From positions 75,740-139,739 of the forward strand of contig JAZQUH010000039.1 of the NCBI GenBank assembly GCA_045631185.1: a stretch of DNA of 64,000 nucleotides, in the 5' to 3' direction. The stretch's first letter is position 1; every line of letters begins with the position of its first letter. Position numbers and translations under genes: made by a program. Positions 1 to 64,000 of the stretch are shown piece after piece. The stretch comes from Alphaproteobacteria bacterium. GTDB lineage: Bacteria > Pseudomonadota > Alphaproteobacteria > CAAHEQ01 > UBA3637. The notes beneath the pieces are model-generated. The model did no database searches and was not told where the DNA came from. It was given only the letters and a program-made list of their open reading frames with translations.

Positions 1-2
1 TT

Positions 3-716
3 TTGGGCGGTACAGCCTTGGCTTTGATTATGTCCGGTTTGGCTTTGTGGAAAGTCAGTTCTGGTTGTGAAGAAAAATTCAAAAAATTCGTTGAGGCCAA
101 TCCGACAGTGATTATTGAATCTGTCAATAAACACTATGAACAAATGGAAAAAGAACGTGCAAAACCGACACCCAAAGTGGCTCCGGCTGAATTGGTGAAG
201 GAAATTGTTAATGATAAAACAAACTATTCTTTGGGTAACCCCAAGGGTAAATTTGTAATCATTGAATTCTTTGATTATCAATGTGGTTGGTGCAAAAAAA
301 CCAACGTTGAAATGACCAAGGCTGTTGCTTCTGCCGAAGGTAAAAATATCCGCTGGATTCCGATCGATACACCAATCTTTGGTGAAGCTTCCGAAACAAT
401 CGCTCGCTTTGTTTTGGCCGCCGGTAAACAAGGTAAATATGCCCAAATGCATGAAGCTGTCACAACAGCTCAAGGTAAATTGGATGAAGCTGCTTTGATT
501 GAATTGGGTAAAGGCTTGGGTTTGGATACCAAAAAGTTGAAAGCTGATGCCGATGGTAAAGCTATCCGTGAAAAATTGACAGCCAATAAAGAATACGCCA
601 AAAAATTGAACATCAATGGTGTTCCGATGTTGATCGTTGACGGTCAAATCAATCCTGGCGCTTTGTTGGGTGATAAATTGCAAGAAGCCGTGAAAGCTTC
701 TCAAGCCAAAAAATAA
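3..716 (+). CDS. DsbA/Com1-family periplasmic thiol:disulfide oxidoreductase (5' end cut by window edge)
   Basis: Open from window start; thioredoxin-fold CxxC site in FFDYQCGWCKK; hairpin terminator follows. Confidence 0.8.
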   Translation: MGGTALALIMSGLALWKVSSGCEEKFKKFVEANPTVIIESVNKHYEQMEKERAKPTPKVAPAELVKEIVNDKTNYSLGNPKGKFVIIEFFDYQCGWCKKTNVEMTKAVASAEGKNIRWIPIDTPIFGEASETIARFVLAAGKQGKYAQMHEAVTTAQGKLDEAALIELGKGLGLDTKKLKADADGKAIREKLTANKEYAKKLNINGVPMLIVDGQINPGALLGDKLQEAVKASQAKK

Positions 717-741
717 GAATTGAATAATTCTTAAATTTTCC

Positions 742-770
742 AGCCGATGTTTTTGACATCGGCTTTTTTC
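742..770 (+). terminator. Intrinsic terminator after dsbA-like gene
   Basis: AGCCGATGT / ACATCGGCT stem followed by TTTTTT; lies inside the 5' extension of ORF 747..1625, which supports the 807 start. Confidence 0.6.
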
Positions 771-806
771 TTGTTTTTTTTGAAAATCTGTGATAAAACT
801 AAAAAT

Positions 807-1625
807 ATGCAAAAATTGACACTCATTTTTGTTTTATTTCTTTTATGCGGATGTACCCAATTTGTGCGGGTGCGAAAGGGCGATACGCTATATTCCATTT
901 CCCGTGTCCATGAAGTGCCTGTCCGTGCTTTGATTCAGGAAAATAAAATTCCCGAACCCTATGTTATTAAAATCGGTCAGCGTTTAAAGATTCCGCAACA
1001 AAGAACTTATACGGTGCGAAAAGGCGACACCCTGTATTCCATTGCCCGCAAGTTTGATTTATCCGTCAATCAGGTGGCTCGCCAAAATAAAATTCAACCG
1101 CCATATACTTTAACGCCAGGGCAAAAATTGATTTTACAATCTTGGGATGATGCGGGGGAAATAGCAACGGCTGTAAATAAAAAAGGTTCAACCCAAAAGC
1201 CTGCGGTTAAATCTGGCAAAAAATCCGTAAAATTACCGGCTAATGCCAAAAATAAACGCTTTAATCAACCTGTTTCGGGAAAAGTCATTCAAAAATTCGG
1301 TATGACATCCAATGGCACATATAACGATGGTATCAACATTTCGGCCAAAGCCGGTACGCCTATTTTAGCGGCCGATAAAGGAACTGTGGCTTATGCGGGC
1401 AGTGATTTGAAAGGTTATGGTAATTTGGTTTTGGTGCGTCACGACGGTGGATGGTTCACGGCCTATGCCCATGCCGATAAAATCCATGTTAAAAAAGGCG
1501 ATATTGTTAAATTAAATCAAAAAATTGCCACTGTGGGTAAAACAGGTGGTGTGAAGCAACCTCAATTGCATTTTGAGGTGCGTTATAAATCCAAACCGGT
1601 TGACCCCAGTTTATATCTGCATTAA
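807..1625 (+). CDS. nlpD: NlpD-like lipoprotein: 2x LysM + M23 peptidase
   Basis: Lipobox LLCGC; LysM repeats (VRKGDTLYSIS.., VRKGDTLYSIA..); M23 motifs HDGGWFTAYAH and LHFEV. Confidence 0.85.
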   Translation: MQKLTLIFVLFLLCGCTQFVRVRKGDTLYSISRVHEVPVRALIQENKIPEPYVIKIGQRLKIPQQRTYTVRKGDTLYSIARKFDLSVNQVARQNKIQPPYTLTPGQKLILQSWDDAGEIATAVNKKGSTQKPAVKSGKKSVKLPANAKNKRFNQPVSGKVIQKFGMTSNGTYNDGINISAKAGTPILAADKGTVAYAGSDLKGYGNLVLVRHDGGWFTAYAHADKIHVKKGDIVKLNQKIATVGKTGGVKQPQLHFEVRYKSKPVDPSLYLH

Positions 1626-1686
1626 AAAAACTTGTATTTTTATTTAAGGTATGCTATACCCATATAAAAAGGGAAAGGGTTTTGAT

Positions 1687-3069
1687 ATGAAAAAAACAAT
1701 TTTATCTTTATTATGTGGTACGTTTTTGATTGCTCAATCGGCTCAGGCCGGTTTAAATGATGCTATTTTGGCTTATGATTATGGCCAATACGCATCGGCT
1801 TTATCTGAATTTACTTATCTATTGGATGAAGGTAATCCTGTTGCTGCTTACTATATGGGACGTATGTATCATTTGGGCCAAGGCGTTTCTAAAAATATGG
1901 TTACAGCGAAAAATTTGTATCAAAAAGCAGCTTCTGTTTCTTATTTCCCAGCAATGAATTATCTGGGGAAAATTTTGTTAGATGAAGGTAACTATGAATT
2001 GGCATTACCTTTGTTGCAACGTTCTGCATTAGCGGGTGAAAGTAGTTCAATTTATGAATTAGGTCAGTTTTATTCTGATGGTCGATTTATCGAAAAAAAT
2101 CCTGTTCAAGCTTTTAAATATTATAAAATAGCTTCATTTAATGGGGATATGAAAGCACAATATCAAATGGCAAAAATGTTTTTGGAGGGACGAGGAACTC
2201 CCCAAGACCATGCGAGTGCTTTGAAATGGTTAACTCGTTCAGCAGATCAGGGATATTTGTTGGCACAGATGGATTTAGCGGAATTATATCTAAATAATCG
2301 ACAATTGAGAAATATTCCCAGGGCTTACTCTTGGTATAGTATTATTGCAGCTTATAATTCAGATGAAATTGGTCAAAAGGCTGCAGAAAAGAGAGATGTG
2401 TTAGTAAAAGATAAGGCTTTAAAGAAAAATTTAAGTAAAATCCAAAAAGGAATAGTTAATTGGAAGCCGATTAAACAACAAGAGAGCGTGCCATTGGAAG
2501 AAAAGAATGAAGTAGAATCATTGATAATTGATGGATTTAATGATCCAGCTACTTTACAAGAAATAATATTTAATGAAGGCTTTTTGCCTCGTTCTCCAGA
2601 ATCTTTTGGAATAACCTTTAAAATGATTGATAATGTTATCGCCAATCAAAATGCCCAAGATTTAGTTGAACAAATTGAAAAATCTCAACAGTCGGGTCAG
2701 ATAGGGGCTTATGGTTATTTAGGGGATTTGTTTAAAACACGCTTAAATAATATGACAGAGGCTTTTTTATGGTATAAAAAAGGGGCAGAAGCTGGAGATA
2801 TTTATGCTCAATATCAGCTTGCACGAATGTTTTGTGAGGGGCGAGGTATCAGTCAGCCTGATGCAGCCAGTTGTTATGCCTGGTTAGAAATTGTTGCCTC
2901 TCAGAAAGATCCTGTTTATAATGCCTTGGCTCAAAAAGGTTTATCTATGGTTAATGTTCAGGCTACATCCGATGAGATAAAACGCGGGCAAGAATTAATT
3001 TCGGAATTAGAGAAAAAATTACCCGAAAAGATAGATAAATCAAAAGAAGATTCATTTAGTTTATTTTGA
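1687..3069 (+). CDS. Secreted Sel1-repeat (SLR/TPR-like) protein
   Basis: Signal peptide from MKKTILSLL; repeated Sel1 units (AAYYMGRMYHLGQGVSKN, AQYQMAKMFLEGRGTPQD, AQYQLARMFCEGRGISQPD). Confidence 0.8.
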   Translation: MKKTILSLLCGTFLIAQSAQAGLNDAILAYDYGQYASALSEFTYLLDEGNPVAAYYMGRMYHLGQGVSKNMVTAKNLYQKAASVSYFPAMNYLGKILLDEGNYELALPLLQRSALAGESSSIYELGQFYSDGRFIEKNPVQAFKYYKIASFNGDMKAQYQMAKMFLEGRGTPQDHASALKWLTRSADQGYLLAQMDLAELYLNNRQLRNIPRAYSWYSIIAAYNSDEIGQKAAEKRDVLVKDKALKKNLSKIQKGIVNWKPIKQQESVPLEEKNEVESLIIDGFNDPATLQEIIFNEGFLPRSPESFGITFKMIDNVIANQNAQDLVEQIEKSQQSGQIGAYGYLGDLFKTRLNNMTEAFLWYKKGAEAGDIYAQYQLARMFCEGRGISQPDAASCYAWLEIVASQKDPVYNALAQKGLSMVNVQATSDEIKRGQELISELEKKLPEKIDKSKEDSFSLF

Positions 3070-4749
3070 TATTTGTTTTATCTTCGCTTGGATTTGTTCT
3101 TTTGTTACTGTATCTAGATTTTCTTTTAAATCCAAAGCTTTTTTGTATTGAAAAAATGCTTCACGGGTACGCCCATTTGCTTGATAAATATCGCCCAAAT
3201 GCATGTTGATTAAAGCATTTTGAGGCATTAAATCCACTGCTTTTTCGGCCAAAGGTAAAGCTATGGTTGGTTGATTCTTTTTATAATAAGCAAAGGCCAT
3301 ACTGTCCAAAATATAAGTATCCTGTGGATTTTTTAAATAGGCTGATTCAATCAATTTAAAACCTTCGTCAATTTTGCCAATTTGTAAATAATGATAGCCG
3401 ATATTGTTTTGTAACATAGGATCATCCGGATTTAAAATTTTTGCCCGTTCCAAATCATCTAACATTAAATCTGTTCGATTGTTTTGTTGGTGTAAGCCAG
3501 CTCGTGCAATATAGGCTTCAATCAAAGGTTTGTTTTGTGGATTTTGTTCCAATAAAGGAATTAAACGATTATAAATATTCAATGCTTTTTGATATTGTTG
3601 AGTTGCGGTGTAATTTTCCCCCATCAAAGTCAAAAGAGGAATATAGTCAGTATTTGCTTTTTCTAACTGTTCCATTATCTTTTCCGCTTCGTTTAATTGA
3701 TTGTTTAATAATAAATTCGAAGCTTCTTTGAATAACAATGTGGCGGATTTATTGGGTATTTTCTTGTAATATTCTAAAGCTATATGCGGAAAATCAAAGC
3801 TTTGATTTAATTCAGCCCCCCATACCAAGGCGACCTGTTTATTTGGGTGTAATAACAGAGCAATAGAATTTAAAAAGATGGCTTCTTCTTTTGAAAATAA
3901 ACCGCTTGTTCCTTCGCTGGATAAATAATAAAACATCTCAGCTAAGGCGTTTTGTGCGGTTAAATCTGTTTGTCCGAATGATTGGATAATATCGGCGGTT
4001 GCGGGATACAATTTTTCCATTTTTTGAAATTGTTCATACAATTTGCTTTGTTTCCAATCACCTTGTGTTTGGGCATATTTTTTCAATAACGGGAAAAAGC
4101 CTAAAGCGGGCAGTTTTTTGTTTTGGATTTTTTCAAAACCTTTTGCTTTTAATTCATTATCATTGAAAAATTCACCCAATAAAAATTCCTGATATCCCAC
4201 TAAGTATGTTTGTTTTTTTATTTGTTTTAAATGTTTTAGGGCTGTTTTTTTATCGTTATTTTTTGCGGCCATCCAACTGTAAAATAACGGTAAAATAATG
4301 TCATCTTGTTTTTGGTGTTTTTTTTGTTTTAAAAAGTTTTCAAAATCATCACTATTTTGACGGAATAAATGGGCGGCTTTTAAATAATCGCTGAATAAAG
4401 TTTGGCGAAATTCATCGGGCATTTCATCCAAATAATCCAAAGTAATTTGAGGGGTGCCGTTAAATTGTGCATAGACATAAAAATCTTTTAATAATCCCGT
4501 GTGATTGGGGTCTTTTTTTAAAACTTTGTTATAGGCTTTTAAAAGTTTCGGAATGTTTTTTTCTTTTTGGGCAACGGTTGAAGCCAAATAAGCATCCATG
4601 GCGATTTTTTCGGGTAATTTTCGATTTGTTTTCCAAATATAGGAATAATCGGTTTCTGCTTCTTGTATTTGATGATAATTTTGATATACAATGACAGCTG
4701 TTCCTGTCAATAGGGCGGTTATAAAGCTGATAAAAAAGACCTTTTTCAT
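3061..4749 (-). CDS. Membrane-anchored TPR-repeat protein
   Basis: N-terminal hydrophobic anchor; TPR-like helical repeats in C-terminal third; ATG with upstream AAGGAAAG; 3' end overlaps Sel1 gene by 9 nt. Confidence 0.65.
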   Translation of the reverse strand: MKKVFFISFITALLTGTAVIVYQNYHQIQEAETDYSYIWKTNRKLPEKIAMDAYLASTVAQKEKNIPKLLKAYNKVLKKDPNHTGLLKDFYVYAQFNGTPQITLDYLDEMPDEFRQTLFSDYLKAAHLFRQNSDDFENFLKQKKHQKQDDIILPLFYSWMAAKNNDKKTALKHLKQIKKQTYLVGYQEFLLGEFFNDNELKAKGFEKIQNKKLPALGFFPLLKKYAQTQGDWKQSKLYEQFQKMEKLYPATADIIQSFGQTDLTAQNALAEMFYYLSSEGTSGLFSKEEAIFLNSIALLLHPNKQVALVWGAELNQSFDFPHIALEYYKKIPNKSATLLFKEASNLLLNNQLNEAEKIMEQLEKANTDYIPLLTLMGENYTATQQYQKALNIYNRLIPLLEQNPQNKPLIEAYIARAGLHQQNNRTDLMLDDLERAKILNPDDPMLQNNIGYHYLQIGKIDEGFKLIESAYLKNPQDTYILDSMAFAYYKKNQPTIALPLAEKAVDLMPQNALINMHLGDIYQANGRTREAFFQYKKALDLKENLDTVTKEQIQAKIKQISK

Positions 4750-4810
4750 AAAACACTTTCCTTTTTTCTTAAAATATGCTACAAATATTTAAAACAAAGA
4801 GCAAGCAAAA

Positions 4811-5458
4811 ATGACACCGTTTCAAAAATTATTTTGGTTATTTCAAATGGGAATTTCCACTTTCAGTGATGAAAAGCCTCAAAACTATTTAAAAAAAACA
4901 GCTACAAAATCTTTGGGGACATTGGCTGACTTGGATGCTTTGTTGCTAAATGAAAAAAACACACTGTCCAAAACAGCAATGCATACTTTGTGTGGAACAG
5001 GTGTGACAAAGGCTCGTATCATGTGTGTGTTAGAATCTCCATCGGCCACCGAAGATAGAACGGGAATTTATTTGTCGGGGGAAGAAGGTGAGCTGACCCA
5101 AAAGATTTTATCGTCCATAGGCTTGGATTTGCAAAAAAACACTTATTTGACTTATTTAAGTCCGTGGCGTCCGCCGGGGAATCGTTTGCTGACGGCAACA
5201 GAAATTGATTTGTGCCAAAAATATCTGGATAAGCGGATTCAGATTTTACAACCAGATTTCATATTGATTTTGGGTGTTCCTGTGATAAGGGCTTTGCTGA
5301 ACGGACACACATTATCCCAAGTGCGTCAGGGGCATGAAAAATATATGCAAATTCCTACATTTGGAACTTTTGCACCGGCGTGGTTGATGAAAAATCCGAC
5401 CTATCGCCGTCAGGTGTGGGAGGATTTGAAAAAGTTTAAGACTATGATTTCTGGATAG
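4811..5458 (+). CDS. Uracil-DNA glycosylase superfamily (family 4-like) protein with diverged catalytic motifs
   Basis: UDG-like core ...VLESPSATEDRTGIYLSGEEGELTQKIL... and ...FGTFAPAWLMKNP... aligned from memory to GEAPG..ED / HPA.LLR. Confidence 0.5.
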   Translation: MTPFQKLFWLFQMGISTFSDEKPQNYLKKTATKSLGTLADLDALLLNEKNTLSKTAMHTLCGTGVTKARIMCVLESPSATEDRTGIYLSGEEGELTQKILSSIGLDLQKNTYLTYLSPWRPPGNRLLTATEIDLCQKYLDKRIQILQPDFILILGVPVIRALLNGHTLSQVRQGHEKYMQIPTFGTFAPAWLMKNPTYRRQVWEDLKKFKTMISG

Positions 5459-5472
5459 TTTGTCTTTTTTTC

Positions 5473-5501
5473 TTGACTTTTTGATATAAATGATTTAAAA
5501 T
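5473..5501 (+). promoter_or_regulatory. Sigma70-type promoter of rpmG
   Basis: TTGACT - 17 nt - TAAAAT. Confidence 0.55.
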
Positions 5502-5533
5502 GAAACACATCTTTATTATGAAAGGCAAAAACA

Positions 5534-5695
5534 ATGGCAAAAAAAATCGCAATCAAAATTAAATTAGAAGGTCCTGAAGGATATTTTTATACCGCTAAAA
5601 AAAATCCGCGGACACATACCGAAAAAATCAAACGTCGTAAATACAATCCGAAAACACGGAAACACGAAGAGTTTGTTGAAAAGAAGATTAAATAA
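5534..5695 (+). CDS. rpmG: 50S ribosomal protein L33
   Basis: Hand translation MAKKIAIKIKLEGPEGYFYTAKKNPRTHTEKIKRRKYNPKTRKHEEFVEKKIK (53 aa, below ORF-track cutoff); classic L33 pattern; own promoter and terminator. Confidence 0.9.
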   Translation: MAKKIAIKIKLEGPEGYFYTAKKNPRTHTEKIKRRKYNPKTRKHEEFVEKKIK

Positions 5696-5703
5696 AACCC
5701 AAG

Positions 5704-5728
5704 CCCCTCTGCTTACGAGGGGTTTTTC
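5704..5728 (+). terminator. Intrinsic terminator after rpmG
   Basis: CCCCTC-loop-GAGGGG then TTTTTC. Confidence 0.75.
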
Positions 5729-5742
5729 TTTTATATTTTTTC

Positions 5743-5771
5743 TTGACATTTTTTATCCCCCTATTTAAACT
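5743..5771 (+). promoter_or_regulatory. Promoter of Cys-rich paralog 1
   Basis: TTGACA - 17 nt - TAAACT; GGGGG RBS before ATG 5799. Confidence 0.55.
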
Positions 5772-5798
5772 GGGGATAAATATTTATTTGGGGGTAAA

Positions 5799-6782
5799 AT
5801 GAAACACTTATCATTATTGGCAACATTGATGTTGTCATCATCCATGGTTTATGCGGGATGGATAACCAAAGGTACAGATTATAAAGGTGATTGTTTGGAA
5901 ATGATGTGCGATTGTGTGGAAGACAGTGAAACAAGAGATGGATATTGTTGTCCGAACGGTACTACCTTTACAAATACAGGAAATTCACATCCTATTTATA
6001 CACCTTGCAAATGTCCTGAAAATTTGTCATGGGATAGTACTTTATCCCAATGTGTGGAGTGTTTGACAGATACGAATTGTGATGAAGGTGTTTCTTGTAA
6101 TATTTTAACAAAGGTATGTTGTCCGGCCGAAACACCTAAATGGGATAGCGTTCAACAAAAATGTGTGGAATGTTTGACGGATTATCAAAAAGGTGAAGGT
6201 GCTTGTCCAACTAAACAAAAACCATTATGTATAAATAACACCTGTCAGGCGTGCCCATCGGATAAAATTTATTGGCATCCGGATAAGAAAATATGTGCTT
6301 CCTGTTTGGCAAATTATGGAATTAAAACAGAAGGTGCATGCCCCAATAAAGATAAACCCTTGTGTGATTCTAATTTTGTCTGTCAACCTTGTCCAAGTAA
6401 TAAACCTTATTTTTACAATGGACAATGTTATGATTGTAAAAGCTTGCCGACAAATCAATTAAAGGTAACGCCAACCAATATTGTGGGGGCTGCAGCCTGG
6501 GGTACTTATACTGTTTTGGATTGGACAACATTTCCAGTGGATGCCACATTGAAAATCAGTTCAAAATGTATTGATGATTATTTGATGTTGTATTTAAACA
6601 ACGATGAACGCAATGCTAAAAAAATATGGTATGCATATAACGTATATTGTTCCAATGTAACACCAAGGCAGGACAGCTATAAAATTCCTGCCAATACGCC
6701 ATTTAAATTAAAAGCACATGATGCAGGTGTCGGTAACGTTGATTGGATTGGAACAATGACTATAGAACCTATTTGCGATTAG
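5799..6782 (+). CDS. Secreted cysteine-rich repeat protein, paralog 1 (CxxC/furin-EGF-like modules + beta-rich C-terminal domain)
   Basis: Sec signal MKHLSLLATLMLSSSMVYA; N-box CLEMMCDCVED..GYCC; repeated WDS..CVECLTD and EGACP.K.KPLC modules; family shared with 22177, 27380, 32608. Confidence 0.75.
   Translation: MKHLSLLATLMLSSSMVYAGWITKGTDYKGDCLEMMCDCVEDSETRDGYCCPNGTTFTNTGNSHPIYTPCKCPENLSWDSTLSQCVECLTDTNCDEGVSCNILTKVCCPAETPKWDSVQQKCVECLTDYQKGEGACPTKQKPLCINNTCQACPSDKIYWHPDKKICASCLANYGIKTEGACPNKDKPLCDSNFVCQPCPSNKPYFYNGQCYDCKSLPTNQLKVTPTNIVGAAAWGTYTVLDWTTFPVDATLKISSKCIDDYLMLYLNNDERNAKKIWYAYNVYCSNVTPRQDSYKIPANTPFKLKAHDAGVGNVDWIGTMTIEPICD
6183..6446 (+). repeat. In-frame tandem duplication, 2 x 132 nt (44 aa) Cys-rich module inside paralog 1
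   Basis: YQKGEGACPTKQKPLCINNTCQACPSDKIYWHPDKKICASCLAN vs YGIKTEGACPNKDKPLCDSNFVCQPCPSNKPYFYNGQCYDCKSL. Confidence 0.7.
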
Positions 6783-6801
6783 ATTTATCTTAAAAAAAAT
6801 A

Positions 6802-6827
6802 CCCCCGAAAAACGGGGGATTTTTTTA
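6802..6827. terminator. Bidirectional intrinsic terminator (paralog 1 / RND pump gene)
   Basis: CCCCCG-AAAAA-CGGGGG flanked by A-run and T-run, between convergent genes. Confidence 0.8.
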
Positions 6828-6843
6828 TTGATAATTCAATCTG

Positions 6844-9800
6844 TTATTTTCGTTTATAAATTTTATCCACAACGGTTTGGATAAAGATATAAAACAACGG
6901 AATAAAGACCAATCCGATAATGGTCCCGATGGTCATACCGTAAAACACCGGTGTCCCCAACGAACGGCGTGAACCGCTGGCGGCACCTGTGGCCCAAATC
7001 ATGGGTAAAACACCCAAAATAAAGGTAAAGGCTGTCATTAAAACCGCACGGAAACGTTGGACCAATCCTTGAACGCCCGATTCAACAACATCTGTTCCTT
7101 TTGAATGTTCATCTCTGGCAAATTCCACAATCAAGATGGCGTTCTTACTGGCCAAACCAATCAAGAGAACCAATCCCAATTGGGCATAGATAGACATGGA
7201 AAGCCCTGTAATCCACAATCCCAATAATCCGCCCGAAACAGCAAAGATAACGCTCATCAACACGGGCATTGGTACAGACCAACTTTCATATTGCGCCACC
7301 AAGAATAAATAGGCAAATAAAATGGCCAACATCACCAATAATCCGACTTGTCCTTCATTTTGTTTTTCCTGATAGCTCATACCCGACCATTCAAAAGAAT
7401 AATCATTTGGTAAAACTTTATGGGCCAATTCTTCCAAACGATCCATGGCAGCACCCGAACTGACAGCATTTGATTGCATAATTGTCAAACCGGCGGCCGG
7501 ATATTGGTTATAACGGGTAATTTGACGCGGTGATAAAATTTGGCGTACATTGACCAAAGTTTTTAACGGCACCATTTTACCGGTAGCACTGGGCACATAC
7601 AACTTGTCCAAACTTTTTAAGTTTCGGCGATATTTCCAATCTGATTGTACAATCACTTTATTGACCTGAGTCCCAAAGTTCACATCATTGACATAACCCG
7701 ACCCTAAATAACTTTCCAAAGCACCAAAGATATTAGCCATTGGAACGTTCATGCTTTCGGCCTTAACCCGATCAATTTCCAAAAACAGATTGGGGGTTTT
7801 GGATGTAAAGCTGGAATAACCATACATAAAGTGTGGATCCGTTTGAATGATATCCAAAATGGCATTGGCATTATTTTCCAACTTGATGTAATCCAAATCA
7901 TTCATGGATTGCACTTTAAAATCCAAGCCACCGGCCAAGCCCAAACCGGGGATGGCGGGTAATTCAAACAATTGGAATTCGGCTTCGGGGATTTGGGCAA
8001 ATTTTTGTTGTAAAGATGCCAAAATGGCGGATGAATGTAATTTTTTATCCGTTCGTTTATCCCAATGGTTTAAGCCAATAAAGCTCATAGCCACGTTTTC
8101 ACCTTGACCGGAGGTCATTGAAAAACCTTCAATCAAGACAAAGTTTTTGACACCAGGTTCATTTTTTAAAATCGGCATCAACTTTTTGGCAACTTCATTG
8201 GTTCTGCCCATGCTGGCACCTTCGGGTAAATTGATATTTAACAATATCACACCTTGGTCTTCGTTGGGCAAAAAGGACGTGGTCATATTTTTGAACATGA
8301 TGACGGAAATGGCGCTAAATACCACAAAGACTAATCCGATTAAAACAATCTTGCGTCCCAAAGCCAATACCATTCCTTTTGTGGCATTGGTGCTTTTTTC
8401 CAGGGCCCTATTGAACCAACCAAACGGACCGCGCTCGAACAATTGGCTGGGTTTAAAAAAGTGTGAGCAAATGGCCGGTGCCAATGTTAAAGCGCACAAA
8501 GTGGAAAAACACACAGCAGCACAAATAGTGACAGAAAACTGTTGGTAAATTTTACCGGTAATACCACCCAAAAAGGCAATTGGCACAAAGATGGCCAACA
8601 ACACCAAAGTGGTTGCGACCAAAGCACCCGAAATTTCCTGCATGGTTTGTTTGGATGCATCCATTGCGTTCATTTTTTCTGTGTTCATTAAATAAGATAC
8701 ACGCTCTGTCACACAAATGGCATCATCCACCACCACACCGATGGCCAACAATAACCCGAACAAAGTGAACATATTGACCGAATATCCCAAAATCCCCATG
8801 ACCATGAATGTGGCCATTAATGAAACGGGAATTGTAATGGTTGGCACCAAGGTGGAACGCCAATCTTGTAAAAATAAATACACCACCAACACAACCAATA
8901 CGAATGTTAAAATCAAAGACCATACCACTTCATTGACTGAAGCATTGATGTAATCGGTTGAATCCATATTGATATTATATTCCAAGCCGGCAGGAAAGAA
9001 TTTTGACAAACGTTCTAATTCATTTCTGACACGTTCCATTGTTCCCAAAGCATTCGCCCCGGATGACAGGTTTATCATCATCACGACCGCTGGTTTTTGG
9101 TTGTAATATGCTTCATGGGCATAACTTTCCGAACCGATTTCCACACGCGCCACATCCTTTAAGCGCAACAATCCGCCTTCTTCATTGGTACGAATGATAA
9201 TGTTTTCAAATTCTTCGGTCGAAGATAAGCGTCCTGTGGTTTGCAGGTTATAGACCAATCCTTCTGAATCATCATTGGGACGGGCACCCAATTTACCCAA
9301 AGAAGGTTGATAGTTTTGGCTTTGAATGGCTGATTTTATTTTGGCAATCGGCAAGTTTAATGAGGCCATTTTATCGGCATCCAACCAAATACGCATACTT
9401 TTTTTGGTGCCGTAAACGTTCACTTCACCTGTGCCATCCAATTTGGACAAAGGTTTAACCACACTATTTTGCAAATAGTCGTTCATATCGCTGGTGGACA
9501 TGGATGAATCGGGCGAATAAAAGCTGATAAAGGCCAACATATTGCTGGATGCTTTCATTACCTGAATACCATAACGTTGCACTTCGGCCGGCAATAAGCT
9601 CATTACCTGTTGAATACGGTTTTGCACTTTAACGGTTGCCATATCCGGATCAGTATCCGGTTTAAAGGTAACGGTCAACATATAACCGCCATCCGTACTG
9701 TTGGATGACATATAAATCATATCGTCCACACCGTTAATGCCGTCTTCCAAAGGAATACCGACAGTCTTGGCAATAGTATCGGCACTGGCGCCGGGATAAC

Positions 9801-9945
9801 TGGCCCGAATACGCACTTCCGGTGGCGTGACGTTCGGATACATATCAACGGGTAAGTTAAACAAACAAATAGCGCCGGCCAACGATAAGATAATCGCTAA
9901 GACGGCAGCAAAACGGGGGCGTTTAATAAAAAATAAAGAAAACAT
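6844..9945 (-). CDS. RND (HAE1, AcrB/AcrD/AcrF-type) efflux transporter
   Basis: 1033 aa, 12-TM/two large loop layout, N-terminus MFSLFFIKRPRFAAVLAIILSLAG typical of AcrB family. Confidence 0.9.
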   Translation of the reverse strand: MFSLFFIKRPRFAAVLAIILSLAGAICLFNLPVDMYPNVTPPEVRIRASYPGASADTIAKTVGIPLEDGINGVDDMIYMSSNSTDGGYMLTVTFKPDTDPDMATVKVQNRIQQVMSLLPAEVQRYGIQVMKASSNMLAFISFYSPDSSMSTSDMNDYLQNSVVKPLSKLDGTGEVNVYGTKKSMRIWLDADKMASLNLPIAKIKSAIQSQNYQPSLGKLGARPNDDSEGLVYNLQTTGRLSSTEEFENIIIRTNEEGGLLRLKDVARVEIGSESYAHEAYYNQKPAVVMMINLSSGANALGTMERVRNELERLSKFFPAGLEYNINMDSTDYINASVNEVVWSLILTFVLVVLVVYLFLQDWRSTLVPTITIPVSLMATFMVMGILGYSVNMFTLFGLLLAIGVVVDDAICVTERVSYLMNTEKMNAMDASKQTMQEISGALVATTLVLLAIFVPIAFLGGITGKIYQQFSVTICAAVCFSTLCALTLAPAICSHFFKPSQLFERGPFGWFNRALEKSTNATKGMVLALGRKIVLIGLVFVVFSAISVIMFKNMTTSFLPNEDQGVILLNINLPEGASMGRTNEVAKKLMPILKNEPGVKNFVLIEGFSMTSGQGENVAMSFIGLNHWDKRTDKKLHSSAILASLQQKFAQIPEAEFQLFELPAIPGLGLAGGLDFKVQSMNDLDYIKLENNANAILDIIQTDPHFMYGYSSFTSKTPNLFLEIDRVKAESMNVPMANIFGALESYLGSGYVNDVNFGTQVNKVIVQSDWKYRRNLKSLDKLYVPSATGKMVPLKTLVNVRQILSPRQITRYNQYPAAGLTIMQSNAVSSGAAMDRLEELAHKVLPNDYSFEWSGMSYQEKQNEGQVGLLVMLAILFAYLFLVAQYESWSVPMPVLMSVIFAVSGGLLGLWITGLSMSIYAQLGLVLLIGLASKNAILIVEFARDEHSKGTDVVESGVQGLVQRFRAVLMTAFTFILGVLPMIWATGAASGSRRSLGTPVFYGMTIGTIIGLVFIPLFYIFIQTVVDKIYKRK

Positions 9946-11075
9946 TATTCTGCCTTGGTTTCAATGGGTTGAATCGTTTGTCCGTTGCGTAATTTTTGTC
10001 CGCCGGATACAACAATTTTATCTTGGGCGGTTAAACGATCTTCAATAACAATTTGACCGTCAATGTTTTCGCCTTTTGTTACATATTGTTGAATAACGGT
10101 ATTATCGCCGTTTAATTTCATAACATAACTGCCCGAAGCATCATTATACAGGGCGGTTTGCGGAACCATGACAACGGTTTTGGGTTGTGTATTTTGCCAT
10201 AATACATTCAAATGATCGTTTGGAATCAATAATTCATCTATGTTTTCATATTCGGCATACAAATTGACGGTGGCCGTTTGAACATCCATTTCATTATCCC
10301 AATAAACTTTATCCACCGGTAAAGGCAAAACGGATTTATCGGCTAATTCCAATTTCATTTGTGGAATTTCAGCTTGACCGTCTTTTTGCAACATTTTCTT
10401 CATTTGTAAATGTTCTTTATCGGTAATTGAAAAACTGATTTTGACCGGCGTTGTTTGCACGATACGTGCCAAAGCACCATTGGCGGCATTGACATAGTTT
10501 CCTTTTGTAATCAAAGCCTGACCGATACGGCCGGAAATGGGTGATTTAACCTCGGTGTGTTTCAAATCAATTTCGGCTAAACTCAAATTGGCTTGGGCTT
10601 GTTTAACGGCGGCCTGAGCCTGAGCTAAACGGCTTTCGGATTTTTCCAAATCAGCGGTTGAAACAAACTTGTCTTTATACAGTTGATTTTGGCGGTTGTA
10701 ATCACTTTTTAATTGTTTGACATCGGCTTCGGCCTTGGCTAAGGCAGCCTTAGCAACGGCTAAATTTGCCTGATATTTATCGGGATCAATTAAAAACAAA
10801 ACATCACCTTCATTGACGAATTGTCCGTCTGTGAATAAAACTTCTTTGATTTCACCGGCTACTTGCGGACGAATATCCACGGCATTTAATGGTTTGACCA
10901 AAGCGATGAAGCGTGTTTGATCTTGAATATCTTTCAATTCAGGCATTCCGACAGGAACATATGGGGTAGCACCCATTTGCATCGGCATACCTGATTTTAT
11001 TTGCTTTGTTCCCAAATAATAGGCACCACCCAAACCGCAAGCAATCAACGTACAAATCAATAAAGTTTTTTTCAT
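9945..11075 (-). CDS. RND periplasmic adaptor (MFP, AcrA/HlyD family)
   Basis: Start moved to MKKTLLICTLIAC (lipobox-like) with GGAGGAG RBS; coiled-coil hairpin AKAALAKAEADVKQLKSDYNRQNQLY; TAATG overlap with pump gene. Confidence 0.85.
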   Translation of the reverse strand: MKKTLLICTLIACGLGGAYYLGTKQIKSGMPMQMGATPYVPVGMPELKDIQDQTRFIALVKPLNAVDIRPQVAGEIKEVLFTDGQFVNEGDVLFLIDPDKYQANLAVAKAALAKAEADVKQLKSDYNRQNQLYKDKFVSTADLEKSESRLAQAQAAVKQAQANLSLAEIDLKHTEVKSPISGRIGQALITKGNYVNAANGALARIVQTTPVKISFSITDKEHLQMKKMLQKDGQAEIPQMKLELADKSVLPLPVDKVYWDNEMDVQTATVNLYAEYENIDELLIPNDHLNVLWQNTQPKTVVMVPQTALYNDASGSYVMKLNGDNTVIQQYVTKGENIDGQIVIEDRLTAQDKIVVSGGQKLRNGQTIQPIETKAE

Positions 11076-11136
11076 AATAACTCCTCCTTGTTTGAGGGGT
11101 AGATTAGAACATTTTGAAAATAAAATCAAGAATTTT

Positions 11137-11164
11137 TTGATTTTTTGAGGCTCAAAAAAATCAA
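11137..11164. promoter_or_regulatory. Imperfect 13-bp-arm palindrome upstream of efflux operon promoter (candidate operator)
   Basis: TTGATTTTTTGAG g CTCAAAAAAATCAA just upstream of minus-strand TTGATT-17-TAATCT. Confidence 0.35.
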
Positions 11165-11200
11165 ATTTAACAAAAATGTAATATTTTGTAATTTTTTTTA

Positions 11201-12634
11201 TTAAAAGGGTTTTGCCGATGGGACAGGCGGTATTTTTCCGGCCAAATGTTGTTTGAAATCCGGATGAATGGTTTCGGCCCAAAATTGGAATTGTTCCAAC
11301 TCAAAATCTTTTAATTGTCTGTCGGATGTTTTGTTGTTGTTAAATGGATTTACAACCTTTTTATTTTTGATAACTTCAAAGTGCAGGTGTGGTCCTGTGG
11401 AACGTCCTGTTGAACCGACATAGCCGATAACTTCACCCCGTTTGACCTTTGATTTAACCTTTAAATCAGCCCGATAACCGTTTAAGTGGGCATAGGCCGT
11501 TTGATAACCGTCGGCATGGCGAATGCTGATGTATTTACCATATGAACCTTTTCGGCCGATGGAAGTGATAACACCATCTGCGGCCGCCTGAACGGGTGTG
11601 TTTTTTGGGGCAGCTAAATCAACACCTTTATGGAAAATTTCGTATTTTAAAATGGGATGCTTGCGTTTGCCATAGGCTGATGACAAACGGGCTTTGGCCT
11701 TTAACGGACGTTTTAACAACATTTTACCACTGCTTTTACCACGGGCATCATAAAAGGCTGTTGTGCCGTCTTTGGCGGTATAGGCATAACGATTGACTTG
11801 TAAAGCGGAACCTTTTAAACCGATGAATAATAATTGTTTGGCGCCGATTTCCAAACCGCCTTCGGTTTGTTTGTATTCGGCAATAATGTCAAATAAAGTG
11901 CCTTTTTGAATATCGGATGAAAAATCCACTTCACCATCCAAGGCATTGATAACCTGATTGACGATGGCTTCGGGGACGTCTTGATTTTGGGCGGCTTTTG
12001 AAAAGTTTGTTTCCACGGTTCCTTGCCAACGGATTGTTTTTGTTTCCACGCGTCCTGTGTGTGAAAAGGGTGTCCAAGAACCGTCGGCTTCACGCAAAAC
12101 AGCCAAGGTTTCGCCATCACCGTTCATTAAAGACACGCCGACAACATCGGGCCCCTCTTTAAAGAACATAAATTGCATACCAGGGCGCAAAGTTCTTAAA
12201 TTGATAAGCAATTCCAATGCATCCACGATCTGAACCCTTTCTGAAGTGGGAACATCTTCACGGCTGAGCAAGGTTAAAACACTTTCGCCTTTATCCAGTT
12301 GGGTCATTTTTATTTTCAATTCACCCAATTGTACCCGTTGTTCTAATTCGTTTAAAGAAACATGTTCTTCTTTAACGACGGGTGCATCGCCTAAATCTTC
12401 ATGAACCACTTCTTCGGGCAGGGGGGCTTGTTCTAATTGTTTTTCTATTTCAGGTGTCGTTTCCGTTTTTTGTACCTGAGGTACAGAACAACGCATTAAA
12501 AAAGGAAAACTTCCCGCACAAATAGCAAACATCAACAACAATGCGATGCTTGATTGGCGTTTTTTTAAATGTTCCTTCAATCGTGCCAAGCGTATCCGAT
12601 TGGATGTTTTTTGAAATGTGTTTTTTAAGTTCAT
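11201..12634 (-). CDS. M23 family peptidoglycan DD-metalloendopeptidase with N-terminal anchor
   Basis: HKGVDLAAP, YAHLNGY, GSTGRSTGPHLHFEV motifs; N-terminal TM. Confidence 0.85.
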   Translation of the reverse strand: MNLKNTFQKTSNRIRLARLKEHLKKRQSSIALLLMFAICAGSFPFLMRCSVPQVQKTETTPEIEKQLEQAPLPEEVVHEDLGDAPVVKEEHVSLNELEQRVQLGELKIKMTQLDKGESVLTLLSREDVPTSERVQIVDALELLINLRTLRPGMQFMFFKEGPDVVGVSLMNGDGETLAVLREADGSWTPFSHTGRVETKTIRWQGTVETNFSKAAQNQDVPEAIVNQVINALDGEVDFSSDIQKGTLFDIIAEYKQTEGGLEIGAKQLLFIGLKGSALQVNRYAYTAKDGTTAFYDARGKSSGKMLLKRPLKAKARLSSAYGKRKHPILKYEIFHKGVDLAAPKNTPVQAAADGVITSIGRKGSYGKYISIRHADGYQTAYAHLNGYRADLKVKSKVKRGEVIGYVGSTGRSTGPHLHFEVIKNKKVVNPFNNNKTSDRQLKDFELEQFQFWAETIHPDFKQHLAGKIPPVPSAKPF

Positions 12635-12665
12635 AGGATTATCATAAAAAAATATTTTTATAATG

Positions 12666-13616
12666 TCAAATAATTTTTTTAATCAGACTCTCAATAATAT
12701 GAATAGTGTTTAATGTCAAACCGGTTTGAATATCATCACCGACTACCCAAAAACTTAAATTGTTTTCTTGATATTTTATATCCATTACAAAGACTTTTGT
12801 TTCGCTTAAAGTGGCGGCAGCGGATAAAATAAAAGGCCCGTCGTTTAAATCCATAAGATGAACAAAAGGATTGCTTTTCCATAAGTTTTTGGGTTGTTTT
12901 ATTTTTTGTTTTAAGGTGCACGAAATAAACAAACAAAAGCCTCGAAATACAGGCACAAAACAATGGCGAAAATCACAATTTATGTTCAAAATCTGTTTTA
13001 ATTGTTGGGGGCATGCTTTGGCCTTTTCTGATGGTATTTGTGGTATCAGGTTAAAAGCCAATGGCGGTTGATTGTGTTGGATTAAAACGGGGATTTGTGT
13101 ATAGACACTGCGTGTTTGTTCACGTAATTTTTTTGCTTCATCGGCACATAAAAATGATGTACCGATCAGGGCGATAGCCCGTGTTTTAACGGGTTCGTAT
13201 TTCACTAAATCGGATAAAACACGGCTTAAAACAACCGTCATGGATGTGGGGGAACACAATATGCGGTTTTTAATTTTTTTTATTTTAGTTTCATTGAACA
13301 TAGGAATAATCGGTTCGGATTTTGAAAATAATCCGGTGCAATCAATGGCCCAACTGTTTTTGGGCAAAGTTTTTTTTGGGTAAATGTTTAAAACTTCTTT
13401 ATCGCAAATCAACACGATAAAAGGTGCTTTCCAATCAAAAGCATCAAAGGGTATGATGTGTTTTTCTTCGCCTTGATAAAGTTGTTTTTCGTTGACTTTT
13501 TTCGGGTCCAATAAAAAAATTTGTTCTGTCGGATAATTATGAATGGCCAATTGTTCCAAAATTGCCTGACCGATAGGTGTTTGAAAGCCCAAGATAATGA
13601 TTTTCAACGTTTTCAT
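12666..13616 (-). CDS. Aspartate-semialdehyde dehydrogenase-like (Asd/USG-1 family) protein, probably catalytically degenerate
   Basis: Rossmann N-terminus KIIILGFQTPIGQ; CSPTS where Asd has NCST; VPVFRGFCLF where Asd has VPV..GHS. Confidence 0.5.
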   Translation of the reverse strand: MKTLKIIILGFQTPIGQAILEQLAIHNYPTEQIFLLDPKKVNEKQLYQGEEKHIIPFDAFDWKAPFIVLICDKEVLNIYPKKTLPKNSWAIDCTGLFSKSEPIIPMFNETKIKKIKNRILCSPTSMTVVLSRVLSDLVKYEPVKTRAIALIGTSFLCADEAKKLREQTRSVYTQIPVLIQHNQPPLAFNLIPQIPSEKAKACPQQLKQILNINCDFRHCFVPVFRGFCLFISCTLKQKIKQPKNLWKSNPFVHLMDLNDGPFILSAAATLSETKVFVMDIKYQENNLSFWVVGDDIQTGLTLNTIHIIESLIKKII

Positions 13617-13695
13617 TTGCCCTCTTTTTTATATTTAGATGGCCAATATAATCATAAAAAAACAACTGTTCTTTGTGGTGTAATTGATAATTGAC

Positions 13696-13724
13696 TTGCA
13701 TTAAATGTCAATTTAGGGCATAAT
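13696..13724 (+). promoter_or_regulatory. Promoter of lpxC
   Basis: TTGCAT - 17 nt - CATAAT, then AAGGAG RBS. Confidence 0.5.
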
Positions 13725-13745
13725 ACCCAAAAAAGGAGTTTTAAA

Positions 13746-14657
13746 ATGACCGAACAAAATCAAAATTATATTTACCCCGAAAAGACATTAAAAAATGCAA
13801 TCCCCTGTGTGGGCGTGTGTTTGCATTGCGGATTACCCGTTCATATGAATCTGATTCCGGCCCCAAAAGGAACAGGCATTCAGTTTGTCCGTACGGATAT
13901 TACCGATAAAAACAATGTGGTGCCGGCCACTTATTTGAATGTGGCGGATGCCCGTTTATGTACCAGCATTGCCAATAAATCAGGCGTTTCGGTTTCAATG
14001 ATTGAACATTTAATGGGGGCGTTGCACGCCTTTGGAATTACCAATTTACGCATTGAATTGGATGCACCTGAGGTGGCCTTGATGGATGGTTCGGCCCAAG
14101 ACTACATTACTTTGATTGAATGTGCCGGTGTGGTGGCTCAGGACGCCCCGCAAAAGGCATTGCGTGTGTTAAAAAAAGTATCGGTCCAAGACGGTGATGT
14201 TCAGGTATCCTTATCTCCCAATAAAGACGGCTTGGTTTTGGACACAATGATTGATTTTCCGCAAAGCAATGTGATTGGACATCAGGAATATCATTTGAAT
14301 TTAACGTTGGATAATTTTAAAGAATTGGTGGGCCGTGCCCGTACCTTTGGTTTTGTGTCCGAAGTGGAACAATTGCGTGCGATGGGTTTGGCCAAAGGGG
14401 CCAGCTTGGATAATGTGATTGCGGTTGAAAAAGATGGCGTGATGAACACGGGTGGTTTGCGTGATGCCAAAGAATTTATTGCCCATAAAACATTGGATGC
14501 GGTGGGTGATTTGTATCAGGTCGGTATGCCTGTTTTGGGACACTTTAAGGGTGAAAAATTCGGCCACCGTCATGTCAATCAATTATGGCGTCAATTGATG
14601 GCCGATCATGAAGCCTATGAAATTGTCCTGTTGGATGATGTTTTAAATAAAGGCTAA
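13746..14657 (+). CDS. lpxC: UDP-3-O-acyl-N-acetylglucosamine deacetylase
   Basis: GTGIQFVRTD, EHLMGALHAFGITN, FGFVSEVEQLRAMGLAKGASLDN, HKTLDAVGDL, GHRHVN motifs. Confidence 0.9.
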   Translation: MTEQNQNYIYPEKTLKNAIPCVGVCLHCGLPVHMNLIPAPKGTGIQFVRTDITDKNNVVPATYLNVADARLCTSIANKSGVSVSMIEHLMGALHAFGITNLRIELDAPEVALMDGSAQDYITLIECAGVVAQDAPQKALRVLKKVSVQDGDVQVSLSPNKDGLVLDTMIDFPQSNVIGHQEYHLNLTLDNFKELVGRARTFGFVSEVEQLRAMGLAKGASLDNVIAVEKDGVMNTGGLRDAKEFIAHKTLDAVGDLYQVGMPVLGHFKGEKFGHRHVNQLWRQLMADHEAYEIVLLDDVLNKG

Positions 14658-15388
14658 TCTTTACACTGGATAAAATAATCCAATGCCACTTGGGCACAGG
14701 TCAGTCCAAAGATACCCGTAATCGTGGGTAATGATCCCATTTGATGACGCACACGTCCTTTTTCCGGTACAGATTCGGGCATAGCCAGTTTACTTTTGTC
14801 TTTGGTCAGTTCCGGTGAATAGACAACCTTGAAATCCAAAGGCACGCCACGGCGTCTGAGATATTTTCGGATAAATCCGGCCAAAGGATCATTGCGGGTG
14901 TTTTTCATTTTTTCCACCTGAATCAGATTTGCTTTTGTTTTTAATGCCGCCCCCATACACGAAACAAAGGGAATATTGTTTTTAACCAAGGTTTCTATCA
15001 AACATACTTTCGGATTTAAACTGTCAATGGCATCCACCACAAAATCGGGTTTTATTTCGATGATTTTCGAAACGGTTTCCTGATTGATTAAAATGTCCAA
15101 AGTATCCACCCGAATATCGTTTGAAATATCGGCAATTCTTTGGCGTGCCACGTCCACTTTTTTTTGACCGATAGTGGAATTTAAGGCCAATAATTGTCGG
15201 TTGATATTGGTGATGCTGATGGTGTCAAAATCAATCAAAGTCAAATGTTTGATACCGGCACGGGCCAATGATTCCAAAACATATCCGCCGACCGCCCCGC
15301 AACCCACGATACACACATGGCTTTTTTCCAATTTTTTTAAGGCCGATTCGCCCACCATTAAACGCATTCGGGATAATCTATCTTCCAT
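14654..15388 (-). CDS. tcdA: ThiF/MoeB-family E1-like enzyme, tRNA threonylcarbamoyladenosine dehydratase-like
   Basis: VCIVGCGAVGG nucleotide loop, IKHLTLIDFDTISITNINRQ. Confidence 0.7.
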   Translation of the reverse strand: MEDRLSRMRLMVGESALKKLEKSHVCIVGCGAVGGYVLESLARAGIKHLTLIDFDTISITNINRQLLALNSTIGQKKVDVARQRIADISNDIRVDTLDILINQETVSKIIEIKPDFVVDAIDSLNPKVCLIETLVKNNIPFVSCMGAALKTKANLIQVEKMKNTRNDPLAGFIRKYLRRRGVPLDFKVVYSPELTKDKSKLAMPESVPEKGRVRHQMGSLPTITGIFGLTCAQVALDYFIQCKD

Positions 15389-16034
15389 TTAAAAAGTCCT
15401 TAAAATTTTGATTTATCTGTTCTGAATCAATACCCAGTTGCATATATAAAAAGGGCAAATTTGCCGGACTGGGTAATCCATCGGGGGCATCACTTTCAAT
15501 CAATAATTTATCCGCCGGAATCAATGGGATTTTTGTGGCGTGTGAAACCGAAAAATAGGCGTTAAATTTTTCCAAAAAACGAATAACATTTTTATCGCCC
15601 GAAAAACCGTGAAATAAATAAGTCAGATTCGGATAGTTTTTAATAATGGCTAATACTTCCTGCCATGCTCGGACACAATGAATGTGAACAGGTCTGTTCA
15701 ATCGTTGTGCTAATTTCAGCTGTTCTTCAAAAATTTCTTCTTGCTTATAAAAATCTTTTTTGCATTTATCCAAACCGATTTCACCGATATGACAGTTGGG
15801 ATTTTGAATCAATAAATTTTCCAACTCCTGAATGGCATTTTCATTTAAATCACCCACATACCACGGATGAATCCCAATAGCATGGATAACATTTTTAAGT
15901 GCCAATACTTTTTCCCAATCGTTGGGATTCGTTGCATTGCATATGATGTTTTCTATCCCTGTTGTACGGGCCAGTTGAATTTCGTTTTCATCCAACAAAT
16001 GACAATGTGCATCAATATAATTCACTACAACCAT
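15378..16034 (-). CDS. TatD-family metal-dependent hydrolase (short form)
   Basis: IDAHCHL metal motif, HCVRAW, ESDAP. Confidence 0.7.
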   Translation of the reverse strand: MVVVNYIDAHCHLLDENEIQLARTTGIENIICNATNPNDWEKVLALKNVIHAIGIHPWYVGDLNENAIQELENLLIQNPNCHIGEIGLDKCKKDFYKQEEIFEEQLKLAQRLNRPVHIHCVRAWQEVLAIIKNYPNLTYLFHGFSGDKNVIRFLEKFNAYFSVSHATKIPLIPADKLLIESDAPDGLPSPANLPFLYMQLGIDSEQINQNFKDFLNGR

Positions 16035-17122
16035 CCATCATCCTTTTGAGGTGGTAATTCAGGTTCTGTTGGGTCTGGTTTTTCTATTGTCGGATTGAAG
16101 GTTTTATGGACATGAAAAGCGCCCTGTACAAGAAGATGTATATATCCTGTTGGTAAAGCAATTGAGGTTAAAACAAACATTAAACAAAAAATGAAAAAGA
16201 AGAAAAATAAATATAATAAAGCAGAAGTTGGAATTGAAATCATTTCTGTTGGTATTCCCATTTGTTTTATTAAACACCATCCTAATCCTAAAATAAGTAA
16301 ATATAATAAAGAAAACAGTACTGTCATTAATTTACCTGCTGATGTTTTTATGCAAATAACTGCCACTGGTCCTCCAATAAAAAGGATAAATAGCCAAAGA
16401 GCTGTAGAACTTTGTCTTCCTAAAATACAATTTGCAAAGGACATAACAAAGTCATGTGCCGAAAAAGTTTTTAAAACTATATATAATCCCAAAATAGGAA
16501 GAAATGTAATAATTAGAAATAAAATTCCCCAAATAACGACTTGAAGGAATATAAGAGGTCTTTTTATACATTGAATAATTTTAAAGAAAAATCGATTAAA
16601 ATTGAAATTCATGATATAGCTCATATACAACATCGATATAATATAACCCTGAATTAAAATAAAGCTGATTATTGGTAAGATGAGGTTCAAAAAAATAATG
16701 GTTCCTTGCGAGTGTGGATTGGCTATAATTTTCGGTGCCACAAAGTTGAAAACGTATGATTGAATATAGGGGCGTAATAAAAATCCGAGGATTATTATCA
16801 AAGCCTGGAAAAGGAAAAAAGTGACAAATATTCGAGTGAAAAATTCAGAAGAAAACCTATTGGGTAAATTATATACATCAGATTTTGCTTGTATGGATAA
16901 ATATGAAAATAAAAAAGTATATAGAAGAGTTTGTAAAATAAGGATAATTGTGGATATTTTTGTGAAAAGAGATAATGTTGGTTTTACGTTTTGTTCTGTC
17001 ATAAAAATAGAAAATTCTATAAGGCCAAAACAGCCCAGAATCAGGAAAAAAAGTAAAGCAGAACCTAAAATAATAGTGCGTTTGCAAAAAGAAAATGAAA
17101 GTGTTTGAGAGATAGATAGCAT
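16025..17122 (-). CDS. Polytopic inner-membrane protein, unknown function
   Basis: About 8 hydrophobic segments; first gene of minus-strand operon with tatD/tcdA; ATG with AAAGGAAC RBS. Confidence 0.6.
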   Translation of the reverse strand: MLSISQTLSFSFCKRTIILGSALLFFLILGCFGLIEFSIFMTEQNVKPTLSLFTKISTIILILQTLLYTFLFSYLSIQAKSDVYNLPNRFSSEFFTRIFVTFFLFQALIIILGFLLRPYIQSYVFNFVAPKIIANPHSQGTIIFLNLILPIISFILIQGYIISMLYMSYIMNFNFNRFFFKIIQCIKRPLIFLQVVIWGILFLIITFLPILGLYIVLKTFSAHDFVMSFANCILGRQSSTALWLFILFIGGPVAVICIKTSAGKLMTVLFSLLYLLILGLGWCLIKQMGIPTEMISIPTSALLYLFFFFFIFCLMFVLTSIALPTGYIHLLVQGAFHVHKTFNPTIEKPDPTEPELPPQKDDGWL

Positions 17123-17189
17123 GCTGTTCCTTTCGTAAATTTCTTTTATTTTAATAATAATTGTTGTAATAAGTCAAGAAAAATCTTTC

Positions 17190-17218
17190 TTGCAAAAAGT
17201 ATGAAAATAGTGTAGTCT
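17190..17218 (+). promoter_or_regulatory. Promoter fused to uvrD ATG (leaderless design)
   Basis: TTGCAA - 17 nt - TAGTCT, 7 nt, ATG 17226; no Shine-Dalgarno. Confidence 0.5.
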
Positions 17219-17225
17219 GCCCCAC

Positions 17226-19355
17226 ATGAATAACGAACCTGAATTTTTATCTGAACTCAATCCCGAACAATTTCAAGCGGTTACTACAACCGAAGGACCT
17301 TTGTTGGTTTTATCGGGGGCCGGTACAGGTAAAACACGTGTTTTAACCACACGGATTGCCTATATTTTGGCACAACGTTTGGCACTACCTTGGCAGATTT
17401 TGGCAGTCACCTTTACCAACAAAGCGGCCAAAGAAATGGGTGGTCGTTTGGAACAAATGGTGGGATCAGCTTCCTTTGGTGTTTGGTTGGGGACTTTTCA
17501 CCGCATCGGTATTAAAATTTTACGCCGTTATGGTGGTTATGTTGGTTTGCAACAAAACTTTGCCGTTTTGGATTCGGATGATCAAGAAAGATTGTTGAAA
17601 AACTTGATGCAACAATATGGTGTGGATACCAAAAAATATCCGCCCAAAATGATGATGGATATTATTCAACGTTGGAAAGACCGTGGTCTGTCCCCCGATA
17701 AAGTAACCCATGCCGAATCCTGTGATTTTTGTGAAGGCAGAAGTTTGGATTTTTATAAACTTTATCAGCGTAAACTCACCGAAATGAATTCGGTTGATTT
17801 TGGTGATTTGTTGATGTTGCCGTTAAAGTTATTTCAGGAAAACGCCAATGTCTTGGCCGAATATCAGGAACAGTTTCATTATATCTTGGTGGATGAATAT
17901 CAGGATACCAACGTGGTTCAATATATGCTGTTAAGATTATTGGCCAAAAAGCATAATAACATTTGTTGTGTGGGGGATGATGATCAATCCATTTATTCGT
18001 GGCGTGGGGCAGATGTGGATAACATTTTAAATTTTGGTAAGATTTTCCCCAACGCCAAGGTGATTCGCTTGGAAAGAAACTATCGTTCAACCGCGCATAT
18101 TTTAGGGGCGGCTTCGGGTTTAATTGCCAATAATACAGGTCGTATGGGCAAAACCTTGCGTGTGGCGGATGAACAAAAAAACATGGGTAATCTGGTTTCT
18201 GTGCAAGGTTATTGGAACGGTTTACAGGAAGCCGAAAAAGTGATTGAACAGATAGAACACGATTTGCGAATGGGTACATCACTTTCCCAAATCGCCATTT
18301 TGGTGCGGGCCGGATTTCAAACCCGTGAATTTGAAGATAAATTGATTCAATCAGGAATTCCTTATAAAATTATCGGCGGATTTAAATTCTATGAACGTGA
18401 AGAAATTCGTGATGCAGTGGCCTATTTAAGATTGGTTTTAAACCCAAATGATGATTTGGCTTTTGTCCGTATTGTCAATAAACCCCGCCGTGGTATTGGT
18501 GATGTGGTGATGCAAGCGTTGCGTCAAACGGCTCAGGATAATCATCTCAGTTTATTTGATGCCATTGATTGGGCGGATTTAAAAACAGCCCCCAGAAAAT
18601 CATTACAAACCTTTAAGTCTTTGGTTCAATCGTGGCAAGAACACAGCAAAAATTTATCCCCCGTTGATTTAATCAAGGAAATTATGGATCAATCGGGCTA
18701 TGTGATGATGTGGCGTTTGGATAAATCGCCCGAAGCCCCCGGTCGTGTTGAAAACATTCACGAACTTTATAACGTTTTGGGTGATTTTGAAAGCATTGAA
18801 CAATTTATTGAATATGCCAGTTTATTGACCGAAAATGACGAAATGGCGACCAATGAACAATTGGTGGTAATGACTTTACACGCCAGCAAAGGTTTGGAAT
18901 TTGATACCGTCTTTTTAACCGGATGGGAAGAAGGCTTGTTTCCCCATCAACGTGCCATGGATGAAGCGGGTGATTTGGGATTGGAAGAAGAACGTCGTTT
19001 GGCCTATGTCGGTATTACACGTGCCCGAAAATCGGCACACATTTCTTATGCCAGCAATCGTCGTATTTATGGTCAATGGCAAAATTCATTACCCAGCCGT
19101 TTTATAAAAGAATTACCCGAAGAACATATTGATATGCGTGGGAATAACCGTATGGGTTATGGGGCATCATTTGCGGATGTGCGCATGCCGTGGGCCCATG
19201 AAAAAGTTCAACCCAAATCCCGCAAAGGCCGTCAGGTTATGCACGAAACTTTTGGTAAAGGTGTTGTGCTTCGTGAACACGGGGAAATGTTGGAGGTTGC
19301 CTTTGAGCGTGGCGGTATCCGAAAAATTATAGCACGCTTTTTAACGGAAATTTAA
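17226..19355 (+). CDS. uvrD: UvrD/PcrA/Rep-family SF1 DNA helicase
   Basis: GAGTGKT Walker A, VDEYQDTN, TLHASKGLEF, YVGITRA motifs. Confidence 0.9.
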   Translation: MNNEPEFLSELNPEQFQAVTTTEGPLLVLSGAGTGKTRVLTTRIAYILAQRLALPWQILAVTFTNKAAKEMGGRLEQMVGSASFGVWLGTFHRIGIKILRRYGGYVGLQQNFAVLDSDDQERLLKNLMQQYGVDTKKYPPKMMMDIIQRWKDRGLSPDKVTHAESCDFCEGRSLDFYKLYQRKLTEMNSVDFGDLLMLPLKLFQENANVLAEYQEQFHYILVDEYQDTNVVQYMLLRLLAKKHNNICCVGDDDQSIYSWRGADVDNILNFGKIFPNAKVIRLERNYRSTAHILGAASGLIANNTGRMGKTLRVADEQKNMGNLVSVQGYWNGLQEAEKVIEQIEHDLRMGTSLSQIAILVRAGFQTREFEDKLIQSGIPYKIIGGFKFYEREEIRDAVAYLRLVLNPNDDLAFVRIVNKPRRGIGDVVMQALRQTAQDNHLSLFDAIDWADLKTAPRKSLQTFKSLVQSWQEHSKNLSPVDLIKEIMDQSGYVMMWRLDKSPEAPGRVENIHELYNVLGDFESIEQFIEYASLLTENDEMATNEQLVVMTLHASKGLEFDTVFLTGWEEGLFPHQRAMDEAGDLGLEEERRLAYVGITRARKSAHISYASNRRIYGQWQNSLPSRFIKELPEEHIDMRGNNRMGYGASFADVRMPWAHEKVQPKSRKGRQVMHETFGKGVVLREHGEMLEVAFERGGIRKIIARFLTEI

Positions 19356-19570
19356 TCACGGCTTCTTTTGCGTCTGGGATCGGATGAATATGAACCTAAT
19401 GCTGAACCCAAACATGCACCGGCCAGTATGGCTACAGCTGTTGAAGAAAGAACATTTTCTTTTTTATCAATCGCTTCATTTGTCCGGTAAAGCGTATAAC
19501 ATTGGAATAAAGCACAACAAGCAATGGCTGTTCTTTTTAATCGTAAAATATTTTTGTCGCTGATTTTCAT
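19352..19570 (-). CDS. Small two-TM membrane protein (tandem paralog A)
   Basis: 72 aa; basic N- and C-termini, two hydrophobic/small-residue segments. Confidence 0.45.
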   Translation of the reverse strand: MKISDKNILRLKRTAIACCALFQCYTLYRTNEAIDKKENVLSSTAVAILAGACLGSALGSYSSDPRRKRSRD

Positions 19571-19585
19571 TTTATTTCCTTTTAT

Positions 19586-19804
19586 TTATTTTTGTTTGGC
19601 ATTTTCACGGGCTTTGACAATACTGCAGGCAACGCTTAAATTTCCTGCCCCCCATAAAGCCAAAGAAAACATCGGATTTTGACGTTTTTTGATTTGATAT
19701 CCGGTTAAAACCATACCCAAGGCCAATAAACCGAAACTGGCCGAAATCATGGCTTTGTCTTTTAATCTGAATTTATTTTTTGATGGTGTATTATTTTGCT
19801 TCAT
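19586..19804 (-). CDS. Small two-TM membrane protein (tandem paralog B)
   Basis: 72 aa; same layout as neighbour. Confidence 0.45.
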   Translation of the reverse strand: MKQNNTPSKNKFRLKDKAMISASFGLLALGMVLTGYQIKKRQNPMFSLALWGAGNLSVACSIVKARENAKQK

Positions 19805-19806
19805 GT

Positions 19807-20076
19807 TTAATTTCTTTCTAATTCGTTTAAAATTTCTTTATAACGTTGACGTTTTGTTTCGTGTGAGGACAGTTTTGATATTGAAGCACCGGCCATTGGT
19901 GCCAACACCAAAGGAACGGCAATGCTCTTTTTTTGAGCGGCATAGATACCACCTGCAACACACATCAGTGAAATCATACTTTGTAAAATAACATTTTTTT
20001 TGTGAAATTCTATTTTTTCCCGACAGCGTTGTTTTTGACGTTCAACAATTCTTTTTTGTTCTAAATAATGGTGCAT
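19807..20076 (-). CDS. Small two-TM membrane protein (tandem paralog C)
   Basis: Start moved to MHHYLEQ (ATG 20076); the longer ORF would overlap the lolC promoter and gene. Confidence 0.4.
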   Translation of the reverse strand: MHHYLEQKRIVERQKQRCREKIEFHKKNVILQSMISLMCVAGGIYAAQKKSIAVPLVLAPMAGASISKLSSHETKRQRYKEILNELERN

Positions 20077-20146
20077 TTGATACTTGTTTTCCTTTGTTTT
20101 TATAGGGAGTATAATAGCATATTTTTCAAAAAAAGTCAAACAGGGC

Positions 20147-20175
20147 TTGCTTTTTATCTCAAGTTTGTTTAAACT
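20147..20175 (+). promoter_or_regulatory. Promoter fused to lolC ATG (leaderless design)
   Basis: TTGCTT - 17 nt - TAAACT, 6 nt, ATG 20182; no SD. Confidence 0.5.
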
Positions 20176-20181
20176 GGAAAC

Positions 20182-21426
20182 ATGTTTAATCGTACTGAAA
20201 GACTTTTGGCTTTTCGTTATTTGAAATCCCGCAAAAGAACGGGCTTTGTTTCCGTTATTGCCGGCTTTTCCTTTTTGGGGATTATGCTGGGTGTTGCAAC
20301 ATTGATTATTGTGATGAGCGTGATGAACGGATTCAAGGCCGAATTGATGGGCCGTATTTTGGGATTGAATGGCCATTTGGGGGTTTATCCTGAATTTGGT
20401 GCAAAGTTGACCGAATATGCGGATTTGAAAAATGATATTTTAAAATTGGATGGAGTTCAGGCGGTTATTCCCGTTGTGGACGGACAAGTGATGATTACCA
20501 CGGATGAAGGTCAGGCCGGTGTGATGGTGCGTGGTATGGAACGCACGGATTTTGAAACCAGGGAATTGTTAAAGCAAAATTATACGGGTGAAAATCTGAT
20601 AAACTTTGAAAAAAATCATGTGATTTTGGGTTGGCGTTTGGCTTCTAAACTTGGTTTAAGGGTGGGGGATAAAATGACCATGATTTCGCCCAAGGCCAAT
20701 ATAACGGCTTTTGGTTCTATGCCCAAAATGAAAAGCTATAAAATCATCGGCACTTTTGACAGTGGGATGAGTGAATACGATTCCAATTTTGTTTTTATGC
20801 CGTTGGTTGAAGCGCAAAAGTTTTTTGCCATGAAAGACAGTGTATCGCATTTGGAAGTTTTCGCCAAAGATTTGTTCGTTGTCCCTGAGGTTTTGGATAA
20901 AGCTTTTGATGTTGTGAACGGTCGTGGTTCGGTTTATGATTGGCGCCATACAAATCAAGCCTTTTTCAATGCGATAGAGGTAGAACGCAATGTGATGTTT
21001 TTGATTTTGACTTTGATTATCATTGTGGCGGCCTTTAATATGATATCGGGTTTGATTATGTTGGTTCAGGACAAAGCCAAAGACATTGCGGTTTTGCGTA
21101 CGATGGGTATGTCCAAAGGGGCAGTGCAAAGGGTGTTTTTATTGGCAGGTTTAACCGTGGGCAGTATTGGCACATTGGCCGGTGTTATTTTGGGATTATT
21201 GTTTTGTTATAACATTGACGGCATTAAAAATTGGTTGGAATCCTTATCGGGACACGAACTTTTTTCGGCCGAGATATACTTTTTATCGCACCTGCCGGCC
21301 AAGGTGGATATCAATGAAGTTTTATGGGTGGCGGGTATGAGTTTGGCTTTGGCGTTTTTGGCCACATTATACCCCAGTTGGAAAGCATCCAAGACCGATC
21401 CTGTGGAGGCGCTCAGATATGAATAA
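20182..21426 (+). CDS. lolC: Lipoprotein-releasing system permease (LolC/LolE family)
   Basis: N-terminus FRYLKSRKR..., SVMNGF, FtsX-type C-terminal domain. Confidence 0.85.
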   Translation: MFNRTERLLAFRYLKSRKRTGFVSVIAGFSFLGIMLGVATLIIVMSVMNGFKAELMGRILGLNGHLGVYPEFGAKLTEYADLKNDILKLDGVQAVIPVVDGQVMITTDEGQAGVMVRGMERTDFETRELLKQNYTGENLINFEKNHVILGWRLASKLGLRVGDKMTMISPKANITAFGSMPKMKSYKIIGTFDSGMSEYDSNFVFMPLVEAQKFFAMKDSVSHLEVFAKDLFVVPEVLDKAFDVVNGRGSVYDWRHTNQAFFNAIEVERNVMFLILTLIIIVAAFNMISGLIMLVQDKAKDIAVLRTMGMSKGAVQRVFLLAGLTVGSIGTLAGVILGLLFCYNIDGIKNWLESLSGHELFSAEIYFLSHLPAKVDINEVLWVAGMSLALAFLATLYPSWKASKTDPVEALRYE

Positions 21427-22099
21427 CGCATTGAAACTGACCCATGTTTGTCGCACTTTTGGTAAAAATAATACCAAAGTGGAAGTTTTAAAAGACGTCA
21501 ATTTACAAATCAAAACGGGTGAGATTGTGGCTCTGGTCGGCCCCAGTGGTTCGGGCAAATCCACTTTGTTGCATATTGCGGGATTGTTGGATGCACCCAC
21601 ATCCGGTACGATTGAAATTACAGGCAAAAATGCCACCAAAATGGATGATGCGGGACGTACCCGATTGCGTATGAAAACAATCGGCTTTGTTTACCAATCG
21701 CATTTGTTGTTGCCTGATTTTAACGCTTTGGAAAATGTGATGATGCCTCAATTGATTGCGGGTGTTCGGGAAAATCAAGCCAAAGAACACGCCAAAGAAT
21801 TATTAAAACAGGTGGGGCTGTCGCATCGTTTGACCCACAGGGCAGGCCAACTGTCCGGTGGTGAACAACAACGTGTGGCCATTGCACGGGCTTTGGCCAA
21901 TAATCCGACATTATTGTTGGCCGATGAACCGACGGGGAATTTGGATCCCAAAACCGCCGATGAAGTTTTTGATACCTTTGTTCAAATTGTACGTCAAACG
22001 GGATTGTCGGCATTACTGGCCACACATAACCCTGAATTGGCCCAAAAAATGGACCGCCGAATCACAGTTGTTGATGGCAAAATCCAAGAATTGAAATAA
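21419..22099 (+). CDS. lolD: Lipoprotein-releasing system ATP-binding protein
   Basis: [35 protein letters not shown]; 8-nt overlap with lolC. Confidence 0.9.
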
Positions 22100-22114
22100 A
22101 TAGTCAACAATCCC

Positions 22115-22143
22115 TTGACAAAGGCGATAAAGTTTGCTAGTGT
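22115..22143 (+). promoter_or_regulatory. Promoter of pilin-like Cys-rich gene
   Basis: TTGACA - 17 nt - TAGTGT; AGGGAG RBS. Confidence 0.4.
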
Positions 22144-22176
22144 GGGGATAATTATAAATAATAAAGGGAGATAAAA

Positions 22177-23727
22177 ATGCAAAATATAAAAACAAACGAA
22201 ACAGGCCGTTCTATGGTTGAAATGCTGGGCGTTCTGGCTGTCATTGGCGTTTTAAGTGTTGCCGGTGTTGCGGGATATAAAGCCGCTGTCAGAAAGTCTT
22301 TGGCCAATAATTTATTGAATCAAGCTTCTATGCGTGCCACGGATGTCGCCACTAAAATAGGTTCAGGTAACTTGGATGCACTGGACAGTGATTCCTTTGT
22401 TGGAAATTTAGGTGGTGGTGTTACAATGTCCTCTGCTGTAAAAGGACCGGATGGATATGCGGATTATGATGAATCGGATGAACAATTTACCTTGACCATG
22501 GAAGGGGTTGATGAAGAGTTATGTCAACAAATGCAATCAATGGCCGGGGGTTCACGTTCAGTTGTGCGTGCTGTTCTTTGTGATGGTGATAAAGCCATTT
22601 TAACATTTAATAAGGATTTATCGGCAAATCCCGTTTCTTCTGATTTTGATAACAATAAAGAAGGTTGTGAATCCAGTGGTCGCAAATATTGTGCTAATGA
22701 TACCTGTATTCCTGCTACAGAAGAATGTCCAAATCCGTGTGCAGATGTGGAGCTGACAGATTGTCAACAATGTAATTCATTTACTGGTGAAATAGGATAT
22801 GCGGATAATGGTAAACGATGCAGAATAGATGATCAAAAAGGGACATGCTTTGATGGGGAGTGTCGCCCCATTTCATATTGTGAGAAAAATGGTGGTGTGT
22901 TAAAGGGTATGTCCAACCAATTTTGTCATTACACTGATCCTATGAGTTGGCTGGATGCTGCCAAAAAGTGTACGGCAAAAGAAAATCCAACGGAAGCTGA
23001 TATCAAAAAATATATGCCATCCGTTGCAGGAATGGGCTGTGGTTCTGATCAAGCATATGGTTGTGAAGATAGAAATCTTCCATATACAATCTACTGGACA
23101 TCTGATTGTTATGATTCGTTATGTGAAGAAAACTATCTTAGTAATGAGGGGGAAGCTCATAAAATTAGATATGGTTCTTGGCACGATTGGAGTTCTTCCA
23201 GAACATCACGCCTCGAGGTTGTATGTTATAATATAGATCCAGAAGGATATGAACGCGTACCAGATGATTGTCCATCGGGTACATCATCAACAGGAAAAGG
23301 GGGAGAGGTTTCATATTTATTGGATTGTTATTGTCCTGAAAATAAAATATGGGATAGTGAAACTTCCAGCTGTAAGGAAGATGATAGACCCCTTTATGTA
23401 AATGGTGAAAATAAACAGAAATTTGCATCGCTTAGATCCCTTGGGCCATACTGTCCAAAGGGATATCATTGGGCTAGTTATTCTGAATTTCAGAAAGATT
23501 TTAATTGTACCACTTGGGATGATGCATATTGGTCTTATGGCTGTTCAGAAAATGTATACCTTTCTGGAATTTTAAATTCTTGTTCTACGGATGCTTGGTC
23601 TGAGCCGATTACAGAGGTTTCTTGCGATATTTATCCATATAGTCCGGTTTATTTAGAGGCTGGGGGTAGTATCAGGCGGAAGCAGTACGGTGATAAAGGC
23701 TATGCAATTTGTAGACGTTCAGAATAG
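22177..23727 (+). CDS. Prepilin-type N-terminus fused to a large cysteine-rich, lectin-like domain (candidate pilus adhesin or minor pilin), paralog 4
   Basis: MQNIKTNETG|RSMVEMLGVLAVIGVLSVAGVAGY: Gly(-1), Glu(+5), about 20 hydrophobic residues; C-terminal 380 aa Cys-rich with CPENKIWDSETSSC module shared with 5799/32608. Confidence 0.7.
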   Translation: MQNIKTNETGRSMVEMLGVLAVIGVLSVAGVAGYKAAVRKSLANNLLNQASMRATDVATKIGSGNLDALDSDSFVGNLGGGVTMSSAVKGPDGYADYDESDEQFTLTMEGVDEELCQQMQSMAGGSRSVVRAVLCDGDKAILTFNKDLSANPVSSDFDNNKEGCESSGRKYCANDTCIPATEECPNPCADVELTDCQQCNSFTGEIGYADNGKRCRIDDQKGTCFDGECRPISYCEKNGGVLKGMSNQFCHYTDPMSWLDAAKKCTAKENPTEADIKKYMPSVAGMGCGSDQAYGCEDRNLPYTIYWTSDCYDSLCEENYLSNEGEAHKIRYGSWHDWSSSRTSRLEVVCYNIDPEGYERVPDDCPSGTSSTGKGGEVSYLLDCYCPENKIWDSETSSCKEDDRPLYVNGENKQKFASLRSLGPYCPKGYHWASYSEFQKDFNCTTWDDAYWSYGCSENVYLSGILNSCSTDAWSEPITEVSCDIYPYSPVYLEAGGSIRRKQYGDKGYAICRRSE

Positions 23728-23736
23728 TGCGTTGAA

Positions 23737-23767
23737 ATCCCCCGTCATTCGGCGGGGGATTTTTTTA
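23737..23767 (+). terminator. Intrinsic terminator after pilin-like gene
   Basis: ATCCCCCG-loop-CGGGGGAT + TTTTTT. Confidence 0.8.
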
Positions 23768-23792
23768 CATTATACTTTTATTTATCCTTTCA

Positions 23793-23822
23793 AAAAAAAC
23801 AACCGCCTTACAAAAGGCGGTT
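23793..23822 (-). terminator. Intrinsic terminator of 23873..24409 gene
   Basis: AACCGCC-loop-GGCGGTT, T-run on minus strand. Confidence 0.7.
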
Positions 23823-23872
23823 GCTCATCAACTTTTAACTGCTCAGGCCAATTGTTTCAGGGCTGAGTTATT

Positions 23873-24409
23873 TTAATTTCTTTCGCGTCTTGCTTGCATG
23901 ATTTTATCTAAGTTCCATTTTGGAGTGGTTTTAGCAACCTTTTCACCTTTTTTAACAAAAGAAACCAATGGGCCAAAGTCTTTATCCTGTTGAACGGCCA
24001 GGGCCAATAAGTGATTTCCACTGTCAATAATTTCACCATGTTCGGTTTCTATGCAACGATACATATTGCCATCTCTGGCTTGAATAAAAATAGAATAGGA
24101 TGTTTTTTCGTTTTTGTCTTTATCAATAAAAGGATAACGTTGTAAAACAACATTTGTTTTACAACGTTGCATTTGAATAAAGACGGGTTTTTTGGAATAA
24201 TCAATCTTTTTATTTCTGAATTGTTTTTCGTTGATGGTTTCCAATGGGGCAAAGGGGATTCTTTCGCCCAAATAACGCACATCAATTTTTAATTTGCTGT
24301 CTTGTCGAACATCGGACGGATAAGAGCCTTTTAACCATCCTTTGGCTCTTTCCAATGTTGTTTCAACGGTTTTTTGGACATCTAAATTTAATTTATTGAA
24401 AGATTGCAT
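23873..24409 (-). CDS. Hypothetical protein (178 aa)
   Basis: ATG with AAGGAGAA RBS, own terminator; no motif recognised. Confidence 0.5.
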   Translation of the reverse strand: MQSFNKLNLDVQKTVETTLERAKGWLKGSYPSDVRQDSKLKIDVRYLGERIPFAPLETINEKQFRNKKIDYSKKPVFIQMQRCKTNVVLQRYPFIDKDKNEKTSYSIFIQARDGNMYRCIETEHGEIIDSGNHLLALAVQQDKDFGPLVSFVKKGEKVAKTTPKWNLDKIMQARRERN

Positions 24410-24610
24410 TTATTCTCCTTTTGATACGATTCATTATAACACAGAATGCTTTTTTGTCAATTGTTTTTTTCTTTGTTCGGCTGTGTATCATAAAAAAACC
24501 TTGCATTTTGTTTCAAAAAATGGTAAAAGACTTTTCATAAAAAAAGAGGATTTTCCACTTTGGGTGGTTTCATTCGGGTGGTTTTTTTAATTTAAACCAA
24601 GGAAGAAAAT

Positions 24611-27274
24611 ATGACAAAATGGGTTTATACTTTTGGTGATGGCAAGGCCGAAGGCGATGCCACCATGCGTGAAACATTGGGTGGTAAAGGTGCTAACCTG
24701 GCCGAAATGTCCAGTATCGGCGTGCCTGTGCCCCCGGGCTTTACAATTACAACAGAAGCCTGTGTTTACTATTACAAAAACAACAAAACATATTCCGAAG
24801 ATTTAAAACAACAAGTGTTAGAAGGATTAAAGGGTGTGGAAGCCGTTATGGGTAAAAAATTCGGTGATCCCGAAAATCCGTTGTTGTTCTCGGTGCGTTC
24901 CGGTGCCCGCGTTTCCATGCCGGGTATGATGGATACAATTTTGAATTTGGGTTTGAACGACCAAACAGTCGAAGGTTTGGCCAAAGCTTCCAATAACCCC
25001 AAATTCGCCTATGACAGCTATCGTCGTTTCATTCAAATGTATTCTGACACAGCCATGGGTGTGGATATCCACAAATTTGAAGCTGTTTTGGACCGTGTGC
25101 GTGAAGAAAACGGTTATAAACATGACAGCGAAATGACCGTTGAACAATTAAAGGCCGTGATTGCCGAATACAAACAAATCGGTATCGCCGAAGGTAAACC
25201 TGTTCCCCAAGATGTGAATGAACAATTGTGGGGTGCTATCGGTGCCGTGTTTGGTTCTTGGATGAGCGAACGTGCCATCTTCTATCGCAAACTGAACAAC
25301 ATTCCTGCCGATTGGGGTACCGCTGTGAACGTCCAATCCATGGTGTTTGGAAACAGTGGTGATAACTCAGCCACAGGTGTGTGCTTCAGCCGTGACGCCG
25401 CCACCGGTGAAAATTATTTCTATGGTGAATATTTGAAAAACGCTCAAGGTGAAGATGTGGTGGCCGGTATTCGTACACCACAACAAATTTCCAAAATCGG
25501 TAATGAACGCCGTGGTTTGGATTTGCCTTGTATGGAAGAAGAATTCCCTGTCGTTTATGCTGAATTGGATGCCATTCGTCATAAATTGGAATCCCACTAC
25601 AAAGATATGCAAGATATGGAATTTACTGTTGAAAATGGTAAATTGTGGATGTTGCAAACACGTAACGGTAAACGTACCGGTTTGGCTGCCTTGAAAGTGG
25701 CCGTTGACATGGTGCATGAAGGCTTGATTTCCAAAGAAGAAGCCGTCACACGTGTTGAACCCGGACATTTGGATCAATTATTGCACCCGATGTTTGACAA
25801 ATCCGCCAAACGTGAAGTGATTGCCACAGGTTTGCCGGCTTCTCCCGGTGCTGCCGTTGGTCAAATCGTGTTCAGTGCTGCTGATGCCGAAGCCCAAGCT
25901 GCCGAAGGTAAAAAAGTGGTGTTGGTGCGTGTGGAAACATCTCCGGAAGATATTGCCGGTATGCATGTGTCCCAAGGTGTGTTGACCGCCCGTGGTGGTA
26001 TGACATCTCACGCCGCCGTGGTTGCCCGTGGTATGGGTATTCCTTGCGTGTCCGGTGTGGCCGATTTGCGTATTGATTATGCCGGTCAAACATTGACAGC
26101 CGGTTCTGTTACATTAAAAGCCGGTGATATGATTTCTATTGACGGTACAACAGGTCAAGTGATGGCCGGTGAATTACCTTTGGTCAATCCGGAAATGGCC
26201 GGTGACTTTGGTGAATTCATGACATGGGTGGATGAAATCCGCACATTGAAAGTTCGTGCCAACGCCGAAACACCGACAGATGCTCAAACAGCTAAAGATT
26301 TCGGAGCTGAAGGTATCGGTTTGTGCCGTACAGAACACATGTTCTTTGACCCCAGCCGTATTAACTTCATGCGTGAAATGATTTTGGCAAAAGATGAAGC
26401 CGGTCGCCGTGCTGCTTTGGCCAAATTGTTGCCTTTCCAACGTGAAGACTTTGTGGCTTTGTTCAAAATTATGGACGGTCTGCCCGTGACAATTCGTTTG
26501 TTGGATCCGCCGTTGCATGAATTCTTGCCCAACAAACCGGCTGAACAAGAAGCTTTGGCCGCTCAAATGGGCTTGACAGTTGAAGAAATTCGTGCCCGTA
26601 CAGCCGCTTTACACGAAGCCAACCCAATGTTGGGCTTGCGTGGTTGCCGTTTGGCTGTTGTGTATCCGGAAATTTGTGAAATGCAAACACGCGCCATCAT
26701 TGAAGCCGCTATCCAAGTGGCCGATGCCGGTGTGAAAGTGTTGCCCGAAATCGAAGTTCCGTTGATTTCTTCACGCAAAGAATTGGAAATCTGCAAAAAG
26801 ACAATTGATGAAACAGCCGCCACAGTCTTTGCTGAAACAGGCAAAAAAGTGGAATACGAAGTGGGTACAATGATTGAATTGCCCCGCGCTGCTTTGTTGG
26901 CTGATGAAATTGCCGAATTGGCTGACTTCTTTGAATTCGGAACAAACGACTTGACCCAAACAACATTGGGTATGAGCCGTGATGACGCCGGTTCCTTCTT
27001 GCCCGAATATGTGACAAAGGGAATCTATGACCGTGATCCGTTCCAATCCTTGGATACCACAGGTGTTGGTAAGTTGATTCAGATGGCCTGTGCCGAAGGC
27101 AAAAAGACCAATCCGAACATTTACCTGAGTATTTGTGGTGAACACGGTGGTGATGCCAACTCCATCATGTACTTGAATCAGTACTTGAACGGTGTTTCTT
27201 GCTCGCCATACCGTGTACCGTTGGCCCGCTTGGCTGCAGCTCAAGCTGCTGTTAAAGCAAAAAAAGCCAACTAA
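24611..27274 (+). CDS. ppdK: Pyruvate, phosphate dikinase
   Basis: 887 aa; GGKGANLAEM, phospho-His loop GGMTSHAAVVARG, PEP-utilising C-terminal TIM domain (GTNDLTQ). Confidence 0.95.
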   Translation: MTKWVYTFGDGKAEGDATMRETLGGKGANLAEMSSIGVPVPPGFTITTEACVYYYKNNKTYSEDLKQQVLEGLKGVEAVMGKKFGDPENPLLFSVRSGARVSMPGMMDTILNLGLNDQTVEGLAKASNNPKFAYDSYRRFIQMYSDTAMGVDIHKFEAVLDRVREENGYKHDSEMTVEQLKAVIAEYKQIGIAEGKPVPQDVNEQLWGAIGAVFGSWMSERAIFYRKLNNIPADWGTAVNVQSMVFGNSGDNSATGVCFSRDAATGENYFYGEYLKNAQGEDVVAGIRTPQQISKIGNERRGLDLPCMEEEFPVVYAELDAIRHKLESHYKDMQDMEFTVENGKLWMLQTRNGKRTGLAALKVAVDMVHEGLISKEEAVTRVEPGHLDQLLHPMFDKSAKREVIATGLPASPGAAVGQIVFSAADAEAQAAEGKKVVLVRVETSPEDIAGMHVSQGVLTARGGMTSHAAVVARGMGIPCVSGVADLRIDYAGQTLTAGSVTLKAGDMISIDGTTGQVMAGELPLVNPEMAGDFGEFMTWVDEIRTLKVRANAETPTDAQTAKDFGAEGIGLCRTEHMFFDPSRINFMREMILAKDEAGRRAALAKLLPFQREDFVALFKIMDGLPVTIRLLDPPLHEFLPNKPAEQEALAAQMGLTVEEIRARTAALHEANPMLGLRGCRLAVVYPEICEMQTRAIIEAAIQVADAGVKVLPEIEVPLISSRKELEICKKTIDETAATVFAETGKKVEYEVGTMIELPRAALLADEIAELADFFEFGTNDLTQTTLGMSRDDAGSFLPEYVTKGIYDRDPFQSLDTTGVGKLIQMACAEGKKTNPNIYLSICGEHGGDANSIMYLNQYLNGVSCSPYRVPLARLAAAQAAVKAKKAN

Positions 27275-27293
27275 TTGGCAAAAGCTAAAAAAG

Positions 27294-27322
27294 ATCCCCG
27301 TCATTTCGACGGGGATTTTTTA
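27294..27322 (+). terminator. Intrinsic terminator after ppdK
   Basis: ATCCCCGTC-loop-GACGGGGAT + TTTTTT. Confidence 0.8.
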
Positions 27323-27351
27323 TTGACAACAAAAAATAAAATTAGTACTAT
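27323..27351 (+). promoter_or_regulatory. Promoter of Cys-rich paralog 2
   Basis: TTGACA - 17 nt - TACTAT. Confidence 0.55.
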
Positions 27352-27379
27352 ATAAAAAATTTAGATTAAGGGGAATTAG

Positions 27380-28519
27380 ATGAAACGCTTATCACTATTG
27401 ACCGTATTATTACTGACATCATCTATGGTTTGTGCGGAATGGAAGTATTATAAATTTGATTCTCAAAACAAAATATATACAACAACTCCTCAAGGTTTTT
27501 GTATGGAAGCCATTTGTGAAAATGGTTGTGTTGAAGATATTCAGACAAATAATGGAGTTTGCTGTCCCGTACCTGTTGAAGGCGAAAATTGTGTTTCCGA
27601 TACAATAGATGAAAAGGGTTGTGTTTTATCATTAAGGAAAACGTGTGCATCAAATCAATATTGTAATAAAAATACTAAAACCTGTCAGCCAATACCCGTA
27701 TGCGATACTTGTCAAAAATTCGATACCGATAACGGTCAATGCGTGGTGGATTCATCTAAGAACAATCAACAAATTCAAGATGCTTGTCATATGTGTCAAA
27801 ATGGAAAGGTTGTATTGAAAGATCTAGCAAAACAGTTTATTTCTAATAATTCTTGTGTTGAATGCTTGACCGATGCAAATTGCCCCAATGGTTATACCTG
27901 TGATGCCAATAAAAAAGAATGTCATAAACCTTGTGTAAAAAATGTTGATTGGGGTGGTTTGTGTGCACAGAGTTGTCAGTGTAAAGATGGTACGGGAAAA
28001 TATTCTGGCTGGTCTGGTGTTTGTCAAGAGGGTGTGTGCTGTTTTAGTGAATGTACTGTTTGCGGTTCAAAAGCATATTGTCCCCCAAAAGGATGTTCTT
28101 CAAAATCTGATTGTCCGTCGGGACATTATTGTTCCAATGGTGAATGTTTAGCTTGTCCGCAAAGAGTGGAAATTCCAACATATCAAGGATGTAAATCCAC
28201 CAGCGATAATCGCTTGTGTGTGATTGGGACAAGAATCGGCTCGACCAGTTATAAAAAGAATACACAATGGGTAAATCCATATCAATGCACTTATAATGTT
28301 TACTTTTCGGGAACTTTGGATACAAAAGCTAAAAGTAAAGCCCACAACAAAGTGTATATAAACGGCGGCCATGCTTTGGGTTATGATAGTCGTAAATACA
28401 CCTATTCAGATTCATATATTGGGCAATTGGCACCGGGTGGCGGTGTGGAAGTTGAAATTTATAATAACTCCGGTCGTCCGTGTTCTTCCTTATCGGCTTG
28501 GATGACATTGGCTGAATAA
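27380..28519 (+). CDS. Secreted cysteine-rich repeat protein, paralog 2
   Basis: Signal MKRLSLLTVLLLTSSMVCA (near-identical to paralog 1); N-box CMEAICENGCVED..GVCC; CVECLTDANC module. Confidence 0.75.
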   Translation: MKRLSLLTVLLLTSSMVCAEWKYYKFDSQNKIYTTTPQGFCMEAICENGCVEDIQTNNGVCCPVPVEGENCVSDTIDEKGCVLSLRKTCASNQYCNKNTKTCQPIPVCDTCQKFDTDNGQCVVDSSKNNQQIQDACHMCQNGKVVLKDLAKQFISNNSCVECLTDANCPNGYTCDANKKECHKPCVKNVDWGGLCAQSCQCKDGTGKYSGWSGVCQEGVCCFSECTVCGSKAYCPPKGCSSKSDCPSGHYCSNGECLACPQRVEIPTYQGCKSTSDNRLCVIGTRIGSTSYKKNTQWVNPYQCTYNVYFSGTLDTKAKSKAHNKVYINGGHALGYDSRKYTYSDSYIGQLAPGGGVEVEIYNNSGRPCSSLSAWMTLAE

Positions 28520-28523
28520 AATT

Positions 28524-28550
28524 ATCCCCCGAAAACGGGGGATTTTTTTT
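28524..28550. terminator. Intrinsic terminator between convergent genes
   Basis: ATCCCCCG-AAAA-CGGGGGAT + T8. Confidence 0.8.
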
Positions 28551-29010
28551 AATTTTCTTTGATGGTTTCGGTGGTGGTATAAACGGTTTTATCGGGCGTG
28601 ATGATTTTTTGTGTTTTTTCCTGAACCGTCCATTTTTTATTTGGCATATAATTTCCTGATTCTGAGGCCGTACCCATCACAAAGCCAACCACGATTGCGC
28701 CCCAAAAAACGATTTCGGCAAAGTATTTAAACATCCCCAAAATACCGCAGATATATTTGGCGGCCGTATTCATATAAAATGCTTTTCCGTTACCGTCTGA
28801 ATTGATGGTAAATATATTGATAACGGACCACAAAGATGTGATTAAAGTTCCAACGAATCCTGTGAACAAAGTGATACATAATTGAATCAGTCCCCGTCCC
28901 CATCTTTGGGCGTAAAAGTTATGTAATCCGAAAGGGCCGAATAATAAAGCCAAAATGACATAAATCAGCTGGCTTTTTTGATTTTTATGGTATTGTTGTG
29001 TTGTTGTCAT
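28549..29010 (-). CDS. TM2-domain membrane protein
   Basis: ALLFGPFGLHNFYAQRWGRGLIQL TM2 signature; AGGAGG RBS. Confidence 0.7.
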   Translation of the reverse strand: MTTTQQYHKNQKSQLIYVILALLFGPFGLHNFYAQRWGRGLIQLCITLFTGFVGTLITSLWSVINIFTINSDGNGKAFYMNTAAKYICGILGMFKYFAEIVFWGAIVVGFVMGTASESGNYMPNKKWTVQEKTQKIITPDKTVYTTTETIKEN

Positions 29011-29083
29011 ATTTTGCCTCCTTTTGTTTTTAAATAATGGGTCTTTTTATAAAAATTTCAATCCAACCGAAGGTATTCTTTTC

Positions 29084-29112
29084 TTGATTTTTTTATTAAA
29101 ATTTGCTAAACT
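29084..29112 (+). promoter_or_regulatory. Promoter fused to dnaE ATG (leaderless design)
   Basis: TTGATT - 17 nt - TAAACT, 6 nt, ATG 29119. Confidence 0.5.
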
Positions 29113-29118
29113 TTGACC

Positions 29119-32100
29119 ATGAAACCACAGTTTATACATTTGCATGTGCATACGGCCTATTCGTTGTTGGAAGGGGCCATTAAAATGCCGAAATTGGCCA
29201 AATGGGCGTCGGATAACAAAATGCCCGCCGTTGCCATGACCGATTCGGGCAATATCTGTGGGGCAATGGCCATGATGCACGAAATGCCCCCCTTGGGGAT
29301 TCAGCCCATTTTGGGAACGCAGTTGTTGGTTAAATCACCCAAACAAAATGTGAACGCTTTGGATACATCGGACGATACCTTTGATAAAGTTGTTTTGTTG
29401 GTGCAAAATGAAACAGGGTATAAACACTTATTAAAGCTGTTTTCTTTTTATTATATGGGGGCCGATAAACAAGGCCAACCGCATATTACCTTTGATGAAC
29501 TGTGCACACATACAGACGGTTTGATTTGTTTGACTGGCGGATGGGAAGGCCTGATTGGTCGGCCTTTATTGGCGGGAAAATATGAATACGCTAAACAAAT
29601 TGCCCAAAAAATGCAAAACGCCTTTGGCGACAGGTTATATATTGAATTGATGCGTCATGGTATGGATCAGGAACAACAAACCGAAGAGGGCTTTTTACAA
29701 TTGGCTTTGGATTTAAACATCCCGATTGTGGCCACCAATGATGCCTATTTTTTAACCCCTGATATGTATGAAGCGCAAGACGCATTGATGTGTATTGCCG
29801 AAAAGAAAGTTTTAACCGATGAAGACCGGCGCCGTTTGACACCGGAACATTATTTAAAAACAGAAGATCAAATGTGCGAATTGTTTTCGGATTTGCCTGA
29901 GGCTTTGGCCAATTCTGTTTTGATTGCCCGCCGGTGTGCCTTTATGGCCGAAAAGAAAAAGCCGGCCTTCCCGAATTTTGATTGCAAGGGTAAAACGGAA
30001 GATGAAGTTTTGGCGGATATGGCCGAAGAGGGTTTTAAAATCCGTATGCAAGGCAGATCACCGGAAGAACAACAAAAATATCACGATCAAATGTTGTTTG
30101 AATTGGGCGTGATTAAACAAATGGGTTTCCCCGGCTACTTTTTGATTGTGGCCGATTTTATTCAATGGTCCAAAAACAACGGTGTGCCGGTGGGGCCGGG
30201 GCGTGGTTCTGGGGCAGGTTCGGTTGTGGCATGGTGTTTGATGATTACCGATATTGACCCCATGCGGTTTGATTTGGTGTTTGAACGATTTTTGAATCCC
30301 GAACGTGTGAACATGCCTGATATAGACGTGGATTTTTGTCAGGAACGTCGTGAAAAAACAATTGAATATGTGCAAAATCATTATGGTTTTGACCATGTGG
30401 CACAAATTATTACTTTCGGTAAGTTACAGGCCAAAGCCGTGATTCGTGATGTGGGCCGTGTGATGCAGGTACCTTTCCCCGTGGTGGACAGATTGTCCAA
30501 AATGATTCCCAATGATCCCAAAATTACCTTGGAAAAGGCTTTTGAACAAGAACCCCGATTAAAAGAAGAAATAGAAGCCGAAGAACAAATCAAAGAATTG
30601 TTTGCCATTGCCGTTAAATTGGAAGGTTTATTCCGCAATACATCCACCCATGCGGCGGGTGTGGTGATTGGCAACAAACCTTTGGATGAAATTGTGCCGA
30701 TTTATAAAGATCCGTCATCGGATATGCCGGTTACTCAATTTGATATGAAATATGTGGAAGAAGCCAGCTTGATTAAGTTTGACTTTTTGGGACTGAAAAC
30801 TTTGACCACTATTAAAAAAACATTAGAGCTTTTGCAAAAACGCGGGATAGAAGTGGATATTGACCATATTCCGTTGGATGATCCTGAAACTTTTAAATTG
30901 TTGCGTGCGGCCGATACGACAGGTGTGTTCCAGTTGGAATCAACGGGGATGAAAAAAATTCTGCACGATATGCAACCCGATAAAATTGAAGATATTGTGG
31001 CGTTGGTGTCGCTTTATCGCCCGGGGCCCATGGATTCAATCCCAACCTATATTGCCGTGAAAAAAGGCTTGGAAGAACCCGATTATATGCATCCGATGTT
31101 GGAACCGATTTTAAAGGAAACTTACGGTATTATGATTTATCAGGAACAGGTGATGCAAATTTCGCGTGATATGGCGGGCTTTTCGTTGGGCGGAGCCGAC
31201 TTGTTGCGCCGAATTATGGGTAAGAAAAAGGCCGAGTTGTTGCCCCCTGAACGGGTGAAATTTATTGAAGGGGCCAAACAAAAAGGTGTTGATGAAAAAA
31301 TCGCCGAAAAAGTGTTTGATAAAATGGCCAAGTTTGCATCCTATGGTTTTAACAAGGCACATGCGGCCGCCTATGCCTTTATTGCATATCAAACGGCCTA
31401 TTTAAAGGCACACTTTCCGGCCGAATTTATGGCAGCCACGATGACGTTGGATAAAATCAATACGGATAAATTGGCGATATTTAAAGAGGATGTCTTGGCG
31501 CATAAAATTGAAGTTTTGCAACCCGATATCAATTTGTCCGAGGTCAACTTTACCGTTCAAGACGGCAAAGTTCGCTATGCATTGTCTGCGGTTAAAAATG
31601 TGGGCGAAGCCGGTATGATGGCGGTGGTGGCTGAACGTGAAAAAAATGGTCCCTTTAAATCCATTCAAGATTTTGCATCCCGTGTGGATGTATCGGCATT
31701 GAATAAAAGATATGTTGAAAATCTGGCCAAATCAGGGGCCTTTGAATGTATTGAAAAAAATCGGGCGATGGTCTTTAATAATGTGGAAAACATTGTTTCT
31801 TATGCGGCCCAGGCCACACAAGGACGAAACAGTGCCCAAATGGGATTGTTTGGTGCGGATGCTTCGGCTAATGCGTTAAAATTGACACGTTATCCCGAAT
31901 GGCCACAAATGGAAAAACTGGAACATGAAAAAGAAGCGCTGGGCTTTTATTTATCGGCCCATCCTTTGGATTCATACGGTGTTGTTTTGGAACGTTTGCG
32001 TGCGGTGGATTATATCGATATTGCCCCCATGGTTTCGGCCAGCCCGGCAGTGCGTACTTATTTGGCGGTTATTGTATCGGATGTGCGTGAACGTATCAGT

Positions 32101-32535
32101 CAAAAGGGCAACCGATTCGCCTTTATATCGGCCAGTGATAAATCTGGCAGTTTTGATTTAATGTGCTTTTCGGATGTGTTGGAAGCTCATCGTGATAAAT
32201 TGAAATCAGGTCAACCGTTATTATTGACCATCAGCGCCACCAAACGTGAAGGTGAAGACCAAATCCGTATCAATATCCAGGATGTGGCATACTTGGCCGA
32301 TGCGATGGCCAAAACACAAACGACATTGATTGTGGCGTTGGAAAATGTTCAGGCGATTGAGGAAATCAAAAATCGTTTGGCAAAAGTTCCCGCCGGGCGC
32401 AGTAAAATCTTTTTGATTTTAAAAACCAAAGAATATAATGTGGAATTTGAATTGCCCAATCGTTATACTTTAACCCCCGATGTGATGGACGATTTATCCC
32501 AAATTTTGGGTGTTGCCGAAATCAAACAGGCTTAG
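29119..32535 (+). CDS. dnaE: DNA polymerase III alpha subunit
   Basis: PHP N-terminus FIHLHVHTAYSLLEG, PDIDVDF, polymerase core; the ORF-track start 29113 is TTG, and the first ATG is 29119. Confidence 0.95.
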   Translation: MKPQFIHLHVHTAYSLLEGAIKMPKLAKWASDNKMPAVAMTDSGNICGAMAMMHEMPPLGIQPILGTQLLVKSPKQNVNALDTSDDTFDKVVLLVQNETGYKHLLKLFSFYYMGADKQGQPHITFDELCTHTDGLICLTGGWEGLIGRPLLAGKYEYAKQIAQKMQNAFGDRLYIELMRHGMDQEQQTEEGFLQLALDLNIPIVATNDAYFLTPDMYEAQDALMCIAEKKVLTDEDRRRLTPEHYLKTEDQMCELFSDLPEALANSVLIARRCAFMAEKKKPAFPNFDCKGKTEDEVLADMAEEGFKIRMQGRSPEEQQKYHDQMLFELGVIKQMGFPGYFLIVADFIQWSKNNGVPVGPGRGSGAGSVVAWCLMITDIDPMRFDLVFERFLNPERVNMPDIDVDFCQERREKTIEYVQNHYGFDHVAQIITFGKLQAKAVIRDVGRVMQVPFPVVDRLSKMIPNDPKITLEKAFEQEPRLKEEIEAEEQIKELFAIAVKLEGLFRNTSTHAAGVVIGNKPLDEIVPIYKDPSSDMPVTQFDMKYVEEASLIKFDFLGLKTLTTIKKTLELLQKRGIEVDIDHIPLDDPETFKLLRAADTTGVFQLESTGMKKILHDMQPDKIEDIVALVSLYRPGPMDSIPTYIAVKKGLEEPDYMHPMLEPILKETYGIMIYQEQVMQISRDMAGFSLGGADLLRRIMGKKKAELLPPERVKFIEGAKQKGVDEKIAEKVFDKMAKFASYGFNKAHAAAYAFIAYQTAYLKAHFPAEFMAATMTLDKINTDKLAIFKEDVLAHKIEVLQPDINLSEVNFTVQDGKVRYALSAVKNVGEAGMMAVVAEREKNGPFKSIQDFASRVDVSALNKRYVENLAKSGAFECIEKNRAMVFNNVENIVSYAAQATQGRNSAQMGLFGADASANALKLTRYPEWPQMEKLEHEKEALGFYLSAHPLDSYGVVLERLRAVDYIDIAPMVSASPAVRTYLAVIVSDVRERISQKGNRFAFISASDKSGSFDLMCFSDVLEAHRDKLKSGQPLLLTISATKREGEDQIRINIQDVAYLADAMAKTQTTLIVALENVQAIEEIKNRLAKVPAGRSKIFLILKTKEYNVEFELPNRYTLTPDVMDDLSQILGVAEIKQA

Positions 32536-32607
32536 CGTTTTTTTATTGACATTTGTAAAAAATATGTGTATGAGTAATATTATCCTCAAGAAAGGAGGGG
32601 GAGATTA

Positions 32608-33678
32608 ATGTATAAATTACTTTTATCATTAAGCACAATAGGGCTAATGAGTTATTCGTTTGGGGCTTTAGCGCAGGTTAAGTATTCTGGAGCTTGTATG
32701 GAAGCAATTTGTGATTATGGTTGTCATGAAAATGCAGATGGTACAGGTCAATGCTGTGAACGGCCGACAAAAACAAATTGTTTAAAAAATGTTTATGGAT
32801 CTGATGGTTGTATGATTGCAATAAAGGCAGATTGTGCCTTAACTGAATTTTGTGCATCGGATGGAACCTGTAAACCATGCTCTACGGCGGATGCAACACC
32901 ACGTCGCCGTAATCAAGAATCAAATTATTGCGAATGTCCAACAGGATATAATAAACGCTGTGGTTCAACCAGAACAACTAAGACATGTTTGGATGGTGGT
33001 GATTATGTATGCGCAAATGGTTGTTTCGATCATACAGATTGTCCCGCTGACCAACAATGTTCTTGTGTGGGCCGTTCTTGTCCAAGGACAGGAGGTACTT
33101 GTCAGTCTTGTCCAGAAGGGACACATCGTTCTGATGCTTCTGCGACGGTTTGTTTGCCTTGTACAGGATGTCAGACTTGGGATCCGGAAACTCAGGTTTG
33201 TTTAAATCAGTGTCCAGAAGGTCAATTTTGTGGTCAGTTACCTGGGGGAAAAGCCCCCAATTGTGGTGGTGATGCGTGTATGCCTATTTTGCCCAAAGAT
33301 AAATTGGTGAAAAAATTGGGTAGTATAAATAACCGTAGTTATTATATACCGCCGCCAGACAAACAATGGAAAATGACCCATACCAGTGCTTCTCGTTTTT
33401 GTGAATATTATGGTATGCATTTGGCGACAATCAATGAAGCCTGTATGAAAGACTTTGCTTATGATAGTGGTCACGATTGTCCTAATTTTGTCAGTGTGAA
33501 AAAATTCCAATGGGGTGATAATTGGTTTGATTTGACTCACTATAATACAAACTCCAGTGGTGATTTTTGGCTGGCGAATTTAGATGGTAATAACGCAATG
33601 CGTGTAACACATTCTTGTGGTAATAACCATCAAACAAATATTTGTAATACAGTTTATCCGTTATGTACGGAAAATTAA
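32608..33678 (+). CDS. Secreted cysteine-rich protein, paralog 3, with C-type-lectin-like C-terminus
   Basis: Signal peptide; N-box CMEAICDYGCHEN..GQCC; CQTWDPETQVC module; C-terminal W..A..FC..YGMHLATI..FWLANL pattern. Confidence 0.7.
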   Translation: MYKLLLSLSTIGLMSYSFGALAQVKYSGACMEAICDYGCHENADGTGQCCERPTKTNCLKNVYGSDGCMIAIKADCALTEFCASDGTCKPCSTADATPRRRNQESNYCECPTGYNKRCGSTRTTKTCLDGGDYVCANGCFDHTDCPADQQCSCVGRSCPRTGGTCQSCPEGTHRSDASATVCLPCTGCQTWDPETQVCLNQCPEGQFCGQLPGGKAPNCGGDACMPILPKDKLVKKLGSINNRSYYIPPPDKQWKMTHTSASRFCEYYGMHLATINEACMKDFAYDSGHDCPNFVSVKKFQWGDNWFDLTHYNTNSSGDFWLANLDGNNAMRVTHSCGNNHQTNICNTVYPLCTEN

Positions 33679-33692
33679 AAAAGGAGGAGAAA

Positions 33693-34220
33693 ATGAAAAA
33701 AATATTTTTAACAACAACAATGTGCTTATTTGCACTGCCTTTAATGGCCATGGATTGTGCTTACTCACCGGAACAGGAAATTGTCCGTTCAGCTGAAAAT
33801 TATGCCGAAATTGAAAAATTGGGCGAAAATTTTAATGCCAATGCGACATATCCATGTGGTGGAACATTATCTCAGTTGGCTGTTTTGCGTGGTAATTTGG
33901 ACTCTTTATATTATCTGTATCAACATGGTGCTAATTTTAATGCGGACGTATCATTAAAAGGATATGAAATTCCCGGCGCACCAGATGTGATTCCGTTCCC
34001 ATTGTTTGTGGCACGTTATTCACCTAATGCAGAAATTGTAGATACAATGTTGAATTCTGGTATTGATTTTAAGGTAAAAGACAGCATGGGACATGATGTC
34101 TTTTGGTATTTTGAAAAAAATCCCGTTTTGCGTAACACTTATTTGACCAAAAAGGGATGGGATTCGTTAACTCCTGTTTCTGAAATAGTGGAACGGGCCA
34201 AACAAGGGATTCCTTACTAA
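33693..34220 (+). CDS. Secreted ankyrin-repeat protein
   Basis: Start MKKIFLTTTMCLFALPLMA with AAGGAGGAG RBS; ANK-like GGTLSQLAVLRGNLDSLYYLYQHGANFNA; 14 nt after paralog 3, no terminator between. Confidence 0.65.
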   Translation: MKKIFLTTTMCLFALPLMAMDCAYSPEQEIVRSAENYAEIEKLGENFNANATYPCGGTLSQLAVLRGNLDSLYYLYQHGANFNADVSLKGYEIPGAPDVIPFPLFVARYSPNAEIVDTMLNSGIDFKVKDSMGHDVFWYFEKNPVLRNTYLTKKGWDSLTPVSEIVERAKQGIPY

Positions 34221-34228
34221 AAATATCC

Positions 34229-34254
34229 TCCCCCTTGCAAAAGGGGGATTTTTC
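34229..34254 (+). terminator. Intrinsic terminator after ankyrin gene
   Basis: TCCCCCTT-GCAA-AAGGGGGA + TTTTT. Confidence 0.75.
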
Positions 34255-34283
34255 TTGCCAAAAAGGGCTTTTTATGGTATAAT
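34255..34283 (+). promoter_or_regulatory. Promoter of rbfA-truB
   Basis: TTGCCA - 17 nt - TGgTATAAT (extended -10). Confidence 0.6.
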
Positions 34284-34307
34284 ACCTGTCAAAGAAAGGA
34301 TTTTAAA

Positions 34308-34691
34308 ATGAAAAAGCCCCCTTCACAACGTCAATTGCGTGTGGCTGAAGAAATTAAAAAATTGTTGGCCAAAACATTGATTGAAAATAATTTGTTTATC
34401 CAAGGGTTGAAGGCACCTTATTTAATGATTACCGAAGTTCAAATTGCACCTGATTTCGGTTATACGGATATTTATATGCGTGCCATGCCACCGGTGAATA
34501 CAGATGAACAGGTTGCATTATTGAATGAACATAAAGGGGCCTTTCGTAAAAAGATTGGGCAAAATGTCCGTTTACGTATAACCCCCGAGGTGCGCTTTTT
34601 TTCCGATACACGTTTTGAACAAGATGCACATATTGAATCCATCTTGAACAGTCCGCGTGTGAAAGCCGATCTTGACAAATACAAAGAATAA
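34308..34691 (+). CDS. rbfA: Ribosome-binding factor A
   Basis: SQRQLRVAEEIKKLLA..., ITEVQIAPDFGYTDIY pattern. Confidence 0.85.
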   Translation: MKKPPSQRQLRVAEEIKKLLAKTLIENNLFIQGLKAPYLMITEVQIAPDFGYTDIYMRAMPPVNTDEQVALLNEHKGAFRKKIGQNVRLRITPEVRFFSDTRFEQDAHIESILNSPRVKADLDKYKE

Positions 34692-35550
34692 CATAAACGG
34701 TTGGTTGATTATCAATAAGCCGTATGATATGGGATCTACCCCTGTTGTGGGACGGTTAAAGTATTTATTAAAGCCGTCTAAAATTGGGCATGCGGGAACT
34801 TTGGATCCGTTGGCAACGGGTGTTTTGCCGATTGCATTGGGTAAAGCCACACGTTTAATCCCCTTTGTGATGGATGGGAAAAAAATATATGAATTCACTG
34901 TTCGTTGGGGTGTTCAAACGGATTCGGATGATTTGGCCGGTCAGGAAATTGCCCACAATGATATACGCCCGACACAGGAACAAATTTTATCGGTGTTACC
35001 GAAATTTATCGGAACAATTATGCAAAAGCCCAGTATTTATTCGGCCTTAAAAATCAACGGGCAAAGGGCCTATGATTTGGCGCGCAGTGGTCAAGATGTT
35101 CAAATTCAACCAAGACCCACAAAAATCTATGATTTAAGGTTGTTAGATCATGATGGCGAAACATCGTCTTTTGTGGCCGAAGTAGGCAAGGGGACATATA
35201 TTCGTACTTTGGCACACGATATCGCCGAATCTGTGGGTGCCTTGGGTGTGGTGATTCGCTTACATCGCACAAAAGACGGTCCATTTGATATCAATCAGGC
35301 TGTTTTATTGGATGCTGATTTGGAAAAAAATATCCTGCCGATGGAAAATGTTTTGGGGAATTTACCGAAAATAAATGTATCATCGGATGTGGCCAAACGT
35401 TTGATTTGTGGTCAAAGAATAAAAGATGAAGCTTACGCTGACTTATCGGGTATTTATGCCGTTATGTGTGAAAATCAATTGGTTGCGCTGGGTGAAGTTG
35501 AAAAAAACGTGTTGCATCCACGGTCGATTTTTGCCACAAAAGAGGATTAA
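34672..35550 (+). CDS. truB: tRNA pseudouridine(55) synthase
   Basis: GWLIINKP..GSTP, HAGTLDPLATGVL catalytic Asp motif; apparent TTG start overlapping the rbfA 3' end. Confidence 0.85.
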   Translation: MTNTKNNINGWLIINKPYDMGSTPVVGRLKYLLKPSKIGHAGTLDPLATGVLPIALGKATRLIPFVMDGKKIYEFTVRWGVQTDSDDLAGQEIAHNDIRPTQEQILSVLPKFIGTIMQKPSIYSALKINGQRAYDLARSGQDVQIQPRPTKIYDLRLLDHDGETSSFVAEVGKGTYIRTLAHDIAESVGALGVVIRLHRTKDGPFDINQAVLLDADLEKNILPMENVLGNLPKINVSSDVAKRLICGQRIKDEAYADLSGIYAVMCENQLVALGEVEKNVLHPRSIFATKED

Positions 35551-35613
35551 AAAACACTTAGATTTGCAATTTGTATCAAAATATGCTAAACAATTAAAAA
35601 AAGGAGAATAAAA

Positions 35614-38600
35614 ATGGGTAAAATATTTAATAAACGCTTTATGCCTTTGCTTTCATCACACTTTTTATCGTCAATCAATGACGCCTTTATGCGCACATTG
35701 TTTTTATTTTATGCAACCTATCAATTAACCCGTGAAAGTACAATCTTTATCATCACGGGTGTTATTTTTTATGCATTGACCTTTTGTGTGGGCAGTACGA
35801 TCGCCGGTCAGGTGGCCGATAAAATTTCCAAAAAGAAGTTTTTGATTTTCTTCCGATTGATTGAAATTGTGGCATTGTTATTGACCTTGGGTGGTGTTTC
35901 ACTCAGTTCACGTTGGGTTTTGTTGTTGATTATGGGCGGTTTAGGTTTTATCAGTGCCTGTTTGCGTGTGGCGGATTATTCTTTGATGCCGGCCTTGGTG
36001 GCACAGCGTGATTTGGTCAAAGCCAATGCTTTAATTAAAATTGCCTCTTTAATCGGTTTGGGTTTGTCGGCATTGATGATGATGTTGATATACAAATATG
36101 ATGTGTTGCCTGCTTTTGTTTGCTTGGGTGCTGTTGCTTTATCGGTTATCAGCTTGGGCTTAACATATTTATTACCTGAACAAAAATCGGTGGATCCCGA
36201 AACGGAAGTTGTTAAAAATCCCATTCATGTATTTGATTATGTCGGCAAGACCTTGAAGTACAAATTTGATGATTGGGCTTACTTAATCGGTATTGCTTGG
36301 TTTTGGGTGTTGATGAGCTTGGTTGGTATGTTATCGGGTGAATATGGTCAAAATATATTACAGGCCCGTTGGTCAGTGATGGCCTTTTTATCCGGTGCGA
36401 TATTCCCGTTGGGTTATATTATCGGTTCAATCATTTGTGTGCGTTCTAACCGCAAACGTTTGGGATCTCAGGCCGTTTGGGTTGGTGCTTTAATTTCTGT
36501 GGTATTGTTGGACTTTGTTTTTGCTGCCGGTGCTTTGTCACAAATTGAAGTTACCAAAGCCATTACGATTTCCCGTTTATTGACAGGTAGCTTTTTGTAT
36601 TGGCATGTTTTGTTAAATGTTTTTGCTTTGGGATTATTGTCGGCTCTTTATGTGATTCCGTTTTATGCCCAATTACAAATGCATACCGAAGAACGCATTA
36701 TGGGACGTATGTTTTCGCTCAGCGGATTATTAAATGCTTTGACCATGGGTTGCGCCTTTTTGGTCGTAATGGGCATGCGTATTTTATCCTTTGATTTGTC
36801 GGCTGTAATGGTTGTGTTTGCGATATTGAATCTGTTTGTATCGCTTTACTTTGTGCGCTTATTGCCGATTGAACAACGTCGTCGCTTTTTCAAAAAAGTT
36901 TTGGGTCGTTTGTTCCGTGTTAAAGTCTATGGTTTGGAAAGAATGCCCAAAGTGGGTGAACCTTGCTTGATTGTTTGCAATCACACCAGCTATATGGACG
37001 TTTTGTTGATTTCCACATTTATTGATCGTCCGATTGTGTTTTCCATCAATAATCGTTTGTTGGAAAAGACAATTGTGAAGTTTATGACAAATTTGGTGGA
37101 TTTAAGACCCTTGGATCCGACCAGCCCCTTTGCCGTTAAAACAATGGTCAATGAATTAAAGCAAAATAAAACCTGTATGATTTTTAACGGTGGTTTATTG
37201 GAAGGCGGAAATACACGCTTGAAAATTTATGAAGGTTCGGCCATGATGGCATTAAAAGGCAACGCCCCGATTGTGCCGATTCGTATTGACGGTGCCGCCC
37301 ATACTTTTGGTTCACGTGTATTGGGTAAAAAGACATGGTTTAAGGCTTTCCCGCAAATTACAATTACGGTGATGCCACCGGTTGAATTTAAATATCCCGA
37401 AACGATGCCTACCCGTGAACAACGTATGCGTTCTTCGGGCAAATTGTATGACGTGATTTCCAATATGGTTTTTGAAAGCTATGAAAAAGACAGAACGATT
37501 TTTCAGGCTGTGGCTGATGCCATGAAAATGCGTGGTCATATGTTCCGTGTCTTGGATGATACAGCCCGCCATCCCCAAACATACGCCAGCGTGTTTTTAA
37601 AATCATTTGTCTTGGGTGCTTTGATCAATAAACATTTACCCGATGATGAACGTGTGGGTATTATGATTCCGACATCTTCAGCCTGTGTTTATACTTTCTT
37701 GGGTTTGCAGGCCTATGGTAAAGTGCCGGCCATGATCAACTTTACCGCAGGCGCTCAGGCGGTGGTTAGCACTTGCCAAACGGTTGGTTTAAAACATATT
37801 GTCACGGCCCGTAAAGTGGTTCAGTTGGCCAAATTGGAAAATCTGGTGGCTGAGTTAGAGAAAAACGGTGTGAAGGTAATGTTCTTGGAAGATATGAAGG
37901 CCGCCTTGACATTGTCGGATAAATTGCGTGGTGTTTTGGGTGCTTTGTTCCCCCATCATGTGTATAAAAAGACCAGTAAAGGTAAAGTATCTTCCAAAGA
38001 TACAGGTGTTATTTTGTTCACATCCGGTTCAGAAGGTTTGCCAAAGGCTGTTTTGTTAAGCCATTATAACCTGTTATCCAATTGTTATCAGGTGCCATGC
38101 CGATTTGATTTGTACAAAACGGACGTGTTTTTGAACTGTTTGCCGTTGTTCCATTCCTTTGGTTTGGGGGCGGGGACAATTTTACCGTTGATTACGGGTA
38201 TTAAGACATTCTTATATCCGACCCCGCTTCATTATCGGATTATCCCCGAAATAGCGGCCAGCATTCGTGCCACGATTTTCTTTGCAACGGATACGTTCTT
38301 GTCATCTTATGCCAAATGTGCCAATCCGTATGATTTTAACAGCTTGCGTGTTGTGGCCGGTGGTGCCGAAAAAATCCGTGAAGAAACCCGTAAAGTGTGG
38401 CAGGAAAAATTTGGTGTGCGTTTGTTTGAAGGCTATGGTGCCACAGAATGTTCGCCCTTTATTTCTGTGAACACCTTCTTGTTCCAGAAAAAAGATTCCG
38501 TGGGTCGTTTATTGCCCGGTATTGAATCCCGCCTGAAAAAAATTGAAGGTATTGCCGAAGGCGGTGAGTTATACGTTAAAGGCCCCAATATTATGCAAGG

Positions 38601-39036
38601 CTATATGCGTCATACAAATCCTGGTGTATTGGAACCGCCAAAAGATGGTTGGTATGACACGGGTGATATTGTTGAAATTGATGATGACGGATTTATCACC
38701 ATCAAAGGCCGTTGCAAACGCTTTGCCAAAATTGGCGGTGAAATGGTGTCTTTGTTGGCCGTTGAACAAACAATCGCCAAGAAATGGCCGGATGCTTTAT
38801 CGGGTGCCGTGAATTTGCCTGATGAAAGAAAGGGTGAAAAAATTATCCTGATAACCAATGAAAAGCAAATCACAAAAGATGCTTTGATTTCCTTGTTTAA
38901 AGAAAAGGGAATGACCGAGTTGGGATTGCCGGCCGTGATTGTTCATACGGATAATCCGCCCATTTTGGGAACAGGCAAGTTTGATTATCAAACGGCCAAG
39001 AATATGGCGATTGAGGCCTGTAAGCCCAAAGCATAA
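35614..39036 (+). CDS. aas: Triple fusion: MFS lysophospholipid transporter (LplT-like) + PlsC acyltransferase + acyl-ACP/AMP-forming synthetase (Aas)
   Basis: About 12 TM N-terminal 410 aa; HX4D box CNHTSYMDV; AMP-binding motifs FTSGSEGLPKAV, GYGATE, DTGD. Confidence 0.8.
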   Translation: MGKIFNKRFMPLLSSHFLSSINDAFMRTLFLFYATYQLTRESTIFIITGVIFYALTFCVGSTIAGQVADKISKKKFLIFFRLIEIVALLLTLGGVSLSSRWVLLLIMGGLGFISACLRVADYSLMPALVAQRDLVKANALIKIASLIGLGLSALMMMLIYKYDVLPAFVCLGAVALSVISLGLTYLLPEQKSVDPETEVVKNPIHVFDYVGKTLKYKFDDWAYLIGIAWFWVLMSLVGMLSGEYGQNILQARWSVMAFLSGAIFPLGYIIGSIICVRSNRKRLGSQAVWVGALISVVLLDFVFAAGALSQIEVTKAITISRLLTGSFLYWHVLLNVFALGLLSALYVIPFYAQLQMHTEERIMGRMFSLSGLLNALTMGCAFLVVMGMRILSFDLSAVMVVFAILNLFVSLYFVRLLPIEQRRRFFKKVLGRLFRVKVYGLERMPKVGEPCLIVCNHTSYMDVLLISTFIDRPIVFSINNRLLEKTIVKFMTNLVDLRPLDPTSPFAVKTMVNELKQNKTCMIFNGGLLEGGNTRLKIYEGSAMMALKGNAPIVPIRIDGAAHTFGSRVLGKKTWFKAFPQITITVMPPVEFKYPETMPTREQRMRSSGKLYDVISNMVFESYEKDRTIFQAVADAMKMRGHMFRVLDDTARHPQTYASVFLKSFVLGALINKHLPDDERVGIMIPTSSACVYTFLGLQAYGKVPAMINFTAGAQAVVSTCQTVGLKHIVTARKVVQLAKLENLVAELEKNGVKVMFLEDMKAALTLSDKLRGVLGALFPHHVYKKTSKGKVSSKDTGVILFTSGSEGLPKAVLLSHYNLLSNCYQVPCRFDLYKTDVFLNCLPLFHSFGLGAGTILPLITGIKTFLYPTPLHYRIIPEIAASIRATIFFATDTFLSSYAKCANPYDFNSLRVVAGGAEKIREETRKVWQEKFGVRLFEGYGATECSPFISVNTFLFQKKDSVGRLLPGIESRLKKIEGIAEGGELYVKGPNIMQGYMRHTNPGVLEPPKDGWYDTGDIVEIDDDGFITIKGRCKRFAKIGGEMVSLLAVEQTIAKKWPDALSGAVNLPDERKGEKIILITNEKQITKDALISLFKEKGMTELGLPAVIVHTDNPPILGTGKFDYQTAKNMAIEACKPKA

Positions 39037-39040
39037 AATT

Positions 39041-39070
39041 AAAGCCCGAGTTATTCTCGGGCTTTTTTTT
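39041..39070 (+). terminator. Intrinsic terminator after aas
   Basis: AAAGCCCGAG-TTATT-CTCGGGCTTT + T-run. Confidence 0.85.
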
Positions 39071-39160
39071 AAAAAAATAACTTGCATTTTATTGTATTCT
39101 TTTTTATGATGAGAAATACGAAGGAATTATCTTTTAAAATAAAATGAAAGGCAGGCAGAT

Positions 39161-40072
39161 ATGAAAGGTTCGCATGTTTTGGCTTTTTTAAAGGCTCCAT
39201 TTAATCAACAATTTATGTTTGTCTGTCTTTTATTGTTGCCGGTACTTTTATTAGCGCCATTATTTACATCTTTTTTTAATTTTCTTTATCAGAATTTAGA
39301 TTTTGTTCAATCTGCTGACAATGAAATGGTGGGGCGACTTTTTATTCAATGGTTCATTACACAAAAGGCACAACTTTACATTTTTGCATTTTTGGGGCTT
39401 TTTATGTCTGGATTTTTAATCCAATCTTATTCTTTGATGTTAATTCATGGTATACAGTCGCAAAAGGTTAAACTATATGATTTTAAAATGCTTCCTATTG
39501 CGAATAGCCAAATTTTTAAAGGGATTTTAAAATTAATTAGTTATACATTTTGGTTTGCATGTTACTTTGTGATATGTTCAATCGCAGCTATTTTATTCAT
39601 TTATTTAATAAATTTTCTTGCTGAAATGTTGCCGACTTTTTTCTCTGTTTTATTATGGATTGCTTGTGTATTGGTTTGTATAGCCTTTATCTTATGGATT
39701 ATTTTAAATTCAGCAGTTGCTTCATATCGTTTTAATATGAACTTAAAGACAAGAACAATTTTTGAATGGTTTGAAAATTATCGTTTTATAAAAAAATATA
39801 AGTCACGTTTCTTTATCGTTTTTGGGATTTGTTTTTTATTTGCTCAGGTTATTTCTGTTATTAGTCAAACGGTATATACATGGATATTACAATTCTTTTC
39901 GTTGATTGAAGGTCTTATCATCTCTTTTGGTGCATCTCAACCAATAATGCCGTCAATTTTAATGATTTTGTTGGGGATCATTTTCTTTGCCTATTTGACA
40001 TTGTTGCACAGTATATTTATTGGGAAAGCACTGTTTTGGTTAAAGCAAAAGCCAAAAACAATAAAGAAATAA
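39161..40072 (+). CDS. Polytopic membrane protein, unknown function
   Basis: 303 aa, 6-7 hydrophobic segments; its stop directly abuts the smpB stop. Confidence 0.55.
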   Translation: MKGSHVLAFLKAPFNQQFMFVCLLLLPVLLLAPLFTSFFNFLYQNLDFVQSADNEMVGRLFIQWFITQKAQLYIFAFLGLFMSGFLIQSYSLMLIHGIQSQKVKLYDFKMLPIANSQIFKGILKLISYTFWFACYFVICSIAAILFIYLINFLAEMLPTFFSVLLWIACVLVCIAFILWIILNSAVASYRFNMNLKTRTIFEWFENYRFIKKYKSRFFIVFGICFLFAQVISVISQTVYTWILQFFSLIEGLIISFGASQPIMPSILMILLGIIFFAYLTLLHSIFIGKALFWLKQKPKTIKK

Positions 40073-40552
40073 TTATTTGTTATAATGTGCCATGATGCGC
40101 TGTTTATCGCGTTGCCAATCACGTTGTTTGATAGTTTCACGTTTATCGGCATAGGTCTTACCTTGGGCCAAAGCGATTTTCATTTTGGCAATCCCACGGG
40201 CATTAAAGTATAAATCCAAAGGAATGATGGTGCGTCCTTTTTGATTGACCTCACGCAACAGCTTGGATAATTCTTTTTGATGCAATAATAATTTTCTGGG
40301 GCGTGTTGCCTGTTCCGTTACAAAGCCTTTGTTGGCCGGTGAGTATTCTTCAATTCGGGCGTTGACCAAAACCAGCTCGCCATTTTCGGGTGATACATAG
40401 CTTTCCCCGATACTGGCATGTCCCATACGCAAAGATTTGACTTCTCCGCCTGTTAAAATAAGGCCAGCCTCATAGGTATCCAAAATCATATAATGAAAGT
40501 GGGCTTTGCGATTTGTGGCCACAGGGCCGGTTGAAATTAAATTGTTACTCAT
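40073..40552 (-). CDS. smpB: SsrA-binding protein
   Basis: Start at MSNNLIS; NRKAHFHY, GGEVKSLR, YFNARGIAKMKIALAQGK. Confidence 0.9.
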   Translation of the reverse strand: MSNNLISTGPVATNRKAHFHYMILDTYEAGLILTGGEVKSLRMGHASIGESYVSPENGELVLVNARIEEYSPANKGFVTEQATRPRKLLLHQKELSKLLREVNQKGRTIIPLDLYFNARGIAKMKIALAQGKTYADKRETIKQRDWQRDKQRIMAHYNK

Positions 40553-40559
40553 GTTGTGG

Positions 40560-40588
40560 ATTTTAACACCTTTTATTAAAAAAGTCAA
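40560..40588 (-). promoter_or_regulatory. Promoter fused to smpB ATG (leaderless design)
   Basis: Minus strand TTGACT - 17 nt - TAAAAT, 7 nt, ATG 40552. Confidence 0.5.
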
Positions 40589-40590
40589 TG

Positions 40591-40618
40591 AAAAAGCCCC
40601 CTGAATTCAGAGGGCTTT
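40591..40618 (-). terminator. Intrinsic terminator after rpsT
   Basis: Minus-strand AAAGCCCTC-loop-GGGGGCTTT (one G.U) + TTTTT. Confidence 0.7.
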
Positions 40619-40638
40619 GAAATCATTTGCTTACAAGC

Positions 40639-40911
40639 TTATTTTTTGATAACTAAAGCTTTTAAGGCTTGGGCCAAACGAGAAATTTGGCGAGCCATTG
40701 TATTGGCTTTAATTGTGCGCTTGTTTTTGGCTTTTGCCAAAGAAGATTCCGCTTTACGGAAAGCCTTTGTGGCTGTTTCTTTGTCGCCTTTAGCAATAGC
40801 GGCACGTGTTTGTTTAACGGCAGTACGTGTTGCATTCAAGCGGGTTGCATTGATTGTTTCACGTTTTTTGTTGCGTTTAACACGTGTTTTAGCTGATTTT
40901 AAGTTTGCCAT
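40639..40911 (-). CDS. rpsT: 30S ribosomal protein S20
   Basis: MANLKSAKTRVKRNKKR... basic helical 90 aa. Confidence 0.9.
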   Translation of the reverse strand: MANLKSAKTRVKRNKKRETINATRLNATRTAVKQTRAAIAKGDKETATKAFRKAESSLAKAKNKRTIKANTMARQISRLAQALKALVIKK

Positions 40912-41017
40912 TTGTATGCCTCTCTAAAAGTAAAGTTAAATAACGTTTTTCATTATATCCGATTTATTCAAAAAAGTCAAGGGGTTTTATATTTGAGTTG
41001 CTTATGTGTCTCAATTC

Positions 41018-41046
41018 TTGACATTTGTGTGGCTTTTTGGTATACT
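41018..41046 (+). promoter_or_regulatory. Promoter of alaS
   Basis: TTGACA - 17 nt - TATACT; AAGGAG RBS. Confidence 0.6.
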
Positions 41047-41076
41047 TTAAAAATAATTTTTTAAAAGGAGAAAGCT

Positions 41077-42846
41077 ATGTCAATAACCTATCGTGAACTG
41101 CGTCAAAAATGGTTGGAATTTTTTAAATCAAAAGGGCATGCCGAAATTCCGTCGGCTTCTGTGTTTCCCGAAAATGATGCCACAGTGTTGTTCACGACCG
41201 CCGGTATGCATCCGTTGGTTCCGTATTTGATGGGACAAAAACATCCGGCCGGCAACCGTTTGACGGATATTCAAAAATGTATCCGTACGAATGATATTGA
41301 TTCTGTTGGTGATACCAGCCATTTGACCTTTTTTGAAATGATGGGCAACTGGTCTTTGGGCGATTATTTCAAAAAGGAAATGGTGGCTTGGAGCTTTGAG
41401 TTTTTGACCCAGCATTTGGGATTCAAGCCCGAACAATTGGCGGTTACCTGTTTTAAAGGTGATGAAAACGCCCCGCGTGATGATGAAACGGCTGGGTTTT
41501 GGAAAGAGCAGGGATTAAAAGATAATCAAATTTTCTTTTATGGTGCGGATGATAACTGGTGGGGGTTGGCCGATGGTGGTCCATGCGGTCCGGATACGGA
41601 AATGTTTATTGATAACGGTCAACCGGCATGCGGTGCGGATTGTGGTCCGGCCTGTCATTGTGGTAAGTACACCGAAATTTGGAATGACGTGTTTATGCAA
41701 TATGAAAAAAAATCCGATGGTTCTTTGGTAAAGTTGGCCCAACAAAATGTTGATACAGGTATGGGATTGGAACGCACCTTGGCCTTTATGAACGGTGTCG
41801 GTGATGCTTTTTCAACGGAATTGTTTGCGGGTTTGCGTCAAAAATTGGAAGAATTGTCGGGCAAAAAATATGCCGAAGCATTGGTGCCTTTCCGTAAAGT
41901 ATTGGACCATGTGCGTACATCTGTTTTTATTTTGGGTGATGATAAGCATTTGGCTCCATCCAACACGGACCAAGGATATGTTTTGCGTCGTTTGATTCGT
42001 GTGGCCATTCGTTCGTTAAAGCAATTGGGGATTACGGATTTTGTATTGCCGGCTTTGGCCGAATGTGTTTTGGATCAATACGGTGAATATTATCCTGAAT
42101 TGCAACGCAACCGTGATTTCATTATGACCGAATTGGCCAAAGAAGAACAATTGTTTAACCGTACGATTACGGCCGGCTTAAAGGAAATGGATAAAGTCAT
42201 GGGTCGTGTTCAAAACGGATTGATTGATGGCCAAACAGCATTCCATTTGTACGATACCTATGGTTTTCCGTTGGAATTCACACAACAAATTGCCACCGAA
42301 AACAACTTACAGGTGGATGTGGACGGTTTTAATAAGTGTTTTCAGGCACATCAGGAACTTTCCCGCAAAGGTGCCGAACAAAAATTCAAGGGCGGTTTGG
42401 CCGACCATTCGGAAAAATCGGCCCACTATCACACCGCCACACATATTATGCACGCCATGTTGCGTCAAATGTTTGGTGAAACGGTGGCTCAAAAGGGCAG
42501 TAATATTACGCCTGAACGGATGCGTTTTGACTTTTCCTTTAATCGCAAGATGACACCCGAAGAAGTCAAAGAATTGGAAAATCGTGTGAATGCGGTGATT
42601 GAACAAAAAATCCCTGTGGAATGTGCTGAACGGACTTTGGCCGAAGCCCAAGCCGAAGGCGCGATTGGTTTGTTTGCCCACAAATATGATGCCGAAAAAG
42701 TTAAAGTTTATACCATTGGTTCGGTTTCCAAGGAAGTTTGTGGTGGTCCGCACGCCCAAAATACAGGCGATTTAGGTCACTTCCGTATTTTAAAGGAAGA
42801 ATCTTCATCGGCCGGTGTGCGCCGTATCAAGGCCGTTTTGGAATAA
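41077..42846 (+). CDS. alaS: Alanine--tRNA ligase, short form (589 aa; ends right after editing domain)
   Basis: Class II core FTTAGMHP, EIWNDVFMQY; editing HTATH and CGGPH motifs; no C-Ala domain. Confidence 0.85.
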   Translation: MSITYRELRQKWLEFFKSKGHAEIPSASVFPENDATVLFTTAGMHPLVPYLMGQKHPAGNRLTDIQKCIRTNDIDSVGDTSHLTFFEMMGNWSLGDYFKKEMVAWSFEFLTQHLGFKPEQLAVTCFKGDENAPRDDETAGFWKEQGLKDNQIFFYGADDNWWGLADGGPCGPDTEMFIDNGQPACGADCGPACHCGKYTEIWNDVFMQYEKKSDGSLVKLAQQNVDTGMGLERTLAFMNGVGDAFSTELFAGLRQKLEELSGKKYAEALVPFRKVLDHVRTSVFILGDDKHLAPSNTDQGYVLRRLIRVAIRSLKQLGITDFVLPALAECVLDQYGEYYPELQRNRDFIMTELAKEEQLFNRTITAGLKEMDKVMGRVQNGLIDGQTAFHLYDTYGFPLEFTQQIATENNLQVDVDGFNKCFQAHQELSRKGAEQKFKGGLADHSEKSAHYHTATHIMHAMLRQMFGETVAQKGSNITPERMRFDFSFNRKMTPEEVKELENRVNAVIEQKIPVECAERTLAEAQAEGAIGLFAHKYDAEKVKVYTIGSVSKEVCGGPHAQNTGDLGHFRILKEESSSAGVRRIKAVLE

Positions 42847-42868
42847 GATGCTTTGATTTATATCAGAA

Positions 42869-42900
42869 AATCCCCCGTTTGTCGGGGGATTTATTTGTTT
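42869..42900 (+). terminator. Intrinsic terminator after alaS
   Basis: AATCCCCCG-loop-CGGGGGATT + T-rich tail. Confidence 0.75.
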
Positions 42901-42932
42901 GTCATTTTTGAATTTGATCAAAATTTATTTTT

Positions 42933-42972
42933 GCATAAAAAAAAACACCCCGTTGAAACGGCGTGTTTTTTT
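42933..42972. terminator. Bidirectional hairpin terminator (serves the minus-strand VirB2-like gene)
   Basis: ACACCCCG-TTGAAA-CGGCGTGT flanked by A9 and T7. Confidence 0.7.
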
Positions 42973-42982
42973 GAGAGGTTGG

Positions 42983-43321
42983 TTAATAACCACCATAATC
43001 ATTACCTTCGCCTTGAACTCCTGAACCAGTATCAGCAGCGTATTTGACGATATAGTCAGCACAGGCAACAACGGCCACACCAAAGACCAATGCCCACAAC
43101 CATTTCCATTGGATTTTACCCAACAAGGCAGCAGCGGCCATACCAATCAAACCAAAAGCAGCCAAAACATAAAATACCTTTCTGACGTCATCAAAAACGG
43201 ATTGTAAATTATTCACAATCGAACCTAATCCTCCAGCGTCATCTTCAGCCCATGCAGAGCCAACGTAGGTAATTAAGGCAAAAATGGCAACAAAGGCCAT
43301 GACTTTTAATAATTTTTTCAT
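42983..43321 (-). CDS. Small secreted two-TM protein with VirB2/TrbC-pilin-like topology
   Basis: Signal MKKLLKVMAFVAIFALITYVGSAWA|ED; about 25 aa; TM1; KIQWKW; TM2; short Gly/acidic tail; AAAGGAA RBS. Confidence 0.5.
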   Translation of the reverse strand: MKKLLKVMAFVAIFALITYVGSAWAEDDAGGLGSIVNNLQSVFDDVRKVFYVLAAFGLIGMAAAALLGKIQWKWLWALVFGVAVVACADYIVKYAADTGSGVQGEGNDYGGY

Positions 43322-43608
43322 TTTATATTCCTTTCTTTTTTTGTTGATGCATCATTCAAATAAAAGTACAAAATTTATGACGAAAACGATACGTCTTTTT
43401 ATTTTTTTCCTTTACTTTATGACTCCTTATAAGGTTTTACGGTTTGAAACCATTTCAAACCATATCTATATCATAAACAATTTTTTTTCTTTGTCCAGTA
43501 TTTTTTTAAAAAAAAACGAAAAAAACACAAAAAAAGAATTTGTTAATAAAATATTAACTTTTTAGTGTTTATGATAATCACAAGTTTAATCATCGCATAG
43601 GGGAATGC

Positions 43609-44373
43609 ATGAAAAAGTTGTTTGTCGGTTGTATCGCATTTTTTTGGATGTCTTGTGCCGTGGCACAAGATTCGGGAGTGATTGCGGTTGCAGAAGCTGA
43701 TGAATTTTTGGGCCCAACATATGCGATTCCTGATGCTCCTGTTTTTGTAGATTTGCCGTCAGGGGGAGCTTCTAACCGCAATGTCCTGACTGAAATTTTT
43801 GGTTCTGATGCGGTAACCTTAAACGCTAATGATCCAATTGAAACGGTTTCTGGTCAAAATTTTGAACCAACCCCCGGTTTATATCGTCCCAAAAAAAATG
43901 TTTTAACAAAGTTACCGGATTTGCCGGCACCTCAATTGATGTATGAATCTGTTTTGGATACAACAATTACGCCGGTGATTCGAAAATCAGATTATGCGGA
44001 TCGTTTTTTGGAAAGTCTTCAAAATGGAAAGAGGGTCACTTTTTCTGTTCCTCGTGAAATACGTATTTCTTTTTATCCCGGGCAATCTTCTTTGTCGGCT
44101 CAAGCATTAAAGTGGATAAAGGCCTTTGCTTTAAAGGTTCGTAATGATCCACGGTTGGTAATTGAAATTCGTGTTTCAGAAAAAGATTGGTCGTTGCAAA
44201 GCAAACGTGTGGCGTTGATGCTTCAGTCGGTAATGGAACAAGGTGTTTCTCGGCATCAAATTTTTATCTATAAAACAAATCGTTCTTCTGATTCTGTTTT
44301 GTTAGGATATGGTTATAGTGTGGATAAAGAATTGGAAAAAGGTAAAAAAAAGCAAAAAACAATCACTTGGTAA
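43609..44373 (+). CDS. Secreted pilus-operon protein with OmpA/MotB-like C-terminal region (PilL position)
   Basis: Signal peptide ..SCAVA|QD; C-terminus FYPGQSSLSAQALKWIKAFALKV..LVIEIRV..LQSKRVALMLQSVMEQGV resembles OmpA-C pattern. Confidence 0.4.
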   Translation: MKKLFVGCIAFFWMSCAVAQDSGVIAVAEADEFLGPTYAIPDAPVFVDLPSGGASNRNVLTEIFGSDAVTLNANDPIETVSGQNFEPTPGLYRPKKNVLTKLPDLPAPQLMYESVLDTTITPVIRKSDYADRFLESLQNGKRVTFSVPREIRISFYPGQSSLSAQALKWIKAFALKVRNDPRLVIEIRVSEKDWSLQSKRVALMLQSVMEQGVSRHQIFIYKTNRSSDSVLLGYGYSVDKELEKGKKKQKTITW

Positions 44374-44433
44374 AAAAAATACTTGTAATATAAAAAAAAA
44401 GAGTGTATGTTTTTCTAAAACAGGGAGTACAAT

Positions 44434-45129
44434 ATGATTTATAAAAAAGATTTCTTTAAGTTTTTTGTAGTTTCAGGCGTGTTATTGTCTGTGATTTCTG
44501 CTCAGGCTCAGAGTGGTCAGTTTGTTGATTGTTCTCAAGGAGGGGCAAATTGTGATGTGCTTTATGCGACTGATGATGTATTTATAATGCCTGATTGTGT
44601 GGATTGTGTATCAGGTGAAATTCAGGTGGAACCGGCGGTTACAAAGACTTCTTATCAGCCTTTGGCATATTCTATGCCTATAGATAATCAGATGGAAGTT
44701 TTGCCTAATGGTGCTGTGCGTATGACGACAACTCAGGTTTCTGGTGTGCGTTCAGGAGCTAGCGATATTCAAACGACACGTAAGGTAGAAAGAGTTGAAG
44801 AGCGTCGTTTAGGTGGTAAATGGGTAACGCATGATACAAATGAAAAGGTTGCTTTCGGTGATTCTGTTCATGATTGGGATGCTGCCCGTGGAGAAACGTT
44901 GAAATCTTTGTTGACTCAATGGGCTGAAGTATCGGGTTGGACTTTGGTTTGGAAATTGGATCGTGATTATAATTTGGAAGCCGGTGTGGTTTTCCGTGGT
45001 ACATTTACCGAAGTGGCTGGTGCGATTATTCGTACTTTTGCTCGTGCAAAACCAGCCCCTATCGGGACTTTTTATCGTGGTAATCGTGTTTTGGTTGTCA
45101 GCATACAGGAGGACGAGAATGCTCATTAA
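44434..45129 (+). CDS. TcpQ-domain pilus biogenesis protein (R64 PilM/TcpQ-like)
   Basis: Signal peptide; C-terminus ETLKSLLTQWAEVSGWTLVWKLDRDYNLEAGVVFRGTFTEVAGAII typical of TcpQ/PilM family. Confidence 0.6.
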   Translation: MIYKKDFFKFFVVSGVLLSVISAQAQSGQFVDCSQGGANCDVLYATDDVFIMPDCVDCVSGEIQVEPAVTKTSYQPLAYSMPIDNQMEVLPNGAVRMTTTQVSGVRSGASDIQTTRKVERVEERRLGGKWVTHDTNEKVAFGDSVHDWDAARGETLKSLLTQWAEVSGWTLVWKLDRDYNLEAGVVFRGTFTEVAGAIIRTFARAKPAPIGTFYRGNRVLVVSIQEDENAH

Positions 45130-46738
45130 AAAATTATCCATTGCTTTGTTTGCGGGGTGTTTTGCTTTGGCTGGATGTAATCAATATGTAGTTGAAGGAA
45201 ATAAACGCATAGAAGAAACTCTATCCCGTGTGGAAGAGTATAAAGAAATTTCTCAGATTCCGGATTTGCCTGAACCCACTGATACAGTGCGTATGCAAAA
45301 TGATATTTATTTGGGTAATCAAAGTATCAAGATTATGGAAGGGGATTCATTGCCCGCGTGGTTGGAAAAAGAAGATGGTATTACAATGGCAGTGGCAGAA
45401 GATGCTAAGTTGGCGGATATCTTGCAAGAAATTTCTGACATTACAGGGATGGATATTCGTTTGGATGATTTGCGTATGGAAAATGCAATACCAGAAGACG
45501 CAGTTCCTTTGAAATATTCGGGATCTTTAAGCGGTCTTTTGAATTATTTATCTAATCGATACAGTGTGTATTGGCGTTATAAAGATGGTGTAATTTCTTT
45601 CTTTACTAAGGAAACTCGTATTTTTACAATTTATGCTTTGCCGACCACTTCTACTATGCAGGCCAGTTTGAGTGGTGCCACAATGGGCGAAGGTGGTGGT
45701 GGCACTTCGTCTTCAAACTTGAGTGTTAATGCTGAATTGGATGTTTGGAGCAGCATTGAAGAAGGAGTTAAACAGGTTGTCGGTGAAAATGGTCAGTTGT
45801 CTTTTTCAAAGACTGCTGGTACGATTTCTGTAACAGCTTCGCCTTATATTGTGCGTAAGGTTGCTGCTTATGTGGCCAATTGGAATGAAAAATTATCACG
45901 TCAGGTGGCAATTACAGTACGTATTTTACAGGTGACCATTTCCGATGATAATAATTATGGTTTGAATTTGAATGCTATTTTTGATAACGGAAATATTTCA
46001 GCCACTTTTTCAACAGCTGCAACGTTGGGGACAAGTGGTCTTTTGTCGATGGCTTTGATAAAACCTGATAGCAAATTTAAACCAGAGGCTATTATTCAGG
46101 CCTTTTCAACCCAAGGAAAAACTCGGTTAGTGACCAGTTCAACCGTGACAACGCTGAATAATAAACTAGCACCGATTCAAATTTCAACATCTCAAGGGTA
46201 TGTGAAAGAAATTACGGTTACTACAACGGGTAGTGGTGAGGATAAAAGTTCCGAAGTTCAAATGGATACAGATGATTTGAGCTATGGTTTTACAATGGAA
46301 GTTTTACCGCGTATCTTGGATCATGGTCGTTTGATTTTGTTGTTTAACTTGTCTATTACAGATTTGTTGGAATTGAAGAATTTTACGGCTGGTTCAAACG
46401 ATAAAGGTTCGAATGATTCTTCTTCCGAAACAGAGGGTGATTCTTCTGAAGGTGAAGACGATGATAATGAGTCTGAAATGAAAACAGTTCAGTTGCCGAC
46501 AATGAGAAATCGTGGTTTTGTTCAGGAAATTGCAATGCGCTCAGGACAAACACTGGTCTTAACAGGTTTTGAAGATATCAATGAATCAACAAAATCTGCC
46601 GGTGTGGGTAAGGCTAAAATGGGTATTTTGGGTGGTCAGGCGGTAACTGCAATGGTACGGAACGTTTTGGTTATCTTAGTTACACCAGAAGTGTTACAAT
46701 CGCCTTTGTCTCAAGAAGCCTTAATGCGCGATTATTAA
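45119..46738 (+). CDS. Lipoprotein secretin (PilN-family type IVb pilus outer-membrane channel)
   Basis: Start MLIKKLSIALFAGCFALAGC (lipobox) with AGGAGGA RBS, overlapping upstream stop; secretin C-domain (TTLNNKLAPIQIS.., SYGFTMEVLPRIL.., VLVILVTPEVL). Confidence 0.8.
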   Translation: MLIKKLSIALFAGCFALAGCNQYVVEGNKRIEETLSRVEEYKEISQIPDLPEPTDTVRMQNDIYLGNQSIKIMEGDSLPAWLEKEDGITMAVAEDAKLADILQEISDITGMDIRLDDLRMENAIPEDAVPLKYSGSLSGLLNYLSNRYSVYWRYKDGVISFFTKETRIFTIYALPTTSTMQASLSGATMGEGGGGTSSSNLSVNAELDVWSSIEEGVKQVVGENGQLSFSKTAGTISVTASPYIVRKVAAYVANWNEKLSRQVAITVRILQVTISDDNNYGLNLNAIFDNGNISATFSTAATLGTSGLLSMALIKPDSKFKPEAIIQAFSTQGKTRLVTSSTVTTLNNKLAPIQISTSQGYVKEITVTTTGSGEDKSSEVQMDTDDLSYGFTMEVLPRILDHGRLILLFNLSITDLLELKNFTAGSNDKGSNDSSSETEGDSSEGEDDDNESEMKTVQLPTMRNRGFVQEIAMRSGQTLVLTGFEDINESTKSAGVGKAKMGILGGQAVTAMVRNVLVILVTPEVLQSPLSQEALMRDY

Positions 46739-46748
46739 AGGAGTCCGT

Positions 46749-48107
46749 ATGGAAAAAGAACAAACCAATCTGATTGATCAGCTGGAAACAACGAAACAAG
46801 AAGTTGTTAAGCGTTCTTCAACGGGTATTGTGACGGTTGATGGTCAAAAATATGCCGTTGGTTTGGTTTGGCAGCCGGTTCAAAATTTGGACGATCCGAT
46901 TGTTGAAATTCGGGAATCTGCAGAAAGTGAAGCAGGGGCTGACTTATACTGTTTAAGACCGGCTGCAACACCTCAATATGGTATAGGTTATAGTGAATTG
47001 GGACATCGTGACGGTATCCCTTCCTTGGCCGCATCTGTTGCGACTGCATTGACTGATCGTACTTCTGTTTGTGCTGTTTTCCGTGTTGATGAAGGATGGT
47101 GGTTGGTGGCCATCCGTAATGATTTGATTTTAGCGGAAGAAGATATTGTTTTTGACAACGAAGTAGAAGCTCAGCGTGCCTATGCTGCCATGATGGCTGT
47201 GCCTGATTGGGACTTGCGTATTGTTCCGCCAGAATGGAATATCGAAGGTGTAGAACGCCAAGATTTGGCAAAACTTGTTGCAGGAACAAGAAAGGTACGT
47301 CTGCAGCAAATTAATGCTCAAGTTCGGACAAAGTTTTTGTTATTTTTTGCGATTGCAATTGTTTTAGGTGTTGCTTATTTAATTTGGTTTTTAATCAAGA
47401 CATTAACTGGGATAATAGGGGAACCGACTCCACTTCCGGGAGACGGCGATAGCGGCGGGATAATTACTACTCCTGTTGTTCCTACTCCAAGAGGACCTGA
47501 ACCATGGGATGTTGTTCCTGATATGAATGCCTTTTTTCAACAATGTTGGACATCTGTGTATCAGGTTCAAAGCATTACTATTCCTGGTTGGACTATGGGA
47601 ACAATACAGTGTACTCCAAAACAGTTGACAACTTCTTGGCGAATGACTGATCCAAAACTTGGGCCTTTGTCTTTGGCTCGTTTTGGTATTGATTCTTATA
47701 ATTTTGATAAAGATAATTTTGAAATGACTATAAAAAGTGATGGGACTTCTGCAGATGGTCTGATGAAGTTTGATGAACCTCATATTCCGACGGTTTCTTC
47801 TGTCCCCAGAATGACAGCAAAAGAGTTAGAAGAAGATGTACGTGAAATTCAATTGGCAACAGGGCTTACTTTCCAATTCAATAGACAAACTTTATTGTCG
47901 CCCCCTAATCGGGCTGATGGTACACGTCCACCTGGTCAAAAATCATATGTATACTATTCTTTTACGGTTTTATCGCCATATCCACCTATGGAATGGAAAC
48001 CGTTTTTTGAAAAATTTTCTGGTTTAGAACTAATTAAACTAGAATATACACCAGCTGGTGGTGCAACTAACAAATGGAAATATGAGGGAAGAATCTATGC
48101 AAAATAA
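46749..48107 (+). CDS. PilO (R64/PilO2-type pilin accessory protein)-like
   Basis: N-terminus TVDGQKYAVGLVWQPVQ..., central TM, size about 450 aa, position after the secretin. Confidence 0.6.
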   Translation: MEKEQTNLIDQLETTKQEVVKRSSTGIVTVDGQKYAVGLVWQPVQNLDDPIVEIRESAESEAGADLYCLRPAATPQYGIGYSELGHRDGIPSLAASVATALTDRTSVCAVFRVDEGWWLVAIRNDLILAEEDIVFDNEVEAQRAYAAMMAVPDWDLRIVPPEWNIEGVERQDLAKLVAGTRKVRLQQINAQVRTKFLLFFAIAIVLGVAYLIWFLIKTLTGIIGEPTPLPGDGDSGGIITTPVVPTPRGPEPWDVVPDMNAFFQQCWTSVYQVQSITIPGWTMGTIQCTPKQLTTSWRMTDPKLGPLSLARFGIDSYNFDKDNFEMTIKSDGTSADGLMKFDEPHIPTVSSVPRMTAKELEEDVREIQLATGLTFQFNRQTLLSPPNRADGTRPPGQKSYVYYSFTVLSPYPPMEWKPFFEKFSGLELIKLEYTPAGGATNKWKYEGRIYAK

Positions 48108-48987
48108 AACTTTTTTAAAAACCTTTTTTGTCTTTTCTTTTTTGGCCTTACCTGCGTTTGCTCAAGTGGATGAGTTGCCTGAAGAATATAAAACGCCAAC
48201 AATAGATTTGTCGGACAAGAAAACATTGGATTTTTCTGACCGTACTTCTATGGATACCTTGGAGTTAACGCCGTTGCCGGGGAATAATGAAACTGATATT
48301 ACAGGACCTCAAGAATATACGGAATCTGTTTCTTCTAATGATTATCCAAGTGAACAGTTGCGAGGTCGTTTAAATTTGGATGTTTTTGAAGAAATGGCTC
48401 AAATAGAAAGGGATACAGCCTTTTTAAAATTACATATTGAAAAAGCGAAAGTAAAAAATGAATTAGAAAATTTGCGTGCAACATACCGTCAAAATCGATT
48501 GGATGAAATTGCCAAAAGAGAGGATGTTGTTCGTACGCGTATTCAATGGTGGCAAGAACAGGAAAAATTGCGTTTAGAGGCTGAAAAACAACGGCAAGAA
48601 GCTGAGGAGTTGAAAACTCAAAGAGCTGAAGCAGAGGCTTTGAAGCAGCAGTTGGCTGAAGCGCAAAAAGCTGTAGAGGAAGCTCAAGCTCAGGCTCAGG
48701 CGGAAGCTTTGAAGGTGCAAGAACAACTTCAAAATCAGAAACAAGAACCTGTATTTGAACAGGGAAATGATGCTGAATTAGAACCTGTAATTTCTCATCC
48801 GACATATGTTTTGGTTGGTGTAAAGGGGACACGAGGAAATTTAGAAGCAAAAGTGAAAAATATAACTTCTGAACAGATCACTACCGTTCGTTCTGGTGAT
48901 GATTTATTTGGTGAAACTGTTGTTTCTGTTACGCCGGATAGTGTTATTTTGCTTCGTGAAGGCAGCGAATATGAAATTAAATTTTAA
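48097..48987 (+). CDS. PilP-like pilot/periplasmic protein with long coiled coil
   Basis: Start MQNKTFLKTFFVFSFLALPAFA overlapping pilO stop; E/A/Q coiled coil; C-terminal beta domain YVLVGVKG..VILLREGSEYEIKF. Confidence 0.55.
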   Translation: MQNKTFLKTFFVFSFLALPAFAQVDELPEEYKTPTIDLSDKKTLDFSDRTSMDTLELTPLPGNNETDITGPQEYTESVSSNDYPSEQLRGRLNLDVFEEMAQIERDTAFLKLHIEKAKVKNELENLRATYRQNRLDEIAKREDVVRTRIQWWQEQEKLRLEAEKQRQEAEELKTQRAEAEALKQQLAEAQKAVEEAQAQAQAEALKVQEQLQNQKQEPVFEQGNDAELEPVISHPTYVLVGVKGTRGNLEAKVKNITSEQITTVRSGDDLFGETVVSVTPDSVILLREGSEYEIKF

Positions 48988-49002
48988 AAATTTGGTGCTG
49001 AG

Positions 49003-50952
49003 ATGGACGAAAATAAATTAGCTGATTCGAATAATTTTCAAGCTCAACAGATTTCATCTGGTGATATTCTTTCACCACCAATAATTCCTGGGCAGATGTC
49101 ATCTGAATTGAATACTGATGAATCTCAGATAGAAGGATCTGTTGCTGGAACGGATTTTTCTGCAGCTGATATTTTGGCTCCTCGTCAGAATTTATCAGAG
49201 TCTTTAAATACATTGAAAGAATTTTCACAAACGGACCAAACTCAACCAGTTCAAGAAGTTAAGCCAGAAGAAGTTACCGCTCAAACAAAATTGACTGTAG
49301 AGGAAAATCCACAAGCAGAACAACAATCTGCCCCATCAGAATTGTATTCTTATGAAGATCCAAATGATCATAGTTCTGTTAGATTTTTAAAAGATTTGTA
49401 TGATAATTCAAATGAATGTATGACTTCAGCAGCTGGTTCTTTTCCTGTCAATGAAGAAACTCGTAAATTATTGGCTTTATTCTCCAATGGTCGTTTTTTT
49501 GTGGTGGAGGATAAAAAGTATGATGGTCGAGTTTTGGGTTTTGAATACTTGGCCAAAAAAAGGCGTTTGCAGATTTCTGATCCAGAGTATGTAACAGCTG
49601 CCGAACTGTTGGCTATTTATGGTTATGCAGATCAAATTCATACGGCGACAGATTCAATCAGTACGGAAGAGGCTCAACGTCAAACTCGTATGCAACGAGA
49701 TTTTGTGACGGTTATTTCGCGTGCGGCTATTAACCATGTTTCTGATATTCATATTGTTGTGGCAGATCATACAACAGTTATGTTCCGTGTGAATGGTTTG
49801 ATGCAGACGGAAATGGAATATAATAAAGAATGGGGTGAAAGTTTTGTGCGTGCAGCCTTTGCATCAGCAGACGTTTCGGATTCCAACTATGCTCAAAATG
49901 AATATCAGGCGGCCCAAAAATTGGGACGTACGCCATTGCGTGGTTCGGGTGGGCGCTTGGTATTGCCCAAATCCGTTTTGGGTTTGCGTTTACAATTTAA
50001 CCCGATTGCTTTTGGTACGCGTTATGTGATTATCCGTTTGTTATATGCAGATGAAAATGCATCTACGGGCGATCAGGCGCTTGAAAGTTTGGGTTTTTCT
50101 GATTACGATATTGAAAAATTCAGATATTTGCGCTCATTACCAACGGGAATTGTGGTTGTCTCGGGTCCAACAGGTTCAGGAAAATCTACAACCTTACAGC
50201 GTAACATGATTTCCATGTTAAAGGAACGTAACTTTGAAACCAACCTGATTACCGTGGAAGATCCGCCTGAATATCCGATTCCTGGAGCTCGACAGATGCC
50301 GGTGACCAATGCGGGGGTTGAAGAAGCTAAAGATCGTGAATTCACCAAAGCATTATCGGCAGCATTGCGTTCTGACCCTGACTCTTTAATGATCGGTGAA
50401 ATTCGTACCTTATCAGCGGCTGATTTGGCTTTTCGTGGTGCTTTATCCGGTCATAATGTGTGGACCACCTTGCATGCCAATACGGCGTCGGCGGTATTAT
50501 TGCGTTTAAAGGATATAGGCGTAGAAGATTTTAAATTACAAGATCCTTCTATTATGCGTGGTATGTTAGCTCAGCGCCTATTCAGAAAAGTTTGTCCACA
50601 TTGTCGAGTTTCGACGAAAAACCAATTACAACATCCTGCGGTTCAAAGATTACGTGAAGCCTATGGGGATATAGGATTAGAAAATACTTATTTGCGTGGA
50701 GCAGGTTGTGAGGAATGTGATTTTCGTGGTGTCAGCGGTCGTTCGGCCGTTGCTGAATTTATTTTGCCAGATACAACCTTTTTGGATTTAATGCTAAAGG
50801 GTGAAACACAAAAAGCGATGAATTATTGGGTAACAGATTTACATGGTCGTACCTTGAAAGAGGGAGCTATGGAGCACATGTTTAAAGGTGAATTTGATAT
50901 TGAAGAAGTAGAGCGATGGTGTGGTCATCTTAATCAACCGAATTTGATTTAA
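49003..50952 (+). CDS. GspE/PilB-family assembly ATPase (R64 PilQ-like) with about 230-aa N-terminal extension
   Basis: SDIHIV, Walker A SGPTGSGKSTT, SDPDSLMIGEIR, GHNVWTTLHAN, CPHC...CEEC tetracysteine. Confidence 0.9.
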   Translation: MDENKLADSNNFQAQQISSGDILSPPIIPGQMSSELNTDESQIEGSVAGTDFSAADILAPRQNLSESLNTLKEFSQTDQTQPVQEVKPEEVTAQTKLTVEENPQAEQQSAPSELYSYEDPNDHSSVRFLKDLYDNSNECMTSAAGSFPVNEETRKLLALFSNGRFFVVEDKKYDGRVLGFEYLAKKRRLQISDPEYVTAAELLAIYGYADQIHTATDSISTEEAQRQTRMQRDFVTVISRAAINHVSDIHIVVADHTTVMFRVNGLMQTEMEYNKEWGESFVRAAFASADVSDSNYAQNEYQAAQKLGRTPLRGSGGRLVLPKSVLGLRLQFNPIAFGTRYVIIRLLYADENASTGDQALESLGFSDYDIEKFRYLRSLPTGIVVVSGPTGSGKSTTLQRNMISMLKERNFETNLITVEDPPEYPIPGARQMPVTNAGVEEAKDREFTKALSAALRSDPDSLMIGEIRTLSAADLAFRGALSGHNVWTTLHANTASAVLLRLKDIGVEDFKLQDPSIMRGMLAQRLFRKVCPHCRVSTKNQLQHPAVQRLREAYGDIGLENTYLRGAGCEECDFRGVSGRSAVAEFILPDTTFLDLMLKGETQKAMNYWVTDLHGRTLKEGAMEHMFKGEFDIEEVERWCGHLNQPNLI

Positions 50953-50964
50953 GGAAGGTGTAAT

Positions 50965-52086
50965 ATGGCACAAGGAAAAAATGAGGTAAAATTAAAAGGC
51001 GGTGCGTTGGAATCAATTAATATGGCTTATGCCCAATTAATGGTTCGTTTGCATGCAACAGATCGATTAGAGATGTATCGTAAATTGGCGGCCCTTTTGA
51101 AAAACAGATTTTCTTTGATGGATGCTTTGGAACGTTTATATCAAATTGCTTCAAAAGACGGAAAAAGTCCTTCAGATACGATGGCCATGGCAGTAGCCAA
51201 TTGGATGTTAAAAATTCGAAATGGTCAGACTTTTTCGGAAGCATTACATGGTTGGGCTCCTTCTACCGAATTGTTATTGTTATCAGTGGGTGATGTTGCT
51301 AATTTGGAATTAGCCTTGGAACATACTGTACGCGTCGTTGAAGGCATGAACAAAATGCGCTCTTTGGTTTGGGGTGCTGTGGCTTATCCTTTGTTTTTGT
51401 TGTGTATGGTGGCTTTATTGATTTGGGGTGTGGCCAAGTTCATGGTGCCACCGATGAAGGAAGCCGTGCCGAATTTGGAATGGCAAGGGGTTGCAGGCTC
51501 ATTAATTGATTTGTCTAATTTTGTTGACCAGCACCCGATATTATTATTTTCTATTGTACCTGTAATTACTATCTGTATAATGATTACATTTCCATATTGG
51601 AAGGGTGCTGGTCGGGCAGCATTTGATAAATTTCCGCCATGGTCCATTTATCGTGGTTTTGTGGGGGTCAGCTGGTTGTTGGCTTTATCGGCTTTGGTGC
51701 GTGCTGGTATGCCTGTTTCCAAGGCTGTTCGTTCGCTACTGGGTGATGATTCAACTCCTTATTTAAAGTTTCGTTTAAATCGCACATTATTATTTATTAG
51801 TAATGGTGATAACTTAGGCGAAGCCTTATATCATACCCGCTTGGGATTTCCAGATGAAGAAGTAATAGGCGATTTACGGATTTATTCTGAGTTGGATACA
51901 TTTCCTGAAGCTTTGGAAAACTTGGCAACAGGTTGGTTGGAATCATCGGTTCGCACTATCGGGAAACAGGCGGAAATTTTAAACTCGATTGCCATTTTGG
52001 CCATTGCCGCTGTCATCGGTTGGGTGGTTTGGGGAACCTTTGCCATGCAGGATCAAATGGTCAGCGGTATGGGCTTGGGCGGTTAG
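50965..52086 (+). CDS. GspF/PilC-family inner-membrane platform protein (R64 PilR-like)
   Basis: 373 aa, duplicated cytoplasmic domain + 3 TM layout; AAGGAAGG RBS. Confidence 0.8.
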   Translation: MAQGKNEVKLKGGALESINMAYAQLMVRLHATDRLEMYRKLAALLKNRFSLMDALERLYQIASKDGKSPSDTMAMAVANWMLKIRNGQTFSEALHGWAPSTELLLLSVGDVANLELALEHTVRVVEGMNKMRSLVWGAVAYPLFLLCMVALLIWGVAKFMVPPMKEAVPNLEWQGVAGSLIDLSNFVDQHPILLFSIVPVITICIMITFPYWKGAGRAAFDKFPPWSIYRGFVGVSWLLALSALVRAGMPVSKAVRSLLGDDSTPYLKFRLNRTLLFISNGDNLGEALYHTRLGFPDEEVIGDLRIYSELDTFPEALENLATGWLESSVRTIGKQAEILNSIAILAIAAVIGWVVWGTFAMQDQMVSGMGLGG

Positions 52087-52262
52087 ACCGGTTTGGCGTT
52101 GCCGATATTTAAGGCACAAACATCCAAAACGTTTTTGATTTTTGAAACAACTTTATCGTCTTTGACATTGGGGGTAATGGCGGTTAAAACGCTGGCCCCC
52201 GTCACAATAGATGTTAAAGCGGTGATAAAGTCATAAAAATGATTGATGATAAAGTTTAACAT
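52083..52262 (-). CDS. Small membrane protein (holin-like), 59 aa
   Basis: Hand translation MLNFIINHFYDFITALTSIVTGASVLTAITPNVKDDKVVSKIKNVLDVCALNIGNAKPV; below ORF-track cutoff; last gene of lysis cassette. Confidence 0.4.
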   Translation of the reverse strand: MLNFIINHFYDFITALTSIVTGASVLTAITPNVKDDKVVSKIKNVLDVCALNIGNAKPV

Positions 52263-52271
52263 TTTATTCTC

Positions 52272-52520
52272 CTATTTTAAAATAAGGTTTAACAAAGCCA
52301 TAATCAGGGCAGTGCCTGTTGTGGCCACGATAATGGTAATTAAATTTTTAATCGGTGTAATTTCATTTTTTAAAACAAACTCTTGTTTTAAATTGGCATA
52401 TAGTGTGTCAACCTGTTGTTTGATTTCACCAAGTTGTTGTTGCAATAATGAAACGGACGCCATCAATTTGCCGATTTCTATGGATAGACTGGGGGCAGGC
52501 ATATCAGACTCCTTAAACAT
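52272..52520 (-). CDS. Tail-anchored coiled-coil protein (holin/spanin-like)
   Basis: 82 aa; coiled coil then C-terminal TM ITIIVATTGTALIMALLNLIL; 8-nt overlap with hydrolase gene. Confidence 0.45.
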   Translation of the reverse strand: MFKESDMPAPSLSIEIGKLMASVSLLQQQLGEIKQQVDTLYANLKQEFVLKNEITPIKNLITIIVATTGTALIMALLNLILK

Positions 52521-52917
52521 TTTTATAAAATAAATGATTGCCGATTTGGGCGCATGGGATTAAATGTCTGGCCCACAGGGGATGACATTCAAAGGTGTGA
52601 TAGTGCGTGGCCCCGTTTGTGTTATCCTTTAATACACCGGCTAAAGCTCTTTTAACGATTCTTTGGCAAATTTGATAAACGGGATTTTCGGATAAATCGC
52701 CTGTTAAAATTTTGTAATTGACATCATTGTGATTCCAACATGAAAATTGTTTGGGCTTTAAACATACTTCACGGATATTTTTGCCCCACCACATCGGTTG
52801 GATCAGATTCATTTTGACACGATTTAAAATAACATTGGCAACGGCTTCTTGACCGGCCAAAGATTCGCCACGGGCTTCACCGTAAATTGTTTTTGAAAAG
52901 ATTTCTTCTTCTGTCAT
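52513..52917 (-). CDS. SleB-type cell wall hydrolase (endolysin)
   Basis: TIYGEARGE..AVANVILNRV, QFSCWN, THYH..IGNHLFY (Hydrolase_2 pattern). Confidence 0.8.
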   Translation of the reverse strand: MTEEEIFSKTIYGEARGESLAGQEAVANVILNRVKMNLIQPMWWGKNIREVCLKPKQFSCWNHNDVNYKILTGDLSENPVYQICQRIVKRALAGVLKDNTNGATHYHTFECHPLWARHLIPCAQIGNHLFYKNV

Positions 52918-52929
52918 TTATTATTCTCC

Positions 52930-54321
52930 TTATCGCCACAGGGGGCGTTGTTTATAAAAAAGCGGTAAAGTTTTCAATCGAACGGGTTCGCTTAACAAAC
53001 ATCCCGCCACGGCATCCAAACCATCATCATGGGTATTTCCGGTTGAATTAAAATCTTGCATTTCCCGAATAAAAGGTGTTTTTAAAACACTTTCATGGGC
53101 ATATAGGTTGCCGTTTAACAAAGGTGGCTCTATGGCCCCTAAAATGCGTTCGGTTTTATTTTGTCGGGCTGTTTCTTCCAATACGGCAATGGCCAAGCGT
53201 TGGCGGGATAATTCCTGACGCAACAGGGCCGGTAAGAATCGCCCGATACCGTTTGTTTCCAAATGAATGGCCGGCAACATCAATTCTTTTAAAAACTGAA
53301 CAACTTTTTGGCATTGATAAGAGGTTGCTTCTTCATTTTCGGGAACGGTTAAATATAATAATTGATGAATGTAATGAAAACCAGTTGCATCCGAAAAAAC
53401 GCCCGCTACGACACTTTTATCGCCACCGACTTTACCAAAGGCCGGATCCCACCAGGCACATCCCGAAACCAATCGCCGAGAATTTAATTTTAAGACGGCC
53501 TGACCATTGGCTTCGGTATAATCCAGATTATCCGAATAAATTTTTAATTTTCTTTCATCCAAGCGTTGTTTATCAAAGGCCACCGCCTCTAACATCATTT
53601 GGCTTAAAAATTTAAAACGTGGGGTTGTTTGTTTTATTTGATTTATTTTATCCACAGAAAATCTTTCGGGCCAAGTGGCCAAGCCTGATGCATCCATAAT
53701 CGGTAATTTTAAAAGTTTCCAATTTGGTTGATTGTAAATACTTTGGCGTGTATGGGGTGTGCCGATATACAAAATCAATCCGTCGGGTGACAGGATATAA
53801 TCCAATTCGGCCAGTTTTTGTTTTAAATCTTCACGTTTGCCGGCTGTATCACATGTTTTGGGTACTTCCACATCATCACATAAAATGATATCAGCCCGAC
53901 ATCCTGTGATATTGGCACTTAAACCACGGGCCAAAACGGACGGATCACGACCACCGGCGGGACGTTGAACGGTCAATTTATCACCGGCCCATTCTTCGGC
54001 TTTTTCGGGCTTTAATCCATGACACAGAGGATGGCGTTCCAAAATATGTTTGATATGACGCACCATTTTTTGCGCCAAAGCGTGATCGGCCGATAAAACC
54101 AATAATCTTAAATTGGGATTTTGCGTTAAAACCCACGCACAAAACAAACCGACGATGGTTGATTTTCCTGAATTGCGAAAGGCCATTAAAACGGCCTGTC
54201 TGCGTCCTTGTGAAAAATAAAGTTCAGACAAAAAACGGCCCATTATTTTGTGGTGATTTGGAATGGATAAATTTTGGATTTTATCCCAAATCCATACGAA
54301 TTCCAGAAATGTCGTTTTCAT
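52930..54321 (-). CDS. Phage terminase large subunit
   Basis: Walker A RNSGKST, Walker B IILCDDVE, C-terminal nuclease HDDGLDA. Confidence 0.85.
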   Translation of the reverse strand: MKTTFLEFVWIWDKIQNLSIPNHHKIMGRFLSELYFSQGRRQAVLMAFRNSGKSTIVGLFCAWVLTQNPNLRLLVLSADHALAQKMVRHIKHILERHPLCHGLKPEKAEEWAGDKLTVQRPAGGRDPSVLARGLSANITGCRADIILCDDVEVPKTCDTAGKREDLKQKLAELDYILSPDGLILYIGTPHTRQSIYNQPNWKLLKLPIMDASGLATWPERFSVDKINQIKQTTPRFKFLSQMMLEAVAFDKQRLDERKLKIYSDNLDYTEANGQAVLKLNSRRLVSGCAWWDPAFGKVGGDKSVVAGVFSDATGFHYIHQLLYLTVPENEEATSYQCQKVVQFLKELMLPAIHLETNGIGRFLPALLRQELSRQRLAIAVLEETARQNKTERILGAIEPPLLNGNLYAHESVLKTPFIREMQDFNSTGNTHDDGLDAVAGCLLSEPVRLKTLPLFYKQRPLWR

Positions 54322-54571
54322 CTTTTAAATCCTCTTTGGCCTGATGAATCAAATCCAATAAATCGGTTTGATTGGTGGGTTGTTTTTTGGGTGCTATATC
54401 CAAAATTTTAATCAATAAAGCAATATGCAACAGTGCCGATTTACATGCACTGTGATAGGCGTTAAAATCTTTGGCATTCATGGGGCAATCGGCATTGGCA
54501 AAGGATTGATATGTTTGAACGGCTTTTTCCAAAAAAGGTTTCATTTTTTTCAGATAGGCCTTCATACGCAC
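54281..54571 (-). CDS. Phage hypothetical protein (possible small terminase, unproven)
   Basis: ORF-track start is GTG; first ATG at 54565; helical 94-96 aa; overlaps TerL start. Confidence 0.35.
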   Translation of the reverse strand: MRMKAYLKKMKPFLEKAVQTYQSFANADCPMNAKDFNAYHSACKSALLHIALLIKILDIAPKKQPTNQTDLLDLIHQAKEDLKDENDISGIRMDLG

Positions 54572-55048
54572 CTACTTAATCATTGTACGGCTGATACCGC
54601 CGGCCAAATTACCCAAAGTGCCATACATATTATTTTGGCTGGCCTGATTGATGCTGTTTAATTTTAACAGGTTTGTACCGGTGGAATGATTCAAGCTGTT
54701 TAACAGGGCATCCGATGATATTTTGGCCTGATTGACCAAGTATTTATCCTCCATATCATATTCCCTTTGCATGGCGTTTAAATAAGTTTGCCCCGTTCCC
54801 GATTGACCGGATAATCCCGACGCCCCCAGTTTGGCTTTATAACTGGCCTGTTGTTGAGCCAACAAATTTTTGTTTCTTCGTTGTCTTTCATTTAACGCCA
54901 ATTGTGCTTGTTTATCCTGTAAAGCGGCCTGTTCGGCGGCATAGGCATTGGAACGTTTGATGGCTTTTTTTTGACGATCGGCATTGGCTTTTGTATAATA
55001 AGCCGAACCCAAGATTGAGACGGCTGTGGCAATAACTGCTGCTTCCAT
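54572..55048 (-). CDS. Phage internal-virion-like protein, Q/N-rich with N-terminal anchor
   Basis: 158 aa; MEAAVIATAVSILGSAYY hydrophobic N-terminus; AGGAGG RBS. Confidence 0.4.
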   Translation of the reverse strand: MEAAVIATAVSILGSAYYTKANADRQKKAIKRSNAYAAEQAALQDKQAQLALNERQRRNKNLLAQQQASYKAKLGASGLSGQSGTGQTYLNAMQREYDMEDKYLVNQAKISSDALLNSLNHSTGTNLLKLNSINQASQNNMYGTLGNLAGGISRTMIK

Positions 55049-55049
55049 A

Positions 55050-56975
55050 TTATCCTCCTATTTTAATATCACTGATAACCGAAACCAATTGAAAAGGCAG
55101 AGGTTGCTTGCCTTGAATAATCCATAAAGGTTCGGTCGGATTTCTTTTCCATCCCAATCCCCGTACAACAATATCTGTTGTTTTGGTGCTGGGGGCACTG
55201 TCCAAAATATAATTATTCAGACTTTCGTTCATTTCCTGATGTAATCCGCAACCGGTGTCTATTTCAAAACTTTTGGTATTGATTAAACGAAATACGCCCC
55301 TGACAAAGCGACATGATGCCACCGGTGCAGAACCGTTGCTGGCACCGGCTGAGGCGGGCAAGGGAACAATTTTATGCGAAAAGCCTAAACCGTATTGTAG
55401 TTTTTGGGCATTGATATTTAACCGAACCGTTCCGGTTGAAATATCCTGATTTTCCTGAACACGTCCATCGGCCAATAATTGCACATTCCATCCGTTTAAA
55501 TAATCCAAACCGTCCCAATCCATTTGTGGCGTTTGGCTTGTTTGATTTTGGGCCAAATCCATATACATTTCATCATCCATTTTTTCCAAATAAAATTTAT
55601 CTTTTCTTTGTGTAATGAAATAGGTGGATTTCCCTGAAACGGCAACATTTAAAAATTTGCCTTGCGTTTTATGACGTGTCCAACTTTGGATATCTTCACC
55701 CCTAAAACTGGTCAAAGCACTTAATGAACCGTCCTGCATGATGATATAGGCCTGACGTTGATATTTATCATAGGCCATATCCACCGGATGATTGATGACA
55801 TGGTGGGCCAGCAAAGATAAATCGGTAGCCTGATAGATGCCTTCCAAATCCGAAAACAAAAATTCACGGATTTCTTTGCCATTGGCACTGGCAAAAATGG
55901 TGGCACCGTCAATGCCCACCGGCGGGATATAATTTTCATCAGGTGAGCCCACCTGAGTTTGGCGGTGTAATTGAATGGATTCGGGGGTTAAAGGATTACC
56001 CGATACCATCCATTCGGCACCGGTTGTAAAAACCTGTAAATGCCGACCGGAAAACAAGGCGGTGATTTTATTACCCTGATTGGACATCAACGAAAAACAG
56101 ATGGCTTCGTTATCCAGTGCTGTTCCTTCTTCAAAGTTACCCAAGTCATTACTTTGGCTGAACCATAATGTATTGGGTAAACTTTTGGATCCGCCAAAAA
56201 CCAATCGGGATTGATAAGTGGCAACCGTTGCCGGCCATCCGCGTTCATCGCTCCATGCAACTTCACCCCAATATCTTGTGGCTTCTAATTTTGTTTCTTT
56301 TGTGGCATCTTCATCATCCAACAATTTTTTTAAAACGGTTGCATTGGCATGTTGATTATCACTGACGGCTGTGATTTTGACATAACCGGCGCCTAATTTG
56401 AAAACCTGATTCAAATGTTTGCTTTCAAATAAAGGTGCATTGGCTGTTAAAGTAACCGAATCCAAACATCCGCTGGATGAAATGGATATGTTTTTATCAT
56501 TAAAACGGTGATAGGGGATATGCATATATCCGTTTTGGTTTAAAAATTCAAAGCTTTTTATTTGCCATTGACCGTTATCCAATTTGATATGTTGTGGGGC
56601 AAAATCGGGATGCACGATAATCACGCCATCCGATAGGCAAGCCCAACGAATTTGGCGAATATCTTCATCATCCCAGGGGGTTGTGAGAGTGCTAATCAAA
56701 ATATCGTTTTGAAAAATCTTCGTTTGATTATTTTGTATAACCAATAAATAAGTATGTGAACTATCTTGCTCATAACCGATTAAACGTCCTTTTGTTTGTA
56801 ATTCAAAAATGTATTTTAATCCGGGTCGGCGATGAACACCGCCGGTGGGTTCAATAAAAACATTTTCCAAAATTTGTGCACCGTTATGATAGCTGGTTAA
56901 ATCCACCCGTCCCAATAAATCGGGAGATAATTCACCGGCCGTGAAATTTGTTTTGGCGGTAAACATATTTGTCAT
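55050..56975 (-). CDS. Podovirus tail tubular protein B / nozzle-like
   Basis: 641 aa following a 189-aa protein after capsid (T7 gp11/gp12 order); N-terminus FTAGELSPDLLGRVDLTSYHNGAQ; ATGA overlap upstream. Confidence 0.5.
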   Translation of the reverse strand: MTNMFTAKTNFTAGELSPDLLGRVDLTSYHNGAQILENVFIEPTGGVHRRPGLKYIFELQTKGRLIGYEQDSSHTYLLVIQNNQTKIFQNDILISTLTTPWDDEDIRQIRWACLSDGVIIVHPDFAPQHIKLDNGQWQIKSFEFLNQNGYMHIPYHRFNDKNISISSSGCLDSVTLTANAPLFESKHLNQVFKLGAGYVKITAVSDNQHANATVLKKLLDDEDATKETKLEATRYWGEVAWSDERGWPATVATYQSRLVFGGSKSLPNTLWFSQSNDLGNFEEGTALDNEAICFSLMSNQGNKITALFSGRHLQVFTTGAEWMVSGNPLTPESIQLHRQTQVGSPDENYIPPVGIDGATIFASANGKEIREFLFSDLEGIYQATDLSLLAHHVINHPVDMAYDKYQRQAYIIMQDGSLSALTSFRGEDIQSWTRHKTQGKFLNVAVSGKSTYFITQRKDKFYLEKMDDEMYMDLAQNQTSQTPQMDWDGLDYLNGWNVQLLADGRVQENQDISTGTVRLNINAQKLQYGLGFSHKIVPLPASAGASNGSAPVASCRFVRGVFRLINTKSFEIDTGCGLHQEMNESLNNYILDSAPSTKTTDIVVRGLGWKRNPTEPLWIIQGKQPLPFQLVSVISDIKIGG

Positions 56976-57541
56976 GCGCGTACCTCAATCAAAGAAAAAT
57001 CCTGAAAGCAGGGGTTTATGGATTGTTGTGAATCCACTAATCTGGCCTGTTTTAATTCTTCGGCGGCAATTTTACGCATATAATCCGTGCGCGTTGTGCT
57101 TTCGGTTAAAGGCAGACAAAATTCGCTGGCCAACTGGGTGATAAAGGCCTTTACAAAAAAAGGCGGAAAAGTGCTTTCATCGGGTTTTTCAATATAATTT
57201 AAAATAACTTTTGGTGTATTGGCGTACAGGCATTTACCCACAATTTTATATTGTAATCCCGAACTTTTGATATTTTGTCCGGCCGATAAAATCCGCAAAC
57301 AATTATTGGGTAATTGAAAGGCGTATTGGTAATCCGAAACGGGTTTGTTTTCCAATCGGGCCAAATTTTTTTGTTTTAATGCAAAACGCCACGGATAGGA
57401 TGCCAATAAGTTTTCCAAGGTTGGTTGATACAATTGGGATGCCACGGTGGATTCACAGGACGTTTCATCAAAAGAAGAAATACTGTTGGCCCCCAATTCC
57501 ACCAAAGCACGAGAGCATAAATCAATGTTTGTGTATGACAT
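56972..57541 (-). CDS. Podovirus tail tubular protein A / adaptor-like
   Basis: Start moved to MSYTNIDL (AAAGGAAC RBS); 189 aa; position after the capsid terminator. Confidence 0.45.
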   Translation of the reverse strand: MSYTNIDLCSRALVELGANSISSFDETSCESTVASQLYQPTLENLLASYPWRFALKQKNLARLENKPVSDYQYAFQLPNNCLRILSAGQNIKSSGLQYKIVGKCLYANTPKVILNYIEKPDESTFPPFFVKAFITQLASEFCLPLTESTTRTDYMRKIAAEELKQARLVDSQQSINPCFQDFSLIEVRA

Positions 57542-57558
57542 ATTGTTCCTTTTGTATG

Positions 57559-57592
57559 AAAAAATCCCCCTTGGGATAAAACCAAAGGGGGA
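57559..57592 (-). terminator. Intrinsic terminator immediately after capsid gene
   Basis: Minus strand UCCCCCUU(U)GG-loop-CCAAGGGGGA + U6. Confidence 0.75.
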
Positions 57593-57611
57593 CAAATGGT
57601 AAAGATTTTTT

Positions 57612-58457
57612 TTAGACGGCCTTATCCAAGCAAACCATTTTGACAACACCGTTATCGTCAATCAGGCTGGCCCCTTGGCTCATCATGTTGTTCACATAAT
57701 GGGCGGCATAATCACCGTGCCATGTGATATCGGTTGTGATATCCTGACCAGCGGCCAAACCGACGGCTGATTTGTGATAGATAAAACAGGTTGTACAGGC
57801 TGAATCACCGGCACCTTCTGTGGGCAATCCGGTGTGCATAATCCAATTGATTCCCATCCATTTGCGTGTTTCGGAACCCGTCAACAACGGATGCGCATCA
57901 CCCACATAGTTGGCATTTGAAAATTCATCCAAGCTCAACAATTGATTCCATTGCGCCGGTCCCACCAAAGCATAGCGTTCACCATCATCGGGAACATTGG
58001 CGCTGTTGAGTTTTTGAAAGGCCTGCAAAATGCGTTCTTTGGTCAAACCTGTTGATCCATCACCGGCACTTTGTGTGGCATTTTCTAAAACGCAAATAAT
58101 CAATTCATCTGTTTTGCGTCCCAAAGCATAGGCACCGGCTGTGGCCAAAACTTTGCGTTCGTCATGGCCGACCTTTAATTCATCCAATTTGTCAATCCAT
58201 TGACCGGCATACCAATCGGACAAAGTACATTCCACCGGTGCGTGTGTGACGGCGGCGGGTGTCAATTGGGCATTGCGGGATGATTTTTGGTTGGCTGTTT
58301 GGGTGCCGATAACCTGAAAGGTTGTGCTGGAACCTGTAATACCGCCTTTAAAACGGACGGTGTTGCGTAATTTGGAACCTTGTTGTTGATAGGCTGTGTG
58401 GACATCGGCTTCAAAATGTTTTACAAATGAAGCGTCAATGGTGTTTGAAGTTGTCAT
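57612..58457 (-). CDS. Phage major capsid protein
   Basis: Start MTTSNTID with GGAGAA RBS; pattern FVKHFEADVHTAYQQQGSKLRNTV..YALGRKTDELI; position after scaffold. Confidence 0.65.
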   Translation of the reverse strand: MTTSNTIDASFVKHFEADVHTAYQQQGSKLRNTVRFKGGITGSSTTFQVIGTQTANQKSSRNAQLTPAAVTHAPVECTLSDWYAGQWIDKLDELKVGHDERKVLATAGAYALGRKTDELIICVLENATQSAGDGSTGLTKERILQAFQKLNSANVPDDGERYALVGPAQWNQLLSLDEFSNANYVGDAHPLLTGSETRKWMGINWIMHTGLPTEGAGDSACTTCFIYHKSAVGLAAGQDITTDITWHGDYAAHYVNNMMSQGASLIDDNGVVKMVCLDKAV

Positions 58458-58579
58458 TATTTTCTCCATATAGTTTTAAGTTTAAAAAATCCTTATCAAA
58501 GGTTGTGAAGAAAATCTTCGCCTTCATTCGGGCTGGTTAAGGTGCGGGGCGCTGGGCTTATCCGCAAAATAAAAAGGCT

Positions 58580-59233
58580 TTAACCGTATAAACGTTTAAA
58601 GCCTTTTTCAATACGGCCGACCAATTCGGGATCCTGATCTTTCCAATATTTTGGATCCTGCATCAATCGGCGTAAAGTTTTTTCATCATCCATGGGGTTG
58701 AGGCGACTTTTACCTTTGATAACAGGTGATTCCTGTTTTTCCTGCATCATGCGGTAAAGCGTTAAAACACCGTCTTTTGTGGATGATAAAATTTCAAAAG
58801 TTTTTTGATCTAAATTTTTTTCACCCCATGCGGATAATTCACGGGCGACATTGTTGAAATGTTCGGCACCGCCAAATTCGTCCTCCAAAGCTTTTAATTC
58901 TTTATCACATCCGACTTGACGGGCAAAATTTTCCAACTGGGGTAAAATAAAATCGGCCGCGATATCATAAACCCCTTGCACCTGTTCATTGGTCAATCCC
59001 AATTCAAACAATCGTTTGTTGATGATTAAATCGGATAGTAATAACGGGTCTTTCGGGGTAATTTTATAATCTTCGGCTTTGTTGGGGATGGTACCGTTTT
59101 GTGTTTGTCTGGGGGTGCTCATCTTTTTTTCCAAAGCCAAATAAGATTTTAACAATTCATCGGTATTTAATTTTCCTTCTTTGTTTAAAAATTTTTCGGG
59201 GATAGCGGGTGTTTCGTTGATTTGTTCACTCAT
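58580..59233 (-). CDS. Phage scaffolding protein
   Basis: Start MSEQINE (AAGGAA RBS); PEKFLNKEGKLNTDELLKSYLALEKK motif typical of scaffolds; helical, acidic. Confidence 0.6.
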   Translation of the reverse strand: MSEQINETPAIPEKFLNKEGKLNTDELLKSYLALEKKMSTPRQTQNGTIPNKAEDYKITPKDPLLLSDLIINKRLFELGLTNEQVQGVYDIAADFILPQLENFARQVGCDKELKALEDEFGGAEHFNNVARELSAWGEKNLDQKTFEILSSTKDGVLTLYRMMQEKQESPVIKGKSRLNPMDDEKTLRRLMQDPKYWKDQDPELVGRIEKGFKRLYG

Positions 59234-59249
59234 AAATAATTCCTTTTGT

Positions 59250-59447
59250 TTAAGGTTGTTTTCCATTTTGAATTAAACGTTCCATTGTGGCAATCAGGGC
59301 ACGTTGCCCTTCCAAATACCACAGTTCCTGATTACTGGCCTGAGGGGATAAAATTCGCCCTGATATTTTTTGACGCAAATAATTTAAAACGGTTTTACCG
59401 TCTGTTGTTTGGGCCAATCTGGTAAAAGCATGGGCAATACGAATCAT
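59250..59447 (-). CDS. Small phage protein (65 aa)
   Basis: MIRIAHAF start in ATGA overlap with portal stop. Confidence 0.4.
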   Translation of the reverse strand: MIRIAHAFTRLAQTTDGKTVLNYLRQKISGRILSPQASNQELWYLEGQRALIATMERLIQNGKQP

Positions 59448-60910
59448 GGTGTACTTTCGCTTGGTTGTAATTGAATAAAGTTGGCGGGCAATCCCATTTT
59501 TTCGGTCAGCCATTTTAATACTTCATTGGTGTTCATTTTGGCCAAAACATCATTACCCAAGCCGGCCACGGCGGATATCCATGCTAAAGCATTTTGAGCC
59601 TCTTTTTTGGATTGCATTTCGGCCCGTGGGGATTTATAGGTAATGTTTAACAACCGCCCGTCCAAAAAGATTTCAGGGATTTCGCCACGTTTGCGTAAAA
59701 TACCGACAGCCCGTTCAATTAAAGGTGTCAATAATTCGGATTGCAAACGGCCATAGGTGGCGCCCAAAATACGAATCATTTCTTCGCTTCGTTCCAAAAC
59801 TTCGGTGGCGGTCATTTTCATTTCATCACAAACCGTCCCCAATTTATCGCCCAACATTGCATGTCGGATGCGTTCACGCAAATCTTTGATAACCAATTGT
59901 GATACATCAAACTTGCCGGGGGCTTCCAAAGGCGTTAAACCTTTGGAGCCGACGGCTTTTGGAATAATCGCACCGGGGGTCAGATTGATGGTGGCGGGGT
60001 TGAGTACACCATCATCTTCGGCTAACCAGATACCTGTCACGGCAATCGTGGCGTTTTTCAAAATCAATTCCACGACTTTGTTGGCTGTTTTAATATCGGG
60101 TAAAGCTTTCATGACAGGGGAACGCCCGTAAATTTCCCCCGGTGCTTTCAGCCAGCGGAAAGCGATAAACGGCGAAGTGGTGTAATGTGTTTCGCTCAGG
60201 AGGAAAGGTGACTCCTGATTATCGCCTGAGAATGACTGGCAATTGGGATCTGAAAAGCAAGTATAAGTATAACCGCCTTTGGGGCAGGGGATTAAAGCCT
60301 CTATCACACGCAAAGGTGATTTATCGTCTTTATCCCGTTTGGGTAATTTGTTGGCGCCGAATTTGGCAACAAAGGATTCTTCATCCATGGCAAAGCTTCT
60401 GAAAACTTTATCCAATTTACCGTTATTACCTTCGGCTAAACAGATTTCGTTTAACGGAACGGCCGTAAATTTAAAGGCCGATGAAGAACCGATATCGCTT
60501 TGTTCAAATAATAAACAGGCTGTCCCGACCGTAATTAAATCCAAATAACATTGATGGATTTCCGTTGAAAAGTTGGATCTGTCCAAATGCGATTGCAAGG
60601 TGGCGGATATTTTTTCCAAAGTCGGGGCGATTTGAATTTTTTCTGTGGATGTCAATTCATCACCGGCGTTTAATTGGAACCATTGCACCCAAGGCGGTGT
60701 CAGTTCGCTCAACATTAAAGCGGCCAGCTGATCTGTTGCATCCAAAGCGGTGGCATCATACAGATTGGCAATTTTGTTTGCGCCGGGTAAAAAGGTTGTT
60801 TGTCGTGTCGGCAGGGCATAGGCATAGCATTCTTGCCAAACCGATTCCCAATCAGACCGCTGTTGCACGGCCTGTTGATACATTTGATACAGTTTTTTGA
60901 TATCGGACAT
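59444..60910 (-). CDS. Phage portal protein (T7 gp8 / head-tail connector type)
   Basis: Start MSDIKKLYQMY with AAAGGAGAA RBS; LYDATALDATDQLAALMLSELTPPWVQWFQL. Confidence 0.75.
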   Translation of the reverse strand: MSDIKKLYQMYQQAVQQRSDWESVWQECYAYALPTRQTTFLPGANKIANLYDATALDATDQLAALMLSELTPPWVQWFQLNAGDELTSTEKIQIAPTLEKISATLQSHLDRSNFSTEIHQCYLDLITVGTACLLFEQSDIGSSSAFKFTAVPLNEICLAEGNNGKLDKVFRSFAMDEESFVAKFGANKLPKRDKDDKSPLRVIEALIPCPKGGYTYTCFSDPNCQSFSGDNQESPFLLSETHYTTSPFIAFRWLKAPGEIYGRSPVMKALPDIKTANKVVELILKNATIAVTGIWLAEDDGVLNPATINLTPGAIIPKAVGSKGLTPLEAPGKFDVSQLVIKDLRERIRHAMLGDKLGTVCDEMKMTATEVLERSEEMIRILGATYGRLQSELLTPLIERAVGILRKRGEIPEIFLDGRLLNITYKSPRAEMQSKKEAQNALAWISAVAGLGNDVLAKMNTNEVLKWLTEKMGLPANFIQLQPSESTP

Positions 60911-60937
60911 TTTTTCTCCTTTGGGTTGATTACAACT

Positions 60938-60976
60938 AAAAATAGAAAAAAGGACCTTTCGTAAAACGAAAAGTCC
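60938..60976 (-). terminator. Intrinsic terminator between late promoter and portal gene
   Basis: Minus strand GGACUUUUCG-UUUUA-CGAAAGGUCC (10 bp, the single irregular pair is G.U only on this strand) + UUUUUUCUAUUUUU. Confidence 0.8.
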
Positions 60977-61010
60977 CTTTGGATACACTTCTAACTTTTA
61001 ATTGATTCGC

Positions 61011-61039
61011 ATTATAGCATAAATTTTTTCATTTGTCAA
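61011..61039 (-). promoter_or_regulatory. Consensus sigma70 late promoter
   Basis: Minus strand TTGACA - 17 nt - TGcTATAAT (perfect -35, -10 and extended TG). Confidence 0.75.
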
Positions 61040-61436
61040 GGAAAATTTTCCTTTTTTCTTTTTTTAAGGCTAAATACAGCTGATATGGTGTCCAAATTTT
61101 GGGGTTTGTCAGACCTAAAAAACGCTTGACGGTTTCCACACAGGTCATGGGTCTGAGATGAAAGGAAATTTTTTTTGGCATAACCAAAGTCGTGCGTACC
61201 AATTGGTATCCTTTGTTTTTTAAAATTTGGGGTGCGCACCTTTGATGCATTAAAATTAAATCGGTATAATGCATCACCGGATCAATTAAAATCCATTCAA
61301 AATCATTGCCGATTAAAAGGGCGCAATGATAAAAGCCTTTTTTTAAAAAACGGGTCCACCAATGCGTGGGATTGCCACCAAAGGCCACATAGGCAAAAGG
61401 AAAACGATAAGCGTTTACGGATGGTGTATAAATCAT
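61029..61436 (-). CDS. Phage early protein, 135 aa, unknown function
   Basis: AAGGAG RBS; conserved-looking Cys/His (FYHCALL.., MTCVETVKRFLG). Confidence 0.5.
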   Translation of the reverse strand: MIYTPSVNAYRFPFAYVAFGGNPTHWWTRFLKKGFYHCALLIGNDFEWILIDPVMHYTDLILMHQRCAPQILKNKGYQLVRTTLVMPKKISFHLRPMTCVETVKRFLGLTNPKIWTPYQLYLALKKEKRKIFLDK

Positions 61437-61451
61437 GTCAAACTCCTTTAT

Positions 61452-61811
61452 TTATGTGGCATAAACGATTCCTTTTTGTTTTAATAAATTGCCCAAAAAT
61501 TTTAATCCTTCATACCACAGGCGACAAATTTTCGGTGTATCGCCAAAATGTTCGTGTGGCGGAACTTGGGCAAAGCCGTATTTGGCCAAAACCTTTAAAT
61601 GTTCGGCTTTTAAAGTGCCGTTTTGCATCAATCTTTTAACGGCGATGGCGATATCGGCCGATTCGCACGGACGTGCAATTTTGGATTCTCCCCCACGGCT
61701 TCTTTCATGTTTTAAATTTTCGCATAAACAGTACCAAAACCACGCCTCTTCACTGGAAGAAAAAGGTGTTGTTTGTCTGTTGTCAACGGATGATAGATAT
61801 TTATTCTTCAT
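61452..61811 (-). CDS. Phage early protein, 119 aa, Cys/His-rich (candidate regulator)
   Basis: GAGGAG RBS; WFWYCLCENL, RPCES, PPHEHF, KICRLW. Confidence 0.5.
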   Translation of the reverse strand: MKNKYLSSVDNRQTTPFSSSEEAWFWYCLCENLKHERSRGGESKIARPCESADIAIAVKRLMQNGTLKAEHLKVLAKYGFAQVPPHEHFGDTPKICRLWYEGLKFLGNLLKQKGIVYAT

Positions 61812-61848
61812 ATTTTTCTCCTCGGTTTATAAAAAAAGAACAAAACGA

Positions 61849-61877
61849 GAACTAACATATTTTTTTATGAATGTCAA
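61849..61877 (-). promoter_or_regulatory. Early promoter (divergent from repressor promoter)
   Basis: Minus strand TTGACA - 17 nt - TAGTTC. Confidence 0.4.
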
Positions 61878-61926
61878 GAGGGAAATAAGAAAAAAATCCT
61901 ATTGACAAACATTTGAAAATATGTTA
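61853..61926. promoter_or_regulatory. Candidate operators in the switch region
   Basis: AACAT-N8-ATGAA (61854-61871) and AACAT-N8-ATGTT (61908-61925) each fill a promoter spacer; 11-bp inverted repeat TAACATATTTT / AAAATATGTTA. Confidence 0.4.
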
Positions 61927-61930
61927 AAGT
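61902..61930 (+). promoter_or_regulatory. Repressor gene promoter
   Basis: TTGACA - 17 nt - TAAAGT. Confidence 0.55.
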
Positions 61931-61960
61931 GATTTACAACTAAAAAGAGAAAGGAATAAG

Positions 61961-62596
61961 ATGCAACTTTCGTATAATGAAATTTGGCTGGGTTTGGAAA
62001 ATCTGGCACAAAATAAGGGAATGTCTTTGTCGGCATTGGCGCAAAAGGCCGGTTTGGATCCCACCAGTTTTAATAAATCCAAGCGTATTGGGGCGGATGG
62101 GCGCAAACGTTGGCCGTCCACCGAAAGTATGAATAAGGTTTTAAAGGCCACCAACACCACGGTCTTTGAATTTATGGAATTGGCGGGGCAACCGTGTCCG
62201 ACACCCAAAAATATGATTCCTTTGTTGGGATTGGCCAAAGCGGGACGGGAAGGTTATTTCGATTCGGACGGTTGGCCAATTTTATCGGGCGATTGGGATG
62301 CGGTTGAATTTCCTTTGACAATCGATAAGCGAGTTTACGCTTTGGAAGTTTCGGGTAACAGTATGGAGCCTGTCTATCGTGAAGGTGATAAATTGATTGT
62401 GGCGCCCGATTCGGAAATCCGCCGTGGCGACCGTGTAATTGCCAAAACCATATCGGGCGAAGTGATGGTGAAAGAATTTCAACGCCGATCCATGAATCAA
62501 GTGGAATTAAAATCACTCAATCCTGATTGTGAAGATGTCTATTTGAATCCGTCTGATATCGCATGGATGGCCCGTGTAATTTGGGTCAGCCAATAG
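61961..62596 (+). CDS. CI/LexA-like repressor: HTH + S24 peptidase
   Basis: N-terminal HTH (MSLSALAQKAGLDPTSFNKSKR); S24 GNSMEPVYREGDKLIV with downstream catalytic Lys (VMVKEF). Confidence 0.8.
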   Translation: MQLSYNEIWLGLENLAQNKGMSLSALAQKAGLDPTSFNKSKRIGADGRKRWPSTESMNKVLKATNTTVFEFMELAGQPCPTPKNMIPLLGLAKAGREGYFDSDGWPILSGDWDAVEFPLTIDKRVYALEVSGNSMEPVYREGDKLIVAPDSEIRRGDRVIAKTISGEVMVKEFQRRSMNQVELKSLNPDCEDVYLNPSDIAWMARVIWVSQ

Positions 62597-62681
62597 TTTT
62601 CCTTTTTGATTTTTTTGCTTGCAATTGATGTGAAAGTATGCTAAACATCAAACAGTTTTTATAAAAACCAAGGAGTTTTAG

Positions 62682-63218
62682 ATGAAAAAAATGGGAATTT
62701 TTGCCACTTTGATGATGTTGGCAACTTCGGTGCGGGCTAATCCTGCCTGTACGACCTTGTGCCCGTTGGTGTTGGGCGCGTCTTTGGGAATTGCCCGCAA
62801 ATTGGGTGTAAAGGATGAAGTGGTCGGTGTTTTGTTTGGTGCTTTGTTGGCTATTTTGGGATATTGGTTTATCCGCTTTTTTGAAAAAAGAAATTGGAAC
62901 TTTAAAGGCCGTAATTTTATTTTGATGGCGTTGTCTTTATCAACGGTGGGCTTTGTTTATTTGAACACTTTGACCTATAAGCCTATGTTGCATTGGAACT
63001 TATTCTATATCGATTCATTTTTGTGGGCCGCCATTTGGGGGGCAATTGCCCACATTTCAGGGGTTCATTTGTATGGTTGGTTAAAGGAAAAAAATGGCGG
63101 ACATGCCCATTTTCCGTTTGAAAAAGTTGTGATTCCTGTTGCTTTAGATTTGTTTGTGTGCTGGATTTTTGGTGGCACAAACTTGTGCGAATGCAAGGAA
63201 GTCTTTATATTAAATTAA
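62682..63218 (+). CDS. Membrane protein, unknown function
   Basis: Signal/TM N-terminus, 4-5 TM; AAGGAG RBS. Confidence 0.5.
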   Translation: MKKMGIFATLMMLATSVRANPACTTLCPLVLGASLGIARKLGVKDEVVGVLFGALLAILGYWFIRFFEKRNWNFKGRNFILMALSLSTVGFVYLNTLTYKPMLHWNLFYIDSFLWAAIWGAIAHISGVHLYGWLKEKNGGHAHFPFEKVVIPVALDLFVCWIFGGTNLCECKEVFILN

Positions 63219-63231
63219 AAGGAGTAAAACC

Positions 63232-63831
63232 ATGAAAAAAGCAGAATCAGTCAAAGAATTCGTGGAACGTGTGGATGCCACAAAAAAGAAAAATCCAAAA
63301 GATTTGTCTTCGGATCAGGATTTGACAATTGCCATTATGAACCTTATTTCCATTGAAGAACATTTGATTTTTTCGGGTGCTAAAACTGGTAAAGACAGCT
63401 TTTATGATTTGGTTCAGGATGTGCGTGAATTGCGCAAAAATTTAATGTTGCAAATTATCCCGTCCTATGAAGGCGAAGTATGGTGTATTTCCAAACATTT
63501 GTTGGCCACCTCTATGCGTTTGATGGAAGTGGGTACAAAACAACAATCCATGGGGCATAAAGAAAAAGCCAATCAATTGTTCACTCAGGCCTATGATTTA
63601 TACTGTTTGTTCTGGGGCTTGAATATGAATTTGGTGGATACCAAAGATATCGCTTGGAAACCGGATAATTTGGAAGATGTTGAAAAGGAAGTGGCACAAT
63701 TGACAAAAGGCGCTCAGGCAACCCCTGTAAAGGTTGAAAAAAAAGAAGTGGTTGAAGCGGTGCCTGCCACTGGTGTTTTCGGAAAATTAAAAGCGGTGGT
63801 GCGTAAAGCCGTTGATTGTTGTATTGAATAA
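63232..63831 (+). CDS. Hypothetical soluble protein (199 aa)
   Basis: AAGGAG RBS, 13 nt after preceding gene; no motif recognised. Confidence 0.5.
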   Translation: MKKAESVKEFVERVDATKKKNPKDLSSDQDLTIAIMNLISIEEHLIFSGAKTGKDSFYDLVQDVRELRKNLMLQIIPSYEGEVWCISKHLLATSMRLMEVGTKQQSMGHKEKANQLFTQAYDLYCLFWGLNMNLVDTKDIAWKPDNLEDVEKEVAQLTKGAQATPVKVEKKEVVEAVPATGVFGKLKAVVRKAVDCCIE

Positions 63832-63873
63832 ACTTTATTCAAAGTTGTTCTGTGAAAAAGGGGGAGAAATCAC

Positions 63874-64000
63874 ATGAGCACACCTCAATTTTGTAAAGTA
63901 TTGGATGGTAACGGCGGGTCAAAAAATATCCGCCTGTCTGATGTCAAACCACGATTGAAGTCGCCTGTATGGATTCATATTGACTATGAAGACGAAGATA
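63874..64000 (+). CDS. CorA/ZntB-like divalent cation transporter, N-terminal fragment (runs off window)
   Basis: GGGGAG RBS; MSTPQFCKVLDGNGGSKNIRL..PVWIHIDYED resembles the ZntB N-terminus. Confidence 0.4.
   Translation, partial: MSTPQFCKVLDGNGGSKNIRLSDVKPRLKSPVWIHIDYEDED

Follow-up and report, generated by a model that had tools for sequence, protein, structure and literature searches.

In phage lambda, a strong constitutive promoter, PR', stands before the late genes and is followed by a proximal terminator, which yields a short RNA by default, while RNA polymerase modified by Q reads on; lambda makes its 6S RNA from PR'-tR'. In BaGTA of Bartonella, the constitutive promoter PbgtA-K (TTGACA-N17-TATCAT) is followed by a leader terminator and served by the Q21-like antiterminator BrrG (bioRxiv 10.1101/2024.11.20.624540). 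In CcGTA of Caulobacter, the processive antiterminator GafZ is loaded at the cluster promoter and passes terminators (PMC11150451). In Pseudomonas aeruginosa, self-cleavage of AlpR leads through AlpA to bypass of a terminator 26 bp downstream (PA0807), and the output of the AlpR-AlpA-alpBCDE system is cell lysis after DNA damage (PMC7969949, PMC9371919).

The locus described here belongs to a small T7-like element of gut Alphaproteobacteria, lies in an alphaproteobacterial chromosome and was analysed within a stretch of 64 kb, referred to below as the window. Its late genes are preceded by a consensus promoter and a hairpin with a T-tract, an arrangement that a first-pass annotation of the same DNA had likened to the PR'-tR'-Q logic of lambda. 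Both the logic of the sequence and comparative evidence support the likeness, the module being conserved across 34 loci. The features are collected in Table 1.

Table 1. Coordinates of the promoter-terminator module, its control region and neighbouring genes in the window
Feature	Position	Strand	Description
Second intrinsic terminator	57566..57590	-	Directly 3' of the capsid gene; host-RNAP intrinsic form
RBS and portal gene	59444..60921	-	First late gene; T7-type portal, PF12236, E = 6e-124
P1 3' strand	60933..60947	-	Present in read-through transcripts only
U-tract TTTTTTCTATTTTT	60938..60951	-	Distal part is the start of the P1 3' strand
Terminator hairpin P2	60948..60980	-	15 pairs, about -17.5 kcal/mol, core 10-bp stem
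Bulged motif GTGTATCC	60981..60988	-	Consensus YTGYRYCC; fixed at +17 to +24 from the predicted start
P1 5' strand CAATTAAAAGTTAGAA	60989..61004	-	Predicted transcript 5' end; pairs with 60947-60933 in the MFE fold
Late promoter	61011..61039	-	TTGACA-17 nt-TGcTATAAT; 12/12 match, extended -10 TG
ORF135	61029..61436	-	Small conserved gene that directly precedes the late genes
A/T-rich element GGAAAATTTTCC	61040..61051	-	Family form GGAAAAWWWTCC; abuts the -35 box; invariant in aligned loci
ORF119	61452..61811	-	Conserved helical protein; candidate regulator/antiterminator
Early ORF119-ORF135 promoter	61838..61877	-	TTGACA at 61877-61872; GTTC-N7-GTTC at 61852-61838 over the -10 region
Divergent CI/LexA-like repressor	61961..62596	+	HTH and Peptidase_S24 self-cleavage domain; PF00717, E = 1e-23; phrog_4

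The late promoter and its upstream element

In its spacing, its TG and its A/T-rich upstream element, the late promoter has the sequence of a putative housekeeping sigma-70 promoter. Its -35 box occupies 61039-61034 of the minus strand and is separated by a 17-nt spacer, with TG at 61019-61018, from the -10 box at 61016-61011, exactly where the first-pass annotation had placed it; the predicted transcription start lies near 61004. The annotation had also called it the strongest-looking promoter of the window, and TTGACA-N17-TATAAT indeed occurs in exact form only here in the whole 64 kb, with about 0.03 exact matches expected by chance according to our own arithmetic from the base composition. 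At one mismatch or fewer, six occurrences are present in the window against 0.96 expected, and a consensus scan of 54-64 kb returned this promoter as the sole 12/12 match with an upstream TG. The ORF135 stop codon, at 61031-61029, bears out the further claim that the -35 box lies within the last codons of that gene.

Across 34 curated loci, whose portal identity ranges from 90% down to about 50%, the -35 box matches the consensus at a mean of 5.85/6 and the -10 box at 5.0/6, with TG retained in 30. Pairwise identity in these loci amounts to 70% for the promoter, 48% for the first 24 transcribed nucleotides and 32% for the hairpin arm.

Depending on the locus, the ORF135 stop codon falls before, inside or after the GGAAAAWWWTCC element next to the -35 box, so this element is conserved as DNA rather than for what it encodes. 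It may act either as an UP-element-like sequence or as a protein-binding site, and it resembles the proximal part of the Escherichia coli rrnB P1 UP element. A metagenome scan located it at many unrelated alphaproteobacterial promoters as well, and it may therefore serve as a general UP-type sequence and not for the loading of a factor. The promoter spacer is only A/T-rich.

The GGAAAAWWWTCC element also has a part in a rival explanation, according to which the module is a passive attenuator or insulator. The hairpin would then be chiefly the terminator of the SOS-controlled ORF119-ORF135 operon and a fixed, leaky attenuator with a constant read-through fraction; initiation would be timed by the S24 repressor or another protein, which would bind at GGAAAAWWWTCC and keep the late promoter repressed up to induction, and the terminator behind the capsid gene would do no more than tune the ratio of head to tail proteins, in the manner of T-phi in T7. 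This explanation is unlikely in our estimate, although several observations favour it. In the window, a related copy of the element, of the form GGA-(A/T)n-TCC, flanks the promoter of the repressor itself, and the form is also found at the divergent promoter of the related locus L084. The presence of the late-promoter element at many unrelated promoters and its likeness to an UP element, however, speak against a specific operator.

The terminator hairpin and the leader

Transcripts starting at the predicted site would meet the hairpin P2 about 28 nt downstream. Its core stem pairs GGACTTTTCG (60976-60967) with CGAAAGGTCC (60961-60952) and extends to 15 pairs (60980-60948), with a G+C-rich stem, a loop of 3-5 nt and a tail reading T6-C-T-A-T5. 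A 10-bp hairpin some 30 nt past the start, a wobble specific to one strand and a T-tract reaching to 60938 had all been reported in the first pass, and each was recovered: the core stem has a single U.G pair on the minus strand, which becomes C.A when the other strand is read, and TTTTTTCTATTTTT follows at 60951-60938. Taken by sequence, P2 and its U-tract would constitute an intrinsic (Rho-independent) terminator, and the consensus scan of 54-64 kb listed P2 as a 15-pair terminator-like site. The leader of about 95 nt folds with -29.2 kcal/mol (z = -4.9), a value that no shuffle equals. A scan of 52-64 kb with the covariance models of Rfam 15 gave two sub-threshold chance matches, none of them within the leader.

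The distance from the T-tract to the portal start codon is only about 28 nt (AAGGAG at 60921-60916, ATG at 60910), which agrees with the earlier claim that no promoter fits in between; because of this gap, the 8-kb structural operon would be transcribed only through the hairpin. The hairpin also lies 50 nt past the ORF135 stop codon and must therefore end the early ORF119-ORF135 transcripts too, a duty that speaks for the passive attenuator.

Two further readings of the leader were rejected. A GTG at 60988 lies in the portal frame and could have opened a leader peptide or an N-terminally extended portal protein, but relatives have CTG, CTC or ATG at this place. Classical attenuation, in which an alternative antiterminator hairpin would form, was discarded as well, for the terminator arms have entirely different sequences from locus to locus, and upstream of them no segment changes in concert with the 5' arm. 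The only segment that co-varies with the transcript 5' end is the region past the U-tract.

The outer helix and the bulged motif

The first 16-17 transcribed nucleotides pair with the sequence past the U-tract, forming an outer helix, P1. Together, P1, the bulge and P2 make up about 30 nearly continuous pairs with one asymmetric bulge, starting from nucleotide 1-2 of the predicted transcript. Cognate P1 duplexes reach -9.8 kcal/mol against -6.7 kcal/mol for non-cognate ones (permutation p < 5e-5), a difference that holds in 16 dereplicated types, and compensatory pairs are exemplified by AACCTAGAA/TTCTAGGTT in L005, GGGAAACG/CGTTTCCC in L046 and CACCCG/CGGGTG in L077. P1 is weak in about 13 of the 34 loci, and weak or displaced in L046 and L078. 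A single consensus register for P1 was tried and abandoned, since the registers differ by locus, as between L005 and the window, and a MAFFT alignment cannot represent the helix; P1 was assessed instead by a register-free duplex test and by an alignment guided by a covariance model, the latter being biased towards the model. The covariation of P1 shows that read-through transcripts have apparently been under selection.

The motif YTGYRYCC in the bulge keeps a constant distance from the -10 box, and depending on the locus it is separated from the hairpin by a linker of 0 to 19 nt; TGCGTCC and TGCGCCC are its GC-rich variants. It overlaps a minimal NANNNT hexamer, AAGTGT in the window, which recurs as AASTGT at about +14 to +19 in 26 of the 34 loci, with a mean similarity to TATAAT of only about 1.7/6. 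A convincing -10-like pause element was sought in the initially transcribed region of all 34 loci, and none was found. The passive attenuator leaves both the fixed position of the leader motif and the existence of P1 unexplained.

As a separate observation, a comparison by eye gives CAGTTAACA a partial likeness to the rrn boxA (the NusB/E boxA).

The conserved 5' end has raised a second alternative, in which the module is a small-RNA gene. Its product, made much as lambda makes its 6S RNA, would be an abundant RNA of about 60 nt whose conserved 5' part is single-stranded and precedes a terminator hairpin and U-tail; it would act in trans, for instance on the repressor mRNA, or titrate a protein. 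Such a layout, with the conserved 5' sequences CAGTTAA and YTGYRYCC, is typical of bacterial small RNAs, and the 19 nt past the hairpin are identical at 18 positions to a stretch of the opposite-strand repressor 5' UTR, making the two RNAs complementary across the Shine-Dalgarno region. Trans-antisense pairing with the repressor mRNA was nonetheless rejected, because this repeat (60930-60948 / 61934-61952) is not kept in relatives, where 11 of 17 positions match. The complementarity is without co-variation, the leader having changed in L005, L006 and L008 and the UTR copy having remained constant; moreover, the complementary stretch lies past the U-tract and would be absent from the terminated RNA. 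Selection on read-through transcripts, to which P1 attests, the lack of an Rfam match, and the need of the late operon for read-through even where a small RNA is made further reduce this alternative to an improbable one.

The long helix could also be a processing or stability element, P1, bulge and P2 forming an RNase III-type site or a stabiliser of the late mRNA 5' end, with the T-tract serving as a strand of P1 and not as a termination signal. The nearly continuous pairing from the first nucleotides and the covariation of P1 are in keeping with this proposal, and the RNase III sites of T7-like phages are likewise built of two stems around an internal loop. We consider it very improbable as a replacement for termination: the T-tract directly follows the G+C-rich stem in 34/34 loci, L046 and L078 with their weak or displaced P1 included, which is the signature of an intrinsic terminator. 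A processing role would in any case be compatible with antitermination, without taking its place.

Conservation of the promoter-terminator module

The layout of the module before the portal gene is common to L001-L019, at portal identities from 90% down to 59%. In L020-22, L031, L041, L046, L061, L068, L077, L078, L083, L187, L190 and L202, it stands ahead of a small extra gene that precedes the portal gene. A relaxed form was found in 22 of the 58 loci among L023-L080, ten of these 22 overlapping the list of loci with the extra gene, and the newly added carriers include Terasakiella, Magnetospirillum molischianum and fulvum, Telmatospirillum and Paramagnetospirillum. The diverged forms extend to GC-rich Rhodospirillales, and inspection brought up further diverged copies.

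All 34 curated loci have a hairpin (mean -16 kcal/mol) and a T-rich tail, with 7-10 T in the tail window, and a fixed terminator criterion selects 34/34 leaders compared with 4.7% of dinucleotide-shuffled leaders. The stem sequences are unrelated between loci, as the arm identity of 32% indicates, yet stem and T-tract are kept in every one. In the covariance-model alignment, double (compensatory) changes affect 13/15 pairs of P2, 8/15 of P1 and 21/30 overall, pairing cells amount to 85.3% against 74.2% in shuffles (0/500 shuffles reach this value), and covariation scores 0.358, compared with 0.195 for shuffles and no more than 0.149 for slid controls; this alignment is fitted to the model and holds about five spurious rows, so its pairing and covariation figures lean towards structure. 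On these comparisons, the promoter-terminator arrangement is not due to chance, and its promoter and terminator halves both show the marks of selection.

The strength of these terminators bears on the passive attenuator in turn. They are canonical and strong, which suits a leaky device poorly, and coupling the strongest possible promoter to a strong terminator would be wasteful unless the bypass is conditional. On the other side, some relatives lack the module, and in these ORF135 runs straight into the late genes, overlapping the next one, which suggests that a special factor is not strictly needed for expression.

The upstream control region

The S24 repressor is present in 69 of 80 related loci, and two small, probably membrane, proteins are encoded alongside it. 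The GTTC-N7-GTTC box over the early promoter is found at the same distance in 25/30 loci and has the form of the alphaproteobacterial LexA box (PMC3091678). By their sequence, the repressor and the box would fit a triggered override, the former being a predicted self-cleaving repressor of the kind that characterises AlpR/AlpA-type control.

In 70 of the 72 loci with enough flank, ORF119 and ORF135 form a pair that directly precedes the late genes. Both are also kept in relatives without the promoter-terminator module, so their function is probably not tied exclusively to the terminator. Searches of Pfam, NCBIfam, PHROG and PDB by sequence and profile gave no match for either protein, tblastn against GenBank phages and cluster names being no better, and neither showed an AlpA-family (Phage_AlpA) Pfam match, although E-values up to 5-10 were admitted. 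Close homologues of ORF119 number 72, and its family is represented by 613 sequences at 50% identity, none of which carries a name; its AF2 model consists of four helices (pLDDT 86.8). In Foldseek searches against the PDB, this model had no significant match (best E 1.6), and its four listings with Q21 were at E = 3-7, TM of at most 0.42 and a probability of at most 0.15.

For ORF135, 134 homologues were collected, in which H37, C38, D59 and C99 are invariant; its resemblance to papain-like cysteine peptidases is weak and non-significant, and Foldseek gave no significant match. Of the two, ORF119 appears to be the better candidate for an antiterminator.

The best BFVD match of ORF119, to be taken as a lead only, is a phage protein of about 120 aa annotated as 'RNA polymerase subunit alpha' (E = 0.09, TM 0.54).

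The late operon and the surrounding element

According to Pfam and PHROG, the late operon encodes, in order and all on the minus strand, portal, scaffold, major capsid, tail tubular A, tail tubular B, a gp14-like protein, TerL and a SleB-type cell-wall hydrolase (lysin), ending at 52513. On the left, it is flanked by type II secretion/pilus E and F genes, which end at 52086; on the other side, the repressor and two small ORFs are followed by genes for CorA and exonuclease III, as seen in L001, a relative with 90% identity. The same host genes flank the element in L001-L007. The T7-like element thus spans only about 11 kb, and we recognised in it no genes for a polymerase, replication, an integrase, a tail fibre or an internal core. 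Relatives of the portal protein are encoded in over 551 species genomes, nearly all of them alphaproteobacterial; among cultured phages, Pelagibacter podophages come nearest, with a portal identity of about 33%. A gene content of structure, packaging and lysis functions with no replication or integration genes fits a gene transfer agent or a domesticated phage element, and the T7-like element may possibly have been domesticated.

Each of L001-L022 has the second terminator behind the capsid gene, its stems being unrelated in sequence between them, and the total over all loci is 29/64. A terminator in this position is a classic device of T7-type phages for setting stoichiometry, which again favours the passive attenuator; the antitermination reading, to which the rest of this account returns, has the same terminator passed by a resistant polymerase.

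Proposed mechanism and its significance

The explanation that we regard as most likely, with about an even chance of being right, is an SOS-triggered antitermination control of the late genes of this T7-like element, similar to that by lambda Q, BrrG or AlpA; it draws on the sequence and on analogy with these systems. By default, a very strong host sigma-70 promoter would fire into an intrinsic terminator some 28-60 nt on, producing only an RNA of about 60 nt and leaving the structural and lysis genes silent. DNA damage would lift LexA, the element's own S24 repressor or both from the divergent control region, turning on the ORF119-ORF135 operon. A product of this operon, with ORF119 favoured, would make RNA polymerase at the late promoter resistant to termination, and the resistant polymerase would pass the leader terminator and the terminator behind the capsid gene. 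In the read-through RNA, the first 16 nt would be engaged in P1, burying the 5' end in a long hairpin, probably to stabilise the late mRNA or to mark it for processing. The first-pass annotation had asked for read-through or an antiterminator, which was the right level of claim, with no known antiterminator detectable in ORF119 or ORF135.

A bolder version, which we put forward tentatively and think rather unlikely, would make ORF119 the founder of an unrecognised family of processive antiterminators or RNA-polymerase-modifying proteins. It would be loaded via the element flanking the -35 box, via YTGYRYCC or via both, and the particle under its control, SOS-inducible, T7-like, domesticated and so far undescribed, would be either a tailocin-like element or a gene transfer agent of a new type. 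Hundreds of alphaproteobacterial species would have it, Magnetospirillum and lineages from gut and rumen among them.

If antitermination is indeed at work, a compact switch defined by sequence would decide whether T7-like particles are built and cells lyse, and it would do so in hundreds of alphaproteobacterial species, among which are magnetotactic spirilla and uncultured lineages of the gut and rumen. The emerging view of antitermination as a common control of alphaproteobacterial phage-derived elements, for which BaGTA and CcGTA have been the basis until now, would thereby be extended by a third, unrelated module of podovirus type. A module of about 150 bp, comprising a consensus promoter, a fixed motif and a terminator, together with two small candidate genes, offers a clean test bed and may reveal a new antiterminator family. 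Additionally, the promoter-leader model provides a simple marker with which to find such elements in metagenomes.

Comparison with known systems

The kind of control proposed here is already known, and what is new is its setting, the architecture of the leader and the absence of a recognisable antiterminator. As in lambda, and likewise with Q21 and Q82, a sigma-70 promoter and a proximal intrinsic terminator stand directly before late structural and lysis genes, with further terminators downstream. Unlike these phages, the element has no Q-family protein detectable by sequence or by significant structural similarity. It differs from lambda further in lacking a clear -10-like pause element, in the distance from start to terminator (about 28-60 nt against about 194 nt in lambda), in its conserved outer helix and bulged motif, and in its type, for the head and stubby tail are T7-like and the module is carried by an alphaproteobacterial chromosome.

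BaGTA shares with the locus an alphaproteobacterial host, a near-consensus promoter before the capsid cluster and a leader terminator, its BrrG being encoded in a separate upstream module (bioRxiv 10.1101/2024.11.20.624540). Its leader, however, measures 864 nt and contains a weak, L-shaped terminator of -6 kcal/mol (bioRxiv 10.1101/2024.11.20.624540), compared with about 95 nt and a canonical terminator of -17.5 kcal/mol here. BrrG is structurally Q21-like, whereas ORF119 is so only at non-significant scores, and the capsid module here, unlike that of BaGTA, is T7-like. CcGTA is a domesticated phage-like alphaproteobacterial cluster too, and its full transcription needs a dedicated antiterminator, but activation of its promoter depends on GafY and IHF, and its terminator is a set of GC-rich repeats, each 150 bp in length, that comes behind the first gene (PMC11150451), unlike the hairpin here. 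The CcGTA cluster is of the RcGTA type, that is, HK97-like siphovirus, and in this too differs from a T7-like one.

The AlpR-AlpA-alpBCDE system resembles the locus in placing a self-cleaving LexA/CI-like repressor over a small regulator gene and a target promoter closely before an intrinsic terminator. AlpA is a small winged-helix protein (Phage_AlpA) with a binding element between -35 and -10, whereas the conserved element here lies upstream of the -35 box and the spacer is only A/T-rich; the target operon here, moreover, encodes a whole particle, and no AlpA-family match was obtained. T7 itself has T-phi after gene 10, and the second terminator of the element likewise directly follows the major capsid gene of a T7-like module; T-phi acts on T7 RNA polymerase, whereas a phage polymerase is lacking from the element, both of whose terminators have the intrinsic form used by host RNA polymerase. 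Antitermination appears the most likely reading because the maximal promoter, the canonical terminator, the second terminator, the self-cleaving repressor and the LexA-type box together mirror the logic demonstrated by experiment for lambda Q, BaGTA BrrG, CcGTA GafZ and AlpR/AlpA.

Organization of the element

The T7-like cluster spans only about 11 kb, and no replication, integrase, RNA polymerase, fibre or internal core (gp15/16) genes are recognisable within it. In seven species-level relatives (L001-L007, numbered among the related loci from other genomes) the cluster is flanked by an unchanged set of host genes, T2SS E/F and CorA. Relatives of its portal were found in more than 551 species genomes of Alphaproteobacteria. 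The cluster may be a domesticated element, GTA- or tailocin-like; no description of such an element was found in the literature searched. In the portal-scaffold interval, a small ORF that overlaps the 3' end of the portal gene gives a hit to PF25181, a family of Bbp19-like phage proteins (E = 9e-8).

Features of the T7-like cluster and their window coordinates
Feature	Position	Strand	Description
T7-like cluster	52513-63831
Post-capsid intrinsic terminator	57566-57590	minus	CCCCTTTGG...CCAAGGGGG stem, then ATTTTTT
Bbp19-like ORF	59250-59513	minus
Direct repeat, leader copy	60930-60948		after leader hairpin
Direct repeat, repressor copy	61934-61952		repressor 5' UTR/SD region
Divergent control region	61812-61960
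LexA-form box	61838-61852	minus	GTTCTCGTTTTGTTC, GTTC-N7-GTTC
Inverted repeat, 29 nt	61853-61881 / 61898-61926

Divergent control region and leader repeat

Between ORF119, a small early gene, and the divergent S24 repressor gene, two divergent promoters form an inverted repeat. The -10 region of the ORF119 promoter is overlapped by a box that has the form of alphaproteobacterial LexA boxes and is conserved, at an unchanged distance, in 25 of 30 related loci. The late leader, which carries the terminator hairpin before the portal gene, and the repressor mRNA have similar starts (CAAYTAAAA-G-NN-AGAA). A direct repeat, identical at 18 of 19 positions, has one copy after the leader hairpin and the other in the 5' UTR/SD region of the repressor gene. 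As RNAs, the two copies would be complementary to each other, but they do not co-vary in relatives.

Variants of the promoter-terminator module

The module is absent from the region after the homologue of ORF135, the early gene next to the late promoter, in eight relatives (L054, L059, L060, L069, L074-L076, L080). There the first late gene after this homologue overlaps it, which makes a single operon of the early and late genes. Members of the element family can thus do without the module, and it is an optional part of their design. In the GC-rich relatives L023, L025, L034, L042, L063, L064 and L070, the sequence AGAACAAAAC-NN(N)-GATCA is conserved just after the leader terminator, between the hairpin and the first late gene. 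Since a single mismatch separates it from the LexA-box form GAAC-N7-GAAC, this site could provide a second SOS input of the roadblock type. In L061, the leader covariance model has a second, weak match (28 bits, E = 0.03) at 19332-19401; the true leader lies about 9.6 kb upstream of it.

GC-rich, promoter-like sequences of the type GGAAAATAATCCTTGACAGCGTGACGCTCC...TAGGGT form a recurrent family that carries the same A/T-rich element that flanks the -35 box of the late promoter and was observed in L099, L102, L142, L150, L169 and L173 (two copies each), L182, L193, L194, L201 and L203. Several copies are followed by an ORF starting MAKRTRA, and tblastn found no element proteins near the copies.

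Terminator after the capsid gene

A second intrinsic terminator immediately follows the major capsid gene. Every one of the loci L001-L022 has such a terminator after its capsid gene, although the stems are unrelated in sequence; overall it is present in 29 of 64 loci. Its position in the window is analogous to that of T-phi in T7.
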